Below, in pieces: positions 1 to 64,000 of a stretch of DNA of 64,000 bases (within the stretch, counting starts at the first letter, position 1; the number at the start of each line of letters is the position of its first letter). Under the pieces are notes generated by a model. The model had not been told where the DNA came from and ran no database searches. It saw only the letters and a list, made by a program, of their open reading frames with translations. Origin of the DNA: Octopus vulgaris (taxonomy: Eukaryota); contig OX597834.1 in NCBI GenBank assembly GCA_951406725.2, positions 15,500,001-15,564,000 of the forward strand, in the 5' to 3' direction. The position numbers were made by a program, and so were the translations under genes.

Positions 1-150
1 TGTTGTGCCTGTATTTCAAAGGGCCAGCCTTGTCACACACTGTCTGTGGAGTGCTCAGCCACTTACGCATTAATTTCACGAGCAGTCTGCTCCGTTGATC
101 AGGTCAAGGATCAACTGGAACCCACATCGTCGTATCCAATGGAGTGCCAC
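1..150 (+). mobile_element. SINE 3' tail fragment (tail shared by families B and C)
   Basis: gtatttcaaagggccagccttgtcac...ggagtgctcagccactt...ttaatttcacgagcag matches 10950-11125 and the reverse complement of 18090-18270. Confidence 0.75.
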
Positions 151-321
151 GTAATTAAGTACAGCAGTAGAACATTTCAGCTCCTATTTCTAGCAATATA
201 AGTATTTCTTAACACCCTAGTCACATTTAAAGGCAATTATAATTTTCTTTTTTTTTTGTGAAACTTTGCAATCTATTGCTTATATTAATTACACACACAC
301 ACACACATATATACTCTCTCT

Positions 322-542
322 CTCTTTTACTATTTTACTTGTTTCAGTCATTTGACTGCGGCCATGCTGGTGCACCGCCTTTAGTCGAGCAAATCGACCC
401 CGGGACTTACTCTTTGTAAGCCCAATACTTATTCTATCGGTCTCTTTTGCCGAACCGCTAAGTGACGGGGACATAAACACACCAGCATCGGTTGTCAAGC
501 AATGCTAGGGGGACAAACACAGACACACAAACATATACACAT

Positions 543-611
<69 letters not shown>

Positions 612-774
612 TACGACAGGCTTCTTTCAGTGTCCGTCTACCAAATCCACTCACAAGGCATTGGTCGGTCCGGGGCTATAGCAGAAGACACTTGTCCAAG
701 GTGCCACGCCGTGGGACTGAACCCGGAACCATGTGGTTGGTAAGCAAGCTACTTATCACACAGCCACTCCTGCG

Positions 775-778
<4 letters not shown>
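322..778 (-). mobile_element. Full-length tRNA-derived SINE, family A, with internal (TA)n/(TG)n tract
   Basis: Minus strand reads an A-box-like tggctgtgtg..aag, a B-box ggttcagtccc, a body, a microsatellite, and a tail ending cagcatggccgcagtcaaatgactgaaacaagtaaaa; more than 10 homologous pieces in the window. Confidence 0.85.
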
Positions 779-812
<34 letters not shown>

Positions 813-1232
813 TGTGTGTGTGCATGATACGATATATACGATATAATTGTGCATATCTACGGGTCAAATCAAACCAGACTTTACTCGGAGTTAAAAACGG
901 AAAATAACAGTTTAGGTAACTCCACCATGCCTTTCCTTTTAAAGCATTATCAAATTGAAACAATACTAACGCGTTTAAATAAATCGTTACGGCGCACGGA
1001 AAGTGTACAAATGTCAAAGCTTCACTTTATTTCGAAATGCTTTACAGCTACGTCATTTGTGCAATAGTAATGCCTTCCGGAGATGCATGCACGTCACGTA
1101 TTTTCAATGCCTTGTCTCTGGGCGATGTTATTGCAACATATTGAAGTAAAGAAAGTTATATGATTCTATGAAAATGTTTTAAAAACTTCATATAATCTTA
1201 AGTATTTAATGTCTTTATAGATTAATGTATAA

Positions 1233-1234
<2 letters not shown>

Positions 1235-1289
<55 letters not shown>

Positions 1290-1474
1290 GGCTCTGTGAC
1301 GGGCGTATGTTGTAGATATAACGATTGACACACGTACATAAACACATACACAACACACACACACATGTACACACGCATACACACGGACGCATAGATAGAT
1401 AAATATAAACATATATATGATTGAGTGTGTGTATGTGTGTGTATGTATCTGTGTTCCTAATTGTTATTGGTACG

Positions 1475-1560
<86 letters not shown>

Positions 1561-1822
1561 TATGTGTCCACATATACACACACGCAAACACATCAAGACA
1601 CATACACACACACATATATATATTTATGCATATATATGTATGTATATATATGTATATATATGATTCGGTGATTCTTCATGTGTATATGTATATGTATGTA
1701 AATATATATATATACCTGTATATACATGTATTTTATATATATATATTTATCTATACGATGTGTGTACTTATGAATGTATGTGTAGTGTGTGAGTGAGATG
1801 GATAACGGCAGAGCTAGAGAGC

Positions 1823-1854
<32 letters not shown>

Positions 1855-1880
1855 AAGAGAGAGTGAGAGAGAGAGAGGCC
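1235..1880. repeat. Compound (TA)n/(CA)n/(GA)n microsatellites
   Basis: Direct inspection. Confidence 0.9.
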
Positions 1881-2544
1881 GTTAAAAGTCTAACTACTAA
1901 GCGTAATCGCTTACCGAAATTATGCTATTTGTCTCGATAACTTTCCACAGAATTTTCTACAGGAAATTGAAATGAAGATACGGAAAAAAAATAACACAGC
2001 GAAACTAAAATTAGACAAAATAAAATAACACAAATAAATAAAAATTCGACATAACAAAACAACAAATATATACATAAATAAGAACTACATACATATATAT
2101 ACATATACATATATATATATATATATATATTGTTATATTTCGGAATTTAAACCTATATATATATATATATGAGAGAGAGGGAGAGACAGAGAGAGAAAAT
2201 TTGCAATAAAACAAAATAGGCTAGAATTAATAACAAAGTGCGATCACAATATAAATTGCTATATAACCATTCTGTTCATGATAAAAGAGCCCCAACAATT
2301 TGCTTGGAGTTTATTCAAAGAAATTATATAATGGAAAGAGGATAGAAGAGCTAATATGGCCGTCTTTAATTTGAAAATGTTAAATCTACAAGAGATCGCC
2401 AAACTGTTGTGTGTGTCGATAAAGACGTGTGTAGCTTCTGTGTGTATGTGTATATGTTTGTATTTCATCGTCTGTATATGTGTGTTTGTTTGCATGTGTG
2501 CACGGATGGATGAATATGTCTGTGTATATGTGTGTGCTTTCGTG

Positions 2545-3270
2545 GATGTATGTATGATGTTTGTATGTATGTATGTATGTATGTATGTATGTTTGTATGT
2601 ATGTATGTATGTATGTATGTATGTATGTATGTATGTATGTATGTATGTATGTATTTATGTATGTATGTATGTATGTATGTATGTATGTATGTATGTATGT
2701 ATGTATGTATGTATGTATGTATGTATGTATGTATTTATGTATGTTTGTATGTATGTATGTATGCATGTATGTTTGTATGTTTGTATGTATGTATGTATGT
2801 ATGTATGTATTTATGTATGTATGTATGTATGTTTGTATGTATGTATGTATGTATGTATTTATGTATGTATGTATGTATGTATGTTTGTATGTATGTATGT
2901 ATGTATGTATGTATGTTGTATGTATGTATGTATGTATTTATGTATGTATGTATGTTTGTATGTATGTATGTATGTATGTATGTATGTATGTATGTATGTA
3001 TTTATGTATTTATGTATGTATGTATGTATGTTTGTATGTATGTATTTATGTATTTATGTATGTATGTATGTATGTATTTATGTATTTATGTATGTATGTA
3101 TGTATGTATGTATGTATTTATGTATTTATGTATGTATGTATGTATGTATGTATGTATGTATTTATATATGTTGTATGTATGTATGTATGTATGTATTTAT
3201 ATATGTTGTATGTATGTATGTATGTATGTATTTATGTATGTATTTATGTATGTTGTATGTATGTATGTTT
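2545..3270. repeat. (ATGT)n tetranucleotide microsatellite, ~0.7 kb
   Basis: Direct inspection; source of the spurious MYVC ORFs. Confidence 0.95.
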
Positions 3271-3531
3271 ATATACGTATGGCTCTATGTATTTGTGCAT
3301 AGGTATGTTTGTCCGTGTGTGTTAAGAATTTATAAAATTTTTCACCAACAGACACAAGGTTTCCAACGAATAACAGGGTCTTTTCATCACAATTTAGACA
3401 CAATCAAATGTGGTCATTTATGTCTATAGATATGTGTGTGTGTGTGTGTGTGTGTATTTGTGTATATATGAATAGATGTAGGTAAATGTATGTTTCCTAT
3501 ATGTATGTTTATATAGGTATGTATGCATATG

Positions 3532-3681
3532 TCACTGTGGTAAGTAGCTTGCTTCCCAACCACATGGTTCTGGTTTCAGTCCCACGGCGAGGCAACTTAG
3601 GTTAGTGACTTCTTTTATGGCCTCAAGACCACCAAGGCCTTGTGAATGGATTTGGTAGACGGAAGCTAAAAGAAGCAGGTC

Positions 3682-3683
<2 letters not shown>
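3532..3683 (+). mobile_element. SINE family A, 5' half
   Basis: gtggtaagtagcttgcttcccaaccacatggttc...ggatttggtagacggaa, ending at (TA)n. Confidence 0.8.
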
Positions 3684-3729
<46 letters not shown>

Positions 3730-3799
3730 GACCGGCTTGATAACCGATATTCCTCAAGCAAGTAGTATTGTTTAGTATTGTTCTCAAATAGAAGTACGG

Positions 3800-4167
3800 C
3801 ACAGAAATTTTCCGAAAAGTACGTTTCAAGGGTCACAGAAAAATACGATTATGACATTAAATACGAAAGCATTGCCTCACCTCCTTACTCTCCTGACCAT
3901 GGTCCGTCAGATGTACATCTTTTCAAACTCTTGCAACTCTACATAGAAGGAAAACAATTTATTAATTATGAAATGCCATTGAGTGTTTCTTGGCTTCGAA
4001 ACTTGAAGATTTTTACGCTTGAGAGAGCGACAGCTTGCCATTTAGATGGCATTCTGTTATTAATAATGAGAAGAAATATTATCTTGATTAAATATATAAT
4101 TAAAACCAAAGAACCATTTGTTTCTTTCCCATTTCGAAATGTGACAGGATTTTCTTTCGGCCTAATA
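3800..4167 (+). mobile_element. Mariner transposase C-terminal remnant with probable 3' TIR
   Basis: ORF 3778-4197 contains PPYSPDHGPSDVHLFKLLQLYIEGKQF, matching the mariner YSPDLAPSDYHLF motif; ends in ...ggcctaata like mariner TIRs. Confidence 0.8.
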
Positions 4168-4462
4168 TTTTTCACTTATGCAGTTATTTACGTATAAATC
4201 CATGCGAGTAGGCATAGATTGTGCAGTATGTATAAGTATTATATATGTATATAGTATATTACATCGGAAAGGAAATCGTAGCATTCAAACAGTCATAAAC
4301 CGGAAGAAGAAACACCTTACAGGAACCTAAACAACAGCCATGTGTTTCTTCTCAAAATTATAGCCTTTTCCCTTTTCTTTCTTTATTTCTTCCTTCTTTC
4401 CTTTTTGTGTCGTCTGCTCTTAAATTCAGTTTATGATTTTCTTGCATCTGTGGCCCTAGCTA

Positions 4463-4800
4463 TCTCTCTATATATAAATGGGAAAATATCTGTCTGTGTG
4501 TGTGTGTATCCTTTATACAAATCCACAGGTTTTCAAATAGAGGGGTCGTACTTTCTATGGTCATTCAAAACCGTCCAAGGGTGGTCGTGCACATCTTTAC
4601 ATTTCCCCAGTCATCCCGCAAAGCTATTAAAAACATCAATAGAAGTGCCTTTTTTCTGAATTTTCTATCCAAAACCCAATCAAAATGCCCGAAACTTGAT
4701 ACGCCAATTGAATGCCAACTAGCTGTATGTGATTGGTCGGAGATTTGGACAGTACTCGCGTGTATGTGCGCATGTACGCATCTGTATATGCATGCACTAG
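4463..4800 (+). mobile_element. Possible non-autonomous Helitron-like element
   Basis: Starts TCTCTCTATATATAAATG...TCTGTCTGTGTG and ends in CTAG, but has no convincing subterminal hairpin. Confidence 0.3.
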
Positions 4801-4828
4801 CACTATATATTATTTACTATAATGTTGA

Positions 4829-5325
4829 AGTGCGTGGCTTAGTGGTTAGGATGTTGCACTCATGTTCGTAAATTCGTGGTTTCCATAAATGGAGCAGACG
4901 AGGCGTTGTGTTCCCAAGGAGCAGACGATACGTTGTGTTCCCAAGGAGCAGACGATACGTTGTGTTCCCAAGGAGCAGACGATACGTTGTGTTCCCAAGG
5001 AGCAGACGATACGTTGTGTTCCCAAGGAGCAGACGATACGTAGTGTTCCCAAGGAGCAGACGATACGTTGTGTTCCCAAGGAGCAGATGATGCGTTGTGT
5101 TCTCAAGGAGCAGACGATGCATTGTGTTCCCAAGGAGCAGACGATACGTTGTGTTCCCAAGGAGCAGACGATATGTTGTTTTCCCAAAAAGCAGACGATG
5201 CGTTGTGTTCTCAAGGAGCAGACGATGCATTGTGTTCCCAAGAAGCAGACGTTGCGTTGTGTTCTCAAGAAGCAGACGATACGTTGTGTTCTCAAGGAAA
5301 ATACTTCATTTTCCGTTGCTCTAGC
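4829..5325 (+). mobile_element. SINE family B copy with an internally amplified minisatellite
   Basis: Head gcgtggcttagtggttagg at 4832; body resumes as aaatacttcattttccgttgctct after the array. Confidence 0.7.
4890..5297. repeat. 27-bp minisatellite (gagcagacgatacgttgtgttcccaag), ~15 copies
   Basis: Contiguous tandem units; 9-aa periodicity (EQTIRCVPK) in the ORF track. Confidence 0.95.
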
Positions 5326-5994
5326 CCATACTATAATATAAAGATTTTGAGACCGGAATTAACAGAATTATCAACAAATGCATTTAACCAAAATACACCG
5401 CAATGGGACCGAAATCAAGACCTTGTGAATACGAAACGAAAATCTGATGCAGCAACACAGTTCAGGTAAAGGGTTTCTTCATAGTTTCCATCAACCCCTT
5501 TCTATCCAATTCCGCTCAAAACCTAGGAAATACATTAACCAAAATACACTTCAATGGGATCGAAATCAAGACCCCATGAATACGAAGCGAAAATCTTTAG
5601 AATTTCTGCATTCAAACCGCCATGAACCGTAACAAGAAACTAGAAGCAACTCTTACAAACTTCAACAGCCATAATATTTCCTCTCAAAATTATAGTCTTT
5701 CTTTGCATTTACTGCCTTCATTCTTTCTACCTTTCCTTCTTCCCTTTTTTTCTTTTTGCGCCGCTTGTTGCTAAATTTCATTTATGATTTTCTTGTGTGT
5801 GAAAATAATGATTGTAATTATCCAGTTATCTCCAGTCTAATGCGCCCTCTGGTGACAGACTTAATTCAAACATCGGCAGCGTAGTACATCCGACCGCTGA
5901 TTACTTTGCACTGTTGCTGCATATTGCAACACGACTTTTGGTATCCGTTGTTTCGTACGTCTATTTCCTTCTTGGCTCTATTCCTACCAGTTAA

Positions 5995-6105
5995 TACACA
6001 CACGCACACACACACACATACATACACACGCGCCGCGTACACTCGCACACACACACACACACGGACGCACACTCACACACGTACACACACACACACATAT
6101 GTATG

Positions 6106-6145
<40 letters not shown>

Positions 6146-6162
6146 TGTATATATTTATATAC

Positions 6163-6194
<32 letters not shown>

Positions 6195-6281
6195 GCATAT
6201 GCCTATGTATCTAGATAAATAGATATGTATGTGTGTATGTAAGTATGTATACGTGTATATATAAACGTTTATATATACACG

Positions 6282-6313
<32 letters not shown>

Positions 6314-6347
6314 CATACATACATACATACATACATACATACATACA

Positions 6348-6378
<31 letters not shown>

Positions 6379-6580
6379 GTATATATATATATATGTACAT
6401 ATGTATATAGATATACATATATATATTTATACATATATACATACATTTATGTATATGCATATGTATATATACATGCGTACACACACGCACACACACACAT
6501 ATATATATGTGTGTTTGTATGTATATATGTATGTACATGTAGACATGTATATATGTATATATGTATGTACATGTAGACAT
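5995..6580. repeat. Compound (CA)n/(TA)n/(ATAC)n microsatellite
   Basis: Direct inspection. Confidence 0.9.
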
Positions 6581-7289
6581 GTCTGCATTCCATTCATTAC
6601 AGCAAACATCTGAACGAAGTCTTCTCTGTTTCCTGTATATTTCTCCAGTTCATTATAACTTCCATTGCTTGAGTAAATTTTGTAAGAATTTAATGTCTCT
6701 TTTTGCGATTTGCGTTTGTTCACAGACTTCATGGGAACTTGAATTATGCCCCTGCCAGCATCATTATCTCAATGGTACAATTTTGTTTTATTTATCAAAC
6801 ATACAGGTGGCCCAAAGCGGGATATTTCAAGTCTAAAACCCTCACTATGTAAGCGATAAAATGAATGATTTAACAAAGTTTACTTTTCTTTTAAATTGCT
6901 AAGTTTCATATTTCAGTTAACGTTAAATCATATTCCTATACCGCAGGGAAACTAGTCGAAACAGCCATTCATACACTATTTTCATTTCTATATTTGAAGC
7001 CACAAGCTTGGGTCTCAATGTGACTGTTTGATATAGTAGAAACAGCGGCCAAATAAATGTTCCACGTTCTCTTGTTTCAAGCCTTCCGTTGCTCTATTAC
7101 TTTTGACACAATGATTTTGTCTTGATTAATTTTGAAGTTGATGAAACATTTAATAAAATAATTTTGTCAGCTGATATTTTGTACATAATATAACATGAAA
7201 TTCTGACAGAAGTTTTTAATGTAGAACTCCTTTAAAACAGAAAGTTTGTGTTACAAAATTAACTAAGGCTATAAACGAACTATGAAGCC

Positions 7290-7715
7290 CGAGTCTGTTT
7301 TTATCTTTATTTGTACTGTTTTTTTCTTTATTTGTACTGCTTTTACGTCCTATTCTTGTCACCTTTTTTTTACCCCTCCGCAAAAAATTTTTATTTAATT
7401 CATTTGCGGGAAGGACTATTTCAGGCTAGTCGTGTTCTGCCCTTACCTTCAAAACACGCAATGAGTCGAAGCAGGGGAAGCTGAAGAAGGGGAATGTTCC
7501 CTCTGTTTTTTGTCTTGTACTCTGTTTTTCCGTTGTTAAAAAAGTCCGTTTCCTTGTTTTGTTTCTATGTTTTCGTTTCTCGTTGTGTTCTACGTTTAGT
7601 TGTGTTCTACGTTTATTTGTGGTGTCCTGTACTCATATATGCATGTATATATACATATAGATGTAGATATTTACATATATGTATGTATGCATATGTTTTA
7701 TTTATTAAATTGTTA

Positions 7716-7720
<5 letters not shown>
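7290..7720 (+). repeat. Unclassified dispersed repeat, possibly a retroelement 3' end
   Basis: cgcaaaaaa...tgcgggaaggact...ctgaagaaggggaat...gtcctgta recurs at 28600-28860 and 31400-31680, and weakly (reverse) at 46240-46500. Confidence 0.55.
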
Positions 7721-7773
<53 letters not shown>

Positions 7774-7775
<2 letters not shown>

Positions 7776-7814
7776 GTCGTAAGAGTGGCTGTGTGGTAAG
7801 TAGCTTGCTAACCA
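7774..7814 (+). mobile_element. SINE family A, 5' head piece left of the LINE insertion
   Basis: gagtggctgtgtggtaagtagcttgctaacca; the rest of this SINE resumes at 10057. Confidence 0.8.
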
Positions 7815-8514
7815 CACATGCGCAGTTAGTCGGTTGCTTCCTGTTGAGCTAGAGTGGACGTGAGTAACAAGCTCCTTCCAACTAAAGAAAAAAGACCAAA
7901 AACGGAAAGTTGTCGAGGTAAGTGATTTTGTTTATTGTGAGTTGGGCATAATTTATTGCGTGCCAATTATTATTTCAGTAGGTTGTGTCCAACTCTGAGA
8001 CAATTTCGCCTGCGCTAGGCGGCTGCCGTTTTTGTGTTCATTGAAAAAAAAAAAAAAAGAAAAAACAGTGGAGGGGCGTATCCTCAGAATTCAATACAGT
8101 TACTGTTAAAATCACCGTTGGCGGTAGCCAGTGCTGTGTTTGGATTTGTTGAATTTATTCCCTTGTCAGAGTACTTCGCAAGAAAAGTATAAAAATAAGC
8201 CACTATTGGATTACCTTTCGGACCTTTTTGTGGAGGTTGTGTTGCAGTTGCGGTGTTCCAGGTTCAACCCAGGCCGGGAGTACCGCAAGGCCAGAATATT
8301 TTTGCTGTGGTTTTTTCTGTTTATTAACTTTCTTTTGAACTTCATTTACCCCCCCCCCTTTTGTTTTTTCTTTATTGCGACTTTCCGTTAATTTCTTCCC
8401 TTCTGTTGTGCTTTCTCCTTTTTGTTTTTTCAAAAATCTATCAAATTTATTTAGACTTTTGAACTTTTTTCTTCCTGCTTTTGAGTCTAATTTGAATATA
8501 TTTTTTAAAAAAAC

Positions 8515-9759
8515 ATGGCAATGAAAAATAACAAAGTTTTGGAGTGGGAAATCATACCACCCAAAAAGTGGTTGAAGGACCGTGAAGATAGGACGGTGGT
8601 GTTGAGAACCTACTCCAAGGCACTTGACACCATCGCCCTATTCGAAAAGACGGCAATTGAGGAGGAGTTGGAGGAGTATTTGCCAACAATTAAATTCATT
8701 TCCAGGGGTGTCAAATATGGAACGGTGTGGTTGCTGTTTGACACCCCTGAAGAGGCTTGCAAATTTGCTAGCGAACCCTTGGAGGGTAAGGAAATCTTAT
8801 TCCTGCCCACTTACAAAAAAAAGAAATTGATGAAAGCTTGGATCTGCGGACTGCCACCCGACATAGAACCCGAGTGGATAGAGGAGACTATCCGCCGGGG
8901 TCTGGGTGACAGCGAAACTAAGCTCCTCAATGTAAAAGTTCTTCCTGCGGCTGCTTGGGTTGGCTCGAAAGCAGTTTTGACCCTGTGGACCCAATCAGCC
9001 AATCTGGTTTTTCCAGATTTTTTGAAAATGGCCGGGTGCAGGTACCCGGTGATGCTTGAGGGTCGCCCCCCTAAGTGTCATCGGTGCTTGGAGTCCGGCC
9101 ACATAAAGAAGAACTGTCCTCGGGAACAAAATAGGATCCCGGAACAGGTAAGTAAAACCCCTCTAGAAGAGGGAACGATAACGGCCGAGAAAGCAGAGGA
9201 CTCCTCAAGCAGAGGCCGAAAGAGGAAGGTGAGCAACAATGGGTGCTCACCAAAGGATAATAGGGATGAGGAGAGGAGGGCGAATCTTCCAGCCACGGAG
9301 GAGACGCACCCTCCCTCAGTTGAAAAGGGAAAAAAAAAGAAAAAGAGGAAGAAAAACGGGACGTTGCCGGCTGTCAGTGTGGCACCGGAATGTCGCGGAA
9401 CTACGTCGGTTGGGGTTGTGCCACCGACAAGAGAAGGAATACCGTTGACGGAAACTGTGCCGCCAACGAAAGAACTGAATGTATTGGTCCTCTTCTATAG
9501 AGGAGGAGAAATTGAAAAAGTGATGGAAGAGCACTACAAGGGAGCACCTTTAGCCTTCACACAGGACCCCGAATGGCCTCCGCAGGTAGCTGTGGAGGCC
9601 GTGGCGTTCGACGTGACGCTAGGGCTAAAGGAGCTCAATGAAGACTATAACTTGGTCCCGGGCGACGCGAACTCGGAACTTGACTACGTTCTGAGGGAGG
9701 CGGGGTTGATGGTGGAGGGCGCGGGCACAAGCTATTTCGAGGACGATATGTATTATTAG
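8515..9759 (+). CDS. LINE ORF1p/gag-like nucleic-acid-binding protein (RRM-like regions, CCHC zinc knuckle, basic low-complexity C-terminus)
   Basis: Intact, GC-richer 414-aa ORF with CHRCLESGHIKKNCP (CX2CX4HX4C), RRM-like GTVWLLFDTPEEA and AWICGLPPDIEPEWI segments, and a basic KKKKKRKK stretch. Confidence 0.85.
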   Translation: MAMKNNKVLEWEIIPPKKWLKDREDRTVVLRTYSKALDTIALFEKTAIEEELEEYLPTIKFISRGVKYGTVWLLFDTPEEACKFASEPLEGKEILFLPTYKKKKLMKAWICGLPPDIEPEWIEETIRRGLGDSETKLLNVKVLPAAAWVGSKAVLTLWTQSANLVFPDFLKMAGCRYPVMLEGRPPKCHRCLESGHIKKNCPREQNRIPEQVSKTPLEEGTITAEKAEDSSSRGRKRKVSNNGCSPKDNRDEERRANLPATEETHPPSVEKGKKKKKRKKNGTLPAVSVAPECRGTTSVGVVPPTREGIPLTETVPPTKELNVLVLFYRGGEIEKVMEEHYKGAPLAFTQDPEWPPQVAVEAVAFDVTLGLKELNEDYNLVPGDANSELDYVLREAGLMVEGAGTSYFEDDMYY

Positions 9760-9884
9760 TAATGGACTTAAGTCCAAAAATTGAAAAATTGTAAGAGGAT
9801 TAATACCTCGTTTTGTATTAATAATGGACTGCTCAGCCCAAAATTGGAAAAATTGTAAGAGGTTTAATACCTCGTTTTGTGTTA
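9760..9884 (+). repeat. Two ~62-bp tandem repeats directly after the ORF1 stop codon
   Basis: taatggact...aaaattg.aaaattgtaagagg.ttaatacctcgttttgt.tta occurs twice. Confidence 0.9.
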
Positions 9885-10056
9885 ATCTTTTTTAAAAAGA
9901 ACAATGTTTTAGAGAAGCAAAAGTCGGCGGGCGCTTTCTGTCTTCTCCCATCCTTATCATCTTTCTTTCATTATCATTCACCTCATTAATGTCCTCGTCC
10001 AGCCCGCAAAGCTAACTTAATCTGTGTACTGCCTTTATGGCAAATGTTTTGAAATA

Positions 10057-10206
10057 AAGTAGCTTGTTTACCAACCACATGGTTCCGGGTTCAGTCCCAC
10101 TGCGTGGCACCTTGGGCAAGTGACTCCTACTGTAGCCTCGGGCCGACCGAAGCCTTGTGAGTGGGTTTGGTAGACGGAAACTGAAAGAAGCCCGTCGTAT
10201 ATATGT

Positions 10207-10245
<39 letters not shown>

Positions 10246-10335
10246 TTGATTGATTTTGATTTTTCCAGTTTCAGCTTATGAGCTGTGGCCATGCTGGGGC
10301 ACCGCCATTTTAAAGGTATATATATATATACCACC

Positions 10336-10384
<49 letters not shown>

Positions 10385-10385
10385 G

Positions 10386-10424
<39 letters not shown>

Positions 10425-10586
10425 ATACGTTTGAGTATCTGTATTTGTCCCCTCAACATCGCTTGACAACCGATGCTGGTGTGTTCACGTCACCGTAACT
10501 CAGCGGTTCGGCAAAAAGGACCGTTAGAATAAGTACTAGGCTTACTAAAAGCGGTGCTCCAGCATGACCACAGTCAAAGTAAAAGA

Positions 10587-10588
<2 letters not shown>
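10057..10588 (+). mobile_element. Remainder of the interrupted family A SINE, with an inverted LINE-type tail piece (10255-10312) in its microsatellite
   Basis: aaccacatggttccgggttcagtcccactgcgtggc...gcggtgctccagcatgaccacagtcaaa. Confidence 0.85.
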
Positions 10589-10617
<29 letters not shown>

Positions 10618-10637
10618 TGTATGTATGTATGTATGTA

Positions 10638-11235
10638 GAGGCGCGTGGCTTAGTAGTTAGGGTGTTAGACTCATGATCGTAAGATTTCTGTTTCGATTCT
10701 TCGACTGGGCGACGCAAGTGAGAGAAAGTTGTGGCGAAAGAGTCAGCAGAAGTTCGCCATTACCTTCTGCCGGAGCCAGGTAGAGCTTAGGTGTTTCGCT
10801 ATAGTGAGGGCGCGTGGCTTAGTGGTTAGGGCATTCGGCTCATGATCGTAAGGTTGTGAGTTCGATTCCCGGCGACGCGTTGTGTCCTTGAGCAAGACAC
10901 TTTATTTCACGTTGCTCCAGTCCACTCAGCTGGCAAAAATGAGTTGTACTTGTATTTCAAAGGGTCAGCCTTGTCACTCTCTGTGTCACGCTGATTATCC
11001 CCGAGAACTACGTTAAGGGTACACGTGTCTGTGGAATGCTCAGCCATTTGCACGTTAATTTCACGAGCAGGCTGTTCCGTTGATCGTATCAGCTGGGACC
11101 CTCGTCGTCGTAACCGGCGGAGTCTTTTTAAAGGAGTTTCGCTCATAAACACACACACACATCACCCGGTCTGAGATTCGAACCTGCTCTAACCACTAGA
11201 CCATGTGCCTCCACCACTAGGCCATGTGCATCCAC
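10638..11235 (+). mobile_element. Nested SINEs, including a near full-length family B copy (10807-11125) with a CORE-like domain
   Basis: A box gtggcttagtggttaggg, B box gagttcgattccc, then tgtgtccttgagcaagacactttatttcacgttgctccagtccactcagctgg; family-C-like pieces on the minus strand flank it. Confidence 0.8.
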
Positions 11236-12201
11236 ATACATGCAATGGAAGTGAAAAGCCTTGTATACCAGAGGCTCTTCTCTTTCAGAGCTGACCTGAA
11301 GAAAGAAGGGATGAAACAACAACAACATCAACAACAACGCAACATAATATTCAACATTCAAACTAATTAAATCATTTTTAAGACGAAACATTTACAAAAC
11401 TGAATTTCTGTCACTTCTTCAGCCAATTTGCATTCATCTCTAGCTTCTGTTAGAATCATTCTTGGATTCCAGTAGCATCTGCTATTCCTATTTAACCTCC
11501 TTTATTCCCATTAAGAAATTTACGGTGGCGGCTTCTTTGTTCGACGCTCTCCACTCACTCAATGTTATTGACATCTGAGCTGAGACCACGAATTTATACA
11601 ATGTCAAACCGAACAGCCTCAACCAATGTCTTTGCTTCTCTATGCAAATCAAAACGTTATATATTCAGGAAAACGCAGCAGAAATTAAACGAATAAACAA
11701 GGATTGATTTAAGTAACGAATAATCTCAAGTTTGATTATAACAGACAAGGCTTTTCAGTAAGATTAACGTAAAACGGATTAAAGAGACATCAGATTGAAA
11801 TGTTACAACAACATGTCAGATATTCTGACCAAACACCGCCTCGATAAATTTTTCGTATGTTCTATAGCTAGGTTTACGCAGTAAAAGCAAAATACTTGAG
11901 CCGGGGAAAGATTTACGCTTGAAACTACGAAACTACGGCGATATATTGATAAGTTTATATGAAATTGACTCTGTGACGTTCGCATCCTTTAGTCAAACGT
12001 AATCTATTTTATTTCCCACAGGTTTTCCCTCCATATGGAATTCCCCGATTCCGTGAGCTTTTGTTTAGTTCGGTTGTCTTCGTATTTGGTTTTGCTTTGT
12101 TGTACGATTGCATGGTTTCTTTTACACTAACGCATACACATATATACGTGCATATGTATATACATGCTCAGGCACATAAACATTATGCACGTTTCTACAC
12201 T

Positions 12202-12232
<31 letters not shown>

Positions 12233-12263
12233 AAATATATAGATAAAAATATATATATAAATG

Positions 12264-12341
<78 letters not shown>

Positions 12342-12355
12342 TATATTTATAGAAG

Positions 12356-12408
12356 GAGCTTCTACAGGACTAGAACTGTTTCATTCAGATGAAATCTTCA
12401 GGAAGCTC
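12356..12408 (-). ncRNA. Type I hammerhead ribozyme motif, mirror copy
   Basis: Reverse complement reads gagcttc CUGAAGA tttcatctgaat GAAAcag ttctagtc ctGUA gaagctc, with a perfect 7-bp stem I. Confidence 0.75.
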
Positions 12409-12409
12409 A

Positions 12410-12464
12410 GGGGCTTCCTGAAGATTTCATCTGAATGAAACAGTTCTAGTCCTGTAGAAGCTCC
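12410..12464 (+). ncRNA. Type I hammerhead ribozyme motif
   Basis: Stem I ggggcttc/gaagctcc; core CUGAAGA (12418-24); stem II ttc-atct-gaa with a U.U closing pair; GAAA (12437-40); stem III acag/ctgt; GUA triplet with predicted cut after 12456. Confidence 0.75.
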
Positions 12465-12544
12465 TTCTATAAAATAAATTACTTTACTCTGCTCTGTATT
12501 GAGTACCTTATTTACTGTGGTTAACCCCGACTCAACCCGGGACC

Positions 12545-12612
<68 letters not shown>

Positions 12613-12618
<6 letters not shown>

Positions 12619-13200
12619 TGTATATATATATATACATACATATATATATAAATATGTATATATGTATATACATACATATATATATATAAATATGTATATA
12701 TGTATATACATACATATATATATATAAATATGTATATATGTATATACATACATATATATATATAAATATGTATATATGTATATACATACATATATATATA
12801 TAAATATGTATATATGTATATACATACATATATATATATAAATATGTATATATGTATATACATACATATATATATATAAATATGTATATATGTATATACA
12901 TACATATATATATATAAATATGTATATATGTATATACATACATATATATATAAATATGTATATATGTATATACATACATATATATATAAATATGTATATA
13001 TGTATATACATACATATATATATAAATATGTATATATGTATATACATACATATATATATAAATATGTATATATGTATATACATACATATATATATAAATA
13101 TGTATATATGTATATACATACATATATATATAAATATGTATATATGTATATACATACATATATATATATATAAATATGTATATATGTATATACATACATA
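12613..13200. repeat. 36-38-bp higher-order AT-rich minisatellite, ~16 copies
   Basis: Unit aaatatgtatatatgtatatacatacatatatatat(at). Confidence 0.9.
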
Positions 13201-13234
13201 TGCATAGAAATATGTATATATACACACACACATG

Positions 13235-13299
<65 letters not shown>

Positions 13300-13559
13300 G
13301 TGTTTGCTTGTGTGTGTGTGTGTTTTCCCAAAAATATCAATTACTTCTAAAATAGGCTCTTGAGAAGCACTCTAAACATTTTTTGTGTTTTTCGAATATA
13401 TAATTCTGGTCAGAAATCCTCAGAGGTGATCGCCATAGAAATTTAATTAGCGAAATTTAATTAAGAATGTAATGAGGTAAGGGGCAGAGTAATCCCTAAC
13501 AATAGAATGCAAATACTTGTGTGTGTGTGTGTATGCTTGCGTGTGTGTGGTGTGTGTGT

Positions 13560-13765
13560 AGGCGCGTGGCTTCGTGGTAAGGGTTTTACTGTCAGGATCG
13601 TAAGATTCGCGAACCGGGGAACGCGTAGTGTTCTTGAGCAAGATACTTCATTTCTCTTTTACTGCAGACTACTCAGCTGGCAAAAATGTGTAACTACAGT
13701 CTAGGTGGGGACTTATACGGCATAGAAACCGGGAACCCGGCCCTTATTTTGAGTCGGTATGACTC
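13560..13765 (+). mobile_element. Diverged SINE family B with an alternative tail
   Basis: ggcgcgtggcttcgtggtaaggg...ttcttgagcaagatacttcatttc...gaaaccgggaacccgg; tail matches the reverse complement of 59440-59470. Confidence 0.65.
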
Positions 13766-13883
13766 GAGAATCTAACATTCTCTTTACTTATGAATATGAG
13801 TGTACCTCTCTCTCTCTCTCTCTTTCCCTCTCTCTCCCTCTCTCTCTCTCCCAGTCTCTGTCTTTCTTTCTCCACCTATATAT

Positions 13884-14252
13884 AGGCGTGGCTAAGTGGT
13901 AATATATTTGCTTCCCAACCACATGGTTCCGGGTTCAGTCCCACTGCGTGGAAAAATGGGCAAATGTCCTCTGCTATAGCCTCGGGCTGAGTAATCCCTT
14001 GTGAGTGGATTTGGTAGACGGAAACTGAAAGAAGCCCATCGTATATATGTGTGTGTCTTTGTCTGTCTGTGTTTGTCCGCCACCATCGCTTCATAACTGA
14101 TGTTGGTGTGTTTAAGTTTGCGTAAGTTAGCGTTTCGGCAAAAAGGACCGATAGAACAAGTGCTAGGCCTACAAAGAATAGGTCCTGCAGTCGATTTGTT
14201 CGACTAATGGCGGTGCTCCAACATGGCCGCAGTCAAATGACTGAAACATGTA
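13884..14252 (+). mobile_element. Full-length SINE family A
   Basis: Homologous to 322-778 over its whole length. Confidence 0.85.
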
Positions 14253-14259
14253 TAAAGAG

Positions 14260-14436
14260 GCGATTTTCTTTCTCCGTCTTCCCTTCTTTGGACCTTTCCT
14301 TTTTCTATGTTTCTGAGAAAGAGCTCCGCTCGAAACATTAAATCCTCCTTCTTTCTTTCATTTCCTGAGCGCCCAATAACACTATATTTGTTCCAAGTCC
14401 TCGCGTTGTGTTTTCTCTTTGTTCGTGTTTGGAGTA
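14260..14436 (+). mobile_element. Penelope-like pLTR fragment with a degenerate hammerhead-like motif
   Basis: ctgagaaagagctccgctcgaaac; homologous to 47540-47710. Confidence 0.55.
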
Positions 14437-14437
14437 A

Positions 14438-14512
<75 letters not shown>

Positions 14513-15723
14513 CAGGGGTTGGACAAAATAATGGAAACACCTTAAAATCCCTAACAAATTTATTTTAATATGGGGTAGGACCACCTTTGGCAGTAATTAC
14601 AGCTTGAATTCTACAAGGTATGAACCTGTACAAGGTTTGAATTGTTTCCAAAGGAATTTTTGTCCATTCGTCAGCTAAAACAGTCTCCAGTTCTTGTAGT
14701 GAGAATGGTGGAAGATATCGAATCTAAAATGTACCATAAATGTTCAATAATATTGAGATCTGGGGACTATGGTGGCCACATAAGACATTCAACTTAACTA
14801 GAATGTTCATCGTGCCATTCAGTAACAAATTTAGCTGCGTGAATTGGTGCATTATTATCCTGAAAGACTACGTTTCCCTCCTAAAAGAGTTCCGCAACCA
14901 TAGGGTGAATTTGATTAGATAAAATGCTTAAATAGTCTTGACTACTAATTCTGTCATGTAGGGAAAATATTGAGCGGGCAGTGTACCAAGATATAGCCCC
15001 TCAGAACATCGCAGATCCTCTACTTTTAACAGTTGGAAGAAGTCAGCCTGGGTCAAATGCGTCTTTTGGCTGTCTCCACACGTATACTCGGCCGGTGATC
15101 GGAAATAAGTTAAAGGATGACTCATCCGAGAAAATACTATTCTTCCACTATTCTAGGGACCAATTCTGTAGGTTTTCATTCCACTCTAAACGCTTTGCAA
15201 TGCTTGCTTTTGAAAGTGAAATCCGGCTTTGTGAAGCTCCTGGCGAACGGTTTTTGTGGAAACTGTGTTCTGGAGGTAGTCATTAAGCTCTGCAGTAATT
15301 TTTGGAGCTGTACTTTTGTGATTCTTTCTAACAATTCGCATAAAAGTCCGACGATCTCTATCCCAAAGTCTTGGTTCTCTTCCGGAGTTTTGTTTCTCCT
15401 TCGTTCTGAAAGGCTGTCATTACTTTCGAGACAGTACTTGATACACCAAACATTTTTTGGCTATTTTCATTACGCTAGCGCCAGCCATACGAGCAACAAC
15501 AATTTTACCTCTTTGAAAGTGCGCTAGATCTGCCATTTTAACCAATTTTAATTTCCTTTTTCTGATGATATCTGAAAGGAAACAGCAATTTTAGCAAAAA
15601 AAAAATTAAGCAACGCTAATGATAAATCAAAAACATAAAAATAAACAAGCTTTTGACAGTATTATAGATATTTCAAATTTATAATGCTAAGATGCAAGGT
15701 GTTTCCATTAATTTGTCCAACCC

Positions 15724-15726
<3 letters not shown>
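14513..15726 (-). mobile_element. Tc1-family DNA transposon with both ends and a decayed transposase
   Basis: 31-bp TIRs caggggttggacaaa(a/t)taatggaaacacctt with TA duplications; minus strand gives MADLAHFQRGKIVVARMAGASV from 15536 and WPP*SPDLNIIEHLW near 14735-14780. Confidence 0.92.
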
Positions 15727-15789
<63 letters not shown>

Positions 15790-16194
15790 TATGTGTGTGT
15801 ATGTATGTATTATATGTATATATACGTATGTATGTGTATGTATGTATGTATATGTATATATACGTATGTATGCATATATATATATGTATGTATGTATGTA
15901 TATATACGTATGTATGTATATATATATGTATGTATGTATATATATATGTATGTATGTATATATATGTATATATATGTATGTATATATATATGTATGTATA
16001 TATATATATATGCATGTATATATATATATATATATATATGCATGAAGGTATGTATATATATATATATGCATGAAGGTATGTATATATATATGCATGAATG
16101 TATGTATATATATATGTATGTATGCATGCATATATGTGTATGTACATATATATCTATGTATGTATGTATGTTTATATATCTATGCATATATTTT

Positions 16195-16234
<40 letters not shown>

Positions 16235-16594
16235 CATACGCAAAAGGCGTGTGCCAGCATCTATTAAGATCAATTTCACGTCACAAGACAATATTCAACA
16301 AGGAAACGTCCGTTGATTTCTTTCCACAGACTCGAATATTAAAATAAATGAACACATTTTATGTTAATGTCCTCGTCTTGCTTGTCTCTTCCTTTAGCCA
16401 CCAGATGTCTCTGCTCACTAAATACGCCATTAACACGTATCTATGCATAATCTATGGTAATTCGAGAGTTGTCAGTTCTTATTAGCAATCTTGTTAGTAT
16501 GAAATGAAGTTGGAATGCGTTGTGTGTGCGTACGTGCGTTTGTGCGCATGCGTGTATGTTTTTATAGATGTATGTACGTATATCCGTACATATA

Positions 16595-16643
<49 letters not shown>

Positions 16644-16879
16644 TTATGTGTTTATGTATGTATGTATATATATGTATGTATTTATGTGTTTATGTATGTA
16701 TGTATATATATGTATATGTATATAAAAAGAGAGATACATTCGGAATAATAATATATAGATAGATGGATGGTTAGAGAGTCTTTTAGTATGTATACCCATT
16801 TATATATATGTATATGCATATATATATATATATATATGTATATATATGTATATATATATATATATGTATATATACGTAC

Positions 16880-16913
<34 letters not shown>

Positions 16914-17300
16914 GTATGTATATATATGTACATATATACATATGTATAAATATATGTACATACATACATATGTATAAATATATGTACATACATACATATA
17001 TATAAATATATGTATATACATACATATGTATATATATATGTATATATACATATGTATGAATATATATGTACATATATATATATATATGCATATATATGTA
17101 TATATATGTTTATATGTACACACACATACATATATATATATGTATATATTTATACATGTATACACATATAACATCTATATGTATATCTATATACATGTAT
17201 ACATATAGAACTTCTATATATACATGTATATTTACATATATATATATATGCATATATATATATATATTATATATATATATTCATATATATATTATATTAG
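15727..17300. repeat. Degenerate (TA)n/(TATG)n microsatellite fields
   Basis: Direct inspection; unique sequence interrupts at ~16230-16520. Confidence 0.85.
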
Positions 17301-17637
17301 TGTGTGTATGTAAGTGTGGATGCGTATCTATAATGGCTGCTGGCATCAGGCTGGTGTGAAATGCAATTAAACATAAAACACCGCTGAATACCCTTATGTA
17401 GATTGGAATCACGTGTGTGTATGTGTGTATACATAAGTATAGAGACATCTAAATATATTTACTTAGGTAGATAGTTAGATAGATACATAGTTAGATAGAT
17501 ACATCCACACATCCACACATATATACATACAAACATACATACATAAATACATACATATATACATTGATTGACTTATTGATTGATTTATTGATTGAATGCT
17601 TGATCGATTGATTGACAGATACTTACATATACTTATG

Positions 17638-17668
<31 letters not shown>

Positions 17669-18086
17669 GCATAATTATATCAAAATATGTAGATATATGT
17701 GTAAGTACAACGATATATACATAACTACATACATTTTCCTAATATCTCTCTTCTGATGTTTAAATAGATGCCTCGGTTTGTTTTCTTGATGTTTTCGTAT
17801 TCCCCGTTTTCCCGACTCGTGGTAAGGTTTAGATTTTTCGATTATTGCCCTCTAAATGTTGGAAAGAAGAAGTCTGTGAGGCCTGGCATTATCGATCTGG
17901 GTGAACCGTCAGCGAGGGTTTTATTACAGAGCAATCTTCCCTAATGTTGTCATGCACCTTTCACGTTGGCACCATCGGTACACCCCCAACTAAATATTCA
18001 CAACTGTCTTCAAAGTTTGAAAGTGGTTAATTCATCTCTTATGTTTTAGGTTGGAATGGAAGTTAGCTTTGTGATTCTTAATGGAT

Positions 18087-18469
18087 GGAAGCACTCCGTC
18101 GGTTACGACGACGAGGGTTCCGGTTGATCCGAATCAACAGAACAGCCTGCTCGTGAAATTAACGTGTTAAGTGGCTGAGCACTCCACATACACGTGTACC
18201 CTTAACGTAGTTCTCGGGGATATTCAGCGTGACACAGAGAGTGACAAGGCCGGCCCTTTGAAATACTGGTACAACAGAAACAGGAAGTAAGAGTGAGAGA
18301 AAGTTGTGGTGAAAGAGTACAGCAGGGATCACCACCATCCCCTGCCGGAGCCTCGTGGAGCTTTAGGTGTTTTCGCTCAATAAACACTCACAACGCCCGG
18401 TCTGGGAATCGAAACCGCGATCCTATGACCGCGAGTCCGCTGCCCTAACCACTGGGCCATTGCGCCTCC
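18087..18469 (-). mobile_element. Full-length SINE family C with the B-type tail
   Basis: Minus strand ggaggcgcaatggcccagtggttagggcagcggactcgcggtc...gtttcgattcccagaccggg, followed by the tail seen at 10950-11125. Confidence 0.85.
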
Positions 18470-18496
18470 GATTCTTAATATCAACATATGGTCTAA

Positions 18497-18949
18497 GGTT
18501 GCGAGCAGGCAGATTCGTTAGCAAGCCGGGAAAAATGTTGAACGACAGTTCGTCCGGCTTTACGTTCTGAGTTCAAAATTCCTTTTGGTTGCCGATCATC
18601 TCGACCTCATAGCGCTGAAAAATGGGCTCAGTGCTGAGCAGTACTTCACACACTGAAATCATATTCTTTTCTGCTCTAGGCACCAAGTCCGGAATTTGTG
18701 GGGAAGGGGCCAGTCGACTATATCGACTCCAGAATGCAACTGGTACTTAATTTATCAACCCCGAAAGGATGAAAAGCAAAGTTGACCTCGACGGAATTTG
18801 AACCCAGAACGTAAAGACACGAAATAACGCTAAGCTCGCTGCCTCTTACTGGAACGTAGATAAACCAACGTCGGTTGTGAAGCGGTGGTGGTGGTGGGGG
18901 ACAAACACAAAGACAGATATAAATATGTAGATATATATACATGTGTGTA

Positions 18950-18981
<32 letters not shown>

Positions 18982-19100
18982 CACACACATACATGTATGT
19001 ATATATATACATATATACATAAGTGTGTATATATATGTATATATATACAAAAGGCGTCTTTCAGTTTCTGTCTACCAAATCTACTAACGAGACTTTGATC
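18497..19100. mobile_element. SINE family D pieces (18497-18580 +, 18665-18845 -) and a partial family A copy (-)
   Basis: Homologous to 35865-36250 and to family A. Confidence 0.7.
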
Positions 19101-19446
19101 GGAATATATTAGTATATATGTGTGTGCATGCATATATATGTATATATGCATATATATACACATACATATATATATATGTATATATATATATATAATAGAA
19201 ATATTAAAATTACTAAGTCTCTCTAAAAGAGAACAACGGCAGCGTTCCCGGAAAATATTAGTTATCGCCATACTAGAATATTAGAATGCCATATTAGTAT
19301 GGCGATAACTAATATATATATATATATATACATATGTAGATATATATGTAGATATATATGTATATACGTATGTAGGTATATATATGTGTGTGTGTGAGAG
19401 TGTGTGTGTGTGTGTGTGCATGTGTATGAACATATATGTATATGGG

Positions 19447-20074
19447 TGGAGGCGCATTGGTTAGGACAGCGGTAACATGATCGTAGGATTGCGGGCGTTT
19501 TCAGTGTTTATTGAGCGAAAACACCTAAAGCTCCACCACAACTTTCACCAAAACGTTCTCTCACTCTTTCTTCTTGCATTTCAAAAGGCCAACCATGCCA
19601 CACTCTGTGTCACGCTGAATCGCCCGAGAACTACGGTATGGGTACACGTGTCTGGAGAGTGCTCAGCCACTTGTACTCTTTTACTCTTTTACTTGTTTCA
19701 GTCATTTGACTGCGGCCATGCTGGAGCACCGCCTTTAATCAAGCAACTCGACCCCGGGACTTATTCTTTTGTAAGCCCAGTAATTATTCTATTGGTCTCT
19801 TTTTGCCGAACCGCTAAGTGACGAGGACGTAAACACACCAGCATCGGTTGTCAAGCAATGCTAGGGAGACAAACACAGGCACACAAACACACACACACAC
19901 ATATATATATATACATATATACGACGGGCTTCTTTGAGTTTCCGTCTACCAAATCCACTCACAAGGCATTGATCGGCCCGGGGCTATAGCAGAAGACACT
20001 CGCCCAAGATGGGACTGAACCCGGAACCATGTGGTTGGTTAGCAAGCTACTTACCACAGAGCCACTCCTGCGCC

Positions 20075-20075
<1 letters not shown>
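19447..20075. mobile_element. Partial family C SINE (+, 19447-19675) next to a full family A SINE (-, 19676-20075)
   Basis: Homologous to other copies in the window. Confidence 0.8.
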
Positions 20076-20120
<45 letters not shown>

Positions 20121-20123
<3 letters not shown>

Positions 20124-20425
20124 AGGCGCAATGGCCTGGTGGTTAGGGCAGCGGACTCGCGGTCGTAGGATCGCGGTTTCGTTTCTCAGACCGGGCGTTG
20201 TGAATGTTTATTGAGCGAAAACACCTAAAGCTCCACGAGGCTCCGGCAGGGGGTGGTGATCCCTGCTGTACTCTTTCACCACTCTTTCTCCCACACTTTC
20301 TTCTGTTGGCCTGCTCGCTTAGCCAGCGGGGTGGCGTCATTCAAAGGTTAAAAACAATGCGAACGCATTGTGACCAGCGATGTGTAGCAACATCTGATGG
20401 TCTGATCTGTCACGTGATCACGTGA
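20121..20425 (+). mobile_element. SINE family C with a second tail type ending gtcacgtgatcacgtga
   Basis: Same head as 18087-18469; tail also at 21850-21940, 32912-33000 (-) and 50290-50390 (-). Confidence 0.85.
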
Positions 20426-20601
20426 TATATATATATACACACATATATATATATATAGTCTGAGAAAGGCAAGAAACCCAAAATTTTGAATTCAGTGTCA
20501 GCATTTCCTAGTAAAGGTTTAATAAACTTATACACTGTGTAATCATTCAATATATTATGTTAAACTTTTGTGTATGCAACTTAGCATTAAAAACATTGAT
20601 A

Positions 20602-20651
<50 letters not shown>

Positions 20652-20877
20652 ATATATATATTATTAACAGATAGATAAATACAAACATACATACATACAT
20701 ACATACATACATACATACATACATAGAGATACATAGATATATAAACATATAATCTTTTATTCTTTTACTTGTCTCGTTCATTACACTGCGGCCATCCTGG
20801 AGCACCACATTTAGTCAAACATATCAGCCCCGTGACTTGTTCTTTGTAAGCCTAGTATACTTATATAGAACAAATGG

Positions 20878-20908
<31 letters not shown>

Positions 20909-20915
20909 ATGAATG

Positions 20916-20959
<44 letters not shown>

Positions 20960-20968
20960 TGCGCACAC

Positions 20969-21013
<45 letters not shown>

Positions 21014-21016
21014 ATG

Positions 21017-21055
<39 letters not shown>

Positions 21056-21661
21056 TTTCGGTAATATTACATACGAAAAAAATGTTGCTGCACGGGCGTA
21101 TTTTCTTGCAAGAATATGTAAATTCGGAACTTTGTTTGATGGATGTCATGTGGTGGTGTAAGCTGTATTGGAAAGGGTTAGCGCAATATGGAAATCTTAA
21201 CTCTTTTATCGGATTGATAAGGTCGGATTCGATGTTTCTCGGGGTCACTGAAGACGACCTTATCAATATGAAATGCAGATAAATTTTGTATTAACACTGT
21301 TGAGATGAATTGAATGAAAATATTATGAGTACGAACCGATGTTGTCTGTGTCCTGAATATTTATCAGAAGTGAACAGATGGAAAAAATGTATGATAAATA
21401 TATAAGTGTCTAGTGACCACGTAAGTTGATTATTGGCATGTATATTTTTGTATATCTGAGTATGTCGATACGTCGCTAAATACGTGCGGTGGCGTCCGTG
21501 TGAGTGTGTGTGTGTATTTACATTTATGTGTGTATATGTGAGTAACATACATTATACGTTTCAGGCCCTAAGGTCGTAGTGAAGCGAGACACCGCTAGTG
21601 AACATGTGTGTGTGTGTGTGGTTTTTGTGCGTTTATATATATATATACACACACACACGTG

Positions 21662-21940
21662 CAGGCGCAATGGCCTAGTGATAAGGGCAGCGGACTCGCG
21701 GTCGCAGGATCGCGATTTCGATTCCCAGACCGGGCGTAGTGAGTGTTTATTGAGCGAAAACACCTAAAAGTTCCACGAGGCTCCGGCAGGGGGTGGTGAT
21801 CCCTGCTGTACTCTTTCACCACTCTTTATCCCACTCTTTCTTCTGTTGGCGTCATTCGAAGGCTAAAACAATGCGAACGCATTGTGTCCAGCGATGTGTA
21901 ACAACATGTGATTGTCTGGTCGGTCACGTGATCACGTGAT
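21662..21940 (+). mobile_element. SINE family C, second tail type
   Basis: Closely similar to 20121-20425. Confidence 0.85.
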
Positions 21941-21941
21941 A

Positions 21942-21980
<39 letters not shown>

Positions 21981-22220
21981 GTATGTATTTACACACATAT
22001 ATATATATATCTGTATGTATTTACATATATATATACATATATATATATATATATTTACATATATATATATATATATTTACATATATATATATATATATAT
22101 TTACATATATATATATATATATATTTTAGTCAATTTAGGGTAGCAAAAAAATTCAATAGAAATTTATCGCTACCAGCGGCCTAGTGGAAAGAGAAAATAG
22201 TCAACGACTAAATATATAAA

Positions 22221-22456
22221 TATAACAATTTAGGAGTGACCTTAACAGGCCATTCGTCCACCAGAAAGAGCAGCCATAACTCACACCGCCAAGTAGTAGT
22301 AATTCAGAAATTAGGTGAAAATTTAAAAACTTTTTTTTATTTTTAAATTGTTTTTAAATTTTCACCTAATTTCTGAATTACTACTACTTGGCGGTGTGAG
22401 TTATAATATGCTCTCTGGTGGACGAATGGCTGTTAAATCACTCCTAAATTGTTATA
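22221..22456. repeat. ~110-bp-arm inverted repeat (fold-back)
   Basis: 22221-22330 pairs with 22350-22456; the inner arms are near perfect. Confidence 0.9.
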
Positions 22457-22571
22457 TATATATATATATATATATTCAATTACATATATATATATATATA
22501 ATTACATATATATATATATATATATATAATTACATATATATATATCATATATATATATATATATATATAAT

Positions 22572-22613
<42 letters not shown>

Positions 22614-22635
22614 CATATATATATATCATATATAT

Positions 22636-23736
22636 CATCAAGCACAGCAACATAAAAATCTTTGCAGATGATTCCAAGCTACAGAAGGTCATAAATGAGG
22701 CGAGTGACCGGACATGCCTTCAGTCAGATCTACTGGCTGTTATCCAATGGGCAGAAAAAAACAATATGCTGCTGAACGAGGATAAATTTGAGTTAATCCA
22801 CTTTGGAAAAGAGGATGCCCTGAAACTCCCATACTCCCTTCCTTCAGGTGAAACTCTCGTGGCGTCCAACAACATCAGAGACTTGGGAGTAATTGTGGAC
22901 AACAACATAAGCTGGGCCACTCATATAAACACCACAGTTGACATGGCCCGCAGAATGTGTTCCTGGATTCTCAGAACTTTCCAGTCGAGAGATATCCACA
23001 CCATTATCCTTCTCTTCTCCACTTTTGCCCGACCCCACCTTGAATACTGTTGTCCACTGTGGTCTCCCCACACAATACAAAGTATCATAAAGGTTGAAGC
23101 ACCTCAAAGGGAAATCACAAAAAAGATAGATGGCATGACAGGCCTCGACTATTGGGGTCGACTAGAAAAGCTAAAACTTTATTCTCTCCAACGTCGTCGT
23201 GAGCGCTACATCATCTGCATGATGTGGAAAATATTCCATCAGCATTGCCCAAATGATGTTGGCATCACCTTTAAGGTACATCCAAGGCTTGGGCCCCGTG
23301 CTATCCGTCCAAAACAAAAATCGCACTCTCATCTCATAACAACAATACGGCACAATTATTTCACCTCAATTGGCCCCGCCCTCTTTAACATTACACCAAA
23401 ACACATTAAAACAGAAACTGACCCTATTGGGTTCAAGAAGTCTTTGGACAGATTCCTTCAAGAAATCCCGGATAAACCCCCTACACCCGGATATGTCTCT
23501 GTAAACAATACCTCTCTGCTCGAATGGGCCTTGGTGCCCAAATCCTGAACTGAAAGACTTCGCCAAGTGGTGCTATTAAGTTAGACATGGCCTGGGCCAA
23601 TACTGGCCAAAACATTTCTAAGTTATTCTAAGTTATTTATGTATAGATCTATATCTATTAATTTATCTATATATATATAGACATGGCCTGGGCCAATAAT
23701 GGCCGAAACCTATCAAAGTATCAAAGTATCAAAGTA
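22636..23736 (+). mobile_element. 5'-truncated CR1-like LINE: RT C-terminus, 3' UTR and a duplicated 3' terminus
   Basis: In-frame IFADDSKL...QSDLLAVIQWAEKNNMLLNEDKF...RDLGVIVD...RPHLEYCCPLWSPH...LYSLQRRRERY to the stop at 23548; tails (ttctaagtta)n and (tatcaaag)n. Confidence 0.9.
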
Positions 23737-26710
<2,974 letters not shown>

Positions 26711-26809
26711 CAAAAATTTAGATTTAGATGAATTAGGTACTTAAGTTGAGGCACCAGAATTTAGCATGGTATTATCTGTACAGTTTCAAAATAAGGTGAT
26801 TAAAATCAA

Positions 26810-27170
26810 AATAAACAACAAGGATATCCAGGGGTAATGCGGTAAGATCTTCCTAGAAGGTAAGGAGATAGACATATGTCCTTACATTTTTGGACGTTTT
26901 AGGTAAAATTGTACTAATATGTCCTTCTGCTTTGATTTAACTTAATTATATGTCTTTATGCAGCTGAGGATTGCGCTGCATTTAGATTGATATAAGGATT
27001 GCATTGTTCAATTAAATGGAGTTGCTTAAAACGATCTTACTGCATTACCTCTGGATAAACTTGTTGCTTATTTTGATATACAGATGAATATATATAAATA
27101 TATATATATTATCCAGAAGTAATGTAGTAAGATCGTTTTAAGCAACTCCATTTAATTGAACAATGCAATG
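26810..27170. mobile_element. Three alternately oriented pieces of a pLTR-like repeat with a degenerate long-stem-II hammerhead
   Basis: 26815-26850 and 27111-27168 are reverse complements of parts of 26999-27078; atgcag CUGAGGA [long hairpin] aaaac gatc UUA ctgcat at 26958-27045. Confidence 0.55.
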
Positions 27171-27262
27171 CAGACAGGAAGCGTTCGATGCTTCCTAGGG
27201 CTAAACAGCGGTGGTGTAATTCCCATACGAGACTGTCACGTTAAGTTGACAGTATACAACCA

Positions 27263-27361
27263 CTATATATATATATATGTATGTATGTATATATGTATGT
27301 ATGTATGTATGTATATATGTATGAATGTATGTATGTATATATGTAGGTATGTATATATATG

Positions 27362-27393
<32 letters not shown>

Positions 27394-27605
27394 CGCACAC
27401 ATCTATTTGTATGTATATTTATATATACATCTATATATATTTATATATATACATATATACATCCATATGTATATTTATATATATATATATACATTTGTGT
27501 ATATATATACATCTGTATATATATAAGTATATACACACAACTATTTGTATATATATTACATTTGTATATATATGTATGTATATATATGTATATTGTATTT
27601 GTATG

Positions 27606-27642
<37 letters not shown>

Positions 27643-27677
27643 GTAGGTATATATATATATGTATGTATATATATATG

Positions 27678-27712
<35 letters not shown>

Positions 27713-27748
27713 ATATGTATTTATATATATATATATATATATATATAG

Positions 27749-27793
<45 letters not shown>

Positions 27794-27844
27794 ATATATA
27801 TATGTATTTATATATATATATATATACATATATATATCTATATG

Positions 27845-27885
<41 letters not shown>
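27263..27885. repeat. Degenerate (TA)n/(TATG)n microsatellite
   Basis: Direct inspection. Confidence 0.85.
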
Positions 27886-27886
<1 letters not shown>

Positions 27887-28312
27887 ATGGCCAAATACTT
27901 TTTCAGCACACTGTACGAGTTGAACTTTTCTAACTAAATTGACCATTGTATCATTACAATTCACGTAATCCGTAAATTTTCATTCTCTTGACTGTCTAAT
28001 TTGTAAATCCAAAGTTCATACATCGAATACATGTATAAGGTCACTGAGTATACTAGGAAAACACAAAAGAATAGAGAATCGTACATTTTTAATCAGCTTA
28101 CGCGCGTTACGGATACAAATGTGATTTATTAATCATTTAAATTAATGAATCTCTATTTCATTGCGAAGGATTCTACAGAGAACACGAAATTAACACTAAC
28201 CCTAACCCAAACCTTTTTGAAAGCTTCACTACACTGTTTGGAAAAGAGAACAGAATACGATTTCAGGAAGATAGTAGTTAGCAGATTAAAAATATATAAC
28301 TCTCCAGTCGTT

Positions 28313-28370
<58 letters not shown>

Positions 28371-28866
28371 TTTCTTGGAAACGATGCGTACCCACCTTTT
28401 CCCTATTTTTGTCCTCTCCCCTTCACCGTTCCCCCTCTGTCTCTCATTCTTCTTTCTTGACTCACTCGTTGCTCACACGTGACCAACGGCCATTCTCTCT
28501 TTCTTCCACTTTCTTCCTAAAGACAAGACATGTTTTTATCTATTTCTTCTCAACGCTCATTTTTCCAAGCGTTCATTACTTCACATCGTCTTTGGTTAAC
28601 AACCCATACCGTTTGTTTTTACTATTTTGTTCTCACTGTCCTGTTTCTGTTACCACTTTCACTCTCCGCAAAAAATCCCAAATTTGATTAAATTTGCTTT
28701 GCGGGAAGGACTGTTTTGACGACGTCGCGTCTTGTCCTTCGAGACGTGGGATAGATAAAACAGGGGACAACTTATGAAGGGAATGTTCTTTATGTTGCAT
28801 GTCTCGTTTCTCATTCTGTCCACGTTTTATTTGATGTCCTGTACCCATATATGCATGTATATATAC

Positions 28867-28946
<80 letters not shown>

Positions 28947-29109
28947 TTGTATTACACAGATGTTTGTATATATGCATATATTTATATAATACATATATAT
29001 ATATAGGATAGGATATTTTCCCCGATCAGTAAAATAGGATTTTTTGTTGTGTCGCAAAACCCTATTTCGCAACATTTAGTAAAACATCTTCTAACAACTT
29101 TTTAACAAC

Positions 29110-29964
29110 ATCTCTTCCTCTTTCTTTCTTTCTCTCTCACTCTCACTCACTCACTTTCCCTCACCACTCTCTCTCTCTCTCTCTCTCTGTCTTTCTTTCT
29201 TTCTTTCTTTATCTCTTACTCTTTCTCTCTCTCTTTCTCTCTTTCTCTCTCTTCCTCTCTCTATCTATATCTATCTTTTGCTCGCTCTTCTCTCTCTGTC
29301 TTTCTTTCTTTCTTTATCTTTTACTCTCTCTCTCTCTCTTATCTATATCTGTCTTTTTACTCGCTCTTCTCTCTCTTTCTCCTTCTTTCTCATGTCTAAA
29401 ACTCACCTTATGAAATTATAGACGGATACATTTACAGTAAAACTGTTAAATGAAATTTTTTTACATCGTGAAAGCATTTTCTACTTTTTGCTTTCATCTT
29501 ATATCAAGTCGTATCATTTTATCTTATAAATTTTTAATGGACGGCTGAGCCATCTCCGACGAGTGAGAGGAATGAAGGAGGAGGACTGGTGGGAGGTAGA
29601 TAACTAAGTGAAATAGTAGAGGGTTGGTAACCGATAAGAGGAAGGATGAGGAGGGTTGTTGTGATGTTGATGTGGCAAAGGTGAAGGAGTCATTGAGAGA
29701 GACGCATTCTACTGTCCATTACATGGACTCACACCTATACACGCACACACACACACACACACACACATATACAGACACACGCACATATACGCACACAGAC
29801 ACGTGCAAACACACACATGCATAACTCAACCTCACTTTACGTGTCACCAGCTCCTCTCTCACTCTCTCTCTCTCTCTCTCCCCAGTACTTCTCTCTTTCT
29901 CCGCGTCTCTCCCCTTTACCTCTCTCTCCTTCTTTGTGACCGCTTTCTCTCTTTTTACCTATCA

Positions 29965-30008
<44 letters not shown>

Positions 30009-30172
30009 CTCGGTCTATCTATCTATCTATTTATCATCTATCTATCTATTTATCTATTTATCTATTTATCTATCTATCTATCTGTCTGTCTGTCTGTATC
30101 TCTGTCTGTCTCTCTATCGGTATCTCTGTCTGTCTGTCTGTCTGTCTATCTGTATCTCTGTCTGTCTGTCTA

Positions 30173-30239
<67 letters not shown>

Positions 30240-30306
30240 CTCGTTCTATCTATGTCCGTCTGTCTATCTGTCTGTCTGTGTGGCTGTATCTCTGTCTGTC
30301 TATCTA

Positions 30307-30337
<31 letters not shown>

Positions 30338-30365
30338 GTCTCTCTATGTCCGTCTGTCTGTCTAT

Positions 30366-30426
<61 letters not shown>

Positions 30427-30606
30427 CATCTATGCTTCATGTTGCTCTCTATATTCTTGCTTGCGACTCATTGTTACTCTATCTTTGTCCCTCTTTCTCA
30501 CTTTTTTCTTTTCTATCACTTTTTCACCCCAGTCTCCTCATCCTCTCTCTCCCTCACACACAGACTTACACGCGTACACACACACGCGCACACACACACA
30601 CACGCG
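29110..30606. repeat. (TC)n, (TTTC)n, (CA)n, (TCTA)n and (TCTG)n microsatellite cluster
   Basis: Direct inspection. Confidence 0.85.
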
Positions 30607-31845
30607 TGAAAACGAACACATACACACTAGCATTCGACAAACATCGTTGAAACCGAAATTATCCGAAAACAACCGAAGTATTCCCTTTTTTTTTCTTTTT
30701 TAACATTTATGAGCAAACGTAAAGTTGTCGCCTGTTAAATGCGTAGTCGTATTGCGTTCGTTTCGCGAAGAAGACATCTAAGTCGACATTAAAGAGGAAA
30801 CATCTTATTAAACTCATTGAAAATATTCAATTGCTCTTTACCACGTATAAAATTGTACTCAGCCTGTCGTCTGCTGCAAAATTAGATAGATTTTCAAAGA
30901 GGAAATTGTTAATCTTTCAGAATCTTAAGAGTCTTTGGTGTTATAATTGTCAGTCGTTCTCCTCGCAACGAAGCCATCTAAAGTTTGAACTGAAGATAAA
31001 ATAATGTATTAAATTCATTGAAAAATATTGAACAAAATTATATTAACTCTTTTATTGAGTCACATCCCGGTAACTGCATTTTCAAAATTATGTCACCCTT
31101 GCTCAGAAGTGGTACAAATTACTGAATCATTCGAAAAGAGTCCTTAATGGACATATGCAATAATATTTTCATATAATTTAGGCTACTATTTTGATTGGTT
31201 ATTTTATGAGAGAAGAAACGTTCATACTCAGACTACCATTGATCCCGTATATTTCCAGGAAAATTCAGCTTTTGTTATGTCTTTCTATAAATATCGGGAA
31301 CAAGATTTATATGTATCTTTTATGAGTACAACCGGATTAGCTGAATTCATATATTCTAACTTTGGTGTGTGCTTGTGTGTTTGCATGTGTGTATGTGTGT
31401 GTTTGTGTGTCCTTGCCCTCGTTACGCGGAGTAAATGAAACAGGGACAACTGAAGAAGGGGAATATTCTTTATGTTGTATATGCCGTTCCTGTATTTGTT
31501 TTTTTCGTTGTTCGAAAAAAGTTCGTTTCTATGTTTTTGTTTTTATGTTTTCGTTTCTCATTGTGTTCAACGTTTATTTTTTGATGTCCTGTAGCCATAT
31601 ATATATATATGTAGGTATGTACATATATGTATGTATATATGCATATATTTATATATTATTTATTTTATTATATGATCGAACGCCACGCATCCTTTTCCAA
31701 GTAAGTTTTATATATATATATATTGTGTGTTTGTTTGTGTTTGTCTCGTTTGACAACGAGTGTTGGTGGGTTTACGTCCCCGTAACTTAGCAGTTTAGCA
31801 GGAGACCCATGGGTTAAGTACTACGCGTTCGAAACCAAGAACTTA

Positions 31846-31983
31846 CATTATTTACATTGTCTATATTTGGCCTCAGCTTGTTTGTTGTTAACACAACGTT
31901 TCGGCTGATATACCCTCCAGCCTTCATGAAGTGTCTTTGGAGAAATTTCGAACCTGGATTCTCATTCCTAAGGTATTTGTTGA

Positions 31984-32043
<60 letters not shown>

Positions 32044-32305
32044 CATTAACCACTATGCCGACGGGCATATGGCGTAGTGGTTAAGATCGCGGGCTACCTA
32101 CCCCATGATTCTGAGTTCGATTCCAAGCAGTGACCTGAACAATAGTAATACTCATGACATCAAAAGGAATGAGAACACAGGTTCGAAATTTCCCCTAGAC
32201 ACCTGGAGAGGGCTGGAGGTTGTATCAGCCGAAATGTTGTGTTAACAAACAAGATGAGGACAAATATCCGTCGAATGTAAATAACGTAAATAATGTAAAT
32301 AATGT
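31846..32305. mobile_element. Divergent pair of pLTR-like repeats with degenerate hammerheads, separated by (TTA)n and a tRNA-like SINE head (32063-32140)
   Basis: The reverse complement of 31846-31970 aligns with 32164-32290; both read gacac-[core]-ggctg...cagcc-GAAA(c/t)-gtt-gtgtt. Confidence 0.65.
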
Positions 32306-32768
32306 AGACTTGCATTGAACATAGGACGACACACGTCTCCTCTATGATGCGTCTTAGAGTTTCACGCTTTCTGTTTAATCCTGCACCGTACAGACTTAAT
32401 GCCGCAGACAAACGAATTAATGATTTATATCAGCATTTGTTGAGAACACTCGAAGAAAATTATTTCTCTAAGACTAATTACGATGTATTCTGTACGTGTG
32501 TGTCTTGTTACGTGAATATAATGCATATATGTGTATGTGTAAAAGTGCAGATGTGGGTAACTCTATATATATATATATATATATATATAATTTAAGTATA
32601 TATTTAAGCATATACGTTTGTGTATAAATATATGTATATACATATGTTTACATATGTAGGTGTCTATAAATATATATGTATATGTTTATTTATGCAAATG
32701 TAGATATATACATATAAATACACACACACGCCTACATTTGTGTATATGCGTGTATATGTATGTGTGTG

Positions 32769-32812
<44 letters not shown>

Positions 32813-32911
32813 AATACATATTTAGAGATATCAATTTATATACATTTATACCCGCAGACAAATTTATATATATTTGTACGTAATATGTGTGTATATATAT
32901 ATATATATATA

Positions 32912-33173
32912 TCACCGTGACCGACCAGGCTATCAGATGTTGCTACACATCGCTGGTAACAATGCGCTTTAAATGACGCCAGCGAGCAGACCAACAGAGA
33001 AAGTTGTGGCGAAAGAGTACAGCAGGGATCCGCACCACCACCCCTGCCGGAGCCTCATGGAGCTTTAGGTGCTTTTGCTCAATACACACTCACAACGCCC
33101 GGTCTGGGAATCGAAACCGCGATCCTACAACCGTGAGTCCGCTGCCCTAACCACTGGGCCATTGCACCTCCAC
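32912..33173 (-). mobile_element. SINE family C, second tail type
   Basis: Reverse-complement match to 20121-20425. Confidence 0.85.
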
Positions 33174-33216
<43 letters not shown>

Positions 33217-33302
33217 AATTTAATATAATATAATATATTTATACTATAAAATTGGATTTAATCCTAAATCTAATTTTTCCCTGTAAGTTTGGATTTATTC
33301 CC

Positions 33303-33355
<53 letters not shown>

Positions 33356-33665
33356 CACACATACACACACTAAATGGTTGTCAGGAATTCTCAATAATTT
33401 CAAATAATTTCCGTTATTCAGCTATATCTAATATGCAGTTTGTTCTCTGTTGGTTAATGAATTAAATTTGAAATGAACACATTATTCTCTTTGATAGAAT
33501 TGGTGATAAAAACAGCAACAATCATTTCTTTGTCTCGGTTTATTCATAAGTCACATTGGATGATTAGCTTACTTTGATTAAAGCTTTATTCGATTTACCT
33601 GAAGAATCTCTCTTGGTCATGACGATTATTGACACCTCATGTATATTGCACATCAACATGCATAT

Positions 33666-33702
<37 letters not shown>

Positions 33703-34010
33703 TGTGTTTAAATTTCCAGGATTTGAAAGCATCAGGTATTTAAATAGTAAAAGTACCAAAGTAGAGTCGCGGATATTGCACCAGTGTACCAATAGTGTAT
33801 ACGAACGTATACGTACTTACTAGAGTAAATACAAATTTACCCTGCCGGTCATGCATACATTCACAAGTATACGACTGAATTGACAACCTGAATACGAACC
33901 TGTATTCACCTGATGAAAACGTTTTGTTTTATTGCATAATGTAACACTTTTGTTCGTGAATAAAGAACCTGTTTGAAACAGCTGTAGTGGACCCCAACCC
34001 ATGTGTGTTG

Positions 34011-34052
<42 letters not shown>

Positions 34053-34055
<3 letters not shown>

Positions 34056-34323
34056 CTTTTACTTTTTCCAGGCATTGGATTGCGGCCATGCTGGAGCACC
34101 GCTTTCAAGAGTTTTTAGTCGAAGAAATCGACTCCAGGATATATATATATATATGTATATACATATATATATGACGGACGTCTTTCAGGTTCCGCCTACC
34201 AAATCCACTCACAAGGCTTTGGTGGGCTCGAGGATATAGTAGAAGACTCTTACCCTAGGTGCCACGCAGTTGGACTGAACTCAGAACTACGTGATTGAGA
34301 AGTAACCACGCAGCCACGCCTGC

Positions 34324-34325
<2 letters not shown>
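34053..34325 (-). mobile_element. Internally deleted SINE family A
   Basis: Head and tail both match family A. Confidence 0.75.
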
Positions 34326-34369
<44 letters not shown>

Positions 34370-34373
<4 letters not shown>

Positions 34374-34555
34374 AAGTCAAGGTAGAAAATGCTAAAACAA
34401 TTTTATAAAAACCGGTTTCAGTCAATGAGACTTCTTCAACTGCTTACAGTTGAATAAGTCTCAATGACTGAAACCGGCACTGAAATGTTTATTATAAAAA
34501 ATTATTTTAGCATTTTCTACCTTGTCATTTTTTTTAACATGTGTGTTCCTTTTCA

Positions 34556-34560
<5 letters not shown>
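34370..34560. mobile_element. Fold-back of Penelope pLTR ends with two hammerhead-like motifs
   Basis: Arms 34370-34442 and 34447-34530; same sequence as the 3' end (51861-51985) of the GIY-YIG element; flanked by (TA)n. Confidence 0.75.
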
Positions 34561-34615
<55 letters not shown>

Positions 34616-35864
34616 GCACCTCGTTCATTGATTTCTATCAGAAGCCACCGTCGCTAGAATTTCAAACTGGATTTTCAAGCGTGACCAATTGCGACTAATG
34701 ATATTATTCAACCATTTCATTTTTCGTGTACCCCTGGGTTTCCTGCCAGTTGGCTTGGCTTGAAGAATCCGTCTTACGAATTTTGCCTCCTTCTAATCAT
34801 ATATCCGTAGCTGTGACTTTTCTGTGCTGAGAAGTAACGCCGACTTTCCCTAGACTTATACATCGGAGGAGAATTTTCTACGTGCAACCCCATGGTCATT
34901 CATGAGCGAAATAGGTTTTTGTATATATATATCTATATATGTATGAAAAAATAATAGCGGTATTCGTCAGTGAGTGTACGTTACGTGAAGGCTTGGGGTA
35001 TGCAAGTTACCTTTCTTGACGAGAAAAATATAAACAACGGCGAGGTGGACTTAACATATTCTAAATTACTTTCAAAAGACTATTAAATACGTTTGACGTT
35101 ATTTAAAATCTTCAATGTCAGAGATATAGAAGAGAATGATTGTGACACTGTATGTATATTTGAACAATACCTAAGTTTGGGCGTTATGCGAATTTATATA
35201 ACCGTCTGACATTCGGAACATCCTTGGAGAAAGATCATGTTTCGAAGTATACTTAATAGAGAAGCCAATATAAGTTCGTTGAATACAGTCATGTAATTTT
35301 AGAAAGTTATAAATATGTATAAACAGAATTTAGAATTATTAATTATTACAATTTTCTGCCGTTGTAATATTTCGGTGGAGAATAACCGAAATATTGAAAT
35401 AAATATAGCAATTAAAGTAAATTAAAAGCCATATAGGTGATAAATAATTTGATACAGTGTGAAGAACATAAATTGCATGGGTTATATATGAAAATTCTAT
35501 TTGTGGAAATGCTGAAAATTTACTGGCTTTGGGTAAAAGAAAATACAGGAGGATCAGTTAATTATGATTTTATTCAATATATTCCACTCTCAGACTCACA
35601 CACTTATTGCGCCGGTCCTTCAGTTTTTTCTAAGCTCTGTAAAAGAACTTTGAAGTTTGGGACTCCAGCCAGGGCTTTGGCGACACATTTCATGCCAAGA
35701 GGTTTTCAGCATTCCCCTCGTATATAAATATAAACATGCATATATATATACATCCACCCAAGCATATACACACACAAATTCTTCGTTTACTCTCATCCTT
35801 GCCTCCTCTTCTAAGCAAACACGGATCTACATACACACACACAAGCATACATATATACATCTGT

Positions 35865-36250
35865 TCTACTCAGAGCACAATGCCTGAAATTTTGGGGGAG
35901 GGGCTAGTCGATTAGATCGGCCCCAGTACGCAACTGATACTTAATTTATCGACCCCGAAAGATGAAAGGCAAAGTCGACCTCAGCGGAATTTGAACTCAG
36001 AACGTAAAGACAAACGAAATACCCATTTACTTACTACCCACAAGGGGCTAAACATAGAGTGGACAAACAAGGACAGACAAACGGATTAAGTCGATTACAT
36101 CGACCCCAGTGCGTAACTGGTACTTATTTAAACGACCCAGGAAGGATGAAAGGCAAAGTCAACTCGGCGGAATTTGAACTCAGAACGTAACGGCAGACGA
36201 AATACGGCTACGCATTTCGCCCGGCGTGCTAACGTTTCTGCCAGCTCGCC
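35865..36250 (-). mobile_element. Two tandem SINE family D copies
   Basis: Minus strand gttctgagttcaaattccgc...gactttgcctttcatc...ggggtcg...aagta twice; another copy at 60330-60540. Confidence 0.75.
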
Positions 36251-36259
36251 GCAAATACA

Positions 36260-36351
<92 letters not shown>

Positions 36352-36469
36352 ATAATTTTGCCTATACGGCTTTTACACCAACGTTTTAGGAATAGTATTG
36401 TTGTTTTATATATGTGTATCTGTGTGTATGTATGTATGCATGTATATATATATATATGCATTATGTATG

Positions 36470-36600
36470 TATATACGACGGGTTTCATGCAGTTTCAGTC
36501 ATCCAAATTCACTCACGTAGTCCGGGGATATGCTAGAAGACACATCGCCAAACTACTGAAACCGCGTGGTTGCAAAGAGTGCTTCTTAACCACATAGCTA
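36470..36600 (-). mobile_element. Decayed SINE family A head
   Basis: atacgacgggtttc...ccaaattcactcac...accacatagc. Confidence 0.6.
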
Positions 36601-37553
36601 TGAAAAATATAATTTAATTTATCATTTATTTTCTTATAAAAATATATTATGTATGGTGTATAATTTTGATAATATAACGACTTGGGAAATATATTACTCT
36701 GAATGATTTACACTTTATGATTACTGAGATGGCGTGGGTCTTGCAGATTATTTTTATTGTATCTATATTCGTATTAATTTTTTGCTGGTAAGAAACAAAA
36801 ATTATAAATAATGATAGGTTAAAATTGAAATATTCACACAGCGATACACATGGGATGGTATATTTGAAATATGAAATTGTGTGTGTAAGTATGATCTTTC
36901 TAATTATATAATGTAAGTTAGGTGTTAATGTAATTATAAAATAATGATTTCAATGTAAGTTATATCAATTGTGATTTAAAAATTTATACCACTACGGCTG
37001 TTCTTCGCACGTAAGTATAATTCGATACTGTGTAATTGTTTTAGGTGCTTATATAGAGCAAGAACAGAACTGCAGTCAAGTTTAACCATTGACAACTGAG
37101 CGGACTGAGCGACGGGAGATTACAGACACACTTATCAGAGAGTAGATTCTTGTCAGAGTGCGTTTCCTCATATCAACTGGTACTGATACATTTAGACAGT
37201 GATGGAAAACGAAGCGGAAACGCGTTCAGCCGGTAGGATGGATAGAAATTCCTGATTTGTGACGGAAATTTTATCAATTCAAAAGCAGACTCTATATCAT
37301 ACTGAAAGTAGAAATACTGTTTAAGCTAAATCAATTGCGGATGATTTTAGGTCAGTCTACAGTGCTCGTAAATGCTTGCTATTGACGAAGTTCAAAGAAG
37401 CTGAAATACATATTTAGCAATGCCTCCGCTGTTGCTGGATGAATTTTTGTCTACTGCTTATATATCATTCCGTTATCTAATACTATACGTCTAAAGGAAA
37501 TATTTTCTCGAGAGAATACCGCAGCTTAGCAGGCTTTTGATACTATATTCAAT

Positions 37554-37950
37554 GGTGTTGTCCTAGCATGTCCGTAGCTTTAAAGCTGAAACACTTTGAC
37601 GAATTTAAAGAATTAAAGAACTATATATGGCGGTGCCCCAGCATGGCCACAGCTCGTGAGCTGAAACTAGATAAAATAAAAAAAAAATATATATATATAT
37701 ACTTTAAATATATACAAATTTATATATATCTACATGAAGTGGGGATAGATGTTTCCAAGAAGAAGCTGGAACTTCTGCGGCCGGAGATTCCAGGTGGGGC
37801 TACATCATGTCCAGAAACTCAAGCGGAAGCAGAAATACCAATTTCCTTCCTTTGCCAAAGTCCAGTGACAAGAGAATGGGCATTAAAAATGTGAGATACC
37901 CGTGGTACTCCAGTATGGCCACAAGAACGGGCTGAAGTGCATAAAAAAAT
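37554..37950 (+). mobile_element. Three stacked CR1-like LINE 3' ends
   Basis: ggtg..cagcatggcc-type tails at 37554, 37629 and 37902; 37740-37890 resembles the ORF end at 62990-63090. Confidence 0.65.
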
Positions 37951-37988
37951 GTATTTATGTATATAGACAAACAGGTCAACATTCCTTC

Positions 37989-38150
37989 AGAACAGAACTG
38001 CAGTCAAGTTTACCCATTGACAACTGAACGGACTGAGCGACGGGAGATTAAGCGTTTTGCTCAAGAACACAATGTGCAGCCGACTGGGGATTGAAACTAC
38101 GAACTTGTGATGGGGAGAGCAGTACCTACAACCAATAGGCCACGCGCCTT
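37989..38150 (-). mobile_element. Decayed SINE family B
   Basis: ttgctcaagaacacaa...aggccacgcgcct. Confidence 0.6.
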
Positions 38151-38160
38151 ATCTATATAT

Positions 38161-38233
<73 letters not shown>

Positions 38234-38482
38234 ATATATGTGTGTGTGTGTGTGTGTATTTGTGTATATATATGTATCTATATATATATATATATATATA
38301 TGTGTGTATGTATGTATATATGTGTGTGTGTGTGTATTTGTGTATATATGTATGTATATTTATATGTGTGTGCATATGTATACAAATTATAACTCATACA
38401 GATGTGCATATATATATATTCGTTCAATTATATACGTATACATATATGCACAAACATATACAAAGACACAAACACAGCTATT

Positions 38483-38616
<134 letters not shown>

Positions 38617-38754
38617 CTATAATATGCTTGTTCGTAGAAACAAACAATAGTTTTTCATTGAAGAAAGAACTCAATACTCCAGAAAATGGATAAAAATGAA
38701 TACACAGAAACACACATACACATACACACACACACATGCACATATATATATATT

Positions 38755-38791
<37 letters not shown>

Positions 38792-39817
38792 CGTCTCATG
38801 CACGCACACACACAATCTTACATACATACATATACATACATACATAGGAATCTGCTCAAGAATAAAATACTTATTTATTAAGAAAACGACATACAGCGAA
38901 TTTTTCAAAAGTCTCTCTGCGATACAACCTTCTCTTGAAAGGCCATCTTCTTGGCACACCGCGTTCTACTCTTCAGGAAGACTTCTGCCAAGACACTTTT
39001 CTCTATCTCCGAATAAATGTCGGGTCACCTCTTGACCTTTGCTGTCAATCATGTTAATTGATGTTCAGATCAAAGATCTCATTCGTAACATCTATCGGTT
39101 TAATCTCAATATAGGTTATATATATATGTGCGATTGCTCTATATACTCCGTTTCGTAAATATTTCTATTCTTTCTCTCTCTCCCTCGCGTTTCCCTCTCG
39201 TTTTTATTTTCTGTCTTTCGTATATATACACACACACATAAACACACAAACATAAATAATACATATATGCATACAAATATATATATATAGACATAATTAT
39301 ATTGGCATTCACTGATTGAAATATTTCTTTTGGTGATTGCTTTTCTATTTATAGCTGTGTCTCATATAAAACTCCGTAAATATTTTACTATAGATATACT
39401 TTGCTTCCATATTTCATATGGTTCTGCTAGCTATATCTAGATTATTTATATTTGCTATCTATGATTTTATTTCTTTCAATATGTTCTTCCATATGTTTAT
39501 CTGTCATTCACCTTCTATCGCACAAGCAATTTTATACATACACACGCATACACACGTATGCATTCACTTACACATTCACTTAGGTACATACGTGCGTACG
39601 TACGTACGTAGGTGCGTACATACAAACGTACAGAGATACTTGAAACTAAGCATACATATCTGCACATGCACTCTCTCAGTATTCCACACATTCGCACAGA
39701 CATGCACAAATACACCCCGCTTTGTGTTGGTGAAATTCCAATGGAGAAGCCTTGAATCTAGGTTACGAGTTGATTCTTTCTCTTTTGGCAAGAGATATTC
39801 AAATAAAACTGAACAAC

Positions 39818-40010
39818 TACATACAAACATACATACATACATACATACATACATACATACATACATACATACATACATACATACATACATACATACATAC
39901 ATACATACATACATACATACATACATACATACAAACATACATACGCAAATACATACATACATACATGCATACATACATACATACATACATACATACATAC
40001 ATACATACAC
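39818..40010. repeat. (ATAC)n microsatellite
   Basis: Direct inspection. Confidence 0.95.
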
Positions 40011-40140
40011 AAAGTGGCCTGAAACATCGTAAGCTGAGAAAGTCGATTAGTATCTAAATCTCTAGTTTGAAAAATATATATGAACAAACTGTACACCCCG
40101 TATTGAATACTATCTTCCATTTCTTTCTTTTATAAAAATT

Positions 40141-40176
<36 letters not shown>

Positions 40177-40221
40177 GACAGACAGAGAGGCGATTGTGCG
40201 GATAAGCAGATATATTAAATA

Positions 40222-40530
40222 TAACACCTTAGGCAAGTGTCTTCTACTATAGCCTCGGGCCGACCGAAGCCATGTGAGTGGATTTGGTAGACGGAAACTG
40301 AAAAGAAGCCCGTCGTGTGTGTGTGTGTATGTTTGTGTGTCTGTGTTTGTCCCCCCAACATCACTTGACAACCGATACTGGTGTGTTTACGTCCCTGTAA
40401 CCTAGCGGTTCGACAAAAGAGACCGATAGAATAAGTACTAGGCTTACAAAGAATAAGTCCTGGGGTCAATTCGCTTGACTAAAGGCGGTGCTCCAGCATG
40501 GCCGCAGTCAAATGACTGAAACAAGTAAAA
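40222..40530 (+). mobile_element. 5'-truncated SINE family A
   Basis: caccttaggcaagtgtcttctactatagcc...gtcaaatgactgaaacaagtaaaa. Confidence 0.85.
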
Positions 40531-40904
40531 GTGTAATGGATTATAGTGATAAACTTGCACAACACGACTCTCACTCTTTGAGTGACCATAAGTAGTACCT
40601 AATGACAGGTCGAAGAAAGATGACCAGTAACCACTTGCAACCGCAAGATTTACATCAAAGTGTCTCACTCTTGAAAGGATACTGTGAAAATAGCTAGGGA
40701 TCACTCACGCCCAGTAAATTCAATGCGCGCCCTCAACCCTCTCAGATGGATTGTCATCACGCATGCTTCTTAACTCATAGCTGGGGCCCTGACAAGTGCA
40801 AAGATTACCTGGGGACAATAAGGGCTAAGATGTGGTTCCACATTACTGAAAACCCAGTAACTCCCAAATGAGAGCCCCATAACCAGATGCAGTTTAAAGT
40901 TATA

Positions 40905-55800: not shown

Positions 55801-56499
55801 TGTAATGAAATTCATATATAATATAGGATACACCAACACGTACATCTGATAAAGCAAACCCCCACACGCATACGATAACACTAACAGCAACATATAACCC
55901 AAACACACACATACATAAACACTCAGACATACACTCAACACCAACACACACGCATCCAACAACACCAACACACAAAACACATACATACACACAATACAAA
56001 CGTACAAAACGCGCACATACATATTATAGCACAAATACGCGTACAAACTCCCACAGACACTATACAAATCTCTGTTTTAACTCACTTCCGCCAGCCATTT
56101 TTATTGTTCTTTTCCTTCCATATTGTTTTTTGTTTTTTTTTGCCTTTTTCTTCCACATTCCATACACACACGTCCACATACACATACACACACTCGCGTA
56201 CACAGAGGCAGAGTAATATTTTCTCTCTTCCCACCACGACCACCACCACACAATTTTGCTTCAAGCATAATTTTCATTTCCGTTTCATTATAATTTCTCT
56301 GTATTCACTTTAGTAGAACAGGAATCATACTGTTGGTGTGGCACTTGTTGTTGTTGTTGTTATTGTTATTGCAACTGTTGTCGTTGATATTGTTGTTGTT
56401 ATTGTTGTGGTTCCTCTTCGTTTTCTTTCCTTTTGCTGGGTATTTTTTTATTAATTATTTTTCGTTTTAAACATTTTTTCCATTTATTTTTTTTCTTTC

Positions 56500-56738
56500 T
56501 CTACTACAACTGCTACTACTGCTACAGCAACAACAACAACAACAACTACTACTTTTACTACTACTACTACTTTTACTACTACTACTACTTTTACTACTAC
56601 TACTACTTTTACTACTACTGCTACTGCAACAACAACAACAACAACTACTACTTTTACTACTACTACTACTTTTACTACTACTACTACTTTTACTACTACT
56701 ACTACTTTTACTACTACTACTACTACTACTACTACTTT

Positions 56739-56770
<32 letters not shown>

Positions 56771-56876
56771 TTACTACTACTACTACTTTTACTACTACTA
56801 CTACTTTTACTGCTACTACTACTACTACTACTTTTACTACTACTACTACTACTACTACTACTTTTACTACTACTTT

Positions 56877-56911
<35 letters not shown>

Positions 56912-57790
56912 ATAATAATAATAATAATAATAATAACAATAATAATAATACTCCCAGCATTTATACTGCTGCTTTTTTCATCGACTTTTCGTTTTATTCT
57001 CTTTCTCCTTTTTCATTATTATTTTTACTAATAATACTACAACAAAAAGAACAACAACAAAAAAAGAAGATGCTACAATTGCTGCTGCTGATGGTGCTGC
57101 TGCTGATGGTGCTGCCGCCGCTGCTGCTACTGCTACCAATGCTTCAATTTCTGCTTCTCCGATTTTCTCTTTCTTCATCTCGTTTTATTTTCATCTTTCG
57201 TTTTCCTTTTCGTTTATCTTCATTATAATGACGACGACAACTAAAACTACTACTACTATCACTTCTACTACCACCACCACCATCATTACCACTACTACTA
57301 ATACTACTACGATAATTACTGCCATTACTACCAATAATAATACTAATACTGTACTGTCTCTTTCTGACTTTGTGCTTACTTCATCTTCATCTTCATTTTC
57401 TTCTTCTTCTTCTTCTTCTTCTTCTTCTTCTTCTTCTTCTTCTTCTTCTTCTTCTTCTTCTTCTTCTTCTCGCTTCTTCTTCTTATTCTCGCTTCTTCTC
57501 TCTTCTTCTTCTTCTTCTTCTTCTTCTTCTTCTTCTTCTTGCTTCTTCTTCTTATTCTCGCTTCTTCTCTCTTCTTCTTCTTCTTCTTCTTCTTCTTCTT
57601 CTTCTTCTTCTTCTTCTTCTTCTTCTCGCTTCTTCTCTCTTCTTCGTTCACACCATACTTTACCTTTTCTTTTCATCCTCACCAAAATAATTGTGCTGAT
57701 GTTTAGCTTCTCATTTCTTTGGAGTAAATGCAATTATTGCTGCTGTTGTTGTTGTTGTTGTTGTTGTTGTTATTGTTCATGTTGGTGTTG
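56500..57790. repeat. Trinucleotide microsatellite cluster: (TAC)n, (AAT)n, (GCT)n, (CTT)n, (TTG)n
   Basis: Direct inspection; some higher-order block duplications. Confidence 0.9.
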
Positions 57791-57929
57791 TCATTCTAGC
57801 TGTTGCTACTGTTCTTGTTACATTTACAGCTGTTTACTTTCTTTGTGTTGATTTTGTTGTTGATGTTGCCATATATACACTCATATATACTTACTTGGAA
57901 ATGGATGCGCCGCCTTCAATTAAATAATA

Positions 57930-57973
<44 letters not shown>

Positions 57974-57974
57974 C

Positions 57975-58282
<308 letters not shown>

Positions 58283-58326
58283 ACAAAGTCTACACAGGTA
58301 TCTTCAGCTAGCAGGCCATGCTACTA

Positions 58327-58365
58327 CAGACTGATGACGAGCAAAGACTCAGAAACATATCTCTG
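58327..58365 (+). ncRNA. Near-canonical minimal type I hammerhead motif
   Basis: caga CUGAUGA c gag-caaaga-ctc a GAAAC at AUC tctg; stem I caga/tctg; mismatches at the base of stems II and III. Confidence 0.55.
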
Positions 58366-58645
58366 GATGCAGGCTTAGCTGGATGGGGTGATTGTCTCCC
58401 CTTTGTAAACATATGGACACAGGAAATGTGTCAAGGCTGACAGGAATCGTTGATGCTTCCTAGGGCTAAATAGTGGTGGTGTGGTTTTTTCTTTATGGGA
58501 CTGTCACGTTAAGTTGACAGTATACAACTGCTCTATCTTCCCACCACTGCTCATATCTCTATGAGATATTTAGACCTTTAATATTCCTATTTTTTGGTGA
58601 TCAGTGGATTTATATATATGTTGACAGTATGCAACTGCCATATAT

Positions 58646-58694
<49 letters not shown>

Positions 58695-58935
58695 CATATA
58701 TGGGTACAGGACGTAACCAACGGTGCGAATAACATGAAATATATAAACAACGTTCACTACTTTCCCCTCGTTCTCGTTTAAAGACCCCCATATTTGTTTT
58801 CTCTGTGTTAACTTGTCCTGTTTTCCACTTTTTCTCGTTTATTTATTTCATGTTATATGCACCGTTGCATGTATGCATATACATATTATTTATTATCTTC
58901 TAAATATATATATGTATATATGTTTGTATGTATGC

Positions 58936-58994
<59 letters not shown>

Positions 58995-59204
58995 AGAGAT
59001 GCAGCACGGACTTTGTCAGTGAACAGGTCGCGGATTTTAGCGACGACAAATTAAACTTAAATGTTGGAGTGAATCGAACGGCTTTTGTGTGTTTCTTAAA
59101 TGGCTTATAAACACCTCCCACGCTGCAATTGTTTTCGTTTCAGCACACGATCTCAGATCAAATTACTTGCTATGCGAGTACATCTCCGTAATATATATAT
59201 ATAG

Positions 59205-59395
59205 CTTTATGAAAATAAACAAAAGACGAAGGCAGGTGGAATACAAACAAACAATTGTATTAGTATGGCGCTCAGGAATATAAATAAAACAAGTCTTTTA
59301 CGTTTCGAGCCTACGCTCTTCAACAGTAAGATACACAGAAAAGAAACACAGAGAGAAACAAGGAGAGAAAGAAAATGCGTGCAGAGGCTAGCGAA
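59205..59395 (-). mobile_element. pLTR-like repeat with a hammerhead-like motif (59294-59331)
   Basis: Minus strand tctta CUGUUGA a gagc-gtag-gctc GAAAC GUA aaaga. Confidence 0.6.
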
Positions 59396-59404
59396 TAATA
59401 AATA

Positions 59405-59656
59405 ATAAATGCGCCCTTTTAAAGCCTACCCAGGTTCATGGGCCCGGTTTCCCGGTTTCGATGACGTATGTGTTCCCCAGCTGGATGGGACGCCAGTCCA
59501 TCGCAGCGTTACTCATTTTTGCCAGCTGAGTGGACTGGAGTAACGTGAAATGAAGTGTTTTGCTCAAGAACACAACGCGTCGCCCGGTCCAAGAATCGAA
59601 ACCATAATCATACGATCATAATGCTGACACCATAACCACTAAGCCACTCGCCTTCA
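59405..59656 (-). mobile_element. Full-length SINE family B with an alternative tail
   Basis: Head and CORE-like domain as at 10807, then a different tail (...gaaaccgggaaaccgggccc...). Confidence 0.8.
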
Positions 59657-59665
59657 CACACACAC

Positions 59666-59697
<32 letters not shown>

Positions 59698-59747
59698 ATT
59701 TATATAGAGAGGGAGAAAGTTGGAGAGAGAGAGAGACAGTGTGAAAT

Positions 59748-59860
59748 GTGAAGGCGTGTGGCTTAGGTTTTAGGGTGTTGCACTCACGATTGCGAGATCG
59801 TGGTTTCGATTCCCAGATCGGGCGTTACGCTGTGCTCCTGGGCAAAATACTTCATTTGAT
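59748..59860 (+). mobile_element. SINE family B head
   Basis: aggcgtgtggcttaggttttagggtg...ggtttcgattccc. Confidence 0.65.
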
Positions 59861-59967
59861 GGAAGGAGCGACTTTAAGGGCAACGCCAACATTTGATCAC
59901 TATAAACAAATCATTTGTATGGCTGTTCAACAAGAAATTGCTGAGCCCTCATACACCATCTAACGAC

Positions 59968-60085
<118 letters not shown>

Positions 60086-60329
60086 TGTGTGTGTAGATGA
60101 GAGAGAGAAACTCCGTTCCGCTTATTTTTATTGGAATATAATCGGAGATTAAAAAACGAGGTACTGTTTCACAAGTTCTTAAAAGATCTTAATATTGTTA
60201 GTAGGGGGCCTCTGGAATGAGTGTGATTTGCCAAAGCTCAGCGAGAGGTTTGGATTAAAAATCATACAGAATATAATTATGGCGACGGTGATGGTGATGA
60301 TTAAAATGAGTGTTATATTAGTGGTCTTG

Positions 60330-60540
60330 GTAGGGCGGCAGGCAAAATGCTTACCGGCATTTCGTCTAGCACTTTACGTAGTGAGTTCAAATTCCGCCGA
60401 GGTCGACTTTGCCTTTCATCCTTTCGGGGTCGATGAAATAATTACCAGTTACGTGCTGGGGAAAAGGAGGAGGGACCAATGTAATCTATTTAATTCCTCC
60501 CCCAACAATTCGTGTCTTGTACCTACTGTAGAATGGGTGT
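60330..60540 (+). mobile_element. SINE family D fragment
   Basis: gagttcaaattccgccgaggtcgactttgcctttcatcctttcggggtcgat. Confidence 0.7.
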
Positions 60541-60789
60541 TAGTGGTCGTGGTCGCGATACTTCAAGGCATGGGTATTGGGGGCAAAAGTAATAGTAGTG
60601 GCGGGATGGCCACGATTGGGTTTTCACTAAGGTATTGGTGATAGGATTTCTTCTCTAATCTTTGTTGTTGTTGTTGCTTTTGCTTTAGTTTGTTGTTCAT
60701 CACCAGATCAGCTACGATGGAGCATGCTTATGAAAACAAGTTTAGCCTCGAAACGCACACCAACTTGCACTCTTGCTAAGTATATAAAA

Positions 60790-61696
60790 TGATAATGATG
60801 AAATTATTGTATACAGTGCTCAGGTGCACCACAACTTGTCAAAAAGTGCGTTTAAAGTATAAGCAGTAATGTACAAATGCCTGGAAAGCGAACAGTGTAT
60901 GAGTCAGATACTTGCTTGCGTGTGTATAGAGGGGAGAAAATCAGGTGTAGTGTTGGCGAATCTCAGGAAGCATGGAAGTTTTGAAGGATGCAGTACTCCG
61001 ACAACTAACAACTGATGCCGGCAGTTTGTTCCATGCTTCAGCAACTCTTAGCGTGAAAAAATGTTTCCGAAAGTCATGGGAGCTGTGCTGTTTTCTGACT
61101 TTGTAAACATGTCCACGGGTGTTAGACAGGGGGAGTTTGAAAAGGTGCTCAGAGTTATTGTATGTAAGGTGGTTAATAATTTTATGGGTGTCTGCCAAGT
61201 CAGCTACCAGTCGTCATCATCATCATCATCATTGTTCGACCGTGGTCGAGACAATGGAATTTACCATGCTACGCCAGACTTCACGGTCCATCATAGCATT
61301 ATGGAGATCCTGGTGCTGGATGCCTGTATCCCTGGAGATTACATCAGGGTATGAGAGTGTGCGCCCTCCGGTATTGCGAGTAGATGGCTTCCAGAGGAGA
61401 AGAGTAGAAATTGTCTCATTTTCAGCTCTACAACAATGTCCAGCAAACTGGACTCTCCTACCTTTCACAAGAGATGACACAGGTGGTAGTTTCCCATATA
61501 TTTGCATTTTGTTTCGATGACGCTTCCACGAGAGATTTTGAGCTCTCATAAGGAGGCGAGTGTAGGTTCCATCCAACCGCCTCTCAAGCTTCTTTGATAA
61601 CGTCCAGGTTTCTGAGCCATAAAGTAGAATTATAGTAGAATCCAGACATCGGAGTTTCAATATATCCATGCCCAGGGACGTAAGGCGTTCCCCCAC
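60790..61696 (-). mobile_element. CR1/L2-like LINE 3' end interrupted by an RTE insertion
   Basis: ERLTSLGMDILKLRCL before the insert; ADTHKII...NTRGHVYKVRKQHSSHDFRKHFFTLRVAEAWNKLPASVV after it. Confidence 0.85.
61216..61641 (-). mobile_element. 5'-truncated RTE-type LINE with a (TGA)n tail
   Basis: ILLYGSETWTLSKKLERRLDGTYTRLL...RRVQFAGHCCR...LLLWKP...MMDREVWR; imperfect 9-bp TSD ccagtcgtc/ccagacatc. Confidence 0.85.
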
Positions 61697-62194
61697 ATCA
61701 CACTCTGCCTCTCACATCACCCATCTCTTTTTGGGGTCTCATGCCTCAAAATCCGCATCTCGGTCTTCAAGTCGTTTAATACTGTGAGATCGTAGGCGGT
61801 ATAGAGTCGTCTGGCGCGTACGGTGAGGATTTCGCTGTTATTTCTAGCAGGTCTAGCGACCATGTAGATGTTCCTTCCTTTTCGGTTTCCTGTAGCGGTG
61901 AAGCTGTTCGTTGTTGGCAGAATATATCCGACAGGAAATGGAAAACCAGTGATTGGTAATTAGGAGAGCGGACACAGGAAGTGAAACTGACATGCTGCTC
62001 GCTTCATCTCTAGCACCGGTTATTAAACTGTGATGAAGAAGACGAAAAGCAACAACACGAGCCAAACAACAACAAAAAAAAACTTAAGAAAATAAAAGCA
62101 TATTTAGCACCTGCTACACATACGCATTGGCAAAAATACACATAAACACATGGATACGCAAACACGCACACACATATACACACACACATATATA

Positions 62195-62826
62195 CTCTTT
62201 TACTCTTTTACTTGTTTCAGTCATCCGACTGCGGCCATGCTGGAGCACCGCCTTTAGTCGAGCAAATCAACCCCGGGACTTATTCTTTGTAAGCCCAGTA
62301 CTTATTCTATCGGTCTCTTTTGCCGAACCGCTAAGTGACGGGGACGTAAACACGCCAGCATCGGTTGTCAAGCAATGCTAGGGGGACAGACACACAAACA
62401 CACACACATACAAATACATATATATATATATACATATATACGACAGGCTTCTTTCAGTTTCCGTCTACCAAATCCACTCACAAGGCATTGGTCGGCCCGG
62501 GGCTATAGCAGAAAACACTTGCCCAAGATGCCACGCAGTGGACTGAACCCGGAACCATGTGGTTGGTTAGCAAGCTACTTACCACACAGCCACTCCTGCG
62601 CCTATATATATATTATTTTATTCTTTTACCTGTTTCAGTCATTTTATTGTAGCCATGCTGGAGCACCGCTTCAAAGGGTTTTTGTCGAAGAAATAGATCG
62701 CAGGACTGATAATTTTGTAAGCCTAGTACTTATTTTATCGATCACTTTTGCTGCAGCGCTAGGTTACGGGGACATAAACACACCAGCATTGGTTGTCAGA
62801 ATCACAGACACAAAGACACACACAAA

Positions 62827-62830
<4 letters not shown>
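62195..62830 (-). mobile_element. Full SINE family A (62195-62604) followed by a second A tail
   Basis: Near identical to 322-778. Confidence 0.88.
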
Positions 62831-62896
<66 letters not shown>

Positions 62897-62898
<2 letters not shown>

Positions 62899-63700
62899 AA
62901 GTTTCAACTCTAAAGTTGCGGTCATGCTGGGACACCACCTTTGGCTGTGCTACACCATTATTTGAAACCTCCTCTGATTAGCGGCATTTTATGAATGGAG
63001 GAGTTTGATGCTGCTTCCCTCATCTGTGTTTCCTGCGTGAGGTAGGCTCATCTGGAAGGAAGAGATCCAATTTTCTTTTTAAAGACCCCTACGTCCACAC
63101 CTTGCAGGTCTCCCAGGCATTTTGGAAGGATATTGAAGAGCTGTGGACCCTTGATACCCAATCTATCGCAGTATCTGGTCCTTTATTTTGATGGAGATCC
63201 TGGGATTTTCGGCACTATGCTTTGGTCCCCCGTTCTGCTGTTTCTGTAACTTTCAATACCAAAGTTTAGTACGAGACCTTTCAGGATTTTCCAATTGTAT
63301 TCTGCTCCATATCTTTCCCGCTTTCATTCTAGGGAGAAGAGTTGTAACTCTTTCAGTCTTTCCCAATAGCTTCCTTTGATTGCTTCGAGTTCCGTTGTTA
63401 ATTTTATATTGTGTGGTGAGGATAGTTGGGAGCAGTAGTCCAAGCGGCTGAGGACATATGCCCTCCAAAGGACCACCATTGACTCCTTTTTTCTCGTTCT
63501 GAAAGTTCGGAGAATCCAAATTGGTAACATGCACCTGGAAAGAAGTATCATTGTTCATGTGAATGCCCAGGTCACACACTAGCTTTGATTTAGAGATTGC
63601 AATCCCTCCAGGGCCAGTGTATCCTGTCTGCCTGACGTTCAGTTTTGTGTGCGCAGGTAGCTCAGGACTTGGCACCTTCCTGCATTAAACTGCCTGTTGT
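62897..63700 (-). mobile_element. Decayed CR1-like LINE 3' portion
   Basis: VCDLGIHM..., WILRTFRTR...LSRLDYCSQLSSPH...YWERLKELQLFSLE; ends ggtggtgtcccagcatgaccgcaactttagagttgaaac. Confidence 0.85.
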
Positions 63701-63897
63701 TGTCCTCAACCCGCCTGCATATTGTGTCCATCTCCCGTTGCAGATGCGCAATATTTCCAAGATTTTATATTGTCTGAGAGACTGTTGTGTCATCAGCATG
63801 GCTAGCAGGAACAACTATCTGAGGGCATGCTTGAAGGGGCCACTATAAGACGGTCATTTATATATATATATATAAACACCTTACGTAACAATGTATA

Positions 63898-63950
<53 letters not shown>

Positions 63951-63952
<2 letters not shown>

Positions 63953-64000
63953 AAAAAAGTCAAGATAGAAAATGCTAAAATAATTTTATAAAAAACATTT
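63951..64000 (-). mobile_element. Third copy of the Penelope pLTR end, cut by the window edge
   Basis: ggaaaaaagtcaagatagaaaatgctaaaataattttataaaaaacattt matches 51895-51944. Confidence 0.75.

Follow-up and report, generated by a model that had tools for sequence, protein, structure and literature searches.

An intact ORF1-only non-LTR retroelement at a fixed SINE base in Octopus vulgaris, likely mobilized in trans by a complete L1-type element of the same base

Introduction

Mammalian HAL1 (half-L1) elements are non-autonomous, L1-type retroelements that encode only ORF1p and have had more than one origin, according to the accessible part of PMC5753468. The octopus element described here resembles HAL1 in being ORF1-only and multicopy and in carrying no ORF2 remnant. 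It differs in being confined to one SINE base, in stacking, and in an ORF1p with two predicted RRMs and a CCHC knuckle, whereas no sequence-specific target is mentioned for HAL1 in that part of the report. In Dictyostelium, the ORF1-only element TRE5-A.2 is moved in trans by the ORF2p of the full element, while its ORF1p acts in cis; its structured 3' end is essential, and it is targeted near Pol III genes (PMC3159450, available text). The same text describes TRE5-A.2 as a deletion derivative of its helper that inserts upstream of tRNA genes through a proposed contact between ORF1p and TFIIIB. Unlike TRE5-A.2, the octopus element has an ORF1p only 28% identical to that of its putative helper and is inserted at one base inside a SINE head. 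HeT-A of Drosophila is also ORF1-only and site-restricted and forms head-to-tail arrays with complete relatives, but it belongs to the Jockey clade, resides at telomeres, and has a Gag that is phylogenetically indistinguishable from that of TAHRE (10.1101/445429, accessible portion), whereas the octopus ORF1 is far from its helper's.

Among target-specific LINEs of the Tx1 clade, Tx1 is found in Tx1D, Keno in U2, and crocodilian Tx1-Mar is accompanied by SINEU passengers (PMC4494074), while Mutsu is found in 5S genes (PMC5340908). With these the octopus system has in common a two-ORF LINE of ~5.5 kb on a multicopy repeat, passengers that share the target, and tandems around a duplicated target. 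The targets named in the available portions of these sources are DNA transposons, LTR elements, snRNA or 5S genes, and microsatellites, but not a SINE, and the crocodilian SINEU passengers are non-coding (PMC4494074), whereas the octopus passengers code for ORF1. A repeat annotation of octopus counts 13 L1-Tx1 families as recently active and, in its accessible part, leaves targets and ORF1 unmentioned (PMC13282606). Our literature search found no SINE-targeting LINE and no account of this octopus system, and the available portions of PMC8967140, PMC4758252, PMC9004415, PMC8869645, and PMC5035012 added nothing on either; Repbase, subscription papers, and supplements lay outside its scope, and Repbase or the supplements and repeat library of PMC13282606 may already list these families. 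Precedent exists for each single trait (HAL1, HeT-A, TRE5-A.2, Tx1/Mutsu), and the octopus element is set apart by its SINE target, its deep split from its helper, and its element-borne copy of the target.

Results

An ORF1-only insert splits the head of a SINE

The window is a 64,000-nucleotide stretch of the O. vulgaris genome (assembly GCA_951406725.2, contig OX597834.1, positions 15,500,001 to 15,564,000, forward strand). Within it, the head of the host SINE stops at 7797 and the rest resumes at 10057, past an insert of 2,242 bp that lies between two 17-mers; in undisrupted copies of this SINE elsewhere in the window, the two halves are directly joined. As the initial annotation had proposed, the head is split between its A and B boxes, with A-box-like TGGCTGTGTGG at 7787-7797 and B-box-like GGTTCAGTCCC at 10088-10098. 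The features of the locus, all on the forward strand, are listed below.

7781..7797 (+), 5' portion of the head of the host SINE, which contains A-box-like TGGCTGTGTGG and agrees with uninterrupted copies elsewhere in the window
7798..7814 (+), 5' target copy; ~8-10 bases at its start probably come from the target, and the remainder (..CTAACC) is element-borne
7815..8514 (+), 5' UTR of 700 bp with a putative internal promoter; a 5' module of which several interchangeable kinds occur
8515..9759 (+), ORF1, 414 aa; full length (412-414 aa) in 14/30 copies
8593..9057 (+), two predicted RRM domains, residues ~27-98 and ~104-181 (AlphaFold2, Foldseek, ESM Atlas)
9076..9117 (+), CCHC zinc knuckle, residues 188-201; conserved
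9754..9886 (+), short direct duplication at the start of the 3' UTR, ~62-bp period, 87% identical (self-comparison)
9912..9947 (+), predicted 3'-UTR hairpin, retained in most ORF1-only families
10002..10007 (+), GCCCGC, predicted to pair with the hairpin loop; 6 pairs, none changed on both sides
10009..10018 (+), short segment with complementarity to the top strand of the target; 6 exact bases in this copy (by itself weak, P = 0.19) and 7-10 in the majority of relatives
10030..10042 (+), terminal stem-loop TGCC-N5-GGCA, also present in the complete element and likely the signal recognized by ORF2p
10053..10058 (+), AATAAA at the 3' junction; overlaps the target, no poly(A)
10057..10073 (+), 3' target copy, the host SINE's own sequence (GTTTACC subtype)
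10057..10197 (+), remaining host SINE head and body, with the B-box-like motif at 10088-10098

The two 17-mers (7798-7814 and 10057-10073) have 2 mismatches, as had been described, but they are not a pure target-site duplication (see below). The AATAAA taken as the 3' end is present at 10053-10058, but it overlaps the first two target bases and is not followed by a poly(A) tail. No endonuclease or RT was detected in the insert, in agreement with the initial annotation, and LTR-element features were likewise lacking, with no terminal repeat on self-comparison and no pol. The initial annotation had described the 414-aa ORF as the sole long intact non-repetitive ORF with its own start in the window; one other non-repeat ORF that starts with ATG was found at 22766-23548 (260 aa), and by eye it resembles a C-terminal fragment of a LINE RT. 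A long minisatellite at 41227-42643 carries repetitive open frames on both strands.

The tRNA-likeness of the host SINE head consists of A- and B-box-like motifs only, seen by eye; no tRNA was detected by ARAGORN in the window or by Rfam in an intact host SINE copy. Searched against Rfam, the element itself matched no ribozyme or tRNA, the other matches being TA-repeat noise. Beyond a TA repeat the host SINE resumes and continues to ~10585. Directly behind it lie two heads of a second SINE family (10640-10700 and 10808-10960), and one of them gave a sub-threshold Rfam tRNA match at 10810-10879 (25.1 bits). In one of four runs presumed to be RNA, a 2,083-nt contig spans 7805-9883, which is not evidence either way on expression.

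ORF1 encodes a predicted RRM-RRM-CCHC protein

Mammalian L1 ORF1p has a coiled coil-RRM-CTD architecture. The octopus ORF1 is uninterrupted from 8515 to 9759, and the RRM-like segments and CCHC knuckle first read from its translation were supported by structural comparison and by the CCHC motif, respectively. With an 11-row alignment, AlphaFold2 folded residues 12-206 with moderate confidence (pLDDT of ~67-88 across the predicted RRM part) into a model with two RRM folds, the remainder not being folded; Foldseek matched the model to tandem-RRM proteins (best, hnRNP A1 UP1; E = 4.8e-5), and the look-alikes from the ESM Atlas carry zf-CCHC and ZCCHC3 RNA-binding domains. Pfam gave only a weak zf-CCHC match to the knuckle at residues 188-201 (E = 0.0077, short of the curated cut-off). 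The closest named relative was an Octopus sinensis protein (64% identical), and more distant ones came from Octopus and Argonauta. The first 70 residues of one O. sinensis gene model (P0002) correspond to this ORF1 and are fused to an integrase fragment, which is probably an annotation artefact. Compared with ORF1 of the complete element described below, identity was 28% over 196 aa (E = 6e-23), which indicated homology to the ORF1 of L1-type LINEs. The element is not a HAL1 in the strict sense of mammalian L1 origin, as its ORF1p is predicted to have two RRMs and a CCHC knuckle and its genome is that of an octopus.

The family is multicopy and ends at one base of the SINE

A DNA search in which the best 40 of 3,309 candidates were scored yielded at least 29 full-length copies that were 95-100% identical. 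In the 30 best copies fetched, the 3' junction was identical throughout (30/30), and the 5' neighbour was the SINE head in 27 and a related ORF1-only element in 3. The element's last 17 bases, which can be counted without any assumption about the target, occurred 225 times in the genome and were followed by AAAGTAG in 219 cases (reversed controls, 0); three exceptions among the first 100 3' ends listed were two SINE sites with one altered base and one chance 17-mer. The proposed family with a SINE landing site was thereby confirmed at single-base precision, with 219/225 exact 3' ends at the SINE target rather than at random sites. Nor do all other copies carry ORF2: neither ORF2 nor a remnant of it was seen in any of 145 short units. 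Empty exact SINE sites numbered 79,241 (31,566 of the TAAC subtype and 47,675 of the TTAC subtype), and the filled-site pattern had 649 matches.

In eight 5'-truncated relatives (L042, L053, L075, L212, L222, L224, L226, and L230), the junction with the SINE head has 0-15 duplicated bases and, mostly, microhomology. These eight copies are independent insertions, and the fixed 3' end, the 5' truncations, and the variable short duplications are together those of target-primed reverse transcription. Four of the truncations (L075, L212, L222, and L224) start a few bases at most from the 5' foot of the 3'-UTR hairpin, and their tail families differ; microhomology with the target may explain this clustering, the alternative being a nuclease-resistant or self-cleaving RNA end.

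Tandem stacking was also observed, with 37 of 177 units directly behind another element and runs of as many as seven motif hits spaced 2 kb apart. A 105-bp, internally deleted, non-coding derivative (L132) occupies the same site with both ends kept. A Gypsy-type pol ORF upstream of one ORF1-only copy (L079:1-3270, an uninterrupted 1,090 aa) and ORFs of 258 and 324 aa in L042 and L054 were set aside as unrelated neighbours.

A complete L1-type element shares the target base and the 3' end

The initial annotation had called for a search for an autonomous, ORF2-bearing relative, and one that shares both target and 3' end was found by way of ORFs with endonuclease and RT domains in element arrays. 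This complete element measures 5.45 kb and encodes ORF1 and an endonuclease-RT ORF2 (Pfam: EN, RVT_1, and zf-RVT). A protein search gave 87 matches from 86 scored candidates, most of them 97-99% identical. In 39 of 40 fetched loci, the 3' junction lay at the same SINE base, and the 5' junction was visible in 36; 14 had a whole ORF2 (1,126-1,133 aa), and in 3 of these ORF1 was whole as well. The exact 3' end of the complete element occurred 109 times, half the corresponding count for the ORF1-only family. In these loci (L091-L130), ORF1 was broken more often than the longer ORF2 (both whole in 3 of the 14 with a whole ORF2), for which the choice of loci by ORF2 together with homopolymer errors may account.

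The nearest solved structure to ORF2 was human L1 ORF2p (E = 1e-66), with R2 at 2e-19, and an ORF2 with APE endonuclease, RT, and zinc domains that is nearer L1 than R2 assigns the complete partner to the L1/Tx1 group. With the Tx1 clade it shares a sequence-specific target in a multicopy repeat; no named Tx1 protein was among the ORF2 hits listed. A sister LINE family (reached from L032) was rejected as the helper, given its different 3' end and different targets; its ORF2 is 65% identical to the helper's, and stem-loop and SINE target are absent (19 of 20 loci printed). This two-ORF family (L191-L210) ends in TAATAAAG and forms 5.28-kb tandem arrays. Several of its copies stop just ahead of another LINE's start, with endonuclease ORFs following in L193, L201, and L202, and two (L192 and L207) lie inside ORF1-only elements.

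The insert and the putative helper have only the last 37 nt in common (78% identical), a shared 3' end of the kind expected of a passenger moved in trans. The stem within this segment occurs as TGCC/GGCA, CGCC/GGCG, and TGTC/GACA; 55 of 56 cells were paired and two of the four pairs had changed on both sides, a covariation signal that comes from a 4-bp stem and that kinship can inflate. The stability of the whole 3'-end fold was not above that of shuffles (z = 0.33). Further upstream, the 3'-UTR hairpin (9912-10007 with its partner) has a stem that varies but keeps pairing and a near-invariant loop, which can pair 55 nt downstream with 10002-10007 in a predicted pseudoknot. This hairpin was not seen in the tails of complete elements and had no match in Rfam; twister and HDV-like readings of it were dropped after comparison by eye with the consensus.

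The 5' target copy follows the element rather than the host SINE

The mismatch between the two target copies had been tentatively ascribed to recombination between copies in different SINEs. Instead, the upstream copy tracked the element type at 108/108 loci: it was TAAC in three 5' types (57/57, 25/25, and 6/6) and TTAC in the fourth (20/20), even though 24 of the 108 lay in a host SINE of the other subtype. The 108 are the single-unit loci of four types, 13 of 121 (two small types, unclassified or short units) having been left out, and the "A" 5'-type class includes some related T-type starts. The second half of the 5' copy follows the element type and not the host SINE, which explains the two mismatches at the present locus; recombination is not needed. 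At four loci (L002, L115, L155, and L177) a rare variant is common to both sides, so the version of the target sometimes wins. An element-borne 5' copy would fit a mechanism in which the cDNA end, being target-like, anneals to an overhang of the top strand.

A further possibility is that RNA-DNA pairing, through the target-like 5' end of the RNA and the complement in the 3' UTR, guides or verifies the site and is as important as the endonuclease for the choice of target, which would add to trans-mobilization by the complete element rather than replace it and which we regard as possible but unlikely. Start type matched host subtype beyond chance (77/96 versus 6/21; Fisher P = 1e-5), the TAAC subtype making up 40% of the 79,241 empty sites, but the match could reflect age, since older copies are mostly in TTAC SINEs and copies are not independent draws. 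The complementary motif AGCTA(C) was kept in position, 41-48 nt from the end in 14/15 main-clade ORF1-only tails and ~80 nt from the end in 3/4 complete-element tails, and was found in 0/8 sister-family tails; however, it was also missing from both tails of a second ORF1-only type (0/2), which nevertheless sit at the target site. In the 29 tails tested for complementarity to the target, single-tail P values were modest, at 0.005-0.37 (0.19 for this copy).

The ORF1-only elements form an old clade, with purifying selection on the ORF1 core between families

The 177 units, cut out between target motifs, comprised at least five ORF1-only types, among which 5' UTRs, cores, and C-termini have been exchanged. 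Related 5'-UTR starts (CTTCGTC.. GACGTG) were present in complete L104, L125, and L128 and in ORF1-only L031, L032, L065, and L084, which suggests that 5' modules may be exchanged between helper and passenger. The proposed dN/dS comparison was made on the ORF1 core between families (A-B, 0.20/2.08; A-C, 0.24/1.39; A-D, 0.23/1.2; C-D, 0.08/0.29) and gave ratios of ~0.1-0.3, which are rough, dS being mostly >1 and near saturation. The ORF1 core is under purifying selection between ORF1-only families, and part of this signal could stem from an unsampled ORF2-bearing ancestor. The two classes of private variants in 12 intact copies (18 N and 16 S) did not give a clean neutral ratio.

Since dS within the ORF1-only clade exceeds 1 whereas the SINE copies are 7.6% apart, the clade probably had an earlier target. 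This age contrast, together with the entry of Mutsu into 5S genes ~20 nt in (PMC5340908, accessible portion), would suit a true target in a tRNA or other Pol III gene for which the SINE is a look-alike sink. We consider that improbable, because every flanked copy fetched was in a SINE or behind another element and none was in a recognizable tRNA gene.

Another improbable account is that the ORF1-only elements are recent, repeated deletions from ORF2-bearing parents that were unsampled or lost, ORF1 having been conserved while in those parents. The loci screened for such a parent were 32 long units plus another 20 sites, short of the whole genome. Moreover, ORF2 loss can recur: a second ORF1-only type (L227, 2.2 kb, and L064, a 1.5-kb unit; two decayed copies seen) has a helper-like tail and an ORF1 that groups with the helper's on a long branch, and it probably represents a separate loss of ORF2. 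Against recent deletion, however, the ORF1 tree (19 rows, midpoint root, old copies as single pieces) split the 14 ORF1-only rows, O. sinensis protein included, from both complete families at 100/100, and the ORF1s of 31 ORF2-length units were only 28-35% identical to that of this copy, the one long unit at 97% (L050) being an ORF1-only copy behind an unrelated SINE. The 20 further sites, which have unusual tails, held one ORF2 fragment, with ORF2 behind 0/10 ORF1 hits, and the families share a 3'-UTR structure that was not seen in complete elements. With ORF1 only 28% identical to the helper's, the ORF1-only elements are not deletion copies of the helper but an old clade.

At 24 young loci, inserts were 1.9% and SINE halves 7.6% apart. 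That SINE and insert hitch-hike as a composite, the shared site being one old insertion copied often, is very unlikely and largely refuted: insert and SINE distances were weakly correlated (Mantel r = 0.29, P = 0.03) and TAAC-start elements are mostly in TAAC SINEs (77/96), but insert pairs 0.2-0.4% apart lie in SINE halves 0.7-7% apart and of differing subtypes, truncated copies have their own 5' junctions within the SINE, and the same base is home to the complete element as well as to at least five families of ORF1.

Discussion

The locus very probably holds a young and still intact ORF1-only non-LTR element at a fixed SINE base, likely mobilized in trans by the complete L1-type element of the same base. 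A Pol II transcript would be driven by the 5' UTR and coated in cis by its own ORF1p, which would be the reason the gene is retained. The ORF2p of the helper would then bind the 3' stem-loop, and its endonuclease would nick the bottom strand at GGT^AAGTAG and prime reverse transcription. A second nick at most ~15 bases downstream would leave an overhang to which the cDNA end could anneal. Full-length RNAs, which start with a piece of the target, would anneal in register; their own version would usually prevail, the site would be rebuilt, and further elements could enter rebuilt sites to form chains. In such a scheme, helper ORF2p would have to function with a very distant ORF1p (28% identical).

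It is conceivable, although we hold it doubtful, that this APE-type LINE and its ORF1-only parasites pick and rebuild their site by means of their own RNA, with the 5' target copy and the 3'-UTR complement pairing with the SINE. If so, targeting in an L1-type element would be RNA-assisted, pairing would be readjusted whenever SINE subtypes shift, and a parasite whose ORF1p is 28% identical would outnumber its helper two to one in a three-tier system of SINE, LINE, and half-LINE.

The system makes a SINE a further landing site known for sequence-specific LINEs. With ~79,000 empty exact sites and ~650 filled, the SINE offers a large, harmless niche, and each insertion parts the SINE's two promoter boxes. 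More than 100 natural events, in which marked 5' ends meet marked targets, make the formation of 5' junctions readable. A compact L1-type enzyme with single-base specificity may be a candidate for targeted-insertion work, and a young, intact pair of helper and passenger bears on why half-LINEs keep ORF1.
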